Below the pieces are notes generated by a model that made no database searches, was not told the DNA's origin, and worked only from the letters and a program-made list of their open reading frames with translations. Both the position numbers and the translations under genes were made by a program. This document shows, one piece after another, positions 1 to 64,000 of a DNA stretch of 64,000 nt (positions within the stretch are counted from its first letter, which is position 1; every line of letters starts with the position of its first letter). Source of the stretch: Magallana gigas (lineage: Eukaryota); NCBI RefSeq assembly GCF_963853765.1, contig NC_088857.1:47430001-47494000 (forward strand). Direction: 5' to 3'.

Positions 1-89
1 ATTTGATTATCAGACATTATTACTATAGGAGGCTACAGTTGCAGAGCTTTGGGTTGATACCTTAGAAACCCTGCATGAGAGACACATAC

Positions 90-3000
90 TTGAGAATGTT
101 AGTAGTAATGCCCCAGTGACATTCCGAGTCTTCCATGTATCTTCTCCCATCAGCAGGCTTCTCTGACAACAGCGTCATCTGCCAAATAAAGGAGTGATAA
201 TTCAAGAACCACCAAAAGAAATCACAGTCTATGCCTTGATATTTCAGTTTAAATGTGAAACACAAAATGCAAAAGATTTGCAGTTGCCTATTCAACATTA
301 AATAAACATGAAGTTGAGCACCTCGCATTACAAAATCTAGTCATTTTCAACATCCATCATTTTAACTTACAATGCCCTGTCTAGAATTCCTTGTTATATC
401 TTTAAAGAATGAATTTTCAAAACTTACCAATTGCTCGTTGGTTCTTTCTTTGCATGAACCTCTGGTTTTCCTTTCTACAGACACAGCATACTGTAACTAC
501 AAACCAAATGTATCCAGTTAAACATCATATGATTTGAAACCTATTTTAATGAATTTAATCAAATCTTGTAGATGTATGCATGTACCAACCTCAGGCATAA
601 GTGTGTTCGGTTTCTTGGCCCACAAATATGAGTCAATTTTTTCTAGAAGATTGTGCATCACATTTCTACAAAGGCAAAAAGTTAATCTGTATCATAACAG
701 TCATGTTTTTCTTCAACAATTAAAAAATTCAATACATACTAATTTAAAATGCATGCATGCATATATAATAATTTTTACAGTTTTTCTGCAACTCCAAAAT
801 GCAGTTATTAACGTGTTTTATAAAAAAAAAAATCCAAAATCTGGTGTAAATTTGAATTTTTAGACTCTACCTCTCTTTAACGATTAGAAAATAGAAATAT
901 TGATAAATAATTATATATGTGTCTGAAGTGACCCTGTCTAACCTTTGATGTCTGTGGTTTAATGCTGTAGTAATACTGGACTGGTAGACTGACTGGTCAA
1001 TGCAGCCCTCTGCGACCTCCATCTCTGTCCAAATCCCCACACAGACCGACTCGTCCAAGTGATGGAGCATCAGAGACGCCACCTCACTCAAGGAGATGCA
1101 CCCCCCACCACACACTGGTCCATCTGAAAACTCCGTTGTCTCCTTATGTGTTAAGCTTTCAGTTTCTAGGCCACAAGATTCTGGTGATTTGGATTTTCTT
1201 TCATGAAAAGTTATATTCTCAAGTTCTCCGCAGGAACTTTCTTTATTTGGAACACTTATATCACTATTTTTTACCTGGGAATGCAAATCAAACAATTCAG
1301 ACATCTTTTCGAAGCTTGATTGGTTATCTGACGCCTCTTTGTGAATCAATGAACTATCATGGGCTGTTGGATTTCTATAGCTATTGTTTTCAACATTAGA
1401 ATGATACTTCTTTTGATGATTGTCAGAATACAACTGAAACTGTTCTACGAAGGATTTCCAGTCACTTATTGTCTCTGGAAGATCTGTTGGAACATTTTCA
1501 AAGAAATTACAATAATGAAAATATTTACACAGTACATGTATATCTATAAAAAAAAATTTAATTTGTTGGTACTGTTCTTGTCACAATTAAAAGATAAGGT
1601 TCAGATTTTTACCCATTTCACTGAAAAGTTGAAGATCTCCAAGACAGAATATCATGGTGGCCATTTCTCTCCATTTTTGCTGCTTTTTCAATAAGATGAG
1701 ACAACCTCTCCAATAACTGTTTAAGGAATAGAGAAGAATCAATCGCAACTTCTCGGGCCTTTCCGGCAAGCTCGGAAAAACACCTTGAATGTATTAACAT
1801 CACCGGATGTTAGAATTTTATACAAAATGGAGTCGCTTCCCATTAAAATAAGTATCGGCTAGACAGTCTTGTATGTCGCTTCTGTGTTATATTTTAGTGT
1901 ATATCGTTTACTTTAATGAAGTATAGCTCACATCTCAACAGATTGTAAAATGTGTTCTATTTATTTCAAGTTTTAAAATCAAAGGCCTGAAGGGCCACAA
2001 TGGCGTCGAGTTAAAGTTAATTTGAAGAGTAAAAACCTAAATAATTTTTTAAACAAGTGAAAAGCTGTCAATGAGACAGCTAACTGGGTTTTCTTTTTAT
2101 ATTTGAACTGTATCCATAATCCATGTCAACCCATATCCAGTGAAATAAAGTACCTCATATGCAATATTTTGCTAAAAAAAGACTAAGTTCAAAAGCTGGT
2201 ATTTTTTTCATAAATAATCAGAAATAAAAATTCTAAAAATATTCACACCTCTGATACATGTACAATTAATCTGCAAAAGAACAACTTTTTATCTATAAAA
2301 CTGTAGGAATAGTTATCCGTACAATGAGGTAACCCTATATGCAATATTTTGCTAAAAATTGACTAACTTCAAAAGCTGGTATTTTTTTCATAAATTATCA
2401 GTAACCAAAATACAAGCAATTTTTTTTCATAAATTATCAGTAACCAAACTCCTAGCAATAAGCACACCTCTGATATATGTATAACTGATCTGCAAAAGAA
2501 AAATTTCCTATCTTGAGAACTGTAGGAGGAGTTATCCGTACAATGAGGGTACCCTATATGCAATATTTTGCCAAAAATGACTAAGTTCAAAAGCTGGTAT
2601 TTTTTTCATAAATTATTGAAAATCAAAATCCTAACAATATGCATACCTCTGATATATGTGTAATTGATCTGCAAAAGAACAACTTCCTGTTTTGAAAACT
2701 GTATGAGGACTTATCCGTACAATGAGGGTACCCTATATGCAATATTTTGTCAAAAAATGACTAAGTTCAAAAGCTGGTATTTTTTTCATAAATTATCGAA
2801 AATCAAAATCCTAGCAATATGCATACCTCTGATATATGTATAACTGATCTGCAAAAGAACAACTTCCTATTTTGAAAACTGTAGGAGGACTTATCCGTAC
2901 AATGAGGGTACCCTATATGCAATATTTTGCCAAAAAATGACCAAGTTCAAAAGCTGGTATTATTTTCATAAATTATCGAAAATCAAAATCCTAGCAATAT

Positions 3001-6000
3001 GCATACCTCTGATATATGTTTAATTGATCTGCAAAAGAACAACTTCCTATTTTGAAAACTGTAGGAGGACTTATCCATACAATGATGGTACCCTATATGC
3101 AATATTTTGCCAAAAAATGACCAAGTTCAAAAGCTGGTATTTTGTTTTCCATAAATTATCAAAAAAAAATTTTTTCAAAAAAAATAGAAAATGTTATTTA
3201 TCACATAACTAATAAAATTACAATTCATTACAAATTTGCTCACCTAATTCTTAAAAAGTTTTGAATTTCAATTGAAAATTTAAGTTTATAGTACTGTGGT
3301 TTTATTAATTTTCGTGGGTATCAATTTTCGTGGATTTTCTGAAAACCACAGTTTCAAGGATACTTAATTTCGTGGCCAATGATCCAAATAATACAAATTA
3401 TTAGTTGAAATTGAACTTCAATGAACATTTAATTTCGTGGATTATCTTAACAACGAAATCCACCAAAATTGGTATTCAACGAATATTGATGAAACCACAG
3501 TAATATCTTAGGAGTTAAAAATTTTTTAGATTTTTTTTCTCTATTTATATGGAAATAAATATTTAAATTATTATTGTGTTTAATTCTATATATTGTATAC
3601 TGCTGATAACCACTCTGTCTCTTATTATCAATTTCATCTAAAATTCACAAGGATCCAAATGACACGGGCCGAAAAGATCGGGGGTAGATAAAAGAAAGCA
3701 CCCATTCACGTTGTTTACAAAGTGAAAGTAGTTCATTAGTTGGTTTATGTAGATGTACTTATCGCTCGATTAGGAAGTTTTGTTTCAATAAGATCAAACA
3801 TTTGTGCATTGTCAATTTTCGATATGGATACAAAATCATCTATTTTGCAGGCTAGTACATTTCATAACCAAATTGAGTATGTAAGCCCAGCTATCGCATG
3901 TGTCTCGGTGCTAGTGTATTCATCCGCTGAAACCGAGACATATTGTTTTCAATAAAATGTGAACATTTTTAAAGACGGCAACCATTTCGAATCTGCAAAC
4001 TTGTTTTGTTGACGTACAGTTCTGCTCGAAATTGAAGTATGTCATCTATTTTTCTTGAAATACATACGAAAACTTTGCACTCATTTGAGTTGTTTGGCTC
4101 CTAAAAATGTAACTTCCGGACGTACGATCCCTAGATGGCTTTCGAGCTTCGCTCGACGCCATAAAAAGGGGGGTTGTCATGGACGCCTATGTAATACATT
4201 CGAGGTGTTTTTCCGAGCTTGCCGGAAAGGCCCGAGAAGTTGCGATTGAGAGAAGAATAACAAGAGTTATTCCCCTTGAAAACAATCACATTCTACAAAT
4301 GGTATATTTGTCTAATCATTGTATTTAGAGGCATTTTTTTTTAAAAATCCTAATACATAATGTATTATTCATCCATTTTGATAAATGATTTTTACATGCA
4401 TTAAAAACAGCAACTAATTACATTCATACTACAACACATCTATTTTACTACCAGTAAATAAATATCATTACTGTTACTAAAAATTCATACATTTCATTTC
4501 CAATTCAATCAAATTTCTCCATCTTTAATAGAATTTGTGAAATAAGGTTCTAATATCATGCACTTTAAGTAGTCAAACTCTGCAACATTTATGAAATTTA
4601 CATAGAGAACACAAAACTAGAGTTGCTCTTACTAAAACCCTGGTGTACGAAATAGAAAACACCAAGAGTTACCTACCCTGACTCTGTACACATGCTAAAA
4701 CATTTTTCTCTGTGATCCTCACTGATGTTGAGTAGAATAAAGTCTACTTTATCCCTGTCTTCCCAAGGCACACAATGGCTAGACAGCCTGTGTTAGAGAA
4801 GGATTAATGTAATACATCTAAATATCAGCTTTGGCTAAAATTGTTAAACTTTTAATACTCAGTAATTCAAAATTAATCCTTTCAAATATATATCATATCA
4901 AAATATATAAGATAAAATAACTGAGAAACAAATACTTTTTAAACCCTTGTTTTGGGACCAAAAATACCCAATTGATGGCATGAACAACAAATTGCCTGTC
5001 ATACCAGGGGTTGCCATCTTCATCCTTGAGCTGCTTAGATATCACAGTCTTCCCCAGTAATGTACGAAGCCAGGTCAGTGCCACTCTCTCCTCCATTATC
5101 AAGTTACTTTTGAGCAACCTGCAAAATGGAAAAACAATATTGTCACTAACTGCACTGTACTTTTAAATTTCATTACAATATGAAACTGAAAAGATTTTTT
5201 GTATCAATAACTTTTTCACAATGCATGACTAAAATGACAAGTTTAAAGACAATAACCATCATGATTTTACTGTTTTTAATGATCTTAAACAAGTTAGTTT
5301 TAAGCCCTTTTGCTGAATAACTAGTCTTAAAATTTTGTCTACAAAAAGGTACACTGATACATGTATGTTACATATAGTTAATGAATGACTAATGACCTTC
5401 TAGATGACTGAAGCTCTACAAATCTCCCACACATGTACTGATCCAGAAGGACGGTCTCATCTTGTTGGTAGTGTTGACATAAAAATATGATATCTACTGG
5501 CTGGAGATGGTCACATTTTACACAGAAGGAGACAGTCTCCACTGGAAACCTCTTGAACAATCTAAAATATTAAAATCAGTGAAATTATGAGCTCATATCA
5601 AAATACTGCCATATTGAAAACATTTAAACTCAATTTCTTCTACATGCACCACATCTGTCAAAAGGCCAAAGGTGAATACCAGAAATGGGCACATTTTTAT
5701 TTCACAGTGTTTTTTAAATAAAATTTATCATCTGTGACATTCAACATGTTCAACAGTAAAACCTTCCATATATCTATAACTAAGTGCAGTGTCCAATTTA
5801 TCAGTAACTCTTTCTAACCTCATTTCTTGATTTAAGTGATTTCATTAAAACCTACTTGTAAACAGAAAACAACGCCCTCTGTTGGTCATGTCTACTCAAC
5901 TCCAACATGCTAATGGCTTCATCTTTACTCTTCTTATCTAGTGCTAACAAGGAACTGTCCGCTTCATTCTTGACTGAAAAATAAATAAATCATAATACCT

Positions 6001-9000
6001 TTCTAGATAAGTTGATATGCATTGCAATAAATGCAATACATCTTGAATTGCATAAGGATTAAACATTAGCATACAATATTAACCTTGCAGACTCTGCATC
6101 CAAGCTGTCCACACTTGGAACTTATCGTCTTGTGACATAGTACTCCCTCTTGAGTATACGATTTGTATCAAATCAATTTTGTCCAGTAAGAAGAAATAGC
6201 ACCTGACAAATGCTGCTATATCACTAGTATTGAGTGCCATCACTCCATTCATTCCTAAAGACCTTATGTTTGATATGCCATGTTCTAAAATTTCACAATG
6301 TGAACTATCTAAGAAATTATTTTCTTCAGTATCACAAACACTTAAGTTTTCATTTACAGTACTTTTGCAGGGTCCCTGAGTATTGACTACAGACTCAAGA
6401 ACACTTGAGCCGCTAATGCCTTCTCCTTTGTCACCAGGGTTACCAAACACATCTGTTTTCGTATGTTCTCCACTTAATCTCACAGAGGTATTAAACACAG
6501 AAGCATTGTTTGTTTCATTTGTCTGGTAACAGTTTGGACAGATATCACAGAAAGAAATAGCACCAAGATCAGGTTCAATAGAACCAACTATATTATTGAA
6601 ACATCGGGAGTTAAAACACTGTCTAGTCAAATCTTTCACAAGAGTAAACATTTCACTAGATAGCTGGAGAGGATCTTCTACATTACAGAAATCTTGAACA
6701 CTAAGCTTCTCAAAATCACTGAGCTCTAACATAGGACTTGATGGTTGTTCACATTCTGTATCCATTACTTCCTTGTCTTTCTCTGTATCATCCAGAGCTG
6801 TCTGAACATCTTCCATAACATCACTTTTATTCTCCTCTTTTGAAGACTCGGTAACCAGCCTTAGCCTACATCTCTCTGAATGTTTACTTTGTAGCACCTT
6901 CAAATATTTCTGAGTATTTAAATTCTTCATCACAGTATTCAGAGAAATCATCCAATCAGCAAGTGTCTCCCACAATGCATCAGGATTAAGCATGACAGAA
7001 AAGTCCTGCAGCTTTGCCCTAGTTTTGACAGATTTCTGGATAAACTCATTGAGGCCCAATATGGGTGATTCTTGCACTGGATCAGAAAGAGGAATGTCTT
7101 GTTTCAATTCTTGTTCTTCAGGTATACAGGAAGTTACCTTAATCAAACAGAAAAAACATAATATGATAAATGACAAAAAAAATTTCCCTATATGAACATA
7201 CTAAGAAGACAATGTCAAATTGATTTTGTTTTCTGTGAAAATAAAAATAGCTACTTTATAATAGGCTAGTTCAGTTATTAGCATATATATGCATCAAGTA
7301 TCAAATACCCTTTATGCAGTGAAAATTAATACCCTTATCACAAACCTTGGGCTCTATTTGAAATGGAATTTCATCCAAAGTCACTTTAAAAAGCAAGGAA
7401 GGAAAATTAACATAAGATTTCCCTACTCCTTGCTCTGTCAGTGCAAATATAAGTTAAAGCTGTTCAAGATGGATTTTATGATTACATTATTTGGGTCATC
7501 TTTTGGTAAATGTTGATGATGATGTAACATTGATTTTGTTCAAATGACCTCAGTTGAAGATTATTTTACACCCTCAGGTCACAAACAACATTTGTGGAAG
7601 CATGAGCCATTGGTGTTCTGAATTCTTTCAAAAGTTATGGATCAGACATGAAAGTTAAATGGGCAGGTATAGAGTCAGATGGTAATGTTGAATCAAATAT
7701 ATCACAACCTTGACTTCTGATAGGTATAAACATAGGTAATCACAGATTACAAAGCTCACCGAGACGAGGCATCAACTTTATGAGGCATCACCTTTAAAAC
7801 CACCTTTATCATATGATATGAAAATCATAGTTATTGATCTTGGATATTCATGGATACTGTTTTGACACAATATCGTATATCATATGTAACAAAATTGTAT
7901 GATAATCCTATGTTCATTTCATACATTATTATAAGATACAATGTTTATCAATACAATAATATAAAATATGATATTGCATCCAATGATACTTACAATATAT
8001 ATCATTTAATACAATATAATACTGTAATAAATATTGATGCAATATGATTTTGTAACATATAATATGACATTGTATCGTGTTATACATTATTGTATTTAAT
8101 CACATAATACAATATCATAATATCTAATATAAATACAATATAGCATTATTTGATACTATATCATATCACATAATACATCACAATATTGTAACATATGATA
8201 TTATATTGTATAATATAGTATAATTTTGTATTGTATGATATTGTATCATATTTAATACACAATATTGTATCATATGATACAATATAATTTGATAAAACAT
8301 TGTTTCATATCATATGATACAATATCATCTGATACAGTACGATATTATATAATACAATATCATTTTATACAATATCATATCATATGATACAATATCATAT
8401 TATACAATATCATATTAAATGATATCTTATAATATCATATAATACAATTTCATGTATTATATAACAATATATTATATAAACCAATATCATATTATACAAT
8501 ATTGTATCATACGATATGCTATAATTATAATATACAATATCGTATCATATGATACAATATCATATATTGCAATATAATATGAAACAATATCATTCGATAA
8601 AATAATATATTATACAATATCATATTCTACAATATTGTATAATAATATACAATACTATACATAACAATATCATAATACAATATCATATAATAATGTACAA
8701 AAAAATTGATATCATATCATATCATATAAATTTTTACAATATAATGTATGATATTACATTGTATCATATAAAACAATAGTGTATCATATCATAGAATACT
8801 ATATCATAGGAATCATGTTAAATCATTTAACAACAAACACATCTATCAAGCAGGTTTGAGTGAGGTAGGAGAATTTTTAGCATCCTTGATAATGGAGATC
8901 AGGCTCTGCATCTGAAGCTACCTCTGCAATTCATTTATATTATAGTTAAATCAATTATGCAAGCTATTATCTATAAAACATGTAACCTGTTCCAAAAAAC

Positions 9001-12000
9001 TAAACCTCATCCAGCATCCGAAACCTATGGCTCAGATTCAGCATTCAAGCCTGTCAGATGCATCAGTATCATGAGATGCATCATCCTTGCAAGTTTGGTG
9101 ATGTAAGGACCAGTAATAACTAAGATATAATCATCAGAGGGCACCTGCTCTAAAAACTTTAACCAGCTCTTAAAACCTTAACCTCATCCAGCATCCGAAA
9201 CCTATGGCTCAGATTCAGCATTCATGCCTGTCAGGTGCATCAGTATCGTAAGACGCACCATCCTTGCAAGTTTGGTGAAGTTAGGACCAGAAATAACTAA
9301 GATATATTTTTTAGCATCCTTGATAATGGAGATCAGGCTCTGCATCTGAAGCTACCTCTGCCATTCATTTATATTATAGTTAGATCATATATGCAAGTTT
9401 GAAATAGTGCTATTACCTACATATATTAAACATGTGACCTGTTCCAAAAAAACTAAACCTCATCCAGCATCCGAAACCTATGGCTCAGATTCAGCATTCA
9501 AGCCTGTCAGGTGCATCAGTATCATAAGACACACCATCCATGTAAGTTTGGTAAAGTTAGGACCAGTAATAACTAAGATATGATCATCAGAGGGCACCTG
9601 CTCTAAAAACTTTAACCAGCTCTTAAAACCTTAACCTCATCCAGCATCCGAAACCTATGGCTCAGATTCAGCATTCAAGCCTGTCAGGTGCATCAGTATC
9701 ATAAGACGCACCATCTATGCAAGTTTGGTGAAGTTGGGACCCGTAGTAACTTAGAAATGGCTATCAAAGGGCACCTGCAACAAAAACTTTAACCTGCTCG
9801 AAAAACCTAACTTCATCTAGCATCCGAAACCTTCAGCTCAGATTCAGCATTCAAGCCTGTCAGGTGCAAAAGTATCATAAGACACACCATCCATGCAAGT
9901 TTGGTGAAGTAAGGACCAGTAGTAAGTAAGATATAATCATCAGAGGGCACCTGCTCCAAAAACTTTAACCAGCTCTAAAAACCTTAACCTCATCCAGCAT
10001 CCGAAACCTATGGCTCAGATTCAGCATTCAAGCCTGTCAGGTGCATCAGTATCATAAGACACACCATCTATGCAAGTTTGGTGAAGTTTGGACCAGTAGT
10101 AACTTAGAAATGGCTATCAAAGGGCACCTGCAACAAAAACTTTAACCTGCTCCAAACACCTTAACCTCCTCCAGCATCTGAAATTCATGGCCCAGATTCA
10201 GCATCCAAGTCTCTCAAGTCCATTAGTAGGTCCAGATGCATCATTCATGCAAGTTTGGTGAAGATAGGACAAGTAATAAGTTAGATACAGGACCTGCAAC
10301 AAAAACTTTAACCAGGTCCGGACGCCGACGCCGACGCCGGCGCCGACGCCAAGGGTATAGCATAAGCTCCCCCCGACTTCGTCTCGGTGAGCTTAAAAGG
10401 CCCTTTTTGACTGACTGACAAACAACATGTTTTTTTATCTATGTTGGGGAGCTTTAAAAGTCAGAGAGAAACTGGAACTGAATGATGTCCCTGTCAATGA
10501 AAGGCATACAGACAAACCTCAGTCAGCAGAATTATTTGGACCTGTGATCTGTGGATCATACCCATTTACACACTGTAGGGGCACAATAGTCTGTTTATGT
10601 ACATGTAATATAGAAAAAAATGATCCATAGATAAATAACATCCAAGATGCTGACGAAACTTAAACCTCAAACTTACCTGTATTTGAACTCGTGATTCTTT
10701 AGAATCTTTGGGGGAAGATGAAATTCTTTTCTTTTCTTTGATTGTATCCAAGAACTTCTTCTTAGTGTTAGCAAACTTAGACTGTAAACTGAAATAAAAA
10801 GCACATTGGCCATATTTACTGGTTAGCATGACAAAGAATCTCTTCATTTGTGGGTGTTTTTATAAAATGTACATAAAGTAACTTTTACTGGAGTAGGGCA
10901 ATATCAGATGAATAGACAACAAGTTTTCACATTAGGTTCAACAATTGAGCATGGTATGACTGACTGACCTGCCCTTGACAGAGGTCAAGGTCATTTTGGT
11001 GGGTTCTTCCCACGATTGACTGAGAGGAGACGCTGAAGGTGAAGGTAATTCTGCTGCATTAGGCTGGATCAGACTGGGTTTCTCTGTCATCGCAGGGCAA
11101 CTCTCTGTTCTTTTAAGAGGGAAAGAATTTGATTGGGTGACTGGAATGCTATTCAAATATTCATTGGGTGCTGAATTTGAGATCATTTCTTTGGAGGAAT
11201 GGGAAGATTCTTGCTTCTTGTGCTCTGTAAATCAGACACTAATTCAAATTACATTCATGTTACGTTACAGGTACAATATGTTGATATCTATGCCTAATTT
11301 GTAAATTGAAATTCAGGTAAGATAGTATTAAACTATATAAACACTATTTACATGTCATATTTTGAAGAAAGAAATCACAATTACCTCTATCTGTCTCCTT
11401 TAATTTACTCCCTGAAAATTTAAAGGAAATGCTTAAATTTTTCAGTATATTTTATTTTTTGTGATGCCTTCTGAAAATAATATAATTCTGAGTCTAATAC
11501 ATCAATCTGTCACATGCTTAAAAATTTTCTTTGAGTTGTGAAATTATTAATTGTTATAGATATACATGTATTAATTGATATTAAAATTTCTTTTTTAAAA
11601 ATCAATCATTCATGTCTTATATTAAAAATGGTGTAATGGCATCATTTAAAAAGTGATACTATTCTATAATCATATAGCAATATTTGAAAAAAAAAAAAAT
11701 TTTCTTTTTAATAAGAAAATTAATACCTGTACCGGTAGATGATTTTATATTGAACTGATTTTAAATAAAAATGCAAGCGAAAAGAAAGACATTACTTTCT
11801 AGAATTATTTGCAAATATAAGAGAAAATTAATAAAGTTAATAAAATTAATGTTTTACTTGAATTTCTTCGTCTGTGTTTCTCATCCTTTGGTTTTCTTCC
11901 ATCAATGTCCACAGTAACTGCTTTTTTGCGAGTGCTTGACTTTTTCTGCCCGTCTGATTCAGAATTTTTCACAATGAGCGGTATGATATCTGTAAGTACC

Positions 12001-15000
12001 AAATTTCTGGTTCAATGACTTTGACCCTCTAGTAAGACAGAGACCTCTCTCTTGCTTTAAACAAACTTTTGAATTAAAAGACAAATTTTCTGTTACCTCA
12101 AATCTAGCTGATAATATGTTCATTTTTGTCAAATACAAATATAAATACATTAGTTTCAAATAATATGTGCACTAATAAATACCTCAATGTCAAACACAAT
12201 ATATCAAAGGAATTCATTTTTTATGTCAAACAAAACCATACATTATCAACACTTAGAGTAATTAACTCGTGCTCTGTACATTTACTGATCTTCAGACTTA
12301 GTTTGATCAAATGCTTTAAATCCCATACTCCTAACCTTAAGGAAATGAAGTTAATCTACAGTTTGACAGTCTAATGAAATGTAATACTTTATTACCTTGG
12401 TCCTGAACAGATACTATGTCAATAATCTCATCCTTAACTAGTCCATTCTGGGAAGAATTTGCTTGTTCAAATGAGTCCTCATTCAAATCACCATTTAATT
12501 TGGGTTTCTTTGTTGCCAATTTAATAGACCCCCTTGGTATAAGAATTTCATCATCAGCAAATATGTCATCCGAATTAATTAAGCGGTTCAGGCTTTCTTT
12601 GTTCAGTTCAGTATGATTCTCCACTTCAGATGATTCAACCTCTACATGGCCACCATTGATAGTACATACTGGCATATCCTGATTTTTCTCCATCTGTTCT
12701 GAACTCTCAGTATCCACAAAACATCTTTCTTGGTCTTGTTTTGATTTATCATTAGAATTTAAGTCTTTCTCCAATTCATCCTCATCTACAATGTTCACAA
12801 TGACTTCATTTGTACGAGATGGTAACTTTACTGGAGAAGATGTCCCGGAATCAACTTCATCTTGAGACCCCGTCTCATTCCAGGAATCCAGAGAAGCAGA
12901 ACTCTTAGAATTTTTGATCTGATAGATTCCAGAATCCAGACGTACTATGGAAGCTCCAGAACTTGATCGACTCCGACTATATTCCGACCCCTCAGTCTCT
13001 GAGCTTGAAGCAGCTTCTGCAGAAATCTTTTCAAATATTTCCATCACTTTTCCTTCGTGTTCTGATTGGCAGCCATTGTGAATGTTTTGTACAAGGTCTT
13101 TTAACATTTTCCGAGACAAATGTCTTCCACCGTGGTTGGCCATGATTGACTGGCTGTACGTCCCACACACCTGGGCCGCCAGCTCCCACAATTTACGACT
13201 GACCAAAACAGAAACTGTCTGAGAGGCTGACATCAATATCAATTTGTGGATTTCTCCTGATGTCAAGAAAACGTATATCTCTGTTCCATGAATTCCAGCT
13301 TCCAATATATCTATTTGTTAAAAAAAATTATTTTCACACATTTGATAAAGAAATGTAAGAATGAATATCATCTTTAGTGAGAATACTGAAGTCCAAGTAT
13401 CACCTGTTTGGAATTCCGTCCATAGTATGACCTTTGGCTGTTCTTGTAGGGGGTCGAGCAGGATTAATTTGGTTTTGTTCCATGTCAATATAAACTTATT
13501 ACTGCAAACAAACAAAACCACAAAGATAACACTGATGATAATGAGATTTATCAAAGTGACTTTTATTTCAACAGTTGCATTTTAAAAGAAGATTCAGTGT
13601 AATTTAAATAACATCATTCTTTAATTCAGCACATTTAACATAACTATGGATATAATTCATATTGACAAAATGTTTGTACAAATATAAATCTGCACAACGA
13701 CAAGAAATGCCAACATCACTATAATTCACCCATTATATAAACTTACTTACCTTAAACATTTCAAAACAGGAAAATTGATGCCCAGAGGAGGAAATTCCTT
13801 CTTTTCTAATCTCCATGTGTTATCTCTATATGAAATAAAACTGCAAAGGTTAACCAATTATACTTCCTTTACCCTCTTTCATTGCAATAGCTCTTAACAC
13901 TCTTAAACTGTCACAGCACCAGGAAACTTAAAACCTGAGAAAATTGCGAGACCTTGTTTACCATGATCACCAGTTTTAATGAGGACCACAAAATGTTAAT
14001 CGGATTGATTAAAAGTACAGAAAAAAATAATTTTGACAGTTTTTTTCTTTTGATTTGTAAATACCTGATAGACAGCACATGAACTGGTGGAATGGCCAGC
14101 AGTTGTTTGAACTGGTGAGTGTGTTGGACATTGCCCTCAATATCTACCTGAAACAAACATCAAATCAGGCCATTAATACAGTACAAGGAAACCAAAAACA
14201 AGAGAGGGGGTGGTATATAATACCGTACACAAGTTCTCTAGCTGAAGGATATATATAACACATGCAACAATTTTGTACTGCTAATTAATGAGCAGTGGCC
14301 AAGATTTTCTCATCTTTTCCTAAATACTTCTGCAAATTAATCTCAAAATCCTAATCAGCCCATTTTCATACCTTGAACAATTCAAAATAATGTAAATTTC
14401 TTGCCATTAATAGTTTTCTTTACAAAAACGAAAAACATCAGGAAATGATTAACTAAAAAAAATGAACCTTGTCGTAAAATTCTTCCTTACAAAAGGAAAT
14501 AACTTAACTGTCTCCTTATTTGACCAACATTGACAAGTACATGTATGCTTTTCGAATTCTATAATTCAAATAATCTAGAGATTAAACTATTTTCGCACAA
14601 CAAATGAAGTCATTACAAGAAATTAAATACCAGTACCCAGGAATGACTGTTTACCATACAAAGATAGCAGACAAAAATTCTACATGAGTGCAAGCAAATT
14701 CTTTCCTTAGTCTTGTAAAAAAAAGTTTAAGATCTTATAACATCTTTCATAGCTTCACTTTTATTTTGCCAGATGATGTCTTATTTATTTATATTTACAA
14801 CTATGTATTTATTCAGTCTGAAAATAATAATTTCTACTAATTCCTGAACTTACGAAACTGATTAGTACACCAAAACATTACATGTATTAATAAGGACTTA
14901 ATTTGGGGCAAAATAAAAGTCTACCAAAGTTGGGTGTTTAGAATGTTCAAGCATATAAAAAATGATTAACAATATCTGATTTATTTAATACATACCTCCC

Positions 15001-18000
15001 ATAGCCGAGATCCAGGTCTGGCACAGTACAAAATGGGCACTGTATTATCACTTTGTAGAAAACAGGCTCCGTAAACACCATCTCTATAAAATAATTACAT
15101 CATCACGTAAAAAAAAATATAATAGGGATATTGCAGTCTTATCAATATGAGTGAAAATAATTCAAAGGTATAAAAATTTACCTTGGTTTTGTTCCAATCT
15201 GTAGATAGTTATGTCTGCAATGTAAATTAGTATGCCAATAAATATACTTGTAAATTTTTCATATATGACTGCCATCTATGCATTTCATGGTCAACTAATA
15301 AATTTATGCATATAAGTTTAAAACTTTTGAAATCATGTTAATTTTTATTTTGAGTATGCATGAAAGTATTAAGGTCAGACATTCAAGACCATATAGAAAA
15401 AAATATCAAATTATCATTTTTCTGGACTCTTAGAACAGGAAGCTTGTATTTCCTGCATATCAGAGTGTAACTATATATATTTACATTCTACTGTGTTTTT
15501 CCATTAAATTCTGTGATCTTCAAATGCCTCTAAATGCAACAAGTAGTCAAAGGTCAAATTGACGAGTTTTATTATAACGTCACAAACGTTGAACGCTGTA
15601 AACTGCAACGTCACAAGCGAAAATCAAAGTGCACGCTCGTGGCTGTTACTGTGGCTCTTCCATTAATATTAACTTACCCTTAGGATAAGATTGGAATTTT
15701 AAGGTATAGTTCACATTTGCAGACAAGGCAAGAAGTTAAAAAATGTAAATATAAGCATTAAATCATGATTTTTTGAAGTATACACTCTCATAACTGCCGC
15801 GGTGTGTGCATACAAATTTTCATAACGCGCTAACGCGCGTTACTCAATTTGTATGCACACACCGCGGCAGTTATGAGAGTGTATACTTCAAAAAATCATG
15901 ATTCAATGCTATAGTAAACAAAGGAATTCTGACTTACTTGGCTGTGTTACAGAGGAAGCACTCAGTGCGAGTGGACACAAGGAGCTTGTCTTGGTAGAAG
16001 TCTAGCTGTATGACAGGCACAGACAAATTCAGGATAACTTCAACTGGAACCTGCACCAAGTTCTTCATCTACGATAAAAGAGCAGTACAAGGGAGATAAC
16101 TCTCTACTACAATAATACAGGCACGGACAGATTCAGGATGACTTCTACAGGAACCTGCACCAAGTTCTTCATCTATGATAAAAGAGCAGTACAAGGGAGA
16201 TAACTCTCTACTACAATAAAAATATTCAGAGACTATTGAGATTTATAGGTTACCAGTGATTCTATATTGAGTCCTATTGGCGTGGCAATTTTATACACAT
16301 GCACAGGCTGACCAGATTAAATATATTGGCTACAATGATTCAATTTTGAATTAATTAAAAGTGTCCAAAATGTTAAATGATAGGGAAAACTGCTTATGAT
16401 CTTTATACATACAAAAATGCAGAGACCAGCATAAATTACAGTACCGACCAGACCCAACATAACAGCAGAGCAGACTCCAATCAAATCCTGGGTTTACATA
16501 AGGGTTTACTTTGGGTTTACTCTGGGTCTGCTTTTTGAAAATTCGCGTCCACATGGGGTAAACTTTGGGTCCACTCGGAATTTATTTTAGATTTACTTGG
16601 GGTTTGCTTCGTGAGTCCAATATACGCACTAAAGTGTGAACTAGACCCATCTTTTATCTTACCACCTTACTCCCTGTAATTCCTACCCCTTGTATATTCC
16701 AAATACATATGAAGAGTCTGCTTTTAGTGGTCTACTTCTGATCAGGGTTTACTCTCATATCCACTCTGGGTATACTTGGGGTTAACTTAGGCTAGTTAGT
16801 GTCTGCTCTAGTAAACCCGAAGTAAAATCCCAAGCAGACCCCAAAAGTACCCAGGGTTTAGTAGGGGTCTACATTCTGTTAGGCTGGGTCTGATCGACAC
16901 TGTGTCTTAGCTACCATTGATTCTATCTTTAATCAGAGTGGTTATTAAGTTGAAATTATTAGAAAAATGCTTCAGAATTTTACACATTTCACAAAGTTAT
17001 TGCTGAATCAGTTATTCAATCTGATCGCATTTCCAGTGGTTACCTTTGAGGACGGGATGTTGGCGACTACAACATTGCCTATATTATCTGCAGTATACAG
17101 CTTCTGCCCTGATGGGTCCCAGTGAATACAGCTGACTGTCCGGTGTAGGTGGTTGCTCACTGACCGCAGCCTCTCAGGTTTCTGTCTCTTGTCAATATTC
17201 AGCTCCATCACTTGGACAAGGCCATTTCTGGTATAAAATCATGGAGCATAATTATTATTTTGAAGATTGAATTTTACTTTGGCTGACCCGTAGAAAATAA
17301 AACATCTATAAGTAATTTGAACACAAATATTTACATATGTAGTATATTGAGAACGTAAACAAGGCCATGCAGCCTCTGTATCAACAAGGATGTCAAATCT
17401 AATATCAATACATACATCATGGAGAAGGCCACTGTTTTGTTTGATGCACACAGTTTCACATTATTAACTGAAGAAGGTTCCTGCAGATAAGAGAGAACAA
17501 TTTACACAATTAAGTCTATTATTCATAATGAACATGACAAATGCTTTGTTATAATGTACATGCTGTATGTACATTATTTAGCTTGATGCTAATTTTCTGG
17601 TAAATTCCAAGCCAAATTTGAAGTAATCCAGATGTGACAGTAAATGTAATTGTGTAATTGTATAGTAATATACATGCATTTTGAAATTCTTAAAATTATA
17701 TCCACCAAAATATAATGTACATGTTTATCATAAACTCTTAAAATGGTGAAATTCTAAACCCATGAAAATAACCTGCTATACAGTACTACACTGTTCACTG
17801 TAGTTGCAAAACTTCCTCATATACTCTAGACTATGTGCTGCAATAAAACTACAGCTACTTTAAACACTCCGTACTTATCTTTAATAGTCTTGATTATTAG
17901 ATGCTCTAATTCTGCTACTGTGTGTCACTGTCTGAATTATCCTCTGATAAGCGGTAGGGGTTCAGAACATTTCATTTTATCATTTTTAGATTTGTTCCAT

Positions 18001-19209
18001 GTCTATATCATGTTAAATGACTTTTTACATGTATATTCAAGAACAAAATCCATGCCACTTTGAGTGCATGTAAAGTCATGTTGACAAGAAACAATCATTC
18101 TGAAAGATGACTGAATTACTGTACAAGTTTAGCCAGTCAGACAACAGGTGCTTGACTTTTACCTCTTCGGTGAAGACAACCTGGAGATGTCGCAGGCTGT
18201 TCTTGTCAAAGATGTAAACAGAGCCAGTATTACTCCCCACAGCGATGTAGCGACTGGACACATCAAAGCAGGTGTACTGGAAATAGAGATAAAAATATAT
18301 ACCTCTCAACTCATTGACTGAAATCAAAATGCAGCAAAAAGAACTCTTTACTGTTGGTTATTATCACAAGTAAAAACTGGCAACATGAAATTGTCTTTTT
18401 TTTTTTTTTTTTACAAATGTACCGGTACTTAATATCAATCTATATTAAAAAGTTTACTTTAATTAAAAAATGTAGACTTCATGTGCTACTACATGTACAT
18501 GTATTACAATTAATCTTTAGATAACCTCTCAGTCTGGATCTGAGCTAGGTCCATGTTTAATAAAACTGGTTTGGGTAGTAAAATTGAAAATCAAAGCAAT
18601 TTTGATAATTGATAAGCAAAGTTGTTTTGCTTTTGTACCATTCCTATAAATGCATTATCTTAAACTATTTAAGGAGTTGTATATCTTTCTGGCAAAAATG
18701 CAGAGGAAATAAATCTTGAGAAGGAAATTCAAAGGTCATAAATATTCGTTTAATTTTACTAATTTGGCCTGTGAACTGATACACATACTTGAAAACACTA
18801 GCAAAAATTGTTTAATTAAAAGTACAAGGAAGATTAAATTTTTTTTATTTTGTGAGCATACCATGTGTTCACCTACTTCCAAGGATGAGGAGAAAAATGG
18901 AAAGTTAACATTTTAGATTCTACAGCAAAAATAAATCTAATGCACTAATCATTACATAAATAGAAAGCATTCTATCCCTAGTAAAAATGATATAGTTTTT
19001 AGGATTAGACACAGTTTGATTATCATTAGCTTTTTTAGTAATTTGTGTACGTCCAAACAAAATAAAACATCAACATATCATTCATATAATAATTATAGAG
19101 AATATGTAACTTCTTACAGCTTTGGCATTACCTTTAGCCTAGCAGATCCCCGTAAGGGAGCCTTTAAATCCTCCAAGGAGGATGGCTCCACAAGGAGATA
19201 GTCTGTCAT
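90..19209 (-). CDS. HPS5: Hermansky-Pudlak syndrome 5 protein homolog (BLOC-2 subunit), at least 23 coding exons, ~1560 aa in window; last exon/stop uncertain
   Basis: Exons with GT-AG ends and consistent phases: 19132-19209, 18163-18276, 17416-17480, 17044-17227, 15938-16068, 15182-15214, 14996-15083, 14065-14147, 13751-13825, 13404-13501, 12396-13310, 11858-11989, 10969-11224, 10677-10788, 6084-7137, 5856-5973, 5397-5561, 5005-5118, 4677-4787, 1613-1716, 943-1483, 428-474, 90-162. N-terminal beta-propeller motifs match HPS5: [85 protein letters not shown]. The last three exons are less certain. Confidence 0.9.
2150..3150 (+). repeat. ~180-bp tandem satellite array (~5.5 units), probably the core of a Helentron-like non-autonomous element
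   Basis: Motif atgcaatattttg..aaaaatgactaagttcaaaagctggta recurs at 2159, 2339, 2558, 2737, 2917, 3097. Confidence 0.9.
3294..3500. mobile_element. Tc1/mariner-type MITE
   Basis: ta|ctgtggttt ... aaaccacag|ta terminal inverted repeats with TA duplication; internal aattttcgtgg repeats. Confidence 0.75.
7750..10398 (+). mobile_element. Helentron-associated non-autonomous element (HINE-like) carrying ~177-bp tandem repeats
   Basis: 13-bp subterminal inverted repeats gctcaccgagacg (7754-7766) / cgtctcggtgagc (10380-10392) followed by ttaaaa. (gacgcc)n microsatellite at 10320-10350. ~177-bp units (acctcatccagcatccgaaacc at 9004, 9181, 9634, ~9810, 9987, 10164). This layout is known for oyster Helentron non-autonomous elements. 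Confidence 0.8.
7850..8810. repeat. Degenerate AT-rich simple repeat (atatc/ataca-based)
   Basis: About 1 kb of atatcatatgatacaatatc-like short-period repeats. Confidence 0.85.
15754..15910. mobile_element. Short foldback/MITE, near-perfect 65-bp-arm hairpin
   Basis: Arm 15754-15818 (agcattaaatcatgattttttgaagtatacactctcataactgccgcggtgtgtgcatacaaatt) is inverted at 15846-15910 with about one mismatch. Confidence 0.85.
16013..16219. repeat. 104-bp tandem duplication covering an HPS5 splice acceptor and the first ~18 codons of the exon
   Basis: 16013-16115 aligns to 16117-16219 without gaps. Confidence 0.92.
16443..16897. mobile_element. MITE-like element with imperfect ~22-bp TIRs and internal gggtttac repeats
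   Basis: accgaccagacccaacataacag at left versus inverse of ctgttaggctgggtctgatcga at right; gggtttac / gtaaaccc motifs in opposite orientation at the two ends. Confidence 0.6.
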
Positions 19210-20050
19210 TCCTTCAGATGCTGGATGCTCCTGTTTCAGTATCCATATCGACTTCTTTGACCAGAAGTTTTCAGGTTATTCCATTAACTGGTTTATTCGT
19301 CCCCATCTTGTCCTTTATTTCATATTTTAACAGTATCCTTGAAATAAAATAAAGAAAAGTAAACATTAACGGCGTTAACCACCGTTAACCAGCGGATAAA
19401 ACCAAACTCTTTGGGGGATTCAACAGGTTTTAACATTTAAAAAAATAAAAGACATAATTTTTAAGTTTCACGTATCCTTGTATGTATTCACCTCGTTGAC
19501 GAATTTTTAAGTATGGTGATATCACTGCAGGCCAAGTTTCTATTTTTGCACTGAAATCACAACACCACCTTCTTGTCATATGACCAGACGTTGGATTATT
19601 AAGTAAGTTGTACGTATTTTATTCATATTGTAATTTCGTCATCGATTTCACTAAACGGGGGGTTACAAATATTTTGAAAAAAACTTGAATAAAATGAATA
19701 AAAATAATTGTTAATAATTATTCATTTTTGTCACTGTTTATCGTCTATTTCTTCAGTTCCCCTCCTATATACAAAAGGTACAAACTACCTTTTTATGCAA
19801 CGATTATAGTTGATCATCTCAAAATATAAAAATTAAAAATAAAATGAAACGTGCAAGAAGAAATGACATGTTGAGTAAATTGCTTGTATATCACTTAAAC
19901 CTTTGAAATTTATTTTATTAATACTGGGGTTAAAAATAAAAAACAAAACAACAATACATATGATAAAAAATAAGATGGCATTTTTAAACACCTTTGAGAT
20001 AGTTCCCAATTCAGTTCAACTCAAACAAGTTGATCATGTGACTGGACAAA
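19210..20050. promoter_or_regulatory. Putative bidirectional promoter/5'UTR region shared by HPS5 and GNS
   Basis: Divergent start codons only ~840 bp apart (19209 minus, 20051 plus). TCATGTGAC E-box at 20034-20042. Confidence 0.55.
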
Positions 20051-23000
20051 ATGGCCCCTTACGTGTTCAGAATCAGAATCCTTTGGATTACAGTTCTAAC
20101 TTTATTTATTCCTGTAGTTTCAACAAAGTACAGAAAACCAAACATTGTGTTTCTGTTGACTGATGACCAAGATGTTAAGCTTGGGGGACAGGTTCGTTAC
20201 AGTACATCTATTATCGTTTCCATACATGTATATGCAGTAAATGATTTTCATAAAGCACACACATCACATAGTCAAATTATTAATATCTAAGAAAAAAAAA
20301 ACCTTACCAGTGTTTCATTCTATTTTATCTAAGATTGCAATGTACATGTATGCAACAATATGTACATGTCATGACTAAAGATATAACGTTAAATGTTCAA
20401 TGTTAATTAATTTATGCATTTTACCTGTTTACATAGACCGAAAACAAGAAAAAACCATGACCATTTCTTGTTAACATCTATATCGATCTACAGCTGTATA
20501 ATGTATGCATATCATATTGTTTTGCAATGAAAACTTTCACTATACAGTATACTATAGCTAGATAACATAAAAAAGTAAACACATTATTGACTTTCACCAT
20601 CAAACGTTTATACATGTAATTATTCTCTTTCGCAGTAAATGTTTGTAACATTTGCAAGTTGAATTTATTGTAAGAAGAACAGATGACGTTATTATAGGAT
20701 TACGATTTATTTATAAAATTTGCATCATATTTATCGTTCAAAGTAGAGAAAATCTATGGATCTAGAAAAAATACATCAAACTTACTAAATATCATCTTCA
20801 GTGATACATGGAAGTGAAGCTTGTTTTGTTAACATTAGTTTTAATGTATAAGTTACATGTATGTTTTAAATATTTTTGCCCATAAGATGTTTGAAATTTC
20901 ATATAAAAGCTAATCGTTGTACAAAAAAGGTTGTAGTCTCCGTTAAGAAATGAAGTAGATATATAAATTATTTAAAAGTACGGTTATATATGGTTCAATT
21001 AAAAAAAAATACGCTACAAAAAAGTATGGTATGAATTAACGGTACTATTCAATGAGAAAGTTTATGCTTTTTTTAAGTTTATGCTTTTTATTTAGACACC
21101 AATGACCAAAACAAAGAATCTTGTTGGTGACAAAGGGATAATCTTCGAAAATATGGTAAACATTTATCAAGATTTTTAAAGAGAGACGTCAAATTAATAA
21201 TTACAAATCCTGAATTTTATGTTAACTGACGTTTTTATAATCCCCCAGTACGTTAGTGCACCCCTTTGCTGTCCCAGTCGGTCAAGCATCTTGACCGGGA
21301 AATATGTCCACAGTAATGGCGCCGTGAACAATTCTCTGACGGGAAACTGTAGCAGTCCGTATTGGCAACGGACACAGGAAGTCAAGGCATTCCCCACCTA
21401 CCTCAAAGGCCAGGGCTACTCCACCTTTTTTGCCGGGAAATATCTAAACCAGGTGGGAAATAGTTCGCCGCTGATTCAGAATGATCCAACATAGGAAATG
21501 GTGCCAATGCACCGTACACATTGCTATTTTTTTCAGTCTCAACTTCTAATCAGAATGTTATGCCTACAATTAAACGATATAGATAAACTAAATGAATTTA
21601 TTTTGCACTTCTTCAAAATCTAGTACAAGAACGTATACGGGTTAATTTTGATCTAAAATAAGACGCTTGCAACCAATTAGTTGAACAGACTAACTGTATA
21701 ACTTATAATTCATGTAAAGTTACGTACAGACTGAAATAATTTATTCAATGTGTTTAAGTATGGGACACCGATGGCGGGAGGGGTGCAGCACGTACCCCCG
21801 GGCTGGGATTGGTGGATCGGTCTGGTGAGTATACACAAAGCTGTCAATCATTCCTGTAGTAATTTATATCAGTTGTTGGTCTGTAATTTGTTTGTAATGT
21901 CTGGTTATATTTACAACTTACAAAAAATTGCAGATCATTGTTTACACAACTGAATGAGTTTTCCAACAATAATATTTAACTACTGCATTCTATCTGTGTA
22001 TATACATGTATGTATGCATTGCTATGATTTACATTCCTTTACTAAATGTTTCATGAGGTTGGGAACTCTAAATACTACAACTATCACCTGTCTGTGAACG
22101 GTACCCTGGAGGTCCATAAGGACGACCCCAAGACCGACTACCTCACCGACGTCATAGTAAGTCAGTCACCCCCGCCACTCACCGACGTCATAGTAAGTCA
22201 GTCACCCCCGCCACTCCTACACTCCGTCCCAGTTTACCTTTTATTTCATTTAATTTGATGAATTTTATAGAAAAAAAATACCTATACCTGGCTATCAGAA
22301 AAACACATTTAAAATCGATATATGGATTTCTTAATTTACTTTATAACATATATATACTTATTTGCTGTTATAAGAGGAGGTGACGCCACAGAAACGCGCG
22401 GTAATCTGTGACTACCGTGATATAATTGTACTAATAAAAGTCTATACATGTACCATCAACAAATCTCTTATTTGTCTCAGATAGTAGAACAATTACTCTA
22501 TCCTACCGTGATATACATTGTATCTTGATATCAAAGTTTGCTTAATGTGTACTTGATTCCGTAATTTGTGTATGTATATGATAACCGTATTGTGCATTGA
22601 ATTATATGTCATATTCTATAATGGGGGAATACTGCAGTTTCAGTTTACATGTATGCATTTTGATTGATTGTACTGGGTTTGAATGTTATGATAAAAAAAT
22701 TATCTTTAATAAATAAAATTTGTCTATGATTTTTTCTTCTATAGAATAGACGGGCCACATCATTTCTGAGTCTACAGAACTCGGACTCCGCCCCTTTCTT
22801 CATGATGTTGTCCACCCCTGCTTGTCACGGTCCGTTCACCCCCGCCCCCAAATACCAGAACAACTTCCCCAACAAGACAGCCCCACGGGACGGGAGTTAT
22901 AATAAACACGGTCATGTAGGCCAGAGCTTTAGGATTTATTAAAACTCACGATCCATATAATGTGTCCTAACTTGGATATTATGAGCTCAGACGATGCGTT

Positions 23001-25161
23001 CTAGACGTTTTTTATTACTTATAAACTTATTAAAATGCATATGTTTTTAGGACAAGCACTGGTTAATACAACAAGCAATAACACCGCTACCCAACGACAC
23101 GGTCAAGTCGGAAGACCAAGTGTTTAGAAACAGGTAGGGACGTCTTTTGATGACATGAATTAAAAAAAAAAATCATATATTTGCATTGGAACAAAGTACA
23201 TACATGTAGCATTTTATGTATGACCGAAGTGTGAAGTCAAACTAGATTTTCAGATGTGTTGGGTAGTGTTAAGGTATGTTGTTATACGAATACGTCCATC
23301 GGGAAAATCGACATATATATAACACTATCAAACAAAACGCCATCACACTGCAACATAAAACGATATAGTGCTGTTTCACAGCATACATAATACATGTATG
23401 TAACGTGCGCATCAATTGTTGCGTTGTTGTGGCATGAAATCCCTCCATCCAGTCGGCCCACTTTTCCCAATGTTTTGTTGCATTTTTTTTTTCAAATTAC
23501 CCCATCCGTTGGACTTTAAAAGCTGTGTGTATTTGGACGCTCTGAAATGGTCTTAATTATTTAATGCTTGTGTTAATAACTATTAAAGGTGGAGAACGCT
23601 GCTCTCTGTTGACGATATGATGGAGAACATCGTCAATATTCTCCAAACGAAAAACCTCTTGGAAAACACATACATTGTATTTTCTTCCGACAATGGGTTC
23701 CATTTAGGTGAGCATTAACTGTTGTCTGCATGAGGCTCCTTCGTTACGTTGAAATACGTGACATTTGACAGCGATATCTCTCTACACAGGCCAGTTTTCT
23801 ATGCCCTCCGACAAGCGTCAGCTATACGAGTTCGACGTCCGTGTGCCACTAATGATCCGAGGACCAAACGTCACAGCCGGCCGGGTGGTGAAGGTATTAC
23901 TGTACTGCCGGTTCATTCTTAACTCAACTATGACCACTCCCCATGTAGTCAATGAAGCCTCTGTCAACTTCCATTTTAGGGGTTTTAAGTTGGGTTTTTT
24001 TTAAGTTGATTGATTTTTTTTCTATCACGTATGAAAGGACTGTGTTACGTGTACATGAATGTTGAAAAAATTATCCATTATCATTTCTCAAAATTTTTAA
24101 AGCTAAAGATCACTAAAAGAACTTGAAAGGAAGAGAGCTTTGTTCATTCGGACAATGCATTGTTATAGAGGGAAATCAATCAAATCGATTAATTCATGCA
24201 TGCTTGATGCAGATACAATACTTGGTTAATATAGAGAGAAATCAATCAAATCGATTACATTACTCACGTCCTCTAAAGGGCAGACCACCCAACTTTCTGT
24301 TTATGGGATAATTGATATAGGGAAAAAAAACTGTTTACAACATGAGTATTAATAACGATGTTTATTAAATAACAGGAGCAGGTTATGAACATAGATTTAG
24401 CACCGACATTCTTAGAGATGGCTGGTCTTCCTTCAACCCCGGGGCAGATGGACGGACTGTCTTTGGCCCCATTCTTTTCCTCTGCCTCCAATCAAACCTG
24501 GGGCCGGTCAACCATTCTTGTTGAACATCAGGGAGAATACCACGAGAATACACCCGGATGTCCGCAATTCAGACGACAAAATATGGCGGTATGGTTGAAA
24601 TCGGGAAAAGTGTTCTTCCAAATGATCATCTGATTGAAAATTTAAGCAGATACATAAAGTCTTCATTTACTATTAAATATATATAATATAAACATTTGTT
24701 TTTAACATTTTACTTCATACAGAACTGTAATAATCATTGTGTATGCGAAGATTCTTGGAATAATACGTACTCCTGTGTGATTAAGCGAGAGTCTGCAGTC
24801 TCACCAAGTCAGCCGGGCCGCCGTGTCAAATATTGCCTATTCAAAGACAACCAGGTAACCATGACATCGCATGCTAAAAACGCAAATTTGTCTACTATGC
24901 AAAAAAAATTCATTGTGTAAAAAAAAAATTATTTCACAGATTTTTTTTTGTAAAGATGAAAACGACTTTATACAGGACTTAAAACCACAGTTGAATTTGT
25001 TTTTTTTTTCTTTTTTCATAGAATTTTCAAGAAATGTACAATTTAGATATGGATCCATATGAATTTAAGAATCTGGCCGTCACTTTGCCAGAAGACAAAA
25101 AGAAAGTTTATTTGAACTTAATAGAACATATGGAAATGTGTAGTGGAGAATCGTGTCATGT

Positions 25162-25165
<4 letters not shown>
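20051..25165 (+). CDS. GNS: N-acetylglucosamine-6-sulfatase (lysosomal sulfatase), 12 exons, 511 aa
   Basis: Exons 20051-20191, 21096-21155, 21249-21452, 21759-21824, 22058-22156, 22745-22915, 23051-23133, 23589-23707, 23790-23893, 24376-24588, 24723-24854, 25022-25165 total 1536 nt in phase. Signal peptide; [12 protein letters not shown]; sulfatase signature [14 protein letters not shown]; [10 protein letters not shown]; VPPGWDWW; [11 protein letters not shown]; [14 protein letters not shown]; [13 protein letters not shown]. Confidence 0.95.

Positions 25166-25166
<1 letters not shown>

Positions 25167-25212
<46 letters not shown>
25167..25212 (+). repeat. (GA)n microsatellite directly after the GNS stop codon
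   Basis: About 23 GA units. Confidence 0.95.
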
Positions 25213-25217
<5 letters not shown>

Positions 25218-26275
25218 CGTCAATATATACAAATATTTTAGATTATTTACAATCTGTGCACTGTGCAATATTTTGTATTTTTTAATAAAGAAATAAGAAA
25301 AATTGTATTTGTTTCCATTTATTATTTGTATAACATGTCAGTTATAAAATACATGTATAATAAAGGAAGCGTAAAATTAAGTTATGTTATTGAAATTGCA
25401 ATAAAACAAGAAAGGAACTATACGCCTCGACACTCCGCGCAGATCCCTCCTTTAGTGTTCGTTAAAAAATCTATAAAAATCAATATTAAGCCGACTGCAT
25501 CATCATGACAGGATTAAGTTGTGGATTCAAGAGAAGGGCAAATAAATGCTTAGTAAAGCTTCCTTGGTTGTAATAGCAGTACATTATTTCATGCAATTTC
25601 CGACACCCAATTCATATTGATAATAATATGAAATTTAAGTAAAAATTGCGTGAGTTTTAGTCGGATATGTATATGGTTGTGTAAGTTTTGTCCGCAGAAT
25701 TGTTGTACATGTATAAAATAACAAAGAATATCTAGGATTTTTTTCTCAACTTTTTACATGAAAAACCCAAAGATTTTAAAGTTAAACCAACAGTGGAAGA
25801 AAAAAAGGCAAAATTATGTTTCATCGAAATGAAGTATGCATATGATAGTACACAAAAACTCCCAAATCTTATAACGGTAATTATGAAATTTCATTTAATG
25901 AGAATATCCTCTAACACGTAAATTTCAATGGGTAATAATAATATAATAGATATCTAAAAATATTTTATATGTACAGTAACTGGAAATTATACTGCAACAT
26001 TCGTGTAATGCCGGTTCAAAATGTTTTAAGTAAGCTCTTGTAAAGACATTAAGCTATACTAGTGCATCTACGTGTATGAATGCATCAATATGAGTGAGAA
26101 AAAAATATTATCCATATTCTGTATAATGCAATTAATAATTCTAGTCTCTATTTGAGCCCCTTTTGGTAAATCGAAGTACCTTTATATCTGTAAATAACAT
26201 CGGGTTCGATATCCATTCATTAGCTCGATTTTCCTCGAATTTTCGGCGAAAATTTTAGATCATGCATCGAGAGTG

Positions 26276-29200
26276 ATGAAGAGGGTACGCCATGAGCAGA
26301 TAAATTTATCTGTTCACCATTACTTGAAACGGAGACAGTTTCTAGTAAGTCATTAAAGTAATCAGAACTGGTTAAATAATAATAAAAAAAACCACGAAAA
26401 AGTTGGTTTCCATTAGAGAAGTGAAAATCAACTTTACATTATACAACTGTACAAATTATGAATGCTGAATACCACAAGACCTTTAATGAACAACATTATT
26501 CATCTCGTCTTTTCAAAGTAACAACTTTTTTCAGGACCATGAAAGTTCTCAAAAGAAGGATTCGCGATGGGCCCAAACTATTAGTGATATGGCAGTGAAC
26601 AATGCCAGCAATGGTGAGATAACTGTTGACAATCTTCTGACCTACAGTAGCATCAGTGGGGATGCCAGTTCATGTGATGAACAATTCTCCAGGTAATACT
26701 TAAGTCCAGGATAAACATTTATTTATCAAACATGTCAAATGAATTCAATTTCAAATTAATTTGATATCATATATAGCTTAATTCAAGTATAAGTTCCTAT
26801 TACAAAAATCAGTATTTGTATTATCTTCTTTTTCATCATAGAACACCGAATACTGGTACTTATAATTAATGAAAATGAGTAAGACCAGTACATTTTTCTT
26901 CAGGTTAAAAGCATACATAAACAAAGGAAGTGAACCATACAGGAGCCAGCTTCAGCCCCTGTTGTACCCGTTGTTTGTTCACCTGTACCTTGATCAGTTG
27001 TGCAATGGACACAAAACACCAGGTAAAGTACCAATATATTGTCAAACTGTGGTAGGTGTTAAAAAAGGGACACACAATATCCCCTGTATGTTAATTTTTT
27101 TGTCAAATTGATATTTCAAATCACATATAAAATAGCAATAAAAAGAGGAACAAAGGTCTCAAATGTATAAAGCACACTGTTAAAGGGTTAAAGCATTTTA
27201 CCTGGTAGTTAAAATATTAATGTTCTTTACATCTTACAGCTCATCGATTCTACAGTAAACATTTGAAGTTGTTTGAGAATGAGAAGTCCTTCACCCACAC
27301 ACTTGAATCTATACACAAGTTGTACAACCAATCTGATGTGTCAGGTTGTCTAGAGGCAACAGATTTCAGGTGAAAGTTTAAATCAAAGGCAATCCTGTAT
27401 ATTGTATACAGAGGTTTTTTTTCATAAGATTTATTTTTACCTCATTATTTGTCATTTTCAACGATTCTGTCTCAAGAGACAATCTGTATTTACATACAAA
27501 TTAATATTTATTGTATACCTGATTTGAATTCGTATTAATATAATGGAATTCATGGATATTGTTCAGAGAAAATACATGTAAAATAATGTGGCGTCGGTAC
27601 CCGAGTGGTTAAGGTGCAGGACTCATGACCGAAAGGTTGTGGGTTCGAATCCTAGCCGCGGCAAGTCGACGTTGTGTCCTTGGGAAAGACACTTTACATG
27701 TATTTCCTCACTCCACCCAAGTGTAAAATGGGAACCTGGCTATAGACAGTGAAAGATATTGTCGGAATGTGAGTGTTTGAGCGCCTTAACGGCTGCCGCA
27801 CTGAGAAGGCTCTGGAATGCTTCAAGGTCTGCTGGGGTAATAATTGTAAAGCGCTTTGAGAAATGGTTCGCCAATTTTAAAAGCGCTATATAAAAACTTG
27901 CAATTATTATTATAATTATGTACCAATCTTATTAAAACTTTCAATTCGCTCCTTGTTTTTCTATTGTCGTGACACAAGGATCTGAAGAAACCCCGCTTGA
28001 GGTCACCTCCTGTTAAACTTTGTCTTGACCAATGAAATCATCGGTTACGTGTTTTGGAAGTTATGCCAATACAATCTTTGGATTCCATGAGGGCATCGAA
28101 TATCAACTTCTGCTTCGTCTCTAGCTCGTTGATACCAAAAGATTGGAGAACATGTGCTAATGCCCCTTCAACGCTTTGTCAATGAATCCATTTCAATTTG
28201 TAACCCGAAAATACCATTTCTTAAAATTGCTCTGATTGGCTTAAATAACTCATGAATATTCTTAAATCAAAGTTCGCCAGGAGGTGACCTCAAGTGGGGT
28301 TTCTTCAGATCCTTGTGTAGCAACAATAGAAAAACAAGGAGCGGATCAAGAATCTGGTTTTAATCAGATTGGAGAAAATACTTGTTTTTGGGCTGTAGCA
28401 ACAAATTATCAATTTTTATAATAACTTGATAGACAAACCGTTGACACTTTTAGGCTCTCAAATGACACTCTGTCCTTGCTTTGGTTTTCTAGGGAGAATA
28501 AATTCAAAATAAAGTTATCAGAGGAGGCTTTGGAATATTTACTTAGACATTTAAAGGTAAGAAGCTTGTAAAAGAAAATGTCAGAATTTTATTGCAAATA
28601 TGATGGAATACAGGACATACTTGTTGCTGAAATGCAGCAAAAAATTTTGAATTATTGATATTTACAAATGTAATAATATATTATTTTATATATGACATGT
28701 TATAATCTCCCTTTTGGTTATATTTCAGCATGAAGACAACAGCACAATATATCAAATTTTTAATCAACATATCAAGTTAGAAAATACAGGTATTTTTTGG
28801 TCTACCCATTTCTTTTAGTGGTAACTCTTGAAATTTCCATTATTTTATAAGGTTATTTTAAAATGATATTTTAATGCAATAAGATGTGATATACATGTAT
28901 CACCTGGATGCATTTAATGTGAAGAAATAAATTAATGGATTTTTAATTCATAGATAATGTGTGTTTTGTAAATTAGTTGACAATGAAGCCAAAGGAAAGC
29001 TGGATTTAACCGAGGGCTTGAGTACAACAAAGGAGGAGTCTTTTGAGATAAAGGAAGATCCAGAGCACTTGGAGGCTATGTCAGCATTACAACTGTCAAT
29101 CAGACAAGTGAGGGAGGGGCCTCCATGTCTACCCTCCATTTGTTTCTACACATTCATCAATGCATACCAAGGGTTAGTTCATTCCTTCAGTCACAGTTGT

Positions 29201-32200
29201 CTTCCTTGCAATACATATACAAATGCAAAAATTTTAAGGGGAATGGGGAGGTCTGGGCTCACCCCTCTTGAAAAATTCAAACTTGTAAAGTTACTAAAAA
29301 TAGGCCTCGGATGTTCCTGGCAAACAAAATTATCCCTCAGAACCCAAATGGAAAAATTCTTGATCTGTGCATGAGAACATGTATACGATTAAGCCATAAA
29401 TTATTTGAAAGCATACACATATTTGTATACACATAACAAATTAGGGAAACATTTTTATTTAAATGTTGTGTGTTTTTAAATTTGAATTCAGTTTTTGCCT
29501 GGTAAAAGGAAAGAACACTTTATAATTGACATAAACATATCTTTTAATTCAGGCTGTGCACTGTTGATATCTCACCTGATAAAACCCTCATTAGTGCTGG
29601 GTTTGAGGATGCTTCTATCAAGCTTTGGAGCACCACCCCTAGTCTCTTGCAGTCCACCCCCCAAACAGTGGACCCTTGTAAACTGTACATAGCAGCCGAT
29701 TACTGGAACGTGGACGTTTTAGAAGAAAGGTACGGTAGGCAATATCGTGTACAGGAATGAGAGAGCTACTGCCTTAATTAAGTAGATGTGAAGATGCTTT
29801 CAACTGTGATTTTACTGTCATTGAAATACTGAGCAAATTACTTCAACCTACAAGGTTCATGCAACAGGGATGAAATTGCATTTGAAATGTATCATGAAGG
29901 TGAACTTCTATGCCATAGTAAACTTTGCCATTACATGTACCATATTTATGGTACAAGAAATGTAGTCCTATTGCATATATATTTGTAAGTCACTAACACA
30001 TATTACTGTAATAGGATTTACAAAGTGTCGAATAATGTCTTTGAGATTAAAAGACATGTGCATGCATGCGTGATGAAAGCTTTGATTGTTAGATATTGAT
30101 AGTACCATAAATATGAAAAATATAAAAGAAAATAAAGATTGAATAAAGAGTAGGATCTTTGAATTCTCTTTATTCAATAATTCATTGACTATATATGAAC
30201 AAATGCTAAATTTGGAAGACAATATTACAAATTGAGGGAAAGTGTGTGACCTGGATTTTTATGATGTGTACGCAAAGTAGTAACCTTTCTGAATAAATTT
30301 TGTAATCATTTTTTATTTTGAATTATTTAATGAATCTCTGACTTAACATGATTAACAGTGCTTTATGACACCTGAGTTTCAATGTTTGCCATATGTTCCA
30401 GTAAGCCCCGCTACACAGAGACGGTGACCCTGAGGGCCCACAGCGGCTCTGTCTACAAGACCTGCTTCTCCACGGACTCCAAGCACCTGCTGTCTGCATC
30501 AGAGGATGCTACAGGTTTAACCTCACACAAATTCAACAAAATAATTTAATTTTCTTTTTTATGTATGAAAATTTTAGAAAAATACAGTGCTCGAACTGTA
30601 TCATCCTTATGACAGAGCAGGTTACATGTATAGAAAATTATTCAATCTGATGAAGAAATATTAGCTAGACATTTTTGTAATGATTTGATTTCCTGAATCA
30701 TTGCATCAATATAATTTTTGTAACCCTTTTAGTTCGGTTGTGGGATATGAGCACACATACCAACAAAGTGTGTTATAAAGGTCATAATGCTCCAATTTGG
30801 GATCTAGATGTTGGGTAAATATTCCTACAATGTATATTGAATTTACATGAAATAGAAACAACAAAATTCTGTGTAACATTTATTTTTTCTCTGAGATTAA
30901 CCACCATTGAGTGATTTGAGTTCCTTCTGTTTACAGAAGCATTGGCGGGTACTTTGCCAGCAGTTCACAAGACCGCACAGCCAAACTGTGGGTCAGTGAC
31001 AGGATTTATCCAGTACGCACATTTGCTGGGCACAACCTGGATGTAGATGTGAGTTTTTTATTCATTCAGTAGTTAAGCCATCTCCTTGCCTAGTAATGGT
31101 GCAATTTAAGCCTCTGAACTATGTGATCTTAAGTTTTCAGGCCTTTTAATTCTCTACAGCCCTCAGACCATAAAATTTCAATTTTTTTCTGGATTCATTT
31201 TATATCTGCCTCAAGTTTAAACTTAAGCATAATGACAGGAGACCTGAATTTGATTCCTTGTAGTGTGTCAAGTTCCATCCTAACTGTAATTATCTGGCCA
31301 CCGGTTCCTCTGACCGCTCAGTCCGCCTCTGGACGCTACAGGACGGGAAGTCTGTGCGACTGATGCACGGCCACAGAGGAACCATCATGACACTGACATT
31401 CTCACCCAACGGAAACTACCTAGCATCTGCAGGTACATGTACAGTAAAACACGGTTATAACGAAGCGCCAAGGACTGGCGATTTTACTTCGTTATAGGCG
31501 TAATTCGTTATATCCGTCAAGTTTACAACATCTTATATAGTCACGGGGAATGAAAATCACTTCGCTGTAAGCGTCAATTCATTATAAGCGTGTTCGCTAT
31601 AACCGTGTTTTACTGTACTAATATATAAATAGCTGGCTATGAGGATTTTAAAGTAGTGTATACTTGTTTGAAAAGATTAATTGTAATAATGTATGAGATA
31701 CTGCAAAAGTAGGGACTGGTACAAAATTGCAGCAAGTATAGATCTTCAAACAATTACTTTTAATTAGAATATATATATGTGGCTGCCTAAAATATATAAT
31801 TCTTGTCAAATTGAAAATCACCATTTTCAATGAGTACTGAATGCCATTCCTTTTTTTTTTACGTCTGAAAAATGATTTATATTCAAGTGTTTTCAATTCA
31901 ATTCTTTAGTATTTTTTAATTGAAATACAAGTATATATATCTATTTTACTAAAATATGACACATCATCTTTTACAACTCCAGTAAATTATGGTTTTGATT
32001 ACAAATAATAAGGTGAAGATAAGAGAATAAGAGTGTGGGACCTGAGCTCTGGACAGCTGTACAAGGAACTGAAGGGTCACACCGACACCATACACTCCCT
32101 GTCCTTTAGTGGAGACAGCACCCTGCTGGCCTCAGGTAACCACCCACACAACACTGATGACTGTCCACCCTCAAAATTTAGATCACAAGTATATGTATTG

Positions 32201-32897
32201 GTACTTGCATGTAGATAATTGTGAGGTCTTCCGCAAATACAGTTAAACTTTGATATCCCGTGTAACATATGATTGAGTTGGAAGTCCCAACTACAGTTTT
32301 ATTAAGAATCTTGAATATTTGTAAAATAAAGTTTTGTCTATCTGCCATGAAGTTAAAGATACTGAGATTTGGCTGTACATGACTTTTGCCGACCTGAAAC
32401 TAAAACTATGATATAAAAAAGCCCACTTTATGCATGTACATGACTGTATATAATTCCCTGTCCATCCTTTTGTTTGGGGTTTTTTAGTATGGAACAACAT
32501 CAGCAGAAACTATAGAAGGAAAAAGTTTTACTGTACATTGTATCCATTTTTTCCTGTACATTTTAATGTTTTGAGCATTTGATTGACTTTTGAAGGTGGG
32601 ATGGACTGTACAATAAAAGTCTGGGACATCAGGAAAGGCGTGGCCAGTAGCAGTTCCCAGTGAGTTCATTCAACTCAGTTACACTATTAACAGATATTAA
32701 CTCAAGCAATTTGTCATCTAATTATAACATTGTTTTGAAATAATGATACGAGATGATAACTTGAGTGTTATTTATGTTACAGCTCAGATGGAATTTCATC
32801 CCCTGAACTGCTAGGATCCTTTTCCGCAAAATCTGCGGTGGTGACTTATTTACAGTATTCAGAGCACAATGTACTCAGAGGAGCAGGGGCGGTGTGA
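26276..32897 (+). CDS. TAF5L: TAF5-like PCAF/SAGA-associated factor (WD40), 15 exons, 583 aa
   Basis: Exons 26276-26344, 26535-26692, 26904-27022, 27240-27369, 28493-28556, 28729-28789, 28977-29172, 29553-29729, 30402-30514, 30733-30814, 30937-31048, 31264-31432, 32013-32135, 32596-32659, 32783-32897 total 1752 nt in phase. N-terminus MKRVRHEQINLSVHHYLKRRQFL matches the TAF5L start (MKRVRTEQIQ...YLKRRQY). TAF5 NTD2 motif LYPLFVHLYL. WD40 repeats ([32 protein letters not shown]). Confidence 0.95.
27590..27917 (+). mobile_element. tRNA-derived SINE (CORE/Meta-like centre, LINE-like AT-rich tail)
   Basis: A box (tacccgagtgg ~27598) and B box (ggttcgaatcc 27642-27652), then gtgtccttgggaaagacact...tgtaaaatggg, 3' gtaaagcgctttgag...aagcgctatataaa and (att)n tail. 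Confidence 0.85.
27922..28372. mobile_element. MITE with ~90-bp TIRs
   Basis: ccaatcttattaaaac...acacaaggatctgaagaaaccccgcttgaggtcacctcctg, inverted at caggaggtgacctcaagtggggtttcttcagatccttgtgt...aatcagattgg. Confidence 0.85.
31442..31615. mobile_element. Tc1/mariner-type MITE, 174 bp
   Basis: ta|cagtaaaacacggttata ... tataaccgtgttttactg|ta perfect TIRs with TA duplication. Confidence 0.9.
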
Positions 32898-33159
32898 ATA
32901 TAAAATTTGGTATTGCTTGAGTGAGAGAAATTCCCCTGTCTGAAGATTGGAAGAAAACAAAAGGAAGTGATAAGTTCACTGGATGTGTTCAGTCAGATTT
33001 GCCATTTGATAGACAAATACTGTAGAAAAATGAGGACCAAGATTAATCCCCTGTAAAGTACTGTTGAAGTCAGTAATCACTGAAGCGGCTCAGTTGTCAA
33101 GGTTTTTTCCAAATGCAATAACTGGTTATTCCTGTAATATATGATACAATCAAACAATC

Positions 33160-33425
33160 AAACAATTGGTTACTCTGAGTCAATTTTAACTTAAACAATT
33201 CTCAATGCTTACAAACGATTGCTTACTCTGATTCAGTAACTTAAACAAATTCTCTATACTGACAAACAAATGGTTACTCGAGTCAGTAACTTAAACAAAT
33301 TCTGTATGCTGACAAACAATTGGTTACTCTGAGTCAGTAACTTAAACAAATTCTCTATGCTGACAAACGATTGTTTACTCTGAGTCAGTAACTTAAACAA
33401 ATTCTCTATGCTGACAAACAATTGA
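33160..33425 (+). repeat. ~51-bp minisatellite (~5 copies)
   Basis: aacttaaacaa at 33188, 33238, 33288, 33339, 33390. Confidence 0.9.
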
Positions 33426-35018
33426 AAATAATCATGGGTTTGGGTAGTGTTTTTCTTTAAATATTTGTAAAATTTATGGCATGCAAGAGGTACTTGCATT
33501 TAATTAATGTTCTTAAAAGATCTCAAGTAGAGTAATATGAAAGAATAAATCTTTTATGTACCAGTATATATTGTAATGTTTTTCTTACACAGGCCATCAT
33601 CAAGTACAAGCACGTATTGTTCAGTTGATGGCTGAATCAATGAATGGCAAACATTGTTTTAGTGTCGGATTGACTGTTGTAGGTGGGATGGACTGTACAA
33701 TAAAAGATGGCTGAATCAATGAATGGCAAACATTGTTTTAGATAAACAAATCCAGGTATACTGGATAAGTTACAGCAATGATAGAAGATATAGGGAAGCA
33801 GTATATACCCATTGATCAATTCAAACTTTTCAATGGTTTAACATTTTCCTAATTTAAATTTATTAAACCCAATGCAACAAGTTGGTGGTGGTATAATGTA
33901 TAATGTTTTAGACCCATGTCAGTCGGTCGGTCTAACAGTCTTAGGTCTGTTCTTTTTTTCTGCGGAACTTCACTTAAACCACAGCTTAGAATTTTGTAAA
34001 AACTACGAATATAATGCGTAGTTGTACATATTACCAGGAATTCCGGTTATTTTTCTGGGAATTTCTGCACTTTTAAACTTGGACATTTGTTGAATACAGT
34101 AATGGACAGTGTGTTAGCGCAAGTTCTCCTCCCAAACCGCTGCACACAGAATTTTATTAAACTTTGAAGGTAATGTAACCCAAGGACAATGTGTAGGTGT
34201 GCATATTACCGAGAAATTCCGATTCCTTTTATTTTTGGGGGAATTTAGGCTCTTTTGAAATTAGAATTTTGGCCATACCTGTATATACATGTAGAATGTT
34301 CTACCTAATGAACCGTTTGTCAAGACAACTCCTCTTAAACTGCCGTACAAACTTTCAATTGATGAAACTCTATAGGTTATAAGAACACCATGTGTAGATG
34401 GGCAAATTACCAAGAATCCGAATCCAGTATTTTTCTGGGATATTTGGCCCTTTTCAACATTGAGGTCTGGCCATCTAATGACTATAGTAATGAGAATACT
34501 TACACTTTGTAGTGTGAATATGGTATTTGAATTAACTCAATCTAAATGAAACTTTATAAGTAAATTTGGGATTGTGTTGCTGTCAATACACCTTGAATTA
34601 ATTTTCCAGATTTTTTCATTTGTGTCCTTATTTTTTCCACTTTGAGGTTATGGCTCATGCATACCTTTCAGTTGCAATTGTGTACTAATTTACGTTTTCA
34701 CCCTGGGGGAAATGTGTATAGCTTCCTTAGGGTCCTCGAGATAGAACGAAACCAAAAAAGTATAATAATATATTTATTTTAAAACTAATGAAGAAACTGC
34801 AATTACAACATTGTTACAACGAAGTTTCTAAACTCAAGCACTAAAAGTAAAAGATCTGTCTTTACAAAATAAACATTCACCTGCAATCAATCTACGGTTT
34901 CACCGTACGTAATATAAGCGGTCTTCGGTAGTAAGGAAAAGATAATTTATTGTTCTTAAAACATTTTAAATAAGTTCAAAATTAAAAAAAAAAGTCCTTC
35001 AAATTTCCGATTCACTCC

Positions 35019-37311
35019 CTATAACGTAATTTTGGTGGACACACAAATTACTGGGGTTTTCTGGCGAGAGAAGTTCCTCTTCATGGTTAAAACTGCTGAG
35101 TAGCTTCTCTGTATTCGCATAGTTTGGTTTTCCAGTCTTTCTTTTAGATCAATCAGGGTTTTGAATAATGATAATTTTCTTTCCGCTGGAAATTTACCCT
35201 GCAGAAGCCTCCTCTGCTCTATTCGGGCTTTTTCTTCCTCTTGAGCCTCCTTAATCTTATTCTGCACGACTAATTTCTCAAGACGTAGCTGGTTTATCTT
35301 CTCTTGAAGACTTTGTTTCACTTCCGGTAACGTACGTTCACCAGATTCCGCTTCCTGTCCTACGGCGAAATCCATTTCTTGAGGTTTGTCATCTTCCTCC
35401 AATGGCGAAAATTCTCGGCATGGCAAATTAGAGTTCATATTATCCATGTCGATTCTTTCATCGTCGTCCGAGCTTAGAGTCCCGTCTCTAGTCAGACTTG
35501 CGTAGCCTGCGTCCAGAGATTCTTGCATTAAACCCTCCCCTGTGACGTCATTAGCATTCGTCATTGGATACGAAATTATGCTAGAATTATCTGAACGGTC
35601 TTCATTGTTTGCCATTTCTGTGTCATCGTCTGTGGTATTTTTGTGATAATCGGTGTCATACACGATTTCCTGTAAAAGGTCCTCAATAGAAACTCGTGTG
35701 TAGTCGGCCTCGGACATCCCCTGCTCTAGGATCAAGTCAAGGTCATTTTCATACGGTGCATTATAAGTGTATGTTAGGTTGCTATTGTCCCAGTCTTCAT
35801 CAAATGTGTGGCACTCCCAGTCAATAGACACGTCACCCTCGGATATTATAGACCAGCGATAATGGGTCTCAATGTTCTTTTCTGCAGACCGTCTCTGGCG
35901 TTTCGAAATGAAAAGATTCTCTTGCGCTTCAAGTATGTCGTCTTTCTCGGGAATATTACATACTACAAGTCTTTCAACAACTTCGCTTTCCTTTCGACTC
36001 CCCAAATTCTGAATTTCAGCGTATTTATTGTCCGAATCCGACTGATAAATGCACAGCTCAGTGGCTGGAACCTGAATCCAAGGGTTGGTTCTAGTGCTGA
36101 AACGAATGTTCGAATATTCGCGAATGAATAGTAAATTTCTAATATTCGAATGTATATTTAGCATTCGAATATTCGATCACATGTTAAACACCCATATCAA
36201 GCACTGTAAACTATGCAGCATCGTGTTATTTCATTTTACTCGGAACGAAAGTAAATATAAAGCCATCCATGACTGCCATGCTTGGTAGAGTCTATTACTT
36301 AACCCAGTAATAGACTCTTCCATTCCTCTTCCGCCATGCTTGTTTACCTTGAAAGTAAAAGCAGGGTTTACATCGAACGGAGACAAACATTCTGGATTTT
36401 TCAATTCATGTCAGACGCTGAAGAAAAAAATTGCTTAACTGTTTGAACGAGTGTGAGCTACTGAGAATTAATATCGAAAGGTACATCGAAAGTTTTTTTA
36501 AAAGATACCTCGATATAATTTGTTTTGTTTTTTTAAATAAACAGAAGATTTCCGGAGTTATGAGCGTTATCAGTTTTCTGTTTAATACTAAATCAAACAT
36601 GGCGGAAATATTTGGACTGACTTACGAAGTAACGTATCGGTCTCATCCAGGAGTCAGGACTGCAGTATATTATTAAAGAAGTAATAAATCTTTTGATTGT
36701 AGTTGATGGAGATTTTTAAAAAATCAGTATATTATTATTTGCTTAAAAATTAAATGCGCACCCAATTCAATGGATACTCTTGCATTAAGTGTCAACGTCG
36801 AACTGACATGTTTAAGCAGTCTACACATACACCCACTTAGTAATACAAACTATCATATATGCTTAATACATTGTCTATGACGTCTACGAATATTTGAATA
36901 CGAATCGAATAGCACTCACGAATATTCGAATACTGATTTATGGTATTCGTTTCAGCACTAGTTGGTTCGAATCCTTGTTCTTGGTTTCAAGCTGTTGAAT
37001 TGTCCTATATTTTCATAAGTCACAACGCTCTGTTCTAGGGTTTGTAACTCTGTCTCCGAAGTTTGCTGAGTCGCGTGCGTTCGGTTTGCTCTTGATCGGA
37101 GGGTTTCAAACAAAGTGTCCAAGTCTGAATGAAGATCCACCAAATTTGATATACTGTTCTCACGAGAGTGGACTAAAACTTCGGCATGGTCGAAATGTTC
37201 AGTGACAGTATTTGTTTCTTTTAAATTGTCCTTGCATTTGCCAAAATGTTTCTTCTTTTTACTTTTGGATTTTTGAAAGAAGTTGCTGGGAAGAAGCTGT
37301 CGAATCTTCAT
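35019..37311 (-). pseudogene. Uncharacterised ~471-aa protein (acidic disordered middle, C-terminal coiled coil), coding exon interrupted by a hAT-type insertion
   Basis: Removing 36092-36968 (element plus one TSD copy) fuses ORF 36958-37344 and ORF 35019-36164 in frame (...KPRTRIRTN-PWIQVPATELC...). ATG 37311 to stop 35019 gives 1416 nt. Confidence 0.85.
36092..36960. mobile_element. Non-autonomous hAT-type element, 869 bp
   Basis: Perfect 16-bp TIRs tagtgctgaaacgaat / attcgtttcagcacta. Exact 8-bp TSD gttggttc at 36084-36091 and 36961-36968. Subterminal gaatattcgaa repeats. Confidence 0.93.
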
Positions 37312-38771
37312 AGTTCTTGACCTAGAATGAGAAATTATTGTCAAAGTTTTTCATTAATGTAGCATATTTTCGTCTAAAAGGGAACAATTTTAATTAGTTT
37401 CCTATCAAGACACTTCGGTATGGTATTCTTGACCAGTGAGGTCTTAGAAGACCCAGTCTGTTGGAAATACCAACATTCAGGTTCATTTTACACCGTCTTA
37501 AAATTATGGACAATCCACCTGTCTAGAATTTCTTTTCCTATTCATAAATATATGAAACATGCTGGCTGACAAAAATAGCGGAGGCATGCACCAGTCTCCC
37601 CAAAAATGCCCCGCGCTTGTCTTGAAGTTTTAAGGTTGAATATACGTATAGATTGGATCGATCGACTTAAGCTACAATAAGAAGACGGACGTCGGGCGTC
37701 ACTGACCGATGTTATGCTCCAAATGTTTGCACTCGGCATAAATGGAAGAATTGTCTGTTCCATCAATAAAACCTACTGATTGACAATAACAATTATTTAC
37801 CCACTTTGACTAACAATATATGGATAAATGAAGAGAGATTCTGAGAGAAATTTAGACGTGAATTGCGGGAGCATTCTTTCTCTACAATGCTCGCTACCAT
37901 CATATCCGCATGAGCAACCCCAAAGAATTGCAACTCTACAATACTTTATTAAATCTGTATATATTTAATCAGGAAAAGTTTTGTCACCTAGTTCACTTTA
38001 TAACGCTAAATCATTAATGCTTATAATGTATATTTAAATCTGCATACATAAAATGAATCGGTTTCTCCAACCTGACATCAATTCAAAGTGAATGAAAAGT
38101 TGTTTAACTATATAAAATAAAAGTAAAAAAAAAATGTAATATTTTCCATCATGAAACCTACCTTAAGCTGTTTTACAATATGGGCATCCCTAAAACTCTG
38201 ACAAATGGATATCCCAGAATTATCGGATTAACGTGTTCAATTGACACGTTCTACTTTGCGTAGTTATATGTTTTCTGTGTCCCTTTGTACCAGATAAACA
38301 GATGTCATAATCCTTATTCTTTTTTTATTAACTCAGCTGTTTGGGGTAACTTAATAGCAATTATACCTCTGATTCACTTTCAAGAGTACCGCGCTGAATA
38401 AACACATAAGTTGTCATAGTCCGGTCTCGGACGAAATCACGATTTAATTACACATAATCGATGCATAATTAATATGCCTTTAATTGTAGCTACATAAGGT
38501 AGAAGATTTTTCGAACAGTGGGCCTTTTATTCCGTTACCAAATATGTTTTACTATGAATTGGTAAAACATTTTCGTTTCGAATAAACTTGGGATATGCCA
38601 TACAATACAGTGCCGTCATAATTTAAAATGACAACTAAGAATTATGCAGAATTGATGCATTTGTTTCCAATATATTTGTCAAAATCTAAAATGCCTAAAG
38701 TGAAAATGATGAGAAAAAAGGTCGAAGCTGGACAGTGGGTGGAGGGGGGGGGGGGGTCATCGAGGGTTAAA

Positions 38772-38775
<4 letters not shown>

Positions 38776-38813
<38 letters not shown>
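38776..38813 (+). repeat. (GA)n microsatellite
   Basis: Direct sequence. Confidence 0.9.
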
Positions 38814-38815
<2 letters not shown>

Positions 38816-40821
38816 CATTATTATGTGTTGCTGATATGTATAGGAAATCTGATTTTCTCACGCAACCCATATCGGAGAATATTGATCTGACAAATTCCAA
38901 CAGAAGCCGATGACTCATCCGCGTGTTGTGTATTCCATATCGATCTCATAATGAAATCCAACACCAATATTTAATGAAGATGTAACCCAATACTCTGTAA
39001 TTGCTATATTGTCCCGCGATAGCTAGTAGGTTTGTGACTGTTGCAACCGACTGTGGGAAAAATGATGTATTGCATTAATGCTCCATAAATGTTTTCAACA
39101 GTCAAACTTTGCACAGACAATCGTCAACCAAAGTTAATTTTTCCCTTGATAAGCACACTCGTACTACATGTGACGAAATATTTTACAATGCGTTTTGATA
39201 TGATCGTATGTCGATTTCTATAGAACAGAAAACACAATTTTAACAAAAAACGATTTATTTGAATAAATACATGTTCATCGTTAAAATGCAATTTAAACTG
39301 TTTTAATTTATTTCAGAGAATATTATGAAGCAGGTTTTTTTTGTGCCTATGAAGTTTGGTTTGTGTTTCGAGGGGGGAGGGGGGGGGGGGGGCACGTAAA
39401 GTCGAGAAGCCAAAATTTCTGGCACCAAATTTCTTCAAACACCTAAGCGTCTAACACCAAATTACTCATCCGTGAATGGGGGTACGATCGATTATAATGT
39501 TTCGTTATCAACTTCCAACATCATTTTTTCCTACAAATTGAAAACTTTGATGGATCAAACAGCTTGTTTGTTTATTTTTCAATACATTTATATAAGAAAA
39601 GAAAGTTTAAAGCCCTGTTGCTACATTCCTGCGTTAGGAAAATAACGAAATTACGGGAATTATTTTTTTAGTGATGAATTAGTCATCGTTATTCCTTTGA
39701 AAACTCTAATGATGAATAATTAAATCAAAGCCACTCCTTTCGAAATCTCTCTAACATTAAAATCATTTGCTGTATTATGTCTGAAAACCCGCGAATACTT
39801 CATTTTCAATACGTTTTGGAAAAACAAACAATTTTAAAAAATATTACAGGGAAGCCATCCATATGAATTAGACATCATTATTCACCCGGTTACTTGTAGG
39901 ACTTTATTTGGAATTGAAAATCGCTCTGTTGAAATCACAACTAATAATTCCACTAAGCAAGCTAAAAGTATTTAATATATGACATTGGTAATCACATATC
40001 GCTACTAGAAAGCTCCAAAAGCCACAAACACATAGCCTGGCTGCTCGATTTCAACCTTTTATTTTAAAAATACACAGAGTTTGTAAACAAAACAGCACCG
40101 GTGTTGTTACTTGATATGATTTGCTTTGATATGATTGTTAAAATAATCTTCTCTGACATACATGTAATTAAACAGTAATTACATATGATCCTCCAACTTG
40201 ACATAAATGTTTTATTAGGTTATTGAATTTTAACACACTTTCGTTATTATTTATTATGAACACACCATTTATTTTAAAGTATTCCTCTAGAGTCTGTGAC
40301 GAAAACAGAATTTATTTTGCAACGTCTATAATTAATTGGTGTAAAATCTATCCAAGTTTTACAGAATACCTGAATCGTAACTTGATTTTCCTAGAAAATT
40401 TATCCGAGTGCATTTGCACTAAATGACACATAAAATATCGAACACAAAATGAAGGAAGATATTTCATAAGATCATATTACCTGTACAGCTTCCTTCCTTC
40501 TGATCAGAGTCCTCCGAATTCCGAAGCATCGGCATTTCTCTTATAAGCTGTTGCTCAAGAAGGCTTTCTTGGTATGGGTGATTCATTAAGCCCGAGAATT
40601 CCACATCCTATATCGATCCATGCAACCCGACTTCTTTCATTTTTGCTAGTCCCTCGTTGTGCTAGGCATTCGTAAATCGATGCCACCATACAGTAGTTCG
40701 TTAATTAGTCTATAAGCGCCAAACAATGTTTTGAGTATCACAATTGACGCGGTCAGAAAGAAAATTACATTAGAAATCTATTTGAATTTTTCATATATAA
40801 AATGGAAATTAACATCTAAAA

Positions 40822-41743
40822 GCCCTTTCACAGTTGACGCACGAGCAATTTACAACACTTTGCAATCGGAATGTTTTAGCTTCGCACGAGGTCTCGCATA
40901 CGTTGCACGTTGTCCCGCAATCATAGAATGCGTTTAGGTGGTCGCATCAAGTCTCCTTAAAATAATGGACATGCACACTATTCGGACGCGACCAAATGCG
41001 ATCATAAATTATTGCAATGCAACGCATGAACTTTAGTACGAACGTCATACAACGTTTTGCATACTCGCAAAAGTGATGCACGATTTTTAAAGATGAATAC
41101 CAGCCGTCTATGCGTGTGTTTTGCGACCATGAGACTGTTGCTCAACGTGTCTCATGTAATCTTGCAACGTTTTTACTTTCATTGCACGATTTATCAGTTT
41201 CAATTTGCCATGATTTGCCACTAGCAAATATACCCTGTATAAGCATCTCTGTTTCAGACCACAGTTGACCATGGATGCTGCTGCGTCAATACCTCCTCGC
41301 CGTCTGCTGGGTTTACTGAATCTCCGAGCACAACTCCAGAAAAGACATATGGGCGTGCTGGCGTTACTTATTCGTTGTCGACAACGATATAAAAAACAAA
41401 GAAGACCTTGGTGGGTTAGGTCATGGATTAAGAGGCGCATCTTACCCCCTCTGACTCGCACAAGCATTCGTACCATGGAACGCATGAACGCACGAGCGCC
41501 GCACGTCCACCTGATCACTTGCATTAATTATCATACAACACTCGTTTTTTATTGTAAAACAGTAGCATATAGACGCAAAATATATCGCAAGATTTAATGC
41601 GTTTGCATCGCACAAAGGTCGCTTTAGATCGTGCGAATTTAGTACGAATTTTCATGTGCGAATATTTTGGCAACAGTCTACGATCCAAATCTTAATTTTA
41701 CGTCGCATCTGCTCGTGCGCCAATTGTGGTGGATTTAAAGGGC
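40822..41743 (+). mobile_element. PIF/Harbinger-like deletion derivative with N-terminal transposase remnant
   Basis: Imperfect TIRs gccctttcacagttgacgcacgagca / tgctcgtgcgccaattgtg..aaagggc. ORF 41265-41597 contains RRPWWVRSWIKRR, resembling the (R)WVRPW motif at the start of Harbinger transposases. Confidence 0.65.
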
Positions 41744-41959
41744 ATAATGAAAACCACTTAAGGATTGATGCGGAATATTGCAATAGATAGTTTGAGAACT
41801 TGATATTTAACCTATAGGGGGTTAGAATGTCAAAGTACAATCTCTCAGCACTTATAACAATCACTGGTATTTAATGAAAATAAAATAGCTATGAGTTAAA
41901 CAAAATCCTTAATATTGATGGGATATCGTTGAACATTAGAAATTTTAGACAGGTATATA

Positions 41960-42905
41960 GGGTTATGCAAAGGAGCCGATTCTTTTACCTCCCATGAAAA
42001 ACCTGCTACTGTCAGCAGAGGGAGTAGTGCACCCACTTGTCAACAGTCAAACCTTAAAGCTAGTGGCTTGGAAGGTTTCAGGAGACAAAAACAAGCAGCA
42101 GGAGTTATAGAGCAAACGTCTGAGCTCTTGGCTGCAGGATGGAGGACAAGGGACTCGGAGAGCTTACAACAAAGGGAGAGAGTGGCATAACTGGTGTCAA
42201 TCAAAACAAATTGATCCATTTCAAACCTCTGTGAAACATGAAGCTGGTTTTCTAGATGTGTTATATTCAAAAGGCTATGAGTATAGAACAATTAACAGTA
42301 ACAGATCTGCAATACCTGCATTCCATGTAGGAATTGAAGGCAATAAATTGGTAAACATGACCTTATTTGTTTACTTATGACAGGAATTTCAACAGAAAGG
42401 CAACAAGCCTAAGATACATGCAAATGTGGGATGTAAATAAAGTACTCTCACATATCATATTCATATTCATGGAAAATAACAAAGATTTGAAACTGAAACT
42501 GAAATTTCAGTTAAGCTCTATTTATTTTTGGTATTTGCCCCAGCAAGCAGGTTATCTGAAATTCACAAATTTGATATTGAAAACATGAACATCACAGATG
42601 ATGAAATTATATTTACTTTGAAAGATTTAACAAAGTCGAGGAGAGTGGGACAAAGCCCAATTTCTGTCAAGTTTCCAAAATATGAAGAACACCATAATAA
42701 GGTATCGTATCTTGTACAATAGAATATGTAGAAAAAACCAAAATTATTAGGACAGAAGAGAAACATTTGTTTGTAAGTTAATACAACCACACAGAGCAGT
42801 TAAATCTTGTACAATAGCAAATTGGTTGTAAAATCTGTTGACACTGTCAGGAATAGATATTTCAGTTTTCAAACCGCACTCAACCCATTCAACAAGAGGT
42901 TCAAG
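41960..42905 (+). mobile_element. Decayed DIRS-type retrotransposon fragment (tyrosine recombinase)
   Basis: Frameshifted translation gives HPLVNSQTLKLVAWKVSG, PRYMQMWDVNKVL, ASRLSEIHKFD (catalytic R box), LTKSRR, SGIDISVFKPHST (H-x-x-R box). Confidence 0.8.
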
Positions 42906-42906
42906 T

Positions 42907-43300
42907 ACAGGGTGTCCCAGAATATCCGATACAATTTGATATTCATTTAGATTAAATAATATTTAGCCAAAACTTGTACATTGTGACTTAGATAAAAAGT
43001 AAAATAGTTTATTTTTTCCCACAGAGAAGTTTACGAGAAAAATGTGCCTTTCATTCAATTATAATGTCACAAAACTGCATCATATTTCTTTGGTTGAATT
43101 GAATTTTATTTAAGACGAATCGGACAAGAGAGCAAACATCTTTAGGGTTTTTTTTTTCAAACACAGATTCCAGATACAGTTGAACGATTTATGAAATAAG
43201 AAACACTGGGATAAAACATCCTAACAAGCAACAGATTCTTTTAATAGAAGATCTGAGAAAATGGGATCCGTACAGTGGTTGTTGAGATAAATTTTACTCA
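42907..43300 (+). mobile_element. Tc1/mariner-like remnant abutting the DIRS fragment
   Basis: ta|cagggtgtccc terminus typical of Tc1/mariner; internal sequence degenerate. Confidence 0.4.
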
Positions 43301-43792
43301 CCCAATAGCCGTTGTCATTGATGAAAAATGACTGTTATACAGAAATAACAGCGGATTGCGCAAAGAGTGTTATGTAAGGAAAACATTTGCAAGTGTAAAT
43401 ATATAAAGAAAAACCATATCTCAAACAAATAACAATGATTCTTGTTAGACGTCCGTCTTCTTAATCACCTTGAGGTGCAAACTTAGGAACCACTAACTCC
43501 AATAGTAGATTCACAAGCAGATCCTATAGGTTTGTCAAAGTTACAAAATCAAATATAACAGTCCAAGTTTTAAGCTGAATCAAAATCAAAATTAAAAGCC
43601 CAAAAATCAAAGATCTGCCTTAACATCATTTTACAGGGGATTATTTAACATTTTACTTATGATTGACAGTTCCGACTAGTTCGGCCCATCTACGATGATC
43701 ACGAGTGAACTTTTATTGCTTGAATTCCAGAGTTATGTTTCTTTCTCTGCAACAACAGCAGCAAAATTGTCAGATCTGTCATTCAAAGAGTA

Positions 43793-44465
43793 TTAGGATG
43801 TAGGTTTTGAGTCTCCAAGTCTCCCTTAATAGTATGATGCATCGCATGCGTACAATATTAAAAATTCATAGCTACAGACATTATTTTATACATGGCTTCA
43901 AGGTTACAAAGGTAAAACAGATAGAACAGGCTTTACATGACTAGCTTGCAGTATCAAGGCTATCGTATAGGACACAGAATCGTCAAATATGACAATTTGT
44001 TGATAACTTGTTTATACTGTAAATTCCTTATATTACGCGAGTACTTAATTCCGCGATCTGCGATTCCGCAGGTTTGTATGGTTCTTAACTCTTAGACAAT
44101 AATGGCGAGATTTTAAAATCCGCGAAGGGTGCTTCTCGCGATTTTGCGCGGATATTAATTCCTCGCGTTTAAATAGGAATCTATAGAATATTTTTAATTT
44201 GGAATTTACTGTGCCCGAATTCGGAACCTGATTACATAACCTCATTTAGGACTTGGAGTATTGGGATGCAGGTTTTGAGTCTCCCGCCTGAGTATGATAT
44301 ATTGCTTACGTATAATATTAAAAGGTCAGATATAGAGGTATACATGAGTACATGGTTTAAAATGTTACAAAGGTTATATAAAACATGCAGTAACAGACAT
44401 GCAGTATAGAGTACTACGGCTACCGATGCCGACACAGGATCGTCAAATGTGACAACTTGTTTATA
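43793..44465 (+). repeat. ~210-bp direct duplication separated by a MITE (44016-44190)
   Basis: gtatt(a/g)ggatg(t/c)aggttttgagtctcc...ggac/acacagatcgtcaaat..gacaa.ttgtt occurs at ~43793-44010 and ~44260-44465. tactgtaaattcct-type MITE with ccgcg repeats lies between. Confidence 0.6.
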
Positions 44466-44598
44466 AACTCTTAATTGGGATATTATTGTGCCTTTTGAGA
44501 AAATGTATGTTATTATATGCATGTACATGTGGATCAGGTAGTGAATAAGTAGAATAAGTAGTAGTTACCCAATACAATTGCATTGGTTATGTTGAGAT

Positions 44599-44916
44599 CA
44601 GGCACGTAGCATCGTTTTTAAAAGGGGGGGGGGCAGACTCATCCAAAAAAAATCTTGACAAGCAAAAAAAAAAAGGAAAAAGGTTACTTTTCAAAATCCT
44701 GATATTCCTAGTAATAAACAGTGTTCACCGTTTATTTTCAATTTAATTTTTCAATGGTCACACAAAAGTGGGGAGGGGGGGGGGGAGGGGGCAACTCCAT
44801 CTTAATTCAATTTTGTGTATGTAAATCTAAGAAAAATCTTTGCTGCACCTAAAAGTAGGGGGGGGGAGCCCCCCCCCCCCCCCTGCTGCCCCCCCCCCCC
44901 ACATGCTACGTGCCTG
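44599..44916. mobile_element. MITE, 318 bp, 14-bp TIR, 5-bp TSD
   Basis: gagat|caggcacgtagcat ... atgctacgtgcctg|gagat; poly-G and poly-C subterminal tracts. Confidence 0.85.
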
Positions 44917-46569
44917 GAGATATATTTTGGACGATTGCATAATTCACGAGGGGCGCAGCCAATAACCAATAACATAACCAATGCAGTTGTATTTGGTAAA
45001 TCACTTGTACCATAATTAGCTTTCTGCTGTATTTAATTCTTATGGTATTTTACCGAGTGGTACTTTTATAATTGTACTTTTAATTTAATTAAATAAGATC
45101 ATTTCTTGAATACAGTTGTATTGAACTGAAATAAAATTTTAAATTGATTTCATCTTGCAGTTATTTTTACAGTGTGACATAGTTATTAAGTCGTGGTGCA
45201 TCTATATGGCTTCAATTTAAATAGAACAGAAACATAACTCCATGTACCTTAAACATGTATTTAGGGATATACCACATAATTTTACAATAAAAAATGCACC
45301 TAGTTATGGTACAATGATACTGAAACAATCCAGGTCAGTTTGAAGCCTGTGCCCCCCGAATATTATCTTGCCACAGTGACTATGCTATCTCGTTTCAAGC
45401 GACTGAGTCTGACCAGCACATATGTTATATTTTAATCGTTGGTGTTTATTAATATAAAGCCTAGCTACAAAAGTTTAACACATCAAATATATTTATCATA
45501 TAAATTTAATGCACATACAAACATGTAAAAATCTGTCTAATTTTTTGAATTTATAGAACAAGCTGTAAAAGTCAATATGGTAAAAAATTGTTTTATTAAA
45601 AAATATGGATTGTACTTGTTGCTTGCCCAAGCACAACAATATCACACCAAGTTGTATACTAAGTAATTAATTACACATTCAGTCGTATGCTTATGTTTAT
45701 AATCATATCATTGGGTACTATTATAAGTTAAGTCTACGCACCCAAAGGTTACGGCCTACTTACGTTTCACCTGATCGTTCGTGTCCTTAGTACTATCACG
45801 ATTCTGAATTATTTAGTTATAATGAACCACCACCTAGCAGTCACTTAGTTTGAGGAAACTAGCAACCAATAAGAAATTTCATAACACTGAGAGATTATGC
45901 AGCATACGGCTTGTGATTAAGCTTCCTTGAGGCGGGATTCATACGTTGAAAAGTATGACAGCATCTAACCCACAAGTGTCACCGAGGAGTACAACATTGC
46001 TGATATGACGCGGGCGATGTATGTTTGCAGTGATCGCATCCAGTTACATAGGCCAGGCCCAACCGTTACCATTTCCCTCTAGTTAATACTCATCCTCAAG
46101 TTCGAGTTTTGACTTTAAATTAATGCGCTATTCATATAAGGATTTGAGTTAGGGACTGAGTTGAGTGATTTGAAAATGTTGGTGACGGTGAGGCCTGATT
46201 ATACACTAAGATCTATTCTGTAAACTGTCTGTTTGGTTTGAACATATTTTTTTCATGAAAATAAACATAACTGGATTGGACAGCAGGCATTGCCTATTTA
46301 ACCCTTCTCTATTGGGTACAAGGTAGATGAAATCAAATATATAATTTAATCATATAAATTTGACTTTATATATAGAGTTTTTTAATACATGAATGTAAGA
46401 TAGCATAATACAGCTGTTTATTATGACTGTTCAACATCAAATCCAATAACAATGAATGCGGATCATGCCTTATTTACTAAGTAAATACCATTCTATATTC
46501 AGATTCTATTGAACATCACCTTTTGCTTATAACATATATCATTGCGCTGTGTTTGTTCTAGGACCTCCT

Positions 46570-46730
46570 TTATTTTCATGCCCCCCTTTAAAGAAGGGAG
46601 GGCATATTGCTTTGCTGCTGTCTGTCGGTCGGTCGGTCGGTCCACCAACAGTTTCCGCTCATTTTCTTTGCAAAGGATGAACATATTGATATGAAATTTG
46701 GTATACAGGTCACAGGGGCCAAGCCCGTTT
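46570..46730. mobile_element. Truncated Helentron-like end with (gtcg)n microsatellite
   Basis: ttttcatgccccc...agggcatattgctttg..ctgtcggtcggtcggtcggtcc pattern. Confidence 0.5.
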
Positions 46731-46744
46731 TAACATTAATTTCA

Positions 46745-46846
46745 ATGTAACCATTATTCTTCAGGCAAAGGGGTCATTTTTCTACGTAGAATAATGACCG
46801 GGCGGTCATTATTCTACGGGGGTCATTATTCTACGTTACACCGGCA
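46745..46846 (-). mobile_element. End fragment of a gccggtgtaacgtagaataatgac-family DNA element (second copy at 63710-63890)
   Basis: Reverse complement of the 63710 terminus; repeated gtagaataatgacc motifs. Confidence 0.6.
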
Positions 46847-47071
46847 AACGCCACGTGGAGGGGGCATAATTTAATTTTTAATTTTGTTTGTAATAATTAT
46901 ATAGACCATTATACTTTCTATGACATGAAATGTTAAGATTATTGATTAACTGAAAAATCACATGCAAACAGTTCTACCCCAAATTGCACATAAAGTGCTG
47001 CTCATGTGTATTATCATATGGGAAGGGATCTCATCCTTCAGTTATGAAAATCATAATTTTTAAATGTATTA

Positions 47072-47910
47072 CCGGAGTATGGTGGCTTATCACTGCCCCT
47101 AATGTGCAAGTTATTTTTCTATCAAATATGTCGACATGCAAGATAAATATGTTGACATGCAAGATAGTTATGTCAACATGCAACATATTTGTGTTGACAT
47201 GCAAGAAAATTGCTATCAAATAAAAATTTTGTAATATCTCAAAAAATCTAAAATCTCGTCCACATGTAACATTCAAGATGCTAGATGCTACTTATCTATG
47301 TCGACATGCAACTCATTTATGTTAACATGCAAGATAAATATATTGACATACAACTTATTTATGTTAACATGCAATTTCTTTATGTCGACGTGCAACTTAT
47401 TTATATCAACATGCAACTAAATTATGTTAACACGGAAGATAAATACGTTGACATACAACATATTTATGTTGACATGCAACTTATGAGTTGCATGTCAACA
47501 TATTTATCTCGCATGTGAACATAATTGAGTTGCATGTTGACATAAATAAGTAGCTTGTGAACATAACTAAACTGAATGTCACTATATTTACCTCGCATGT
47601 TAACATAAATAAGTTGCACGTGAACATAACAAAGTTGCATGTTGACATAAACAAGTTGCATGTCAGCATATTTATCTTGCATGTTAACATAAATAAGTTG
47701 CATGTCGACATAAATAAGTTGCATTTAGCATCTTGGATGTCACATGTTGGCGATATGTGAGATTTTTTTTATAATTCTCATTTGATTGCAAATTTCTTGC
47801 ATGTCAACATAGTTATGTTTCATGTCGACACAACTATCTTGCATGTCAACATATTTGATAGAAAAATAACTTGCATACAAGGGGCAGATCGAGATATACC
47901 ACCATACCGG
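47072..47910. mobile_element. Foldback element with long TIRs and internal 21-bp satellite in two opposite orientations
   Basis: ccggagtatggtgg...gcaagttatttttctatcaaatatg is inverted at 47830-47910. acatgcaagataaatatgttg-type 21-bp units flip orientation at the hairpin 47465-47502 (loop ttatga 47481-47486). Confidence 0.85.
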
Positions 47911-48228
47911 AGCTGGCATGTGGCCTTCATTTTTTATTAAACTGGTACAAAACAGTGTTATTTAGGGGCAAACACTTGGTAAGGGTATTACTGTCTAATG
48001 ACAGCATCTAGTTATAAAATTATATCTACTCCTTAATTAAAAAGAGTTTCTCTACAAGGTTTCTGGCATCATATTTTTAGCTGCAAAAGCGTACTAAATA
48101 ACATGTAAATATGCCTGTTCCATGTATGTTTCATATCACTGACTAAGATGGCTTTACAGCAACGATATACATATATTTCTTACAAAAAACATGAATATTA
48201 ATATATTAGCACTGGATGACCAGGCTGA

Positions 48229-49435
48229 AGCTAGCAGCCACTAACAGCAGCCACTAAGCCCATAGAAGCTAGCAGCACTGCGAGTACTCGAACAGAAAAT
48301 TATATTAATTTAATTATCGACATATTCTAATTAATATCAAAATGATTAATGCTCAATAATTTGTACGAGCATTGACGACTTCTGAAGCAGTTAAGCTCGC
48401 CTGGATAAAAGTTATAAATGCGTCTTTGTTGGATAGAAATCAAATACGTCTATACGGGTTATAAGTTATGAAAATAATGCTATCCTGTCTAATTGTAGTC
48501 TTATTGATACAAAAAGAAAAACTATATACATTGTATAAAGTGACATGCAAACGTATAATGATATAAAAGACATGATAAATTAAAGTAAATTAAAAGGCAT
48601 AAAACGATACAAATACAATAAAAAAACCCAAGCCAATCCAGTGTGGCAAGATAATTTATTTACTTCGAAGCTGAACATGTGCGTATTTAAAAATTTATTC
48701 TCTGGCCTTTTCCCTCCCCCAGAAACAACATCGATCGAAAATTAAAAAGACATCGTACCTTCGAAGAATACAACAATGACAATGAAAAAGGTCGGGTTAG
48801 CTCACCCGAACTTTGTCATATTTTAGCATTTCACAATGATATAGGGGTGAAAGGCGGGTCATTATCTCTGTTATCTATGAAGTGTGCATCAAACGGATAC
48901 CAGGGCTGTGTAGGGGACCTATGGGGCTATTGTTTCTCGGTCTCAAATTTGGGCTGTAGGGGTACCACCAAGTGGCTCCCATGGGTTCTGGCTCAATTTC
49001 AGGGGTTTATATCTCACTTGAGATTGACCACAAGAGCTTGGTAAGACTAGGATTAGGTCGAGGACCTCAAGAGGTATTAATAACAAGTCCCCTACACTGC
49101 CCTGGTATCCGTTTGATGCACACTTTAAAGATAAGGTAGATAATGAACCACTTTTTACCCCTATATCATTGTGAAATGCTAAAATCTGCAAAGTCCGGGT
49201 GAGCTAAACCGACCATTTTCATTGTCATTGTTGTATTCTTCAAAGGTTTACGTCAAAACATGACTTAGATAAAATAATCCCTATTTCACCCGATGATTTT
49301 CGCCGTTTTTGACTATAATATCGATAATTAAGTAAAATATAATTTTTAGTTCCAGTACTCTCAGTACTTTGATTAATTTCCTTATTGGCTGCTAGCTTCT
49401 ACGGTTCTTGGTGGCTGCTGTTAGTGGTTGCTAGC
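48229..49435. mobile_element. Foldback/nested inverted-repeat element
   Basis: Outer arms ~48229-48330 / ~49317-49435 (gctagcagccactaacagcagcca...). Inner ~165-bp arms ~48757-48920 / ~49083-49248. Confidence 0.8.
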
Positions 49436-49559
49436 ACTGGATGCCGCCGGTCCTATGACACACCAATGCAGTGCAGACAAATTATCATAACGCACGTCAC
49501 GTACATGTATAAATAACCCAAAAGGTAATGATGCGGGTACACAGCAGAAAGCGCTAATC

Positions 49560-49826
49560 ATGAAAGGTCTAAGCCGTCCCTTGGTTTTCTTTTCAATATG
49601 TTTCAGTTTAATTGGAGAAACGAGATCAGGTGGCCATGAATGTTACGTAAATTCCGACTGTGGCGCTAATGCCTTTTGTAATAATAACGACTATTGTGAA
49701 TGCGAGATCGGGTTCTACGACTTTTACCCTCTTACTACAGCTCTGAGCGACGGATGTCTGGGTGAGTATATCAAGTAAAAAGACCAACAAACAGACGGAC
49801 GGACCAATAGACAGAAGGACAAACAT

Positions 49827-49872
<46 letters not shown>

Positions 49873-50801
49873 TTGACCAATGTATACAATAATGCCATTG
49901 TAATGATTAACATACACGTGATCTGTTAATTTTGAGGGTTTTTTTTTAAAAAAGAAGGTATTGGTACTAATTTACATCATCTGATTGATAACTAATTATT
50001 GATTAGCGTTATTCATCTTTATAGAAAAATACAAACATTAGGCAGGGAAAAAAATGGGACCTCGATTACCTTAGATAGGAAGCGGTGAAACAAGTTTAAT
50101 TCCTTCTTAGAGCTCGGGGCATGACAAACGATTTATGAAATAGATAATCATTAATCTTACAGGCAACTGTGATGAATTGGGAAGGACCAATCAATGCGAG
50201 GGAATCACCCAGTGTATCCTCACACCACAGGGGTACGGAGAATGTACATGCCCAGAGAATACATTTGGACCACCAAAATGTCGTGGTTACGTAAAACAGA
50301 ATACGTATTTGCAAAGTATAATCTATCGCGTGTTGTCGAAATCCAGATTCTGATATATTTGTGTCTTAATTTTAATTATTTAGGTGATTGCGAATCCAGT
50401 TTACAATGTGGTTTTCATGGCAACTGCGAGGGTGGCAAATGTGTGTGTTTTTCGGAATTTGAAGGAAAATATTGCGATGGTAATTTTTTTTATGTTAAAA
50501 GTTTACCTAATTTCTTTCCATTAAAAAATAAAACAGCATATTTTCTATATAAGTATTGGAAAGATCATTTAACAACCAATGATATATTTTTGTTATATCC
50601 GCCTAACTATAAAATTTCAAATACAGTGTACTTAAAAATAATAATAAAAGATAATCGCTTGACATCCATTTGCCTAACTTTGCAGTTAAAACCACCTCAA
50701 TGAAGCCTAGAAGGAACTTGTACTTGTTGCTGGGAGCCGCTGCGCTTCCCCTGATACTCCTTGTTCCCGCAGCTTTTGCCAGCTCTGTGTCCTCGGGCTA
50801 A
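49560..50801 (+). CDS. Small secreted/membrane-anchored protein with three EGF-like modules, 4 exons, ~178 aa
   Basis: Phase-1 exons 49560-49761 (signal peptide + CYVNSDCGANAFCNNNDYCECEIGF), 50163-50285 (CDELGRTNQCEGITQCILTPQGYGECTCPENTFGPPKC; donor could be 50282), 50384-50479 (CESSLQCGFHGNCEGGKCVCFSEFEGKYC), 50686-50801 (KPRRNLYLLLGAAALPLILLVPAAFASSVSSG*). AATAAA at 50838. Confidence 0.8.
49831..49870 (+). repeat. (GA)n microsatellite in intron 1 of the EGF gene
   Basis: Direct sequence. Confidence 0.9.
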
Positions 50802-52176
50802 TACGAAAACTTGCCAGTATCATGCATGTAACTGTGAAATAAAATATCTAAAACGCTGTATTTTGTTATATATGAATTCATGATGTGAACTGTTTTATGC
50901 TGAATTACGACATTGGTCTTGTTATTTATTTATTTGTTTATACATTTTCATTTTTTTCTACTGAGATCAGGAATGGATTACAATAATGTCACAAACTTAT
51001 CTAAAAAAAAAATTATTTTAAAATGTGTGAAACTGATATGAAAGCAAACTACATGTAATGTATTTCAGTAAATGAAACCTGGACAGGATTTGAGCTAAAA
51101 TCATAAAATTTATTCCGTATTTTCAGTCTTCAGGGTAAATTATTGACTTGATTGATATCTAGTTACAAGCGAGTTCTGGAGATATGCAGGCTTTGTTATT
51201 AAAAAAAAGGAGAAGTCTTCTTATTATTTACATGTTTTTGTGGTTTCGTTTTAAATCAAATCCTAGTTTCTTTTTTTTTAATCGACTGACAACTTCACGC
51301 CTGATTGAGTTAATTAGCTAATCAAAATTGACGTCCGAGATTATAAAGGAAAATTTAACCCCCCTCCCCCCGTTGTTATTTCATACGGCGCTTTGGTTTT
51401 GATTCGAACTATTTAATCAATTAAAGGAATTTAGTTTGAAATGAATCGGACTAAGATATAAAAAAAATATAATGATAAATTTAAAAAAATATATATATAA
51501 AAATTAAACTACCCTTCACTTTTTTGTATTAATTGTTCTTTTCCTTACATTTTAATTTTAGTTTTTTTTTTCAATTCCCTTTTTATGTTTGCGTTTTCTA
51601 TTAATAACAAATCTTCACCCCTGGTACGATCCACCCATATCACTGTTCTGTGACAAATTTTAAGTCATACCTGGTTAATGTTTGGTTTACTACTTTCCTC
51701 TTGATTGTACATAGTTTGGCCATTATTAAGCTTTTATTTTAAATTAAATTTATTTTCCATGGCTCTTAAACGAAACAATACCTTCAAACTTATGGGAAAC
51801 GAAATAAGAAATGTACCAAAACCATGCATAGGAAATCAAATTCAAATTGATAAATCTGCATCCCTTGCAAATTTTGTTAAATTAAAAAGAATCATAAAAA
51901 CATTCAATACTACCCTATCAAATTACCTAAAAACTACTCAGAAAAGGAAGTCCCTCGGTATGGTTTTCCAGTAGAAACAGAACTAGCCTTAATGTGTTGT
52001 TACCAAAACCTCGTCCTCTCACTAAAACTTGGCACTCTAGACGCCTCAAGCGCAAAAAGTCAAAAGATGAAGACGAGTCCTAGACCGATCCTACAACTTT
52101 CCCAGTTCTGAATGCATCTGAGGTTCCTATCACAGACGTTGAGACGTCACTATCATCTTCAGGTCTTTAGACCGCG

Positions 52177-52207
<31 letters not shown>

Positions 52208-64000: not shown

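What the first reader, a model, noticed from the sequence alone, without database searches (positions are those of the whole stretch)
35019..37311. Protein-coding exon split by a recent hAT insertion; the TE supplies both a stop and a new in-frame ATG
Seen: an 869-bp element with perfect 16-bp TIRs and an exact 8-bp TSD (gttggttc) lies inside a long ORF. Excising it restores one 471-aa frame with no other lesion. The first three TIR bases (TAG, 36960-36958) stop the 5' part after 117 aa. The other end contributes an ATG at 36164 and 24 in-frame codons running into the remaining ~357 aa (ORF 35019-36164). Known: 8-bp TSDs and TAG-type termini are typical of hAT elements. Inference: a young insertion allele, probably polymorphic, that is either a null or gives a split or N-terminally truncated protein.
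Basis: partly seen in the sequence, partly recalled or inferred. Interest (0 to 1): 0.75.

Follow-up and report, generated by a model that had tools for sequence, protein, structure and literature searches.

The report
Oyster gene split by hAT transposon
In this oyster reference genome, a conserved but uncharacterised bivalve gene is cut in two by a recent insertion of a small hAT-type jumping gene; other oysters carry the intact gene, so this is an ordinary, well-documented knockout-type polymorphism.

Summary
An 869-bp element (36092-36960) has perfect 16-bp terminal inverted repeats and an exact 8-bp target-site duplication. It sits in the single coding exon of a minus-strand gene.

The element belongs to a real family. 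At least 40 full-length copies are in this genome, and 18 of the 19 other copies checked have their own perfect 8-bp duplications. Related 3.1-kb elements match 15 of 16 repeat bases, have homologous ends, and carry a 612-codon frame like Hermes transposase with a hAT dimerisation domain. It is a non-autonomous hAT.

The uninterrupted 471-aa protein occurs in other oysters at 99% identity, in a cluster of 754 sequences. The junction motif TNPW is invariant from oysters to mussels. Contigs from two probable DNA runs, one RNA run and one unspliced public contig cross the site lacking exactly 877 bp. No other data set shows the filled site.

The insertion is therefore derived, recent and rare. 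It most likely gives a 117-aa truncation, effectively a null allele. The element's in-frame ATG is real, and the assembly's public annotation uses it for a 381-aa protein. Twenty ATGs precede it, so its use is unlikely.

This is an ordinary kind of event. Its value is practical: the reference carries the mutant allele.

The parts
36092..36960 (.). 869-bp non-autonomous hAT element with no coding capacity
   Evidence: At least 40 full-length genomic copies are 89-97% identical to it, out of 161 candidates. This copy differs by 1.4% from the majority of the 20 most similar copies.
36092..36107 (+). Terminal inverted repeat TAGTGCTGAAACGAAT, whose TAGTG start fits the hAT terminal motif YARNG
   Evidence: I3, 100% complementary; 145 exact genomic occurrences, control 0.
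36945..36960 (-). The other terminal inverted repeat. On the minus strand its first three bases, TAG at 36960-36958, are the premature stop of the gene.
36084..36091 (.). Target-site duplication, copy 1 (GTTGGTTC)
   Evidence: (D6).
36961..36968 (.). Target-site duplication, copy 2 (GTTGGTTC)
   Evidence: The empty-site joint has 8 letters that fit on either side.
36961..37311 (-). 5' part of the coding sequence: 117 codons from MKIRQL to RIRTN
   Evidence: It matches residues 1-117 of the intact protein P0001 at 116/117.
35019..36083 (-). 3' part of the coding sequence: 354 codons from PWIQV to KITL, plus the stop. It holds all the strongly conserved motifs and the C-terminal helices.
   Evidence: It matches residues 118-471 of P0001 at 352/354. 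Conservation is and the structure model.
36092..36164 (-). Element-derived ATG (36164) and 24 in-frame codons that lead into the 3' part. Together they form a 381-aa chimeric ORF.
   Evidence: This exact 381-aa protein is on record at NCBI/UniRef, from the assembly's own chromosome only (P0016). Twenty ATGs lie upstream of it after the premature stop.
37322..40480 (-). Intron in the 5' UTR, with a GT donor at 40480-40479 and an AG acceptor at 37323-37322. Exon 1 ends at 40481 and exon 2 starts at 37321, so the whole coding sequence lies in exon 2.
   Evidence: The RNA contig in run X15 continues for 164 letters from 37323 into sequence that maps at 40483.

Best explanation
A non-autonomous hAT transposon of 869 bp inserted by cut-and-paste into codon 117/118 of a single-copy gene, duplicating 8 bp of target. 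The gene is conserved across bivalves. Its protein is largely disordered with a C-terminal helical domain, and its function is unknown. The insertion is derived, recent, and rare or private to the assembled haplotype.

Because the element begins with TAG in the reading frame, the allele encodes only the first 117 residues. It loses every strongly conserved motif downstream of TNPW, so it is most likely a loss-of-function allele. The premature stop lies in the last exon, so the mRNA is predicted to escape nonsense-mediated decay.

Shown: the element, its family and its hAT affiliation; the intact allele in other individuals and species; the gene structure. Inferred: that the truncated product is non-functional; that related 3.1-kb elements supplied the transposase; that the allele is rare in the population.
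For: - **Anatomy.** The repeats, duplication and frames are as described.
- **Family.** At least 40 full-length copies exist, and 18 of the 19 other copies have perfect 8-bp duplications.
- **Autonomous relatives.** L056 2369-5469 is 3101 bp, matches 15 of 16 repeat bases and has a perfect 8-bp duplication. It is collinear with element positions 1-141 (89%), 242-318 (83%) and 412-869 (67.5%). It holds a 612-codon open frame that scores 68.7 bits on PF05699 (cut-off 21.4) and E=1e-24 against Hermes transposase structures. L057 holds two more complete copies.
- **Intact gene.** P0001 is 471 aa, 99% identical, and represents a cluster of 754 sequences. All 13 other members listed are 471 aa.
- **Conservation.** The TNPW junction is invariant in 11 bivalve orthologues, and the family extends to scallops and freshwater mussels.
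- **Empty site.** Contigs in X1, X6 (probable DNA) and X15 (RNA) skip exactly 877 bp. So does L023, which is collinear with the genome through the intron acceptor and is therefore genomic or unspliced.
- **No footprint, and a close haplotype.** The flanks of the X1 empty-site contig differ from the window at only 2 positions in about 1030 nt.
- **No other lesion.** The two coding pieces differ from P0001 by only three substitutions, 1 in the 5' part and 2 in the 3' part.
- **Single copy.** Neither piece has a paralogue in the genome.
Against: - The filled site was seen only in the assembly itself, so its zygosity and population frequency are unknown. Only four other data sets were inspected at the DNA level, and contigs drop rare variants.
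- No RNA data from a carrier were available, so the fate of the mutant transcript is inferred.
- A 381-aa chimeric ORF exists and is annotated, so a truncated protein cannot be formally excluded.
- The family's copies are 1.3-2.5% from their majority. The family is therefore young rather than brand new, and this copy has 16 bases unique among the 20 compared.
Confidence: 0.88

Rival explanations
1. The allele is not a null. Transcripts that start inside the element or read through it would use the element's ATG at 36164. That would make a 381-aa N-terminally truncated protein retaining all the C-terminal conserved motifs, either as a hypomorph or as one half of a split gene.
For: The ORF is open and in frame. 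The assembly's public annotation predicts exactly this protein (P0016). The C-terminal part holds the only confidently folded helices and most invariant residues.
Against: Twenty ATGs lie between the premature stop and this ATG on the mRNA, so reinitiation or leaky scanning is very unlikely. No read starts cluster in the element in the raw RNA run (table 6). The invariant RTRIRTNPW motif is cut, and the conserved N-terminal segment would be missing. An annotation pipeline takes the longest ORF and is not evidence of translation.
Confidence: 0.07
2. The element is removed from the transcript as an intron, so the insertion allele still makes the normal 471-aa protein.
For: The element contains GTGAGT at 36919-36914 and ends in ...TTTCAG CACTAG on the minus strand. 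Some Ds insertions in maize exons are spliced out (own knowledge).
Against: Exact removal of 877 nt has nine possible registers. None has GT..AG on the gene's strand (sequence; the joint ends read GT..TA on the + strand). The in-frame TAG, and a TGA two codons later, lie upstream of the internal donor, so any splice using that donor keeps the stop. The joined form also occurs in probable DNA contigs and in an unspliced contig, so it is an allele and not a splice product.
Confidence: 0.02
3. The insertion is an assembly artefact or a somatic event in the sequenced animal, not a germline allele.
For: The filled site was found in no other data set. The best run holds only 0.80 of the sampled words.
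Against: A misjoin would not create an exact 8-bp duplication of unique coding sequence around a complete element with perfect termini. This copy has 16 private bases, so it is not a collapsed copy of another locus.
Confidence: 0.03

Closest known systems
Ac/Ds of maize: non-autonomous Ds insertions in exons (own knowledge)
   Same: A non-autonomous hAT element with short terminal repeats and an 8-bp target-site duplication interrupts a coding exon. Autonomous relatives elsewhere in the genome encode the transposase.
   Different: The host is an animal (a bivalve). No excision footprints or splicing-out were seen here. Away from its termini the 869-bp element is only 67-89% identical to the 3.1-kb elements found, so it is not a simple recent deletion of them.
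Hermes transposon of the housefly (PDB 2BW3, 4D1Q, 8EDG)
   Same: The 612-codon frame of the related 3.1-kb elements aligns with Hermes transposase over almost its full length (residues 48-552, E=1e-24). It carries the hAT C-terminal dimerisation domain.
   Different: Sequence similarity is distant. The terminal repeats differ, and activity is untested.
Tol2 in the medaka tyrosinase gene, an albino allele (own knowledge)
   Same: A natural hAT insertion in a coding exon of an animal gene segregates as a loss-of-function allele.
   Different: Tol2 is autonomous at 4.7 kb and its allele has a visible phenotype and proven excision. Here the element is non-autonomous and no phenotype or excision is known.
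hAT and MITE content of bivalve genomes (PMC10294476)
   Same: That survey found hAT among the richest DDE/D superfamilies in bivalves and found that non-autonomous DNA elements occupy much of the genome. This family fits that picture.
   Different: That work is genome-wide and consensus-based. It does not describe this insertion or this gene.

Membership tests
hAT superfamily of DNA transposons | 8-bp target-site duplication | tested here: met
   This copy has GTTGGTTC on both sides. Eighteen of the 19 other copies have perfect 8-bp duplications and one has 7/8. The three 3.1-kb relatives also have perfect 8-bp duplications.
hAT superfamily of DNA transposons | Short terminal inverted repeats beginning 5'-YARNG | tested here: met
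   The perfect 16-bp repeat begins TAGTG. The YARNG rule itself is from own knowledge of the hAT literature.
hAT superfamily of DNA transposons | A related autonomous element with matching ends that encodes a hAT transposase with the C-terminal dimerisation domain | tested here: met
   L056 2369-5469 matches 15 of 16 repeat bases and its ends are collinear with the 869-bp element. Its 612-codon frame scores 68.7 bits on PF05699 against a cut-off of 21.4, and E=1e-24 against Hermes transposase. L053 is a 3'-truncated relic with the exact 16-bp repeat and the same type of transposase frame. An earlier candidate, L024, was rejected: its transposase belongs to a different hAT nested inside a copy of the element.
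hAT superfamily of DNA transposons | Mobilisation of the 869-bp element by that transposase | not testable with these tools
   This needs a transposition assay. The one-base difference in the repeats (TAGTG versus TAGAG) leaves cross-mobilisation an inference.
Non-autonomous (MITE-like) element | No coding capacity, many homogeneous copies, same ends as an autonomous element | tested here: met
   No ORF longer than 81 aa lies within the element. At least 40 full-length copies exist. The ends are homologous to those of the 3.1-kb elements. At 869 bp it is at or above the usual size limit for a MITE.
DUF4653 (PF15546), for the interrupted host protein | Score above the Pfam gathering threshold of 27 bits | tested here: not met
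   P0001 and the window pieces have no hit. Mussel and pearl-oyster orthologues reach only 19.5-24.9 bits over the C-terminal helices. The protein is not filed under this family.

The most novel reading that the evidence does not exclude
The insertion allele may be a TE-made new isoform rather than a null. A transcript starting in or near the hAT element would use the element's own ATG to express a 381-aa protein that keeps all the conserved C-terminal motifs. The family may also still be transposing in living oysters, since three complete 3.1-kb copies have open 612-codon frames and perfect duplications. That would make it a current source of coding-sequence mutations and a possible native gene-transfer tool for bivalves.
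Probability: 0.08. Interest if true: 0.5.

Novelty: new member of a known kind. Interest (0 to 1): 0.3.

Why it matters
1. **The reference is wrong for this gene.** The reference haplotype carries the mutant allele of a gene conserved across bivalves. The public protein record derived from it (381 aa, with 24 transposon-derived residues at its start) misrepresents the gene. The normal product is 471 aa.
2. **It documents recent transposon activity.** A coding exon was hit by a young hAT family. That family still has complete, open-frame autonomous relatives in the genome. This fits the very high structural variation and heterozygosity reported for oysters (PMC10546077). It also offers one concrete example of how recessive load could arise.
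3. **It is a natural knockout.** If carriers can be found, it allows study of an uncharacterised, largely disordered bivalve protein.

None of this is surprising to a specialist.

Tried and rejected
- **L024 as the autonomous parent: rejected.** L024 is a 4220-bp element with the exact repeats. Its 552-aa ORF carries DUF4371 and the hAT dimerisation domain. Its 3.3-kb core has its own termini (CAGGGGCG...). The core also recurs without the element's ends at another locus (L030). It is flanked inside L024 by a short duplication, so it is a different hAT nested in a copy of the element.
- **Other long pairs of exact repeats: uninformative.** L025-L029 and L031 have no open frame of 200 aa or more and no transposase similarity. 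They are probably copies with other insertions.
It was replaced by complete listings of the repeat.
- **Function of the host protein: nothing usable.**
  - Pfam gave no hit.
  - A PDB profile search gave nothing.
  - The ESM Atlas gave only a weak score of 0.75.
  - The term DUF4653 occurs in no paper of the library.
  - The AlphaFold model has mean pLDDT 48, with confident helices only at 64-81, 369-413 and 416-456. No fold search was run on it.
- **Raw RNA reads (X24)** gave only sparse cover of the 3' coding part and nothing at this locus's junctions. Expression of the insertion allele could not be addressed.
- **Exact look-ups of the 117-aa and 128-aa N-terminal products** found nothing in the protein collection.

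Full report
**What is in the sequence**

On the minus strand an ATG at 37311 opens a frame that runs for 117 codons to RIRTN. It stops at TAG (36960-36958). That TAG is the first three bases of an 869-bp element at 36092-36960. The element has perfect 16-bp terminal inverted repeats, TAGTGCTGAAACGAAT, and is flanked by an exact 8-bp direct repeat. The repeat is GTTGGTTC on the + strand, at 36084-36091 and 36961-36968.

Near the other end of the element, an ATG at 36164 opens a 381-aa ORF (35019-36164). Its first 24 codons come from the element. Next comes RTN from the duplicated target, then PWIQV and onward. The insert plus duplication is 877 bp, which is 1 mod 3. This is exactly the frame offset between the two parts, so removing it gives 117 + 354 = 471 codons. 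Every coordinate and number in the finding is correct.

**The element is a real mobile-element family**

The genome is 564 Mb in 29 contigs, ten of them chromosome-sized. A search of it with the 869 bp returned 40 scored full-length matches at 89-97% identity, out of 161 candidates. The exact 16-mer repeat occurs 145 times and its reversed control 0 times.

Of the 19 other copies whose ends I located, 18 have perfect 8-bp duplications. Each has a different sequence, and one matches at 7 of 8 positions. Among the 20 most similar copies, each differs from the majority base by 1.3-2.5%. This copy differs by 1.4% and has 16 bases unique to it. That sample is biased towards relatives of this copy. 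The subterminal regions carry repeats of the palindromic motif TTCGAATATTCG (D2). Motifs of this kind are usual in hAT ends (own knowledge).

**It is a hAT**

My first candidate parent was L024, a 4220-bp element with the exact repeats. It holds an ORF with DUF4371 and the hAT dimerisation domain. This turned out to be misleading, for three reasons:

- The 3.3-kb core has its own termini (CAGGGGCG...).
- The core recurs at another locus (L030) without the element's ends.
- In L024 the core is flanked by a short duplication of the element's own sequence.

L024 is therefore a copy of the element carrying a nested, different hAT.

I then listed all repeat sites and fetched every unpaired or widely spaced one. 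This led to L053, a 3'-truncated relic. It has the exact repeat and 141 bp of subterminal sequence at 89% identity. It also holds a 548-codon frame that matches Hermes transposase (E=5e-11).

Searching the genome with that frame found copies at 93% identity with open frames of 570-612 codons. One of them is L056 2369-5469:

- It is a complete 3101-bp element with repeats TAGAGCTGAAACGAAT, matching 15 of 16 bases.
- It has a perfect 8-bp duplication, TATCAAAC.
- It is collinear with the 869-bp element at positions 1-141 (89%), 242-318 (83%) and 412-869 (67.5%).
- Its 612-codon frame scores 68.7 bits on PF05699, the hAT dimerisation domain, against a cut-off of 21.4.
- The same frame matches Hermes structures 4D1Q, 2BW3 and 8EDG at E=1e-24 over residues 48-552.

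L057 holds two more such copies, one nested in the other. Both have perfect 8-bp duplications. The defining features of a hAT are therefore met. Whether these elements actually mobilise the 869-bp element is an inference.

**The interrupted gene is real, single-copy and conserved**

Neither part has a paralogue in the genome. A protein search with the 354-aa part found P0001, which is 471 aa, 99% identical and represents a cluster of 754 sequences. P0001 matches the 5' part at 116/117 over residues 1-117. It matches the 3' part at 352/354 over residues 118-471, and the two pieces join exactly at N117|P118. The window allele thus has no lesion other than the insertion.

Orthologues of 457-485 aa come from other oysters (including Saccostrea echinata), a pearl oyster and mussels. 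More distant relatives come from scallops and freshwater mussels. In an 11-sequence alignment R111, I114, T116, N117, P118 and W119 are invariant. The element therefore sits inside one of the most conserved motifs.

The protein has no Pfam family. Only mussel and pearl-oyster orthologues give sub-threshold DUF4653 hits over the C-terminus. An AlphaFold model is confident only for helices 64-81, 369-413 and 416-456. This suggests a mostly disordered protein with short conserved motifs and a C-terminal helical domain. Its function is unknown.

**Gene structure**

An RNA contig from run X15 continues for 164 letters past 37323 into sequence that maps at 40483. The genomic sequence there shows a GT donor at 40480 and an AG acceptor at 37323-37322. 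Exon 1 is therefore 5' UTR, and the entire coding sequence lies in exon 2.

**The empty site exists in other animals**

Laying four public runs on 34900-37400 gave one joint shared by X1, X6 (both probable DNA) and X15 (RNA). The joint runs from 36083 to 36961 and skips 877 bases, with 8 letters fitting on either side. The contigs extend 221-1184 nt on each side of it.

A public contig, L023, encodes P0001. It is collinear with the window from 37869 to 36961 and from 36091 to 35013 at 99% identity. It runs through the intron acceptor, so it is genomic or unspliced, and it has the same empty site.

None of the nine possible registers for exact removal has GT..AG on the gene's strand, so the joined form is an allele and not a splice product. 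No contig or read joined this locus's flanks to the element. The loose ends at the element's borders lead to other loci (table 7).

The only record of the 381-aa chimeric ORF is P0016, which comes from the assembly's own 57.3-Mb chromosome. All 13 other listed members of that cluster are 471 aa.

The X1 empty-site contig differs from the window's flanks at only 2 positions in about 1030 nt. The insertion therefore arose on a haplotype still present in uninterrupted form. Because the empty sites match the orthologous sequence with no footprint, the empty state is ancestral.

**Likely consequence**

The allele encodes a 117-aa N-terminal fragment. It lacks the motifs RWSIISEGD and MQESLDAGYASLTRD and the C-terminal helices. 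The stop is in the last exon, so nonsense-mediated decay is not expected (inference from established rules).

The GTGAGT at 36919 is downstream of the TAG and cannot rescue the frame. The element's ATG at 36164 is preceded on the mRNA by 20 other ATGs after the stop. No cluster of read starts was seen in the element. Translation of the 381-aa chimera is therefore unlikely, although the annotation predicts it. No RNA from a carrier could be examined.

**Context and verdict**

hAT is among the richest DNA-transposon superfamilies in bivalves, and non-autonomous elements are abundant there (PMC10294476). Oyster genomes show 2.6-3.3% heterozygosity, and large indels are the main difference between haplotypes and close species (PMC10546077).

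Run labels, the homologues and the size and layout of the genome point to an oyster of the genus Crassostrea (Magallana). This is probably the Pacific oyster or a close relative, but that is an inference.

The finding is correct and well supported but of a known kind. It is a recent, apparently rare, gene-disrupting insertion of a non-autonomous hAT. Its practical value is as a caveat on the reference annotation and as a possible natural knockout.

Noticed in passing
L024 501-4720 (G000:C3:15566019-15570238) and L030 2093-5420 (G000:C3, about 28.05 Mb): A second, unrelated hAT of about 3.3 kb has termini CAGGGGCG... and a DUF4371 plus hAT-dimerisation transposase. It is nested inside one copy of the 869-bp element. 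A 97% identical copy elsewhere has an uninterrupted 724-codon frame.
   Followed up: partly
L057 2338-8629 (G000:C2, about 27.285-27.291 Mb): One 3.1-kb Hermes-like hAT (4647-7788, duplication TCAATTGG) is inserted into another copy of the same family (2338-8629, duplication ATCAAGTC). Both duplications are perfect and both frames are open, which suggests recent activity of the autonomous family.
   Followed up: partly
window 35019-36164 (-): The exact 381-aa chimeric ORF, which starts on the transposon's ATG, is on record at NCBI/UniRef as a protein of this assembly (P0016). The reference annotation therefore carries a transposon-derived N-terminus for this gene.
   Followed up: yes
window 40481-40650 (-): Exon 1 (5' UTR) of the gene contains several short upstream ORFs. 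One runs across the splice junction and ends at a TGA overlapping the main ATG region. They were not examined further.
   Followed up: no
window 36092-36960, run X24: Raw poly(A) RNA reads cover the element on both strands. Many loose ends fall exactly at its borders, so copies of this family lie inside transcripts at other loci.
   Followed up: no
window 36109-36175 and 36886-36933: The palindromic motif TTCGAATATTCG and near-copies recur in both subterminal regions of the element. They may be transposase-binding sites.
   Followed up: no
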